Shown: positions 1-18,125 of the stretch, piece after piece
How the letters are laid out: every line of letters begins with the position of its first letter
Position numbering within the stretch: the first letter of the stretch is position 1
Translations under genes and position numbers: made by a program
NCBI GenBank assembly: GCA_001192655.1
Contig: BBVC01000061.1
Span: 1-18,125 of the forward strand
DNA: 18,125 nt
Reading direction: 5' to 3'
Source: Caedimonas varicaedens
Lineage (GTDB): Bacteria > Pseudomonadota > Alphaproteobacteria > Caedimonadales > Caedimonadaceae
Notes under the pieces: model-generated
The model's database searches: none
Told to the model about the DNA's origin: nothing
The model's input: only the letters and a program-made list of their open reading frames with translations

Positions 1-41
1 ACAGATAAAACACGAAGTCTAAAATCTAATGAATAGGTCAT
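1..41 (-). mobile_element. Possible 5' end of an IS630/Tc1-mariner-like transposase ORF running off the left edge of the window
   Basis: A minus-strand ATG at 41..39 stays open to position 1 and reads MTYSLDFRLRVLS. The xYSLDxRxRV opening is what I know from IS630-family transposase N-termini. Only 13 codons are visible, so this is weak. Confidence 0.3.
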
Positions 42-90
42 GGAATAATCCTCTTAAAAATTATCCATAATATAACCATTTTAAAGGTTT

Positions 91-306
91 TTAGCTATAG
101 AATCCAATATAGGGGTAACATCCCTCCGCAGGACTTTCAATTTTTCTATTTCCTTCCTGAACGCGGTTAAAAGCTTCCCGAATGCTTTTGACGCTGTGAT
201 TATAAAGTTTTTTTAAATGTTCAATGGCATCAGAGGCCGAAGAGAACTCTTGAACAAAGCGAATATAGGTCTCGCCTTCCTGCAGATCATACGATACTTT
301 TTGCAT
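91..306 (-). pseudogene. 71-aa stub resembling the N-terminus of AMP nucleosidase, apparently truncated
   Basis: ORF track 91..306(-). SDAIEHLKKLYNHSVKSIREAF...CYPYIG aligns by eye with the E. coli Amn N-terminus (AQALDKLDALYEQSVVALRNAI...FVYPSL). Full-length Amn is several hundred aa. Here the frame stops after 71 codons, about 50 nt from the putative IS630-like ORF start. Confidence 0.4.
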
Positions 307-437
307 CCCTTTTCCTTTTGCTTTCCGATTTTTATTTTTAATTTAATATCATAACTGATTCTTATGATAAACTTTAATAAAAGTGTTGCATTCCAGCACT
401 ACTTTATCTGAACAGAAGGAATAAGAACGTCACCATC

Positions 438-466
438 TTGACAATGAAGTCGACCATTTTTAACCT
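438..466 (+). promoter_or_regulatory. Candidate sigma70-type promoter for the lipoprotein gene
   Basis: TTGACA at 438..443, a 17-nt spacer, then TAACCT at 461..466 (3/6 match to TATAAT), about 40 nt upstream of the ATG at 505. This is a motif match only. Confidence 0.3.
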
Positions 467-504
467 TACCTGGTGAATACATTATTGAAAAGGAATCATT
501 ATCA

Positions 505-765
505 ATGAAAATAACCCCTCTTTTAACTCTGGTTGCCCTGTTGAATCTTGCGGGATGTGAGTGTATGAAGCCCAACGACCCGAACTGGGATCGTGAGTGT
601 CAGAGAAATTACAGTGAAAACTCCTATGAACTTGCGGCATGTAAGGAAAAAATCGAAAAAAACAAAGATTTCCGTAATGAGGCTGGAACAATCGGCATTG
701 TCCCTGACAATGTCAATCGTCCTGCAACAGATCAACTCCGTAAAGATCACAACGTCGGAAATTAA
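505..765 (+). CDS. Small Cys-rich lipoprotein (86 aa)
   Basis: The N-terminus MKITPLLTLVALLNLAG|C has a classical lipobox (L-A-G-C). The mature part carries further Cys residues (CEC...C...C). A strong intrinsic terminator follows. Confidence 0.65.
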   Translation: MKITPLLTLVALLNLAGCECMKPNDPNWDRECQRNYSENSYELAACKEKIEKNKDFRNEAGTIGIVPDNVNRPATDQLRKDHNVGN

Positions 766-788
766 AAACGCTCTTTATCAAATATCTG

Positions 789-817
789 GAAGGGCAATAT
801 TTGCCCTTCTTTTTTTA
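789..817 (+). terminator. Rho-independent terminator after the lipoprotein gene
   Basis: GAAGGGCAA (789..797), loop TAT, TTGCCCTTC (801..809) form a perfect 9-bp stem, followed directly by a T-run (810..816). Confidence 0.75.
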
Positions 818-841
818 ATCTTTGTACATAAATGAAAAGAG

Positions 842-1768
842 ATGATGACGTTAAAATTAATCAAAAGTCTGTTGATAGGAGCAATTTTGACATTCAATAC
901 AATATCTGTACAAGGAAAAATTATGATCGCTCATAATATGTGCGAGGTTCAAGCTCAAGTTAATAAAGCTCTCAAAAAAAATAGACCTGAAGATATTCTG
1001 GTCGCTTTTGACATTGATATGGTTTTGACACAGCCTGATCATCCTGCCGTTTATTATCCCACCCTTATGAAATATGCAAAGGTCTATAAAAAAATCCTAG
1101 GCTCTCTTTCAGCTGAACAAAAAGATTTTGCGAATACACTTACCACTCAAAATTATCCTCAAAAATTTGTCGAAGAAGAAACTCCAGAAGTCGTTAAAAG
1201 GATTGAGGAAAAGGGTATAAAAGTGATCGCCTTTACAGCAACATTAACGGGGAAATTCAATAATACCAAAGATAAAATTATTGCTCTCAGAAGAGATGGC
1301 CTTCAAAAAAAAGGGCTGGATTTTACAAAATCTTTCAAGGAGTCAGCCCCTGTTATCTCTTTTACAGAGTTTCCTGCATATGCGAACTCATATCCTATGT
1401 TTGACCGGGGTATTCTGTCGTCTAATGGAGAAGGATTTACAACGAAGGGGCAGGTTTTATGTTCTTTTCTACAACATGTTGGCCTTAAACACAGACAACA
1501 AACAGGCAGTCCTGGTTATTTTCCCAAAGTTATCTTTTTAATTGATGACAGAAAGAAAAACCTTGAGGATGTAGAAATAGCTCTTAAATCCTGTAATGAT
1601 TCCATTGAATTTGTAGGACTTGAATATCAGGGCGCCTTTTCTTACGCACCTCAGGATATTTCAGAAGAAGACTTTGAAAAATTTTGGACAGCTTTGGCTG
1701 AAAAATCTCAATCTGCCTTTGATTCTTCACATCAAATTTTGACAGGTTACCAAAGAAATGCACGATAA
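842..1768 (+). CDS. Exported HAD-superfamily-like hydrolase (possibly DUF2608-type), function unknown
   Basis: Signal-peptide-like N-terminus MMTLKLIKSLLIGAILTFNTISVQG. HAD motif I is LVAFDIDMVLT (DxDxV). A motif II-like IAFTAT, a later Lys and a motif IV-like FLIDDRKKNLEDV are also present. The family assignment is from motifs only. Confidence 0.6.
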   Translation: MMTLKLIKSLLIGAILTFNTISVQGKIMIAHNMCEVQAQVNKALKKNRPEDILVAFDIDMVLTQPDHPAVYYPTLMKYAKVYKKILGSLSAEQKDFANTLTTQNYPQKFVEEETPEVVKRIEEKGIKVIAFTATLTGKFNNTKDKIIALRRDGLQKKGLDFTKSFKESAPVISFTEFPAYANSYPMFDRGILSSNGEGFTTKGQVLCSFLQHVGLKHRQQTGSPGYFPKVIFLIDDRKKNLEDVEIALKSCNDSIEFVGLEYQGAFSYAPQDISEEDFEKFWTALAEKSQSAFDSSHQILTGYQRNAR

Positions 1769-2183
1769 TCCTGAACGGAATACTCTGTCTCCTAATTTTT
1801 GCCATAGCGGATTCAAACGCGCTCATGAGCTTGATAATGAAGCCAAAGAGCTTGGCTTTTATTGGCTTCATGCCGAGCAGATCCTCACTCAGATTTCCTC
1901 GGAAACACAGGAAATACGACAAGCCCTTGAGCAAAAAGAATCTTTGGAAAGAGTTACAGAGGAAATCGGAGATCTTCTGCACAGCGTGATGGGACTTTGC
2001 TATTTTCTCAATTTAAGCCCTGAAGCTATTCTCGAAAGTAGTTTGAATAAATTTGAAAAGCGTTTTAGTATAGTGAAAGAATTAATGACTGCCCAAGGAT
2101 TAAAAACCCTCAAGGGGAAAACCCATGAAGCCTTAGCTCTGTGGGAAGAAGCAAAAAAAGCTGGTGCCGCCGGAGAGGATTGA
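1758..2183 (+). CDS. MazG-family nucleoside triphosphate pyrophosphohydrolase (single MazG domain)
   Basis: ELGFYW...ETQEIRQALE...EEIGDLLHSV...NKFEKRF...LWEEAKK matches the MazG pattern (GFDW, EExGDLLF, KFxxRF, WeeaK). The start overlaps the stop of the upstream ORF (ATGCACGATAA). The last 22 nt overlap the tRNA-Thr gene on the opposite strand. Confidence 0.8.
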   Translation: MHDNPERNTLSPNFCHSGFKRAHELDNEAKELGFYWLHAEQILTQISSETQEIRQALEQKESLERVTEEIGDLLHSVMGLCYFLNLSPEAILESSLNKFEKRFSIVKELMTAQGLKTLKGKTHEALALWEEAKKAGAAGED

Positions 2184-2236
2184 ACTCTCGGCCTCACCCT
2201 TACCAAGGGTGTGCTCTACCACTGAGCTACGACGGC
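2162..2236 (-). tRNA. tRNA-Thr (anticodon GGU), CCA encoded
   Basis: The reverse complement folds by hand into a cloverleaf. Acceptor GCCGTCG/CGGCGGC (one G-U pair), D arm GCTC-AGTGGTA-GAGC, anticodon arm CACCC-TTGGTAA-GGGTG, variable loop AGGCC, T arm GAGAG-TTCAATC-CTCTC, then A-CCA. Total 75 nt. Confidence 0.95.
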
Positions 2237-2291
2237 AGACAAATTAAGTGTTAGATTTATACGAAGGCTTATCAAGATTCAAGGTTCAAAA

Positions 2292-2444
2292 ATGGCAGAT
2301 TTGAAAAAAAACCTCAAACTCATAAAAATGCAGCGCCGCGCCCAAGCCCTGCGGGAAAACTTGAGAAAAAGGAAAGCTCAGAAAATGGTGCGTGAGGAAT
2401 CCAAAAACGAAGATACTTCCGACGAAACAGACAATAGCAAATGA
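2292..2444 (+). CDS. Small basic protein (50 aa), conserved-hypothetical type
   Basis: ATG at 2292 to TGA ending at 2444, below the ORF-track cutoff: MADLKKNLKLIKMQRRAQALRENLRKRKAQKMVREESKNEDTSDETDNSK. The AxALRENLRxRKAQ core resembles small conserved proteins I recall from other alphaproteobacteria. It ends 1 nt before the DUF167 start. Confidence 0.5.
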   Translation: MADLKKNLKLIKMQRRAQALRENLRKRKAQKMVREESKNEDTSDETDNSK

Positions 2445-2445
2445 T

Positions 2446-2728
2446 ATGGCGTCAGCTCCTTTTAGTCTCGCTTCACATGGGTTTTATCTTGCTATTTACC
2501 TAACGCCTCATTCAAAACGAAACGCCCTGGGACCTCTTTATTACCGATCCTTCAGGCAAAACTTATCTTCGTGCTTTTGTGACGGCTGTGCCCGAAGATG
2601 GTAAGGCAAACCAGATATTAATCAAGCTTGTCGCCAAGACTATGAAGCTTCTCAAGTCTTCTGTCATGATCGTATCAGGGCACGCCGGTCGTCGTAAGAT
2701 GTTGGAAATTCAAGGTACAACAGATTGA
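2446..2728 (+). pseudogene. DUF167 (YggU-family) gene interrupted by a +1 frameshift
   Basis: The frame from ATG 2446 gives MASAPFSLASHGFYLAIYLTPHSKRNALGPL and then runs into nonsense and a stop at 2604. The next frame gives ITDPSGKTYLRAFVTAVPEDGKANQILIKLVAKTMKLLKSSVMIVSGHAGRRKMLEIQG up to the TGA at 2726..2728. Together these match the DUF167 pattern (xPxAxRN...lkvxvtApPxDGKAN...ksxvxivxGxxsRxK). Removing one T from the TTT at 2537..2539 restores a 93-aa ORF. Confidence 0.75.
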
Positions 2729-2773
2729 TCTGGAAAAGATTAAAAATTTCATTTTTCCTATACTCAAAGGATT

Positions 2774-3100
2774 TTAAAATGTGTACAGGCGGATGAGTGG
2801 TGAGTCTTCACGCAGCGTACATAAAGTACGTAAGCAGGGGCGAATCCCGAAGTCCAACGACCCCAGATTTTGAAAGGCACAGGGTATGAAGGCGGAAGCC
2901 TCAGATGCGGAAACCATCTGACAATATGTTTTGCAACACTGCCGAATAGAGCGCTTATAGCTCACGGATAAGGGCTCTTCAGACTTCACGATCCTCCATA
3001 CCGTCGGAATGGATATACCTGTACGGCGGCTTACTCCTTTGATATTTTCACACTGGCGATATAACCCCCTGATCTTCCTTCGGCTTTCCATAATCAACAT
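2774..3100 (-). mobile_element. Remnant of an IS transposase N-terminal helix-turn-helix (IS21 IstA-like by eye, family unresolved)
   Basis: ESRRKIRGLYRQCENIKGVSRRTGISIPTVWRIVKSEEPLSVSYKR fits the ExRRxIxxLxxxGxSIxxIaRxxGISRxTVxxxlxxxxP...YxR opening of IstA-like transposases. The remaining ~55 codons have no recognisable transposase core (no DDE region), so this is a truncated or decayed copy. Confidence 0.45.
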
Positions 3101-3222
3101 CTCCCCATTTATCTCCTACCTTCTTAATCATCAGCAGAAGTATAATTTGACAAAAATGGATTAACACCAGAGGCGGAATTTATACCTAAAAGGGGGTAAA
3201 ATTTTCAACGCGAATTAAAAAC

Positions 3223-3253
3223 TTGACAGATCTTCCTCAATATGATCTATATA
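3223..3253 (+). promoter_or_regulatory. Candidate promoter for the OTU-like gene
   Basis: Perfect TTGACA at 3223..3228, followed by TCTATA (17-nt spacer) or TATATA (19-nt spacer) around 3246..3253. If used, transcription starts downstream of the first in-frame ATG (3242), which favours ATG 3284 or 3302 as the true start. Confidence 0.35.
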
Positions 3254-3301
3254 AAATATTGTTTATTAAATTCTCATTATAATATGTTAACCTTCTTGAC
3301 A

Positions 3302-4771
3302 ATGTTAAACTCACGTTTTTTATTCGCTTTATTAACTTTTTGTTTTATGCAGCCTCCTGCTTTTGCTTCAAATAGTAAAGATGAGGAAGAAATAGTCGCT
3401 CGTTTCAAGTGTTCTGATAAAGGAGATTTGATAGGAGATGATTACTTTATACGCCGCGAGTTCTATATGACAGGTGACGGTAATTGTTCCTTATACTCTA
3501 TGGGTACAACTTATGCAGAAGCTCACCATCTTTTTCTTGAAAATTCCAATAATCCAATTATTCGTGATTTAGCCCATCAGGAAATTGTGGATGAATTTGA
3601 TAATTTGCACCCTCAAATGAAAAGCAAAGAAAATTATATTGATTTAAAAGATGCTTTGGCAAATATTCACGAGATACTGTCTTATATTCTGATTGATGCT
3701 GTTGAGTATAGGCAGGAGGTGCTTGCTGAGGAAGAGCAAGCAAGGCAAAACATTATCGCTTATGCAAAATTAGAAGAAACCTACAGGGATTATGTAAATT
3801 ACGTACTCATCGATGGGCGTAATATGCTCTTCCGACAAGATGTAGGAAATCATCAAGGTACCTATTTTATTGATGCTCTCGCTTACATTCTCAATAAAAA
3901 CTTAATTATCTGGTCACAAGTTGATGTTATGACCCAACAAATTCTTGCAACCCGCCCGCTTGAGATGGAGTATGATACTCTACTGGTGCGCTCTCATGAG
4001 TATAGGAAAGAGGGAGCCAATGAAACTCTAGAGATTATTCATCGAGGTAACCATTTCAATCGTCTTGTGCGAACAGATAATCAATCGGAATTAGAAAAAG
4101 CTGTGGAAGATGAACGCACTTCTATTGGCTGGCAACTCCAGAAATTTACAGAAGAAAAGTCGCAACTTCAAGCGTTTCTAATAGCATCTGCCAACGAGGA
4201 AGATATCGCTCAATGTTATGATGCATTTATTTTGCCGTTCATCAAAGAACTTGCTTTAAAGGGTATAGTTGATGGCTATTACGCCAAAGCGCCTAATTGG
4301 TCATCTTATGCTGCCTTAAAAAAGGCATTAAAAAGTGAGGCGGGTGTGAATTTTCAGGATCCGGTTAGTCTATTGCGTAGATATCTTCCTGCTGCTGCGA
4401 ATCCTCTCTTTGTCCAATTAGAACCTAAGGCTGGGAAGGAAGAGGCTGAGTGTCAACGTATAGCAGTCCAACAACAGCGTGAGACAGAGGAACAACGTCA
4501 AGCCCGAGCTCAACAGGCAAGACAAATGCTCGCAGAATCAGATCTAGCTCAATTTTATAATGGTTTTGCTATTCCAATCATGAGAGATCTGGTACAACAG
4601 GGTAGATTACATGCGTATTACATAACTGCCCCTGGTTGGTTATCTTATGAAGCATTAAGAGTTACATTCCCAGGTGCCGATTTTAGTGATCCAGTTGTTT
4701 TCTTCCGCAATACCGCCAATCGTCATATTGTTGCGGTCGCTCTCGAGGAGGCACTTTACAACGCCAATTAA
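3302..4771 (+). CDS. OTU-family cysteine protease-like protein with N-terminal signal peptide and a duplicated C-terminal module
   Basis: The longest ORF is 3242..4771, and alternative ATGs lie at 3284 and 3302. From 3302 the N-terminus MLNSRFLFALLTFCFMQPPAFA|SNS looks like a Sec signal peptide. OTU motifs are the Cys loop TGDGNCSLYS (Cys codon 3485..3487), a central GTYFIDALAYILNKNLIIW, and the His loop LEIIHRGNHFNRL (His codon 4052..4054). Two ~60-aa repeats lie at 4202..4384 and 4541..4714. Confidence 0.75.
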   Translation: MLNSRFLFALLTFCFMQPPAFASNSKDEEEIVARFKCSDKGDLIGDDYFIRREFYMTGDGNCSLYSMGTTYAEAHHLFLENSNNPIIRDLAHQEIVDEFDNLHPQMKSKENYIDLKDALANIHEILSYILIDAVEYRQEVLAEEEQARQNIIAYAKLEETYRDYVNYVLIDGRNMLFRQDVGNHQGTYFIDALAYILNKNLIIWSQVDVMTQQILATRPLEMEYDTLLVRSHEYRKEGANETLEIIHRGNHFNRLVRTDNQSELEKAVEDERTSIGWQLQKFTEEKSQLQAFLIASANEEDIAQCYDAFILPFIKELALKGIVDGYYAKAPNWSSYAALKKALKSEAGVNFQDPVSLLRRYLPAAANPLFVQLEPKAGKEEAECQRIAVQQQRETEEQRQARAQQARQMLAESDLAQFYNGFAIPIMRDLVQQGRLHAYYITAPGWLSYEALRVTFPGADFSDPVVFFRNTANRHIVAVALEEALYNAN

Positions 4772-5011
4772 CAACTTTGGGAGACAAACACGTCTGCGGG
4801 CGTCAAGCAGCTCAGCTTTCAATGCTCGGTCGAAGGGTGCGAGGCCAAACTGATCACCCATAATTTCAGTCTTTATTCAGGAAGTCTTCAAGAGGCACGC
4901 TTTCGCCTTTACCCCTATGAGCTGCATACTCATCCGCGGAAAAATTTCAAATCCAGACGATCGTGATATTTTTTGGATATAGGATCGACAAGTTTAAGAG
5001 GAATATTTATT

Positions 5012-5971
5012 TTAAATTTTTAGGCTCGAAACCATGCCTGTTTCAAGTCTTGCCATCTTTCCCATGAATAGCGGTTTATTGACGCGATCATGGCCATATC
5101 CAGGCATTTTAAAAACGGGTACAGAAACACCTGCAGCAAAATATTTTAGGACATACTCAAGTTTAGAAGGATCTTCGGGAGTGTGTTCAGGAGTATAACT
5201 ATAATCTCCAAATAAAATGGCCTCGACGCCGTTAAAAAGTCCAGCTTGTAGAAAATGTTCAAGTCGCTCGGCAATGCGATAGGCTTGCTCATTCACATCT
5301 TCCAAAAAGAGAATTTTTCCTCGACAATCCAGCTGCCAGGACGTTCCGATACTATATTGCAGGACTGAATGATTGCCACCCACAAGAGGCGCTTCGATAA
5401 TGGCGTGTTGTCGAGCAAGATCATTCAAGGGTATGAGATCGGTTTCTTCTATTGCTTTCCTGTAACCTAGCAAAATATCTTTCAATGCTTGCATTGAAGA
5501 AGGTGTAACCCGTTGAGCGACAAGATCGCGTAGATTAGGAGCATGGAGCGTTGGCCAATTCCATTCCTGAATCAAAAATGTATGCAACGCCGTTACGTCA
5601 CTAAAGCCAATGAGAAGTTTTGGTGGAGGGACAGAAGCCAGACTACGTGACCACTCGAAAAGCCTGGGAATCAGGCGTGTTGCTCCGCATCCGCCGCGCA
5701 AGACCCAAACTGCTTTGGAGTGAGATGAGGAAAGCGCCAGAGAAAGATCTTTGAAACGCAATTCATCTTCATTTGAATAAAGGGGGTGAGGGGGCGTCGA
5801 TTCCCAGAAAGGCTGTACATGGGGTACCAGTTCCCACGATTTAAGCAGTTTTATGGATTTTTTAATATCATCCCCGGAAATAGCGCTAGAAGGTGCGACC
5901 AGTTCAACGCGGTCTCCTGGTTTGAGGGTAGGGATGAGGGAGACTTTCCTAACCATCGGCATTTTTGGCAA
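5012..5971 (-). CDS. ldcA: LD-carboxypeptidase (muramoyltetrapeptide carboxypeptidase, peptidase S66)
   Basis: S66 hallmarks are present: VLRGGCGATRL (cf. RGGYG), IGFSDVTALH (nucleophile Ser), LFLEDVNEQAYRIAERL (Glu), and PGYGHDRVNKPLFMG (His). The 5971 start is a TTG, with ATG alternatives at 5962 and 5956. Every option overlaps the atpC stop. Confidence 0.85.
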   Translation of the reverse strand: MPKMPMVRKVSLIPTLKPGDRVELVAPSSAISGDDIKKSIKLLKSWELVPHVQPFWESTPPHPLYSNEDELRFKDLSLALSSSHSKAVWVLRGGCGATRLIPRLFEWSRSLASVPPPKLLIGFSDVTALHTFLIQEWNWPTLHAPNLRDLVAQRVTPSSMQALKDILLGYRKAIEETDLIPLNDLARQHAIIEAPLVGGNHSVLQYSIGTSWQLDCRGKILFLEDVNEQAYRIAERLEHFLQAGLFNGVEAILFGDYSYTPEHTPEDPSKLEYVLKYFAAGVSVPVFKMPGYGHDRVNKPLFMGKMARLETGMVSSLKI

Positions 5972-6365
5972 TAATCTGGAGTTTTATGTTGGCAAGATGT
6001 AAATCGCGGTGCAACGCTTCCTTCTCTTCCGTGGAACGGGCGATTTCCAGTTCTTCAAGTTTTTCTCTGATTATGCTTTCAAGCTCTGTCTTATCAAAAT
6101 CCTGTAGAAAGATACAATCTTCTGCCATCACAGTGCAACCATTCTCATTCACATTTGCAAATCCGCTTCCCACATAAATTCGATGAAGGATAGCCCCATC
6201 CTGGTAAATATAAACAAGTCCGGGTCTTAAAGTTGAAAGGAGTGAAGCATGACGGGGCAATACACCGAAATCGCCTTCTTGTCCTGGAATGACCGCCATG
6301 CTGACAGGAGCTTCAAACACCAGCTTTTCGGGAGAAACAAGCCTAAAATCCAATTTATCTGTCAT
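5949..6365 (-). CDS. atpC: F1 ATP synthase epsilon subunit
   Basis: 138 aa. FRLVSPEKLVFEAPVSMAVIPGQEGDFGVLPRHASLLSTLRPG is the typical epsilon N-terminal beta-sandwich signature. It is the last gene of the atpHAGDC order. Confidence 0.9.
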   Translation of the reverse strand: MTDKLDFRLVSPEKLVFEAPVSMAVIPGQEGDFGVLPRHASLLSTLRPGLVYIYQDGAILHRIYVGSGFANVNENGCTVMAEDCIFLQDFDKTELESIIREKLEELEIARSTEEKEALHRDLHLANIKLQIIAKNADG

Positions 6366-6379
6366 TCGGGTTGCCTATC

Positions 6380-7825
<1,446 letters not shown>

Positions 7826-8713
7826 TTAAAGCGCTTCGGCGCCTGAAACAATCTCAATAAGCTCTTTGGTAATAAAAGCCTGACGTGTTCTATTATAGGT
7901 TAAATCAAGATTTTGAATCATTTCTTCTGCGTTACGGGTTGCGCCATCCATTGCCGCCATTCTTGCACCTTGCTCACTGGCAACATTTTCCAGTAAAGCT
8001 CTAAAGATTTGGATCCTCAGATTTTGAGGTAAAAGTTGCGTCAAGACCTGGTTTTCCGTTGGTTCATAACAATAAGGTACAAGAGATTTGTTGTTCTCAG
8101 CGGACAATAAGAGCGAAGAATCAAGAGGCGTATAAGGAATCAAACGATGATCTGTTACTTTTTGTGTAAGGGCAGAAATAAACTTGTTATAAACAATTGT
8201 ACAGATATCAAATTCATTTTTTTCAAATATTTCAAGCATGTATTGTGATACGTTGGAAGCATCAGAAAAAGACGGCTTATCGAGAGCCTCGAAAGTCGTG
8301 ATAATATATTTTGAGTAGTCCCGCTTAAGTTGGTCATATCCCTTGCGGCCTATGCAAATGATCTTAATATCCCGCTTACGTGTTTCTTCTTCCTGAATCA
8401 TATGACGAACATGTCGAATAATGGATGTATTAAACCCGCCACAAAGTCCTCGATTTGATGTTGCTGCAATGATAAGATGCGTTTTTTCCTGTCCTGTCCC
8501 GCCGAGAAGTTTCGGTGTCATGCTGGAGTTGGTTATTCTTGAAATAAGATCACCCAACATTTCTGACATCATCATCGCATAAGGACGCGCGGCCTGGGCG
8601 TGTTCCTGTGCGCGGCGCAGTTTGGCAGCTGCAATCAATTTCATTGCGGACGTAATTTTTTTTGTTGCTTGAACCGATTTCTTGCGTGTCCGTAATTCCT
8701 TAAGACTTGGCAT
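7826..8713 (-). CDS. atpG: F1 ATP synthase gamma subunit
   Basis: 295 aa. N-terminal MPSLKELRTRKKSVQATKKITSAMKLIAAAKLRRAQ and C-terminal ITKELIEIVSGAEAL are gamma-subunit hallmarks. It is positioned between atpA and atpD. Confidence 0.95.
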   Translation of the reverse strand: MPSLKELRTRKKSVQATKKITSAMKLIAAAKLRRAQEHAQAARPYAMMMSEMLGDLISRITNSSMTPKLLGGTGQEKTHLIIAATSNRGLCGGFNTSIIRHVRHMIQEEETRKRDIKIICIGRKGYDQLKRDYSKYIITTFEALDKPSFSDASNVSQYMLEIFEKNEFDICTIVYNKFISALTQKVTDHRLIPYTPLDSSLLLSAENNKSLVPYCYEPTENQVLTQLLPQNLRIQIFRALLENVASEQGARMAAMDGATRNAEEMIQNLDLTYNRTRQAFITKELIEIVSGAEAL

Positions 8714-8734
8714 TTTGGAGTGACCTACCCTTGT

Positions 8735-10264
8735 TTAAGTAAAAATAGTGGTAAAGTGTTCAAGAAATTTAACCAGTTCTCCTTCATGCTGGGTGGAAAT
8801 CTGCCCTGTCTCTTTGATCGTTTGTAAAAGGGCAGGTTTTCTCTGACGCAATTCTGTAAACATTTCCTGCTCGTAACGTTGAATATCCGCAACGGGAACC
8901 TTATCTAAATACCCTCGTGTTCCGCAGAAAATCGAAACAACCTGCTCTTCCCGAGATACAGGAGAATACTGGGGCTGTTTCAAAAGTTCTGTCAGCCTCT
9001 CGCCGCGCGCAAGCAGTTTTTGGGTGGCAAGATCAAGATCAGAAGAAAATTGTGAGAAGGCTGCCATTTCCCGAAATTGAGCCAACTCCAGTTTGATCTT
9101 GCCGGCGACTTGCCTCATGGCTTTTGTTTGAGCAGCGGATCCCACACGGCTTACGGATAAGCCCACATTAATGGCGGGGCGGACACCTTTATGAAATAAA
9201 TCTGTTTCAAGAAAGATTTGTCCGTCTGTGATGGAAATCACATTGGTAGGGATATAGGCTGAGACGTCACCAGCTTGCGTTTCAATAATAGGAAGAGCTG
9301 TCAGCGATCCTCCTCCCTTTTCATCACTCATTTTAGCCGCTCGTTCCAGCAGCCGGGAATGAAGATAGAAAACGTCTCCAGGATAGGCTTCACGTCCAGG
9401 AGGGCGGCGCAAAAGCAACGACATTTGACGATAGGCTACTGCCTGCTTTGAAAGGTCATCATAAATAATCAGGGCATGCATGCCGTTATCACGAAAGTAT
9501 TCACCCATGGAACATCCCGCATAGGGCGCCAGGAATTGCAGGGGAGCCGGATCAGAAGCTGAGGCAACCACAACCGTCGTATAGCCCAGTGCTCCATGGA
9601 CTTCCAACGTCTTGACGATTTGGGCGACGGTTGATAGTTTTTGACCAATGGCAACATAGATGCAATAAAGCTTTTCCGATTCTGTACCGCCATCATGCGC
9701 ATTTTTCTGATTGAGGATTGTGTCAATAGCGATAGCTGTTTTTCCTGTTTGACGATCACCGATGATAAGCTCGCGTTGTCCTCGTCCAATAGGTACAAGC
9801 GTATCAATCGCTTTCAGCCCTGTCTGCATGGGTTCGCAAACTGACTGACGCGGGATAATGCCAGGAGCCTTGACTTCTACGCGGGAACGTAAGGTAGTTT
9901 TGATCTCTCCTTTGCCATCCAATGGATTTCCAAGGGGATCGACGACGCGACCTAACAATTCCTTCCCAACCGGCACATCCACAATGTTCCCCAGCCTTTT
10001 AACGCTTTCTCCTTCCCGAATATTTCGATCATTCCCAAAAATCACAATACCCACATTATCGGTTTCAAGGTTTAGCGCCATTCCCTGAGTGCCATCGGAG
10101 AATTCAACCATTTCTCCGGACTGGATATGTTCAAGCCCATAAACCCGTGCAATGCCATCGCCGACTTCCAGGACTTGCCCTACTTCAGCAAATTCAGTCT
10201 CAGCATTAAAATTCACAATTTTTTTCTTTAAAATAGAAGAAATTTCCGCAGCGCGTAGTTCCAT
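8735..10264 (-). CDS. atpA: F1 ATP synthase alpha subunit
   Basis: 509 aa. Walker A GDRQTGKT, and the overall alpha-subunit sequence character throughout. Confidence 0.98.
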
Positions 10265-10269
10265 CGGTT

Positions 10270-10803
10270 TTATGCCCTCATCGCTTTTTGCAGTTTATGG
10301 AGTTGTGTCCGGATCGTCGAATCAACGACATATTCGCCAATTTGGATGACAATGCCCCCTATGGCTTCTTTATCTCTTTTTTCATGAATAACAATTTCTT
10401 TTTTCAGCTTTGATTTTAAGAGGCTTGTTAAGGATTTCAGCTGATTTGTACCAAGGGGCATTGCTGAAGAAATGTGAACGTCCACTCTATTGGATTGAGC
10501 ACGAAGCAAGTCTCTAAAACGCTTTATAATATCGCTCAGATTTTTTAGTCTTTTCTGATGAGCAACCAAGTCAAGAAAATTTAGAGTCAATGGGCAGAAT
10601 AACAACTTTTCGGATAACACTCTAAAAACGACTGTGACAGCTTTTAAAGGGATCAGGGGATTGTCCAGAAATGTGTTAAAATCTTTTGAAGTGGAGACAA
10701 TATTCTGAAGTGCAGCAAGATCTTGCTCTACCTCATCCAGTTTTTCTTGTTCAGAGGCGCATTCAAACAAGGCCTGGGCATATCGTACTGCAATTATACT
10801 CAT
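10270..10803 (-). CDS. atpH: F1 ATP synthase delta (OSCP) subunit
   Basis: OSCP-type N-terminus [14 protein letters not shown]. The ORF track extends to 10833, but the ATG at 10803 has a GGGGG RBS 7 nt upstream. It is the first gene of atpHAGDC. Confidence 0.88.
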
Positions 10804-11006
10804 CCATGAACCCCCGGAATGCTTGAAATACAAGCTTTTTCATTTCTCCAGAAATTTATTCTGTTTTTCAGATGTTTCTAGCACGACTTCAAACATTCAG
10901 CAAGAATGATGTGCTATTTGCTCTTTTTTGCACTGTGGTTTGCATGGATTTTCTTTTTGTGGTTTTCTATAAAACCTAAAGCATCGAAAGAAGTATAGAA
11001 AAGAAA

Positions 11007-12422
11007 ATGAAGTTTATCATATTTTTGTGGAGCATCTTTTTTTCTTCTATACTCTATGCAATTCCCATGAATGATAAAAGTGGTCTTAGCCTAACTGAAG
11101 TAGATCAAATCATTAAAATTTCTGAAAACTCAAGTATTGAGGTGCTGCAAAAAGTTATTAGAGAGGCAAGAAAAAACAACCAGAAGGTTACTGTTTATGG
11201 ATCTCAACATACTCAAGGAGGGCACATATTTTATAATCAGGGGATCATTCTGAATTTATCTAATCTAAATAATATTCAAAGACTTTCTCAAAATATTATA
11301 CGCGTTCAATCAGGAGCGACATGGAAACAAGTGATTGAATTCTTAAATCCTCTGGGGTTGTCTGTGGATATTATGCAATCAGATTATGATTTTAGTATGG
11401 GCGGGACTCTTTCAACAAATGTTCATGGATGGCAGGTTAATAAACCGCCTCTTATTGCAAGCATACGGGGTTTCCATATTCTTATGGCAGATGGAAGTGT
11501 ACGATATTGTAATCGTCAGAAAAACACAGATCTTTTTAAAAGCGTTATTGGTGGTTACGGACTTTTAGGCGTTATTATTGATGTTGATTTGCATGTGATC
11601 CATAACCATCTGTATGAACTAAAACAATGGGTTATTAAGACAGAAGATTTTCTTCCTTTTTTTAAAAAAGAAGTGCAAGGCAATAAAAAAGCAGCCATGT
11701 TTTTTGGAAGATTTTCTCTTGATCGCAAAAATTTTTTAAGGAAAATAGCTTTTCGTATTTATGAAGATACAGAACAACAGGCAAAAAATCAGAAACTTTC
11801 TGAATATCGTTGGGTACAAAGTATTTTAAACTGGTTTTTTTCTAAAACGCGCAAGAGCGATTTTTTAAAAAAAGTGAGATGGGAAATCGAAAATAATTTT
11901 TTAGCGGAGCGATTATTCAAATCACTCTCACGTAATCAACTTTTGTACCATTCTGTTGATAATTATATAAATACTCAAGAAGGGTATACAGATTTATTGC
12001 AGGAATATTTTATTCCTATTGAAAATTTTGAGAAATTTATTTTTTCCCTTCGTTCTCTGGAAAAAGACATGTCAGATTATTTAATGAATATTACAATTCG
12101 TCATGTGCAAAAAGATAATGAAAGTCTTTTGAACTATGCTCCCCAAGAAATGGTGTGTTTTGTCATGTTCTTCCGTGGCCCCAAAACGAAAGATTTTGAC
12201 AGAAAGCTGAGTCTTATGGCTCAAAAAATGACGGATCAGGCTTTGGTATTAAAAGGCTCTTATTATCTTCCTTATCGCCCTTATCAAAGTAAACAACAAT
12301 TTGAAAAAGCCTATCCTCGATGGAGAGAATTCAAGAATATAAAATTAATTTATGATTCTTCAGAAGTATTTTTCAATCAATTTTATGAGAATTATTTTGG
12401 TGAAAAATTAAAGCAGGATTAA
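11007..12422 (+). CDS. Exported FAD-binding (PCMH/FAD_binding_4-type) oxidoreductase, substrate unknown
   Basis: 471 aa. Hydrophobic signal-like N-terminus MKFIIFLWSIFFSSILYA. FAD-binding motifs are VYGSQHTQGGH and ADGSVRYCNRQKNTDLFKSVIGGYGLLGVI. The gene is visibly AT- and Lys-rich relative to the flanking operons. Confidence 0.7.
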   Translation: MKFIIFLWSIFFSSILYAIPMNDKSGLSLTEVDQIIKISENSSIEVLQKVIREARKNNQKVTVYGSQHTQGGHIFYNQGIILNLSNLNNIQRLSQNIIRVQSGATWKQVIEFLNPLGLSVDIMQSDYDFSMGGTLSTNVHGWQVNKPPLIASIRGFHILMADGSVRYCNRQKNTDLFKSVIGGYGLLGVIIDVDLHVIHNHLYELKQWVIKTEDFLPFFKKEVQGNKKAAMFFGRFSLDRKNFLRKIAFRIYEDTEQQAKNQKLSEYRWVQSILNWFFSKTRKSDFLKKVRWEIENNFLAERLFKSLSRNQLLYHSVDNYINTQEGYTDLLQEYFIPIENFEKFIFSLRSLEKDMSDYLMNITIRHVQKDNESLLNYAPQEMVCFVMFFRGPKTKDFDRKLSLMAQKMTDQALVLKGSYYLPYRPYQSKQQFEKAYPRWREFKNIKLIYDSSEVFFNQFYENYFGEKLKQD

Positions 12423-12499
12423 ATAATATATTATCAAAATCAAATGGTTGATGTGATAGATAAACAGGAACCATTTTCCTCGGACAATTACTTAATGCA

Positions 12500-12853
12500 C
12501 TAAATAGTAAGCCATGTGGTTTCATTATTTGGAAAAACAATAGAAATAACCCCACCCCACGCACACGGAACCATTGATAAGTTATCCAGCGCAGGCATGC
12601 CATTTATTAAAACGGTAGGATCGCCGATCATCCATGGAGAAACAGGTGCTGGCATACAAGGAATAGGAAGGCCTACTTCTGACAATATTGCGCAAATCCC
12701 CATAGGCGTAAGATTAAGATCAGGAACAACATCCATGAAGTGACCAGCCGGCATAGCCTGAACAAGGACATTTACTTCAGGCAAAGCGTCAAACATCAGC
12801 ATAGATTCACCACCCGCACACATCAAGAAACCACCCGTAACTGTTTCAAGCAT
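12500..12853 (-). CDS. DUF4280 (PAAR-like) domain protein
   Basis: 117 aa. LMCAGGE...MPAGHFMDVVPDLNLTPMGICA...PCMPAPVSPWMIGDPTVLINGMPALDNLSMVPCAWGGVISI follows the DUF4280 pattern I know (C-x-G, N-I-x-P-F-G-x-C, P-C-x-P, W, G-x-P-A-L, C-x-W-G-G-x-I), including four conserved Cys. An AGGGGA RBS lies 8 nt upstream. The start is 24 nt after the petC stop. Confidence 0.8.
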   Translation of the reverse strand: MLETVTGGFLMCAGGESMLMFDALPEVNVLVQAMPAGHFMDVVPDLNLTPMGICAILSEVGLPIPCMPAPVSPWMIGDPTVLINGMPALDNLSMVPCAWGGVISIVFPNNETTWLTI

Positions 12854-12877
12854 AAAATATCCCCTTTATACCCTGTT

Positions 12878-13642
12878 TTATTTTTTGAGGTTACGCCATG
12901 TTCTTCTCATCACAATATACATCATGATTGTAAAAAGCGCGAGAAAGCTCAAGACTTTTACACCCATTCTTTTGCGTTCTTCCAGGGTGGGTTCTGCTGC
13001 CCAGGCCAGGAAAGTAACCACATCATGCGCCATTTGCTCGACTGTTGAAGGCGTCCCATCCGCATACTTTACCTGCCCTGGAGACAAAGGGGGCGCCATG
13101 GCAATCTGATGCCCCGGGAAATAAGTATTATAATACATACCATTCGCCATCTTCATATCTTGTGGGGGATTTGTATAACCTGTCAACAAGGCTTTCACAT
13201 AATCAGCTTCATGCTTGCGTGCCTTTACAACGAGGGATTGGTCTGGGGGATAAGCGCCATTGTTCGCAGCACGTGCTGCTTTCTCATTGGGAAAAGGTTT
13301 GACAAAATGATCTTCAGGCTTTCCCGGTCTTTTGGTTGGATTGCCTTCATCGTCCAATGGGCCGGGGACTTCATGTTGCGAGGCAATCACCTTAATTTGG
13401 GCTTCGGTATAGCCAAGGTCTTTCAAGTTTTCATATCGTAAATGATCAAGCGCATGACAGGTTGAGCAGACTTCCTGATAAACCTGAAATCCTCGCTGCA
13501 ATGCTCCGCGATCAAAGGTTCCCAAAGGGCTTTCAAAACTCCATTGATTATGAGGTGGCTGTACCTCTTGTTCTGCTTTTGTTCCTGTTCCTGTTCCACA
13601 AGTCAACCAATAGACAAGAATACCCAGAAAAATTTTATTCAT
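12878..13642 (-). CDS. petC: Cytochrome c1 of the bc1 complex
   Basis: 254 aa. Signal sequence, heme-binding CSTCH, and a C-terminal membrane anchor ([16 protein letters not shown]). The start overlaps the petB stop (ATGA). Confidence 0.92.
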
Positions 13643-14883
13643 GAGTGTTTTTCCTTTTTTCCTGTTTCAATATCCAAAAGGCTTACAGGCAAGGGAAGAG
13701 AGCATTCAAATTTTGAAAGCCCAGGCAAAACAACAAGAAAATGAAAAAAATAGTAAAAAGTTGCGACGCGTCCAATGAATAATGGCCATCCTTCTGGTTG
13801 CTGGGATCCAACCCAGACCAAAGTAAAACAGGTCAACAGCAACAGGACATAAAAGAGTTTGAAAAAAGGACGAAAGCGCCCGCTGCGTACAGGATGCTTG
13901 TCCAGCCACGGCACAATAAAAAGGATAAAAATTGACCCAAACATCAATATGACTCCACCCAATTTATCCGGCACTGAACGTAAAATCGCATAAAAAGGTA
14001 GGAAATACCATTCAGGAACAATATGTGGCGGTGTCACAAGAGGATTAGCGGGAATATAATTATCAGGCTCACCAAAGAAATTGGGAGCAAAGAAAATAAA
14101 ACCACTCCAAATTAAAAGAAATATACCTAGTCCAAATAAGTCCTTAACCGTGTAATAAGGGTGAAAGGGGATAGATTCTTCGGGTTTCGTTCGTTCAATG
14201 CCCAAAGGGTTGTTTGAACCAAAAGTATGAAGGGCGATAAGATGCAAACCTACAACAGCAATAATCAGAAAGGGAAAAAGATAGTGCAGAGCAAAAAAAC
14301 GGTTCAGTGTAGGATTGTCAACAGAAAATCCTCCCCAAAGCCATGTAACAATACTATCTCCTACAAAAGGAATAGCTGAAAATAAATTGGTGATGACGGT
14401 TGCGCCCCAATAGCTCATCTGCCCCCAGGGCAGGACATACCCCATAAAAGCCGTTGCCATCATAAGCAGTAAAATAACGACACCTAAAATCCATAAAAGC
14501 TCACGGGGTGATTTATAGGAACCATAAAAAAGACCCCGAAAAATATGAATGTAAACAACAATAAAAAACATTGAAGCGCCATTCATATGGATATAACGAA
14601 TAAGCCAGCCATAGTTTACTTCACGCATGATGTGCTCGACGCTATCAAAGGCCATATCAACTTGTGGTGTGTAGTGCATCGCCAGGAAAATTCCTGTAAC
14701 AATCATAATAACCAGCGTAATGCCGGCAAGAGACCCAAAATTCCATAAATAATTCAGATTAAGTGGCGTTGGATACTCTCCCAATTCTTTTTTTATAAAC
14801 GAGAAAAAAGGCAATCTTTCATCAATCCAACCTATCAATCCCTTAAAGGATGTCGTTGGTTTATGGATGGTTTTTTTATTCAT
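13639..14883 (-). CDS. petB: Cytochrome b of the bc1 complex
   Basis: 414 aa polytopic membrane protein with WNFGSL, conserved His-containing helices and the [13 protein letters not shown] motif. Confidence 0.97.
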
Positions 14884-14892
14884 CTGTCTCTC

Positions 14893-15462
14893 CTAACCAA
14901 CGCGAATCGTCGTATCATTCAGAAAAGTATAGGGGGGAACCTCAAGATTGCGGGGAGCAGGTCCTCGTCGCACACGTCCCGAAATATCATATTCTGATCC
15001 ATGGCAGGGACAAAGCCATCCCCCATATTCACCTTTATTATCAGTTGGTTTTTGTCCCAGAGGGACGCATCCCAAATGTGTGCATACACCAACCACAACA
15101 AGCCATTGAGGATGGGTTTTAAACCGATCTTGGTCTGTTTGGGGGTCAAGAAGATCTTTCAAGGGAACGGAACGCGCCGTCTGAATTTCTTTTTCAGTTC
15201 TGCGGCGGATAAAAAGAGGTTTGCCACGCCAGAGAACAGTAATAGCTTGACCTTCTGCTACAGGCTTTAAATTTATTTCTATAGTCGAAGCTGCAAGAAC
15301 GTCGCGCGCAGGATTCATGGACTTGATCAAAGGATAAATAAACGAACCGACTCCAACAGCACCCAAGGCACCTGTTGCCAAGATAAGAAAATCACGCCGA
15401 TTTTTTTGAGGTGACACCTTTTTTTTGTTTGCAGCGATATTAGACTCAAGGATGGTCGTCAT
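14893..15462 (-). CDS. petA: Rieske iron-sulfur subunit of the bc1 complex
   Basis: 189 aa. Twin-arginine motif NRRDFL and Rieske boxes CTHLGC and CPCHGS. Confidence 0.95.
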
Positions 15463-15624
15463 TTTTTTACGCGTGTCTCCCTTTTATTTAAAAATTTCTA
15501 TATTCCTTTTACCATTGAACGATCATCAGGTGTAGGTATTTTCTCAAGCTTTTTTATTTTCATACCTGAAAATCTCGAAAAACTTTGAGATAACAAAAAG
15601 ATTGAACCTTTGTATTTTGGATGC

Positions 15625-15644
15625 TTAGTCCCCTTGAGTAATGG
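15625..15644. repeat. Left terminal inverted repeat of the IS481-like remnant
   Basis: TTAGTCCCCTTGAGTAATGG, the inverted partner of 15937..15957. Confidence 0.8.
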
Positions 15645-15675
15645 GCTATAACAATTTGGTGAGGATGGTCTAATT

Positions 15676-15909
15676 ATGGGACAGATATTACACAAGCGCG
15701 CCACGACGACGCACACCACATCCCTGGACAACAAGGGTGAGCACATGAACGAAGCTCCCCTATCAAGACCTATCACTATGGAGACAAGCGAGCGCTTGAA
15801 AAGACATCTTTATGACTTTGTGAATTCTTACAATTATGCTAAAAAACTGAAAATAATCAAAACCTTAACACCAATGGGGAAAATTATTCAGGAAGGAATA
15901 GATAAATAA
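15676..15909 (+). pseudogene. IS481-family transposase remnant (N-terminal ~13 aa fused to C-terminal ~40 aa)
   Basis: MGQILHKRATTT matches the MGQVLHGSATTTEAVRR start of IS481-type transposases I recall. ETSERLKRHLYDFVNSYNYAKKLKIIKTLTP matches their C-terminal HxxLxxHLxxFvxaYNfarRLKtLrGLTP. The DDE catalytic core is missing entirely. Confidence 0.75.
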
Positions 15910-15936
15910 ACCTAGCTTGTTTCACTCAAACCCATT

Positions 15937-15957
15937 CCATTTACTCAAGAGGACTAA
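15937..15957. repeat. Right terminal inverted repeat of the IS481-like remnant
   Basis: CCATTTACTCAAGAGGACTAA. It overlaps the last codons and stop of the minus-strand ORF 15941..17884. Confidence 0.8.
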
Positions 15958-17884
15958 CACCCAGGCTTTTAGAATAATTCAGCAAAATCGGATTATAGCC
16001 TTTCTTTTCCAATATGTTCTTAATTATTTCCTCGACAAGTTTTTTTCTACCCTGCTGTATCTGCCAATCAAAATAAGGAAATATCAAATCTACGCGCGGA
16101 TACCATTGTTGAGTGAGTATAGAAAGTCGCTTTTCCCACCACCGGTGATGTAACAACATTTCTTTTAAGCTATTCAATCTTGGATCCTGGGTTTGATTCA
16201 TTAAAAAATCATATAGAGGTAATTCTGAAGAAAGCATTACCAGGCTAGGATTTTTTATTTTCTGAGAGGCATATAAAAGATTGTGTAAAACTTTAATATC
16301 TACCGAGTTCAAAGAAGGATGAGAATGCACACTCTCTAGGAAATCCCTCAGGAAAATAGCGAGATAAATTCCACCAGGACCGGAGCTTTGCAAATAATCT
16401 TGTACAGTTATACTCAGTGTTTTTTCTTGATTGTTACTCGAAAATTTTTCGTGAACCGTATCAAAACACAAATTAAAATAGATAAGGGATAATCCAAAGA
16501 CTAATAAAATGACTGAAATGCAAGCTAGAGAAAATTGAAAAAAGTACTTAAAATTAGTTTTTTTTAGAGAAATATTAGGGCTTACAGCAGCCAGAAAGAT
16601 TGCTAAATATGGCAGTGTTCCGGGTATTTCATACCACCCAGAAAATGTAAAACTTAAAGCAGCACAACAAAATGTCATCGAAGGAATTTTAGACTTTTGG
16701 CATAGTAAAACTGGTAGAATTAGAAGCGCTGAAAATAGAATTGCGCCTGGAATTCCACACGAAATTAATGTTTCAATTAATTGGTTATGACTATGAAAAC
16801 CTACATTGCCTATCAGAAGATTATTGATCCCAAGCCCTATTTCGCTCCAATTTTGTGGAAAGGATTGATAAGGTAAAAATATTTCTGAGGAATGATGAAG
16901 AAAATCTGACCTTATTATTTGTATAGGCATATTATGAATGCTAGATAGTATGATATCGGTATAGGATCCCCAACCAAATCCGACTAATAACCTGAAGGGA
17001 TCGTTAATGAGAGCGTCAATACAAACGCGCCAAAAATGATATCTCGCATGGAGTGAAAATAGAAAAAAGTCAGATGATATATACTTGGCTATCAAATAAA
17101 CAAAAGGTGAAATTAGAAAAATAAAAGCTGCAAAAAAATAACGTGAGTAAACTGAGATAAAATTTTCTTTTTTATTTATATAATATGCTATCCCATATAA
17201 GAAAGTTCCAATCGCAATACCAATAAAAGCAGTTCTATTTGTTGACGCTATAATTATTAAAATCCCTAAAAAAAGGAGTATTTTTTTATAAACTTTACTA
17301 TCTAATGAGAACCCAATTCCCATTAGGGATATACCAATAAATACAATATGTTCATTTATGAAATAAGGTGTTCCCTTGAATTGGGGAATGAGACCATGTC
17401 TAATGTCTCCAATAAAAGATAGGCAACAAATTGTAAAGGAGGCGACGATTACATTAGTTATAAAAACCCCTAAATACTTTGAATTCAGCGCTAGCTTATA
17501 ACCAATAATCATAACACTTAAAATAATATACCATATGATTCCCATTCCTATTTGAGGAGAGCCAGTCCATGAAAGCCAAGGGACATATGAAAAAAAAGAA
17601 GCAATGAAAGACCATACAGTAATACCCAAACATATAATTGACGCATAGTTAAGGGCTGGGGAAAATTTTTCTTGATCCTCAGAAAGTGAGCATAAGCATA
17701 GCCCAACAGAAAGGAAAAAAGATACTGAAACAAGGCTTATAAAGGGGGGTTGACCATAAGGCCAAGGACTAAATTTCATTAGTGGAGCAGAAAGCATAAT
17801 CCAAGGTAATGTAAAGCAAGAAAATAACAAAAGTTGCCGAGGGAAGTTTCCTGTTGCTCTATTAAGAAACTTTAAAAAAAACAT
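15941..17884 (-). CDS. O-antigen ligase / Wzy_C-family polytopic membrane protein with a C-terminal soluble extension
   Basis: 647 aa with many hydrophobic helices. Wzy_C-type motifs are STNRTAFIG, HARYHFWRVCIDALINDPFRLLVGFGWGSY and GFHSHNQLIETLISCGIPGAILF. The C-terminal ~170 aa are hydrophilic and helical. The final residues SPLE plus the stop are encoded inside the IS481-like right inverted repeat. Confidence 0.8.
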   Translation of the reverse strand: MFFLKFLNRATGNFPRQLLLFSCFTLPWIMLSAPLMKFSPWPYGQPPFISLVSVSFFLSVGLCLCSLSEDQEKFSPALNYASIICLGITVWSFIASFFSYVPWLSWTGSPQIGMGIIWYIILSVMIIGYKLALNSKYLGVFITNVIVASFTICCLSFIGDIRHGLIPQFKGTPYFINEHIVFIGISLMGIGFSLDSKVYKKILLFLGILIIIASTNRTAFIGIAIGTFLYGIAYYINKKENFISVYSRYFFAAFIFLISPFVYLIAKYISSDFFLFSLHARYHFWRVCIDALINDPFRLLVGFGWGSYTDIILSSIHNMPIQIIRSDFLHHSSEIFLPYQSFPQNWSEIGLGINNLLIGNVGFHSHNQLIETLISCGIPGAILFSALLILPVLLCQKSKIPSMTFCCAALSFTFSGWYEIPGTLPYLAIFLAAVSPNISLKKTNFKYFFQFSLACISVILLVFGLSLIYFNLCFDTVHEKFSSNNQEKTLSITVQDYLQSSGPGGIYLAIFLRDFLESVHSHPSLNSVDIKVLHNLLYASQKIKNPSLVMLSSELPLYDFLMNQTQDPRLNSLKEMLLHHRWWEKRLSILTQQWYPRVDLIFPYFDWQIQQGRKKLVEEIIKNILEKKGYNPILLNYSKSLGVSPLE

Positions 17885-18125
17885 ATCCCGACGATCCTGA
17901 AAAAGTAGGAAAAATAAAAAATTAACAGCCCAACTCTTGGAGATGCTGAAGGAATTATCTTGAATAAATTAATAACTCAAAAATTCCCTCAGCAAACGGT
18001 AGAAAAAACCACCAACCTCAAAATATCATATTTAGTCTTTTAAACAGAGGGGGTAAGGTGGGGTGTTTACAGAACAAATTTAGTACCCTGCGCTGTGATC
18101 ATGGTTTACACCATGCCCACCATAG

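Follow-up and report, generated by a model that had tools for sequence, protein, structure and literature searches.

A candidate Sec-exported deubiquitinase of the OTU type in an unannotated protein family with close members in Caedimonas and related Alphaproteobacteria

The gene ending at position 4771 of the window (the whole 18,125-nucleotide stretch of DNA analysed) probably encodes a Sec-exported OTU-type deubiquitinase, in which a signal peptide is followed by an OTU-type catalytic domain and C-terminal modules and which would act on host ubiquitin-type conjugates. As such it is a credible candidate for an enzyme with which the symbiont could remove ubiquitin-type tags inside its host cell. 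The protein belongs to an unannotated family of 76 clusters found among 1.84 billion representatives. Its features are given below, with residues counted from the ATG at 3302 and the evidence in brackets.

3242..4771, + strand: maximal ORF of 509 aa (ORF list; sole long ORF in the region)
3302..3367, + strand: predicted Sec-type signal peptide, residues 1–22, cleavage expected after AFA (heuristic n/h/c analysis)
3380..4132, + strand: divergent OTU-superfamily catalytic domain, residues 27–277 (family conservation, profile, model, Foldseek)
3476..3487, + strand: Cys loop D59-G-N-C62, Cys codon TGT at 3485–3487 (48-sequence alignment, model)
3554..3802, + strand: helical insertion, about residues 85–167, separating the Cys-helix lobe from the variable loop
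3857..3913, + strand: central element G186–W204, GTYFIDALAYILNKNLIIW, comprising the variable-loop end, a helix and the first core strand
4052..4060, + strand: His loop H251-F252-N253, His codon CAT at 4052–4054, with the catalytic His, the aromatic gatekeeper position and a putative third triad residue
4190..4396, + strand: C-terminal module copy 1, residues 297–365 (self-comparison, BLASTP)
4397..4528, + strand: charged Glu/Gln/Arg-rich linker, residues 366–409 (translation)
4529..4735, + strand: C-terminal module copy 2, residues 410–478, followed by the last 11 residues (self-comparison, BLASTP)

The preliminary description had recognised three OTU hallmarks in this ORF, namely a GDGNC loop, a central segment and the His loop HRGNHFN, and all three are present at the positions listed. 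Motif statistics were derived from a family alignment of 48 sequences with a mean column identity of 20%. Invariance is confined to the columns of Cys62 and His251, and since exactly these two are conserved throughout at such a low mean identity, the Cys and His motifs are more than a chance resemblance. Asp59, at the Cys-3 position, is retained in 37/48 members, the residue after His251 is Phe or Tyr in all 48, and the His+2 position is occupied by Asn or Asp in 33. Within the central element, D191 and A194 are each conserved in 43/48 sequences and W204 in 35/48, while the helical insertion contains a nearly invariant R88 (46/48) and I95. As is typical of OTU enzymes, the Cys belongs to a loop of the D-G-x-C type in the alignment and begins a helix in the structural model, and H251-F252-N253 corresponds to the OTU arrangement of a general-base His on a strand with an aromatic residue at +1 and Asn or Asp at +2, in place of which an acidic residue ahead of the Cys may serve in OTU enzymes. 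An aromatic residue following the catalytic His, known as the 'gatekeeper', is strongly enriched in proteases specific for Gly-Gly, for which it serves as a mark, and is a hallmark of deubiquitinases (PMC7391069). The link to ubiquitin is strengthened by the invariance of this aromatic residue and by the U-box and F-box fusions found in relatives.

Searches of Pfam, NCBIfam and PDB seeded with the single sequence resulted in nothing significant, and no OTU match was listed for the full protein. The domain alone matched Pfam OTU with 14.5 bits (E=0.053), below the gathering cut-off of 23.3, and Peptidase_C65 matches were obtained for 8 of the 48 family members, all of them sub-threshold (best E=0.0013). 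Because the single-sequence Pfam match is not significant, the OTU assignment is based on the family profile. When the profile of 48 sequences was searched against 177,635 PDB sequences, the best matches were to nairovirus vOTUs (E=1.8e-8 to 1e-5), followed by OTUB2 (3e-5), OTUD3 (1e-4) and then OTUD5 and OTUB1; all matches with E < 0.1 were OTU enzymes, and in the matched OTU domains the Cys loop, central element and His loop were in register. In the HMMER alignments of this profile to nairovirus OTU domains, the Cys loop was aligned to DGDC/DGNC and GTYFIDALAYILNKNLIIW to 'TLEASMLAKEMGITIIIWT', which reproduces the parallel with the OTU 'WGG..EL.A..I.V' element drawn in the preliminary description. 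A profile of six sequences found only chance or sub-threshold matches in PDB, and that of the 17 closest relatives gave sub-threshold OTU matches (E 0.06–0.5). The OTU profile match anticipated in the preliminary description is thus obtained at the level of the family and not for the lone sequence. Comparison of the close clade with the distant members by hhalign yielded a probability of 100% and E=7.9e-48 over 198 columns, so the 48-sequence profile is not contaminated; the region of the helical insertion is likewise conserved across close and distant members. Searches of PHROGs and PADLOC returned no match for the protein, and there is accordingly no indication that it belongs to a phage or a defence system.

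The AlphaFold2 model of the domain, calculated from the 48-sequence alignment, has a pLDDT of 96.1 and a pTM of 0.91 and supersedes an earlier run with six sequences, in which pLDDT was 69 and the Cys loop was disordered. The polypeptide is modelled as an N-terminal hairpin, the Cys helix, further helices, a loop, a helix, four strands with the His on the last of them, and a C-terminal helix. In domain numbering, Cys62 is located at the N-terminal end of helix 36–40 and His251 at the start of strand 225–231, and the helices of the insertion span positions 59–71, 78–81, 84–102, 108–129 and 132–141. The structural comparison proposed at the outset is in keeping with the assignment: the best 13 Foldseek matches in PDB are all OTU structures, but weak ones (E about 1e-2). 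The top match is LotB/Ceg23 (prob 0.91); Farallon vOTU was matched with prob 0.96 and a TM of 0.48 on the target, and further matches include OTUD1, OTUD2, Cezanne, yeast Otu1 and LotA. Among viral models, the top match is an unannotated herpesvirus ORF (E=4.5e-4), and the other five of the best six carry an annotation as OTU domain or as ubiquitinyl hydrolase.

The close family members belong to Caedimonas and to related Alphaproteobacteria. In seven close homologues, the domain coincides with the conserved block. A host-associated bacterium had been suspected as the source of the gene, and this agrees with its nearest named relatives, Caedimonas varicaedens and a Caedimonas MAG, as Caedimonas belongs to the order Holosporales, which are obligate protist symbionts (PMC11909080). 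A scan of a genome collection with the narrow alignment retrieved two loci only, and a word-index homologue search with the 48-sequence alignment retrieved nine proteins and no new names. Across the family, a constant N-terminal protease is followed by highly variable C-termini of up to about 1,200 residues, which consist of repeats, very basic tails or private modules. Among distant members, which have the domain at the C-terminal end or internally, one combines it with a U-box and ankyrin repeats (P0067) and another with an F-box and ankyrin repeats (P0070), the former being encoded on a bacterial contig among ankyrin, LRR and TIR/NB-ARC genes. Two members contain little beyond the domain itself (P0016, 292 aa; P0021, 295 aa), and a chimeric relative (P0002) has retained only the His-loop end.

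Sec export calls for a positively charged n-region, an h-region of 7–15 residues and small residues at –3 and –1. By this heuristic, the N-terminus has the expected layout, consisting of MLNSR, an 11-residue h-region FLFALLTFCFM and a c-region QPPAFA, with SN following the predicted cleavage point. The signal peptide was judged by a crude, home-made rule, which without limits of length and position picks up short hydrophobic stretches of cytosolic proteins as well. When the h-region must be at least 10 residues long and begin no later than residue 15, all window proteins flagged by the rule are known exported ones, namely cytochrome c1, FAD oxidase and DUF2608. A hydrophobicity scan of the rest of the protein found no segment of membrane-span grade. 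The full-length close relatives examined, among them P0081 and the proteins of the Caedimonas sp. and Alphaproteobacteria MAG loci, begin with an equivalent segment, and in the sister strain (L001) an in-frame deletion of 9 bp falls within the h-region. The cleavable Sec signal, which the preliminary description considered alongside a membrane anchor, is thus mirrored in close relatives, and, as far as the N-terminal sequences indicate, it is a trait of the family rather than a peculiarity of one gene. No secretion system was found within the window. A steady linkage of the family to type II secretion genes was considered and rejected: a type II-like ATPase and platform pair occurs at just one examined family locus.

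The C-terminal 190 aa are a tandem duplication of a module of ~65 aa, the two copies being 39% identical (BLASTP, E=3e-16). The same module, with 83–92% identity, is found at the end of two other proteins, one of which (P0085) has a different N-terminal region that likewise begins with a signal peptide. Matches of a module HMM were confined to the immediate lineage. The earlier statement that the C-terminus matches nothing recognisable needs amending, as the region is not featureless but holds this lineage-restricted module. The idea of a module common to the whole clade was dropped in view of this restriction and of an empty BLASTP comparison with the C-terminus of P0005.

The ORF opens at 3242 and is closed by a TAA stop codon at 4769–4771. 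The ATG at 3302 is its third in-frame ATG, and the product is likely to start there (489 aa) or at 3284 (495 aa). All three substitutions that distinguish positions 3242–3301 from the sister strain are non-synonymous in the ORF frame, a hint that this stretch is perhaps non-coding. A convincing ribosome-binding site or promoter was found at none of the three candidate starts, and a consensus scan near the gene detected no promoter or terminator above chance level.

Two features lie upstream of the gene.

2162..2236, – strand: tRNA-Thr(GGT), at the edge of the segment common with the sister strain (ARAGORN)
2774..3100, – strand: transposase fragment with an ISL3-type helix-turn-helix, a 108-aa ORF just upstream of the gene (sub-threshold matches)

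Positions 2162–12769 of the window are 98.9% identical to the sister strain, and the match stops exactly at the tRNA-Thr, beyond which the sister strain carries prophage-like genes. The fragment at 2774..3100 matches Pfam HTH_Tnp_ISL3 with E=1.5e-5 and a PHROG transposase with E=0.0018, and differs between the two strains by indels of 10 and 11 bp. The adjacent 'IS debris' of the preliminary description can thus be identified as a transposase-like fragment, with an ISL3 match that stays below the cut-off (24.8 vs 27.4 bits). The remark made there that the gene is more AT-rich than the flanking operons needs correcting: the GC content of 0.397 equals the window mean of 0.403, lying below that of the ATP synthase genes and above that of three other window genes, so the gene is not compositionally anomalous. 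A recent horizontal transfer, as might be read from base composition, was rejected on the same ground.

Relative to the sister strain, the ORF displays 10 non-synonymous and 4 synonymous differences, or 7 and 4 when positions 3242–3301 are left aside, all of them small numbers; four of the seven amino-acid differences downstream of the ATG at 3302 fall in the helical insertion. The counts point to little short-term constraint between these near-identical strains. The 1.47-kb frame is nevertheless open in both, with all family-invariant residues kept and the only indel in frame. Both strains carry a disrupted DUF167 gene next to it, each with a lesion of its own: a frameshift here and a stop codon in the sister strain. 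Since the ORF has stayed intact in two strains while DUF167 was inactivated in both, the gene appears to be maintained by selection. Its tail-to-tail neighbour encodes an LD-carboxypeptidase of peptidoglycan recycling.

With canonical OTUs (nairovirus vOTU, OTUB2, OTUD1/2/3/5 and yeast Otu1; PF02338/PF10275) the domain shares the Cys loop, the His-aromatic-Asn/Asp motif and the central helix-strand element, in the same order and including an N-terminal hairpin as in vOTUs. It differs from them in size, with about 250 residues against about 130–180, owing to the helical insertion of ~80 residues, in being preceded by a signal peptide, and in its origin from Holosporales rather than from eukaryotes or viruses. 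The Legionella Lot enzymes (LotA, LotB/Ceg23, LotC and LotD) also have an all-helical lobe before the variable loop, and the insertion of ~80 residues here lies at the corresponding place, the likeness being one of position. In LotA OTU1 the fold is formed by residues 7–90 and 200–276 and the lobe by residues 91–199; the Lot lobe is defined by its 'roof-like' topology and has been implicated in ubiquitin binding at the S1 and S1' sites (PMC10133868). By sequence, however, the profile of the present family is nearest to vOTU and OTUB2, and three profiles, searched against PDB up to E=10, matched no Lot chain. Lot enzymes lack an N-terminal signal peptide and are substrates of the Dot/Icm type IV system, whereas the present family has a predicted one; the Sec-type signal and the alphaproteobacterial origin argue against a Dot/Icm route.

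ChlaOTU, wMelOTU, RickOTU, BurkOTU and EschOTU are effector-type OTU domains that come from host-associated bacteria as well; the likeness is confined to the active-site motifs, with very low sequence similarity elsewhere (PMC7396840). These bacterial OTUs of Schubert et al. 2020 are all predicted type III or IV substrates, no Sec signal peptide is reported for them, EschOTU is circularly permuted, and a conserved basic residue supports their Cys loop (PMC7396840). The nearly invariant R88 is a candidate equivalent of that residue. EmcB/CoxDUB of Coxiella and other Legionellales resemble the present family in being divergent bacterial OTU offshoots that evade sequence annotation; they were recognised through structure prediction, and their Cys helix has moved to the C-terminal end (PMC12501173). 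Membership in the EmcB family was rejected, as Cys62 precedes His251 in the canonical order, with no circular permutation. A functional analogy is proposed with Burkholderia TssM, a Sec-dependent, type II-secreted deubiquitinase that works in the cytoplasm of the host, the surface of the bacterium included (PMC10719079, PMC10371091); the fold of TssM is USP and not OTU.

According to the explanation we consider probable, the signal peptide would carry the protein across the inner membrane and residues 27–277 would function as a papain-like cysteine protease of the OTU superfamily, with Cys62 as the nucleophile and His251, probably oriented by Asn253, as the general base. Phe252 would occupy the position that restricts other deubiquitinases to Gly-Gly C-termini. 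The helical lobe of ~80 residues is a likely substrate-recognition surface, being located where the Legionella Lot enzymes have the lobe that has been linked to ubiquitin binding (PMC10133868), and the two C-terminal modules with the charged linker most likely steer the enzyme to a place or partner. Where the symbiont is in direct contact with the protist cytoplasm or nucleoplasm, an enzyme that has passed the outer membrane, or is held on the cell surface, would cleave conjugates of ubiquitin or of ubiquitin-like modifiers, whether these sit on host proteins or on the surface of the symbiont itself, and ubiquitin-dependent host responses would be blunted.

An exported papain-like hydrolase with an OTU fold might also have a target outside the ubiquitin-type modifiers, either a substrate in the bacterial envelope or periplasm or else a host protein, on which it could act as an ordinary protease, deamidase or acyl-transferase. 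The remoteness of the likeness to canonical OTUs and the fact that a Sec signal alone delivers a protein just to the periplasm are in keeping with such a role, and in a genome whose AtpD is identical the same position is taken by another papain-like gene that matches Peptidase_C1 weakly. The LD-carboxypeptidase next door is suggestive too, but the two genes are convergent and therefore form no operon. We regard this explanation as unlikely, given that the aromatic residue enriched in Gly-Gly-specific proteases (PMC7391069) is invariant in 48/48 members, that relatives carry U-box and F-box fusions, and that the family occurs in host-associated lineages and on contigs rich in eukaryote-like genes. 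Quite improbable, in our estimate, is an enzyme of the ubiquitin system that is not a classical Lys-isopeptidase, being instead specific for a host Ubl (NEDD8, SUMO or ATG8/ATG12-type) or an LPS-ubiquitin esterase like TssM. The catalytic signature predicts Gly-Gly-directed cleavage and no particular modifier (PMC7391069), EmcB-family members cleave ubiquitin, NEDD8 and ISG15 substrates (PMC12501173), and type II-secreted TssM reverses ester-linked ubiquitylation of lipopolysaccharide (PMC10719079, PMC10371091). Export via Sec would also put the enzyme in a good position at the bacterial surface. Against this, the bacterial OTUs tested to date are, with one exception, ubiquitin-specific (PMC7396840), and the sequence has no pointer to any modifier or to an ester preference.

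The pairing of a constant N-terminal protease with highly variable C-terminal regions would also be expected if the OTU-like domain acted in cis, as a self-processing protease freeing the C-terminal part, here the two-module region, as the real effector. Viral OTU and papain-like domains do process polyproteins. We hold such a function to be very improbable, as the alignment contains no conserved Gly-Gly-like junction after the domain, some members are hardly more than the domain (P0016 and P0021), and in distant members it is C-terminal or internal. Least credible of all is that the gene is in decay, a remnant left in the eroding genome of an endosymbiont, and yields no functional product; in favour of this one could cite the decaying neighbourhood (the broken DUF167 and the transposase fragment with its indels), the high non-synonymous to synonymous count of 10:4 and the truncated chimera P0002. 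The intact reading frame in both strains, with its invariant residues and in-frame indel, speaks against this, as do the differing lesions that inactivated the flanking DUF167 in the two strains and the very confident fold prediction for the domain.

Beyond the deubiquitinase explanation favoured above, a bolder extension, which we consider possible but doubtful, is that the protein and its close relatives represent a previously unrecognised class of OTU deubiquitinases that leaves the bacterium through Sec and then via type II-like machinery, in vesicles or by display on the surface, instead of through injection systems, and that serves Holosporales as a core tool for erasing ubiquitin-type marks in ciliates and amoebae, with the C-termini as address labels. 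Under this extension the marks might be erased on the bacterium's own surface, in the host cytoplasm or in the nucleus, and the swappable C-termini would be the tandem modules here and histone-like basic tails elsewhere.

The family is invisible to the curated models of Pfam and NCBIfam, and the 48-sequence alignment could seed a new family model. According to a paper on TssM, the other deubiquitinase effectors of bacteria rely on secretion of type III, IV or VI (PMC10719079); if the signal peptide is real, the family would add a Sec-dependent OTU case. Even if inactive, the protein would be a useful case of an OTU-like fold repurposed in the bacterial envelope. Holosporales are old and widespread obligate symbionts of protists whose mechanisms of host interaction have been called poorly understood; in a review of the order (~220,000 characters) the word 'ubiquitin' is absent, and the sole candidate delivery route named is a non-standard type VI system (PMC11909080). 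For these bacteria, a conserved OTU-type enzyme bearing a predicted signal peptide provides a concrete, testable effector candidate with predicted chemistry. Should the Sec-exported OTU class prove true, ubiquitin surveillance of intracellular bacteria, and the counter-measures against it, would already operate in protists.

The OTU-like gene is the sole long ORF of its region. It ends in TAA and encodes 509 aa, or 489 aa from its third in-frame ATG (3302), the start used in the preliminary description and for residue numbers here. The motifs reported there were read directly from the DNA and are confirmed: TGT at 3485–3487 encodes the Cys of GDGNC (Cys62) and CAT at 4052–4054 the second His of HRGNHFN (His251). 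No recognisable ribosome-binding site was present at any start codon of the ORF, and a consensus promoter scan of the gene gave nothing above chance. In the comparison with L001, a 45-kb metagenomic contig of a sister strain, all three substitutions within 3242–3301 were non-synonymous when read in the ORF frame, which hints weakly at a translation start at 3284 or 3302.

Features of the window (window positions unless stated otherwise)
842–1768, forward strand: DUF2608 protein (E=1.4e-20) with a signal-peptide-like N-terminus, MMTLKLIKSLLIGAILTFNTISVQG
2162–2236, reverse strand: tRNA-Thr(GGT), edge of the segment shared with L001
2446–2735 (L001 about 7205–7495), forward strand: broken DUF167/YggU gene (PF02594, merged translation E=4e-19)
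2774–3100, reverse strand: transposase fragment, a 108-aa ORF with an ISL3-type helix-turn-helix (24.8 bits against a cut-off of 27.4)
3242–4771, forward strand: OTU-like gene
12500–12853, reverse strand: DUF4280 gene (E=5.9e-16), between the FAD oxidase gene and the cytochrome bc1 operon

The whole protein had no significant match in Pfam, NCBIfam or the PDB sequences. A homologue search retrieved seven relatives, including a 98%-identical protein encoded on L001 and a hypothetical protein of Caedimonas varicaedens; residues 27–277 are common to them, and the sequence after this block is wholly different. When a profile of the block was scored against 1.84 billion cluster representatives, 76 proteins were found at E ≤ 1e-3 and 18 at E ≤ 1e-30, so that the family is small. 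Its alignment comprises 48 complete domains with a mean column identity of 20%. The 17 nearest sequences (the close clade) and the 31 distant members matched each other in hhalign with a probability of 100% (E=7.9e-48), and the 198 matched columns take in the helical middle part; the alignment therefore represents one coherent family rather than a drifted profile. Only Cys62 and His251 are invariant. The His is followed by Phe or Tyr in all 48 domains and then by Asn or Asp in 33, Asp occupies position Cys-3 in 37, and Arg88 is present in 46.

Searched against the PDB, the 48-sequence profile matched OTUs of nairovirus L proteins (E=1.8e-8, 2.1e-8 and 2.5e-6), further viral OTUs around 1e-5, OTUB2 (3e-5) and OTUD3 (1e-4), with OTUD5, OTUB1 and EschOTU ranking below; all matches with E below 0.1 were OTU enzymes. 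The three hallmarks recognised at the outset are those that carry the HMMER match to solved OTUs: the family Cys loop aligned to 'PGDGDCFFH' and 'PGDGNCFYH', the central element to 'TLEASMLAKEMGITIIIWT' and the His loop to 'LLHTG.THF..L' and 'NHFDAL'. A profile match was thus obtained with the family alignment, whereas the window's domain alone scored E=0.053 against Pfam OTU, under the cut-off. The 17-sequence profile gave sub-threshold OTU matches (E 0.06–0.5), and 8 of the 48 members touched Peptidase_C65 (otubain), all below threshold. Kinship to canonical OTUs, as judged from these profiles, is remote.

AlphaFold2 gave a mediocre model from six sequences (pLDDT 69) and, from all 48, one with a pLDDT of 96.1 and a pTM of 0.91.

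Elements of the AlphaFold2 model in order (residues of block 27–277, in which Cys62 is Cys36 and His251 is His225)
First element: N-terminal hairpin of two strands
From Cys36: Cys helix
45–54 and 59–71: helices after the Cys helix
78–81, 84–102, 108–129 and 132–141: helical block
Next 20 residues: loop after the helical block
After the loop: 'DALAYIL' helix
Then: four strands, the last beginning at His225
Last element: C-terminal helix

The predicted order of elements is that of a canonical OTU with an insertion of ∼80 residues, modelled as helical, ahead of the variable loop. In a Foldseek search of the PDB the first 13 places were all taken by OTUs, with LotB/Ceg23 at the top and Farallon and Taggert virus OTUs, OTUD2, OTUD1, Cezanne, yeast Otu1 and LotA among them. 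This ranking is consistent with the OTU fold that had been proposed, at weak scores: E-values run from 1e-2 to 0.26, probabilities reach 0.96, and TM is 0.2–0.35 on the query and at most 0.48 on the target. Among viral models the best match was an unannotated herpesvirus ORF (E=4.5e-4); five of the top six were giant-virus proteins annotated as OTU-domain proteins or ubiquitinyl hydrolases, and a nairovirus L protein stood lower in the list.

The defining trait of the Legionella Lot enzymes is an extended helical lobe inserted ahead of the variable loop; in LotA OTU1 the fold comprises residues 7–90 and 200–276 and the lobe residues 91–199, and the lobe has been implicated in ubiquitin binding at the S1 and S1' sites (PMC10133868). 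The insertion of the OTU-like domain lies at the same place, and LotB is the top structural match of the domain. However, no Lot sequence was detectable in the PDB with the 6-, 17- or 48-sequence profile, and we therefore regard the likeness as architectural resemblance, not Lot membership. EmcB/CoxDUB enzymes are circularly permuted, with the Cys helix last (PMC12501173); membership of that family was rejected because the catalytic order, Cys before His, is canonical here. The bacterial OTUs described by Schubert et al. are all predicted type III or type IV substrates (PMC7396840).

The preliminary description had left open a Sec signal or a membrane anchor. Residues 1–22 read MLNSR/FLFALLTFCFM/QPPAFA and precede SN; they comprise one basic residue, an uncharged hydrophobic core of 11 residues and Ala at -3 and -1. 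This is the layout of a cleavable signal, whereas in our reading the core is too short for an anchor and LTFC is no lipobox. Outside this segment no 19-residue stretch has a mean hydropathy above 1.24, so the mature protein looks soluble. Signals were called with a home-made heuristic rule, not SignalP; its stricter form (a core that starts no later than residue 15 and is at least 10 residues long) flagged the OTU-like protein, cytochrome c1, the FAD oxidase and DUF2608 among the window's proteins, and no cytosolic protein. By the heuristic rule a signal-like segment occurs in every full-length close-clade member read, including two genome loci, for example MTKKINKFLITCSFLSLMPMASKVSA|S, MKKKITSLLITSSFVVFCATGAVFA|S and MRNSKKYFLLTASFFSLASLMPAKA|S, the last taken from a longer sequence clustered with an entry that seems truncated. 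Being conserved across the close clade, the predicted signal peptide appears to be a family trait.

Genes for a type II/type IV-pilus-like ATPase and platform protein adjoin one relative and are absent at three other family loci. At the one locus with such genes (L005, 5063–12494) the close relative P0010 (1,497 aa) is the divergent neighbour of T2SSE, with an MshEN domain, and T2SSF, and a link of signal-bearing family members to a type II or type IV-pilus-like machine is possible.

The C-terminal part, previously described as unrecognisable, proved to contain a tandem duplication: within its 210 residues, 297–365 and 410–478 represent the same module twice (39% identical over 61 residues, E=3e-16), separated by a Glu/Gln/Arg-rich linker. 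The module had no match in Pfam and did not resemble the C-terminus of the next relative. It is limited to the immediate lineage: the near-identical sister-strain protein P0001, with both copies; a 112-aa fragment; P0085 (251 aa), in which it follows a different N-terminal region that also opens with a signal peptide; and the chimeric P0002, which retains only the His-loop end of the catalytic domain. Other close-clade C-termini consist of Ala/Gln/Lys repeats, extremely basic Lys/Arg tails or private tandem repeats, or are regions of up to 1,200 residues that lack Pfam domains. Such a pattern, in which the catalytic head stays constant and the tails are exchanged, would fit an enzyme that is directed to its location or partner by the tail. 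Extremely basic Lys/Arg-rich tails (e.g. KVKTKKVKTRKVK repeats) or Ala/Gln/Lys repeats, found in many close-clade members (P0022, P0024, P0025, P0027, P0028, P0003, P0004, P0007 and the ORF at 5785–9465 of family locus L002), are reminiscent of histone H1-like tails and may bind nucleic acid, membranes or the nucleus. The family member P0020 (locus L006, 6693–15523) contains a DUF7024 region, and two more DUF7024 genes (1,056 and 391 aa) flank it, forming a local paralogue cluster.

Downstream of the OTU-like gene, and convergent to it, lie an LD-carboxypeptidase (S66) gene and the ATP synthase operon, followed by the FAD oxidase, DUF4280 and cytochrome bc1 genes; upstream are the transposase fragment, the broken DUF167 gene, tRNA-Thr, MazG and DUF2608. 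We take DUF4280 to be a PAAR-like domain of the type VI spike tip; a type VI system is reported to be widespread in Holosporales, and the gene would fit it. DUF2608, given its signal-like N-terminus, is another predicted exported protein near the locus. Window positions 2162–12769 are 98.9% identical to L001, and the identity ends exactly at the 3' end of tRNA-Thr(GGT). Beyond it L001 carries ∼6.9 kb of prophage-like genes (1–6922; AAA_24, DEAD-box helicase, DUF6511) where window 1–2161 has DUF2608 and MazG. The edge looks like a tRNA-associated integration site; the OTU-like gene lies inside the shared segment, outside the L001 prophage-like element.

Non-synonymous changes between the gene and its L001 counterpart number 10, of which three fall in the doubtful 3242–3301 and four of the other seven in the helical insertion; there are also 4 synonymous changes, and L001 lacks 9 bp, in frame, within the signal-peptide core. 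DUF167 is frameshifted near 2541 in the window; the L001 copy is back in frame but has a stop, made by a T-to-G change that corresponds to window 2619. Gene decay therefore appears to be ongoing beside the intact OTU-like gene. That the 1.47-kb frame of the OTU-like gene is open in both strains, while DUF167 is broken differently in each, argues that the OTU-like gene is maintained. The 108-aa transposase ORF differs from L001 by 10- and 11-bp indels and is therefore non-functional IS debris. The gene is no more AT-rich than the window as a whole (GC 0.397 against a window mean of 0.403), and recent import therefore finds no support in base composition. In GCA_041442895.1 a 56.7-kb contig encodes an identical AtpD in the same synteny, but beyond S66 (corresponding to about 3200–5000) a 346-aa gene with a weak Peptidase_C1 match stands in place of the OTU-like gene, followed by a TPR+Secretin gene, close to the corresponding locus, and transhydrogenase genes. 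The junction is therefore variable among close relatives, which carry two different papain-like genes there.

An aromatic residue conserved immediately behind the catalytic His acts as gatekeeper for Gly75 and is strongly enriched in deubiquitinases and Gly-Gly-cleaving proteases compared with other cysteine proteases (PMC7391069). An aromatic occupies this position in 48 of 48 family members. In distant architectures the OTU-like domain precedes a U-box and ankyrin repeats (P0067) or an F-box and ankyrin repeats (P0070), or is combined with Mob1 and a protein kinase (P0066). The P0067 gene lies on a bacterial contig amid ankyrin, LRR and TIR/NB-ARC genes, a setting typical of amoeba-associated bacteria. 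Gatekeeper, fusions and neighbourhood support a putative ubiquitin-system role for the family. Most likely, and with moderate confidence, the protein would serve as a deubiquitinase or ubiquitin-like protease whose targets are conjugates of the host or at the surface. Chief among the alternatives are an envelope role as a hydrolase that does not act on ubiquitin and a modifier or ester specificity unlike classical ubiquitin isopeptidase activity. A precedent for a Sec/type II-exported deubiquitinase is Burkholderia TssM, which also strips ester-linked ubiquitin from lipopolysaccharide (PMC10719079, PMC10371091). As far as sequence analysis reaches, the enzyme originally proposed, targeting host ubiquitin or a ubiquitin-like modifier, is supported by the family profile, the gatekeeper, the fusions and the Caedimonas relatives.

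The nearest named relatives come from Caedimonas varicaedens, a Caedimonas sp. MAG and unclassified Alphaproteobacteria MAGs. Caedimonas is placed in Caedimonadaceae, Holosporales, bacteria that live inside ciliates, amoebae and other protists, in the cytoplasm or the nucleus; a review of the order names a non-standard type VI system as the main candidate secretion route and nowhere uses the word 'ubiquitin' (PMC11909080). The gene product, from a protist endosymbiont, belongs to an unannotated, divergent branch of the OTU superfamily; it bears a predicted Sec signal and combines a Lot-like helical insertion with a lineage-specific duplicated tail. Bacterial OTU effectors are already known; the interest of this protein lies in its predicted export route, its lineage and a family without any curated model.

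Follow-up and report, generated by a model that had tools for sequence, protein, structure and literature searches.

What is a PAAR-like gene doing behind the genes of the cytochrome bc1 complex? The question is raised by an 18,125-nt stretch of DNA from Caedimonas varicaedens (contig BBVC01000061.1, positions 1 to 18,125; hereafter the window), whose minus strand carries, in this order, petA, petB, petC, TAA-aacagggtataaaggggatatttt-ATG and a stand-alone DUF4280 ORF (Table 1). An earlier, sequence-only reading of the window had offered two answers: either a contractile system encoded elsewhere relies on a tip protein that is expressed from a housekeeping operon, or the fold has a different, undescribed role in this lineage. 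Its description of the locus is largely borne out. The ORF starts 24 nt past the petC stop, the spacer letters are exactly as quoted, and a Shine-Dalgarno-like (SD-like) sequence precedes the start codon, as expected of a gene with its own ribosome-binding site (RBS). The extent of 12500 to 12877 given there needs amendment, since the ORF itself spans 12500..12853 on the minus strand and the higher end point takes in the spacer. The GC and GC3 values of the gene (0.446 and 0.364, respectively) lie inside the ranges of petA, petB and petC (0.40-0.46 and 0.35-0.41) and are also in line with those of the atp genes, consistent with the statement that its base composition resembles that of its neighbours. 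Finally, a Pfam scan of 13 ORFs of the window matched none of them to a type VI secretion system (T6SS), eCIS, toxin or immunity family, in agreement with the claim that these 18 kb contain no spike, sheath, toxin or immunity gene.

Table 1 Features of the petABC-DUF4280 locus in the window, and genomic settings of the orthologous genes
Feature	Position	Strand	Remarks
petA (Rieske Fe-S subunit)	14893..15462	(-)	Pfam UCR_Fe-S_N and Rieske; opens the predicted petA-petB-petC-DUF4280 unit
petB (cytochrome b)	13639..14883	(-)	Pfam Cytochrome_B and Cytochrom_B_C
petC (cytochrome c1)	12878..13642	(-)	Pfam Cytochrom_C1, E 2.2e-95; directly upstream of the DUF4280 gene, same orientation
petC-DUF4280 spacer, 24 nt	12854..12877	(-)	SD-like AAAGGGGA 6 nt before the ATG; no hairpin terminator
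Stand-alone DUF4280 (PAAR-like) gene	12500..12853	(-)	117 aa, ATG start; Pfam PF14107
Candidate sigma-70-like promoter TTGATT-16-CATAAT	15833..15860	(-)	In the 478-nt gap upstream of petA; weak consensus match
Weak A/U-rich stem-loop AAAUGGUU...AACCAUUU, then GAUUUUGAU	12442..12476	(-)	z -1.61, alone not significant
petC-linked lineages			Window and strains L001-L003; L004; L007/L008; L011/L012; L013; L014; L017
Unlinked lineage L005/L006			DUF4280 gene 320 nt downstream of a divergent FYDLN_acid gene
Unlinked lineage L009/L010			DUF4280 gene between a response regulator and an SDF transporter
Unlinked lineage L022			DUF4280 gene after a small HTH gene

The DUF4280 ORF is a real gene under strong purifying selection. 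Its product matches Pfam DUF4280 (PF14107) over profile positions 2-106 of 109 with an E-value of 5.9e-16 and 59.5 bits, against a gathering cut-off of 26.3 bits, and 7/7 orthologues of the first alignment match the family too; the lack of a profile match, which had been named as a way in which the assignment might fail, did not occur. The pattern formed by C12, C54, C66 and C97 of this 117-aa protein, already recognized in the sequence-only reading, is confirmed by Pfam and by the alignments: all four cysteines are invariant in the seven orthologues first aligned and are found in the three added later, and a wider set of 120 DUF4280 proteins shows no variation at C54, C66 and C97 and at least 90% conservation at C12. 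Across genera, the seven-orthologue alignment has 40 invariant columns, including a clade-specific C-terminal FPNNE(T/S) motif. Pairwise dN/dS between the orthologue lineages ranges from 0.07 to 0.31 with synonymous sites that are mostly saturated, the sole unsaturated inter-lineage pair (L011/L014) giving 0.094, and the reading frame is intact in 10/10 lineages, so that the disruption in relatives that could have spoken against the gene is not seen.

This conservation bears on the idea that the gene is the left-over tip of a machine since lost, kept only through its place inside an essential operon or for some minor role. Such a relic would suit the lack of T6SS genes nearby, the count of 0 RNA-seq reads for CPBP_01201, the homologue in Ca. 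Bodocaedibacter vickermanii (PMC8163844), and the richness of endosymbiont genomes in decaying genes, of which the neighbouring FAD oxidase, split in strain L002, is an example. The low dN/dS values, the invariant columns and the uninterrupted frames do not form a relic pattern, and the three copies that have been relocated away from petABC are equally conserved; we consider this explanation very unlikely.

In addition to being its only Pfam match, DUF4280 sets the window protein apart from canonical PAAR proteins: PAAR_motif (PF05488) is not matched by it and only marginally by two of the seven orthologues (E 0.038), and the canonical PAAR motifs and His3Cys zinc site are not present, the protein having a single histidine (H38) and four cysteines. 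NCBIfam and PHROGs returned no match, no homology to a bc1 subunit or assembly factor was detected, and neither a signal peptide nor a membrane anchor is apparent on reading the sequence. The same combination of features is known from Francisella IglG, a member of the same Pfam family that is devoid of canonical PAAR motifs, carries Cys4 in place of the His3Cys zinc site and is predicted to be a VgrG-capping cone; its four equivalent cysteines bind Fe/Zn, and each of them is needed for T6SS secretion (PMC5014421; also PMC5349215). By analogy, the four cysteines of the window protein are expected to hold a metal ion. The two proteins differ in that IglG has an N-terminal α-helical extension of its own, which binds IglF, and is encoded in the Francisella pathogenicity island (PMC5014421, PMC5349215), whereas the window protein is a bare 117-aa domain whose gene lies in a respiratory operon.

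An AF2 model built from 120 family sequences (pLDDT 87.4, pTM 0.80; an alignment of the seven clade sequences had yielded a pLDDT of only 31.4, hence the deeper input) predicts a PAAR-like conical β fold that is closest to a VgrG-bound PAAR-like domain. The top match in a Foldseek search of the PDB was 9jg8_B, the N-terminal PAAR-like domain of BtpeA on the Bacteroides VgrG spike (TM 0.72, rmsd 2.6 Å), followed by 9jg9_B, c1882 (4jiw_D), VCA0105 (4jiv_D), T4 gp5.4 (4ku0_D) and the phage P1 and KP1 tips; matches below these P1/KP1 baseplate tips are noise. 9jg8_B was also retrieved from sequence by a family profile, with all four cysteines aligned, and the cone match, combined with the PF14107 score, upholds the DUF4280/PAAR-like identity first proposed from the sequence. 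Likeness to the BtpeA/Bfe5 domain (9jg8, 9jg9) extends over 115 columns; unlike the window protein, that domain is fused to a 608-aa effector, requires the adaptor BtapC and belongs to a Bacteroidota T6SS-iii, and sequence identity is only 19%. Canonical PAAR proteins (PF05488; VCA0105, 4jiv; c1882, 4jiw) share the cone fold (TMt 0.58-0.68) and cap the VgrG β-helix, the role that model and analogy ascribe to the window protein as well, but differ from it by their PAAR motifs and by their His3Cys site, its own putative metal ligands being Cys4.

Since PAAR folds also cap phage spikes, and the model matches T4 gp5.4 and the P1 and KP1 tips, the protein might alternatively be the tip or adaptor of another contractile injection machine encoded elsewhere, such as an eCIS, a tailocin or a prophage tail; PAAR homologues have been described for T6SS as well as for eCIS (PMC8651086). 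A fold search of viral predicted structures (BFVD) gave matches to phage PAAR/COG4104 proteins that are only weak, all of them weaker than E 0.009, and PHROGs, as mentioned above, gave none. Set against the T6SS DUF4280 domain that is the best structural match, the T6SS loci that surround the nearest relatives with examined context (see below) and the fact that two papers on Holosporales (PMC11909080, PMC8163844) describe T6SS but no eCIS, this possibility appears improbable.

How the gene is expressed can be approached through the signals around it. Neither the spacer nor the 3' portion of petC contains a terminator-like hairpin or a sigma-70-like site according to consensus scans, and the spacer does not fold better than its shuffles (z -0.87), in keeping with the earlier remark that it contains no hairpin. 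DUF4280 as an independent unit, with a preceding terminator or an internal promoter, was considered and set aside, as neither element was found, although consensus scans are weak evidence. With the short spacers of linked relatives, these results make the co-transcription with petABC that had been called likely a plausible one, and a petA-petB-petC-DUF4280 transcript is the simplest prediction from the consensus scans. Upstream of petA, the promoter candidate of Table 1 lies in a region whose number of promoter-like sites is not above shuffle expectation; downstream, the weak stem-loop, located in the 77-nt convergent gap past the DUF4280 stop, is a possible transcript end.

Orthologues of the window protein form a compact clade. 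A word-indexed search of 5.8 billion proteins recovered ten orthologue lineages that are 59-73% identical and score at least 175 bits, whereas generic DUF4280 proteins outside the clade reach at most 90 bits. An exhaustive HMMER search of 1.84 billion cluster representatives returned a single representative below E 1e-30, which indicates that all members of the clade fall within one 50%-identity cluster, and clade-profile searches yielded only two loci among genome contigs and only a self-identical contig among metagenome contigs. One orthologue, 71% identical, is from a Caedimonas sp. MAG (Holosporales, Caedimonadaceae; L014), and the PetB protein of the window is about 75% identical to those of Ca. 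Odyssella acanthamoebae and of a Paracaedibacteraceae MAG.

Whether the linkage to petC is kept in relatives, a question posed by the sequence-only reading, can be answered in the affirmative: in seven of the ten lineages the DUF4280 gene comes directly after petC, separated from it by 9-26 nt, and most of these linked copies are preceded by a recognizable SD-like purine run. By contrast, the outer flanks, upstream of petA and downstream of DUF4280, differ in every linked lineage and vary even among strains with 98-100% identical proteins. In a neighbour-joining (NJ) tree rooted on T6SS-linked outgroups, either branch of the basal split has petC-linked members; the subclade of L004, L007, L009 and P0008 has a bootstrap value of 88.5% and the remaining nodes are poorly supported. 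By parsimony on this tree, we infer an ancestral linkage with two or more losses. Its presence on both sides of the split marks the gene as an old resident and thus sustains the earlier judgement that it is not a recent arrival. An adjacency retained in 7/10 lineages across saturated synonymous divergence is also more persistent than pure chance suggests.

Association with petABC is nonetheless not obligatory. In three of the ten lineages the gene is unlinked and preceded by 55-320 nt of intergenic DNA (Table 1), yet its sequence is equally conserved, so that the pet context is not needed by the protein. A separate observation concerns P0276, a more distant 115-aa DUF4280 protein that is 41% identical and also starts with MLET, and P0173, a PetB protein that is 74% identical: for each, the longest NCBI contig measures exactly 58,482 bp and, if this is one and the same contig, the two may extend the pet-DUF4280 association to another lineage.

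The conserved placement invites the explanation that the clade has gained a bc1-linked function, as a cytoplasmic accessory, assembly or metal-handling factor, and for this reason stays in the petABC operon. Adjacency to petC on both sides of the basal split amid scrambled outer flanks agrees with it, as does the distinctness in sequence of a clade that fits in a single 50%-identity cluster and is recognizable by its FPNNE motif and by a Cys2-Cys3 loop that is shortened relative to the T6SS-linked outgroups. The loop was also considered by itself as a sign of new function and rejected in this capacity, because other DUF4280 proteins of 115-120 aa have short Cys2-Cys3 loops too. Several further points argue against a bc1 role: both the predicted fold and the arrangement of the cysteines match a cone that caps VgrG; away from petABC, the gene has stayed intact and conserved in three lineages; the sequence of the window protein shows neither a signal peptide nor a membrane anchor on reading, while c1 and Rieske domains are located in the periplasm; and a related orthogroup tracks T6SS among Holosporales and is not found in the Midichloriaceae compared, which are respiring Rickettsiales. 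We regard a bc1 function as highly improbable. No greater weight can be given to the wider proposal that the petABC-DUF4280 operon reflects functional coupling of either kind, with tip supply tied to respiratory expression or with the Cys4 cone as a bc1 partner. Were the former true, the supply of a single-use spike tip would follow how metabolically active or infective the endosymbiont is; under the bolder latter form, the Cys4 cone would have been co-opted within the clade as a cytoplasmic partner of bc1.

Outside the clade, the two nearest relatives with examined context (37-41% identity) both lie within canonical T6SS loci. One, from a Nitrosomonas MAG (L018), belongs to a tssE-tssF-tssG-clpV-vgrG-DUF4123-DUF4280-...-EndoU toxin array and the other stands beside tssK-tssL-tssM-tssA-tssB-tssC, which suggests that the clade descends from ordinary T6SS tip proteins. 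Such stand-alone DUF4280 proteins of T6SS-i loci, about 129 aa in length, share with the window protein the four cysteines and the PW..G.PTV..G.PAL...C.WGG core; they differ from it in the position of their genes, after vgrG and DUF4123 and before toxin genes, in a Cys2-Cys3 loop that is longer by about 12 residues and in ending with PGQ, compared to PNNE in the clade.

Closer to the window lineage, a 2025 review states that nearly all Holosporales sequenced to date have retained a T6SS, even those with the smallest genomes, Holospora being the exception, and that the system is probably non-standard (PMC11909080); the core genes occupy four or more separate loci (PMC8163844). In Ca. Bodocaedibacter vickermanii, of the same order, the single-domain DUF4280 protein CPBP_01201 has been listed as a T6SS component, its gene lying at a distance from all other T6SS loci (PMC8163844 Suppl. 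Table 3). The corresponding OrthoMCL group is represented in 7/7 non-Holospora Holosporales, 0/4 Holospora and 0/2 Midichloriaceae compared (PMC8163844), its members besides CPBP_01201 coming from two Paracaedibacter, Odyssella thessalonicensis, Ca. Caedibacter acanthamoebae, Caedibacter (Caedimonas) varicaedens and UBA6184 (PMC8163844 Suppl. Table 5). The distribution of this orthogroup, of which the window clade is a putative member, matches that of T6SS and not that of the bc1 complex. The C. varicaedens protein of the group is GAO98473.1; proteins of the window clade measure 117-119 aa, 117 aa in the window itself, as opposed to 130 aa for CPBP_01201. Because T6SS is near-universal in Holosporales and its genes are scattered, a lone DUF4280 gene is much less surprising than first thought.

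Taken together, these observations are probably best explained if the window protein serves as spike tip to a T6SS whose dispersed genes lie elsewhere in the genome, and is itself expressed as the fourth cistron of petABC by transcriptional hitch-hiking. A stand-alone PAAR-like cone, with its four cysteines arranged around a metal ion, would cap the blunt end of the VgrG trimer and thereby constitute the T6SS tip, while the remaining machine (tssBC-hcp, tssFG, tssKLMA and vgrG) would be encoded at several other genome sites, a dispersal typical of Caedimonadaceae, Paracaedibacteraceae and Bodocaedibacteraceae. In the window lineage, the tip gene would have lost, or never possessed, a promoter of its own; as the fourth petABC cistron it would depend on a promoter ahead of petA for transcription and on its own RBS for translation. 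The adjacency probably persists because a promoterless gene located 9-26 nt after petC can hardly be moved without losing expression, so that the link to respiration would amount to locked-in hitch-hiking without any shared biochemical function. Metal binding, VgrG capping, co-transcription and a T6SS in the very genome that carries the window are all presumed in this scenario, the last by analogy with relatives.

Of the two answers offered at the outset, reliance on a contractile system elsewhere is thus largely favoured, given the scattered T6SS of Holosporales and the lone DUF4280 protein already counted among its parts; a different, undescribed role is disfavoured, as adjacency is its sole support and three lineages are unlinked. 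Against the spike-tip explanation stand several facts: neither the window nor the orthologue flanks, up to 10 kb, contain vgrG, adaptor, effector or core genes of a T6SS-type neighbourhood, the clade is well apart in score from other DUF4280 proteins, CPBP_01201 had 0 RNA-seq reads, and the adjacency to petC persists more than chance would suggest. The bc1 role, the other contractile machine and the relic jointly take up about a quarter of the probability.

The T6SS of Holosporales is regarded as a key, possibly non-standard, machine by which these protist endosymbionts interact with their hosts, and the main text of the searchable papers on it does not discuss the spike tip. If read correctly, the DUF4280 gene supplies the spike-tip slot for Caedimonas-like lineages and, if so, T6SS genes disperse so far that the tip gene is transcribed with a respiratory operon. 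In practical terms, searches for T6SS components in rearranging endosymbiont genomes cannot rest on neighbourhood. The scattered Holosporales T6SS and a lone DUF4280 protein as part of it were known already, and what seems new is the conserved placement after petC: searches of the open literature turned up neither a petC-DUF4280 linkage nor a mention of PAAR together with the Holosporales T6SS, so that the linkage in Caedimonas-like lineages appears to be undescribed, albeit as a modest curiosity. It is best read as an example of operon hitch-hiking that helps annotation and indicates no new kind of system or new biochemistry.

Several other features of the locus deserve mention. The petB and petC genes are separate but overlapping in the window; in the Caedimonas MAG a single fbcH-type ORF of about 666 aa (L014 7983-9983) joins cytochrome b to c1, and the fusion recurs in several close PetB homologues (P0158, P0161, P0166 and others). 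Convergent with the DUF4280 gene, the FAD-linked oxidase gene at 11007-12422 (+) (FAD_binding_4 and a weak ALO match) has a GC of 0.32 and a GC3 of 0.26, compared to a GC of 0.40-0.47 for the pet and atp genes. It consists of two ORFs in strain L002 and is not found at this position in other genera, so that it was probably inserted later and is now decaying in part of the strains.

At 3242-4771 (+), the window encodes a 509-aa protein without Pfam or PDB sequence match, whose C-terminal part contains a repeat with 39% identity over 61 aa. We take its N-terminus to be signal-peptide-like and its GDGNCSLYS and HRGNHF motifs to be reminiscent of OTU-type cysteine proteases; it is a possible secreted, host-targeting effector. 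At the place of this gene, a sister contig has a different one, with a weak Peptidase_C1 match, followed by a TPR-secretin. The gene at 842-1768 (+) codes for a DUF2608 protein with an N-terminal signal-like segment, of which the assembly collection contains no exact record; behind it comes the gene of a small pyrophosphohydrolase of the MazG type. tRNA-Thr(GGT) at 2162-2236 (-) overlaps this MazG-like ORF at its 3' end, a tRNA being the only Rfam hit in the window. No convincing gene occupies the adjacent region, 2237-3240, which is probably an IS remnant: it includes only a 108-aa ORF (2774-3100, (-)) that resembles an ISL3-type transposase HTH below the Pfam cut-off.

A petABC-DUF4280-FADox-atpHAGDC-S66 peptidase block is kept in the window and in strains L001-L003. 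Its flanks (window 1-5000 and 15500-18125) include a Wzy_C ligase-like gene in the window, IS110 and DDE transposases in L001, and ribonucleotide reductase and a HAD hydrolase in L002/L003; flanks so unlike among strains whose proteins are 98-100% identical indicate very active rearrangement.
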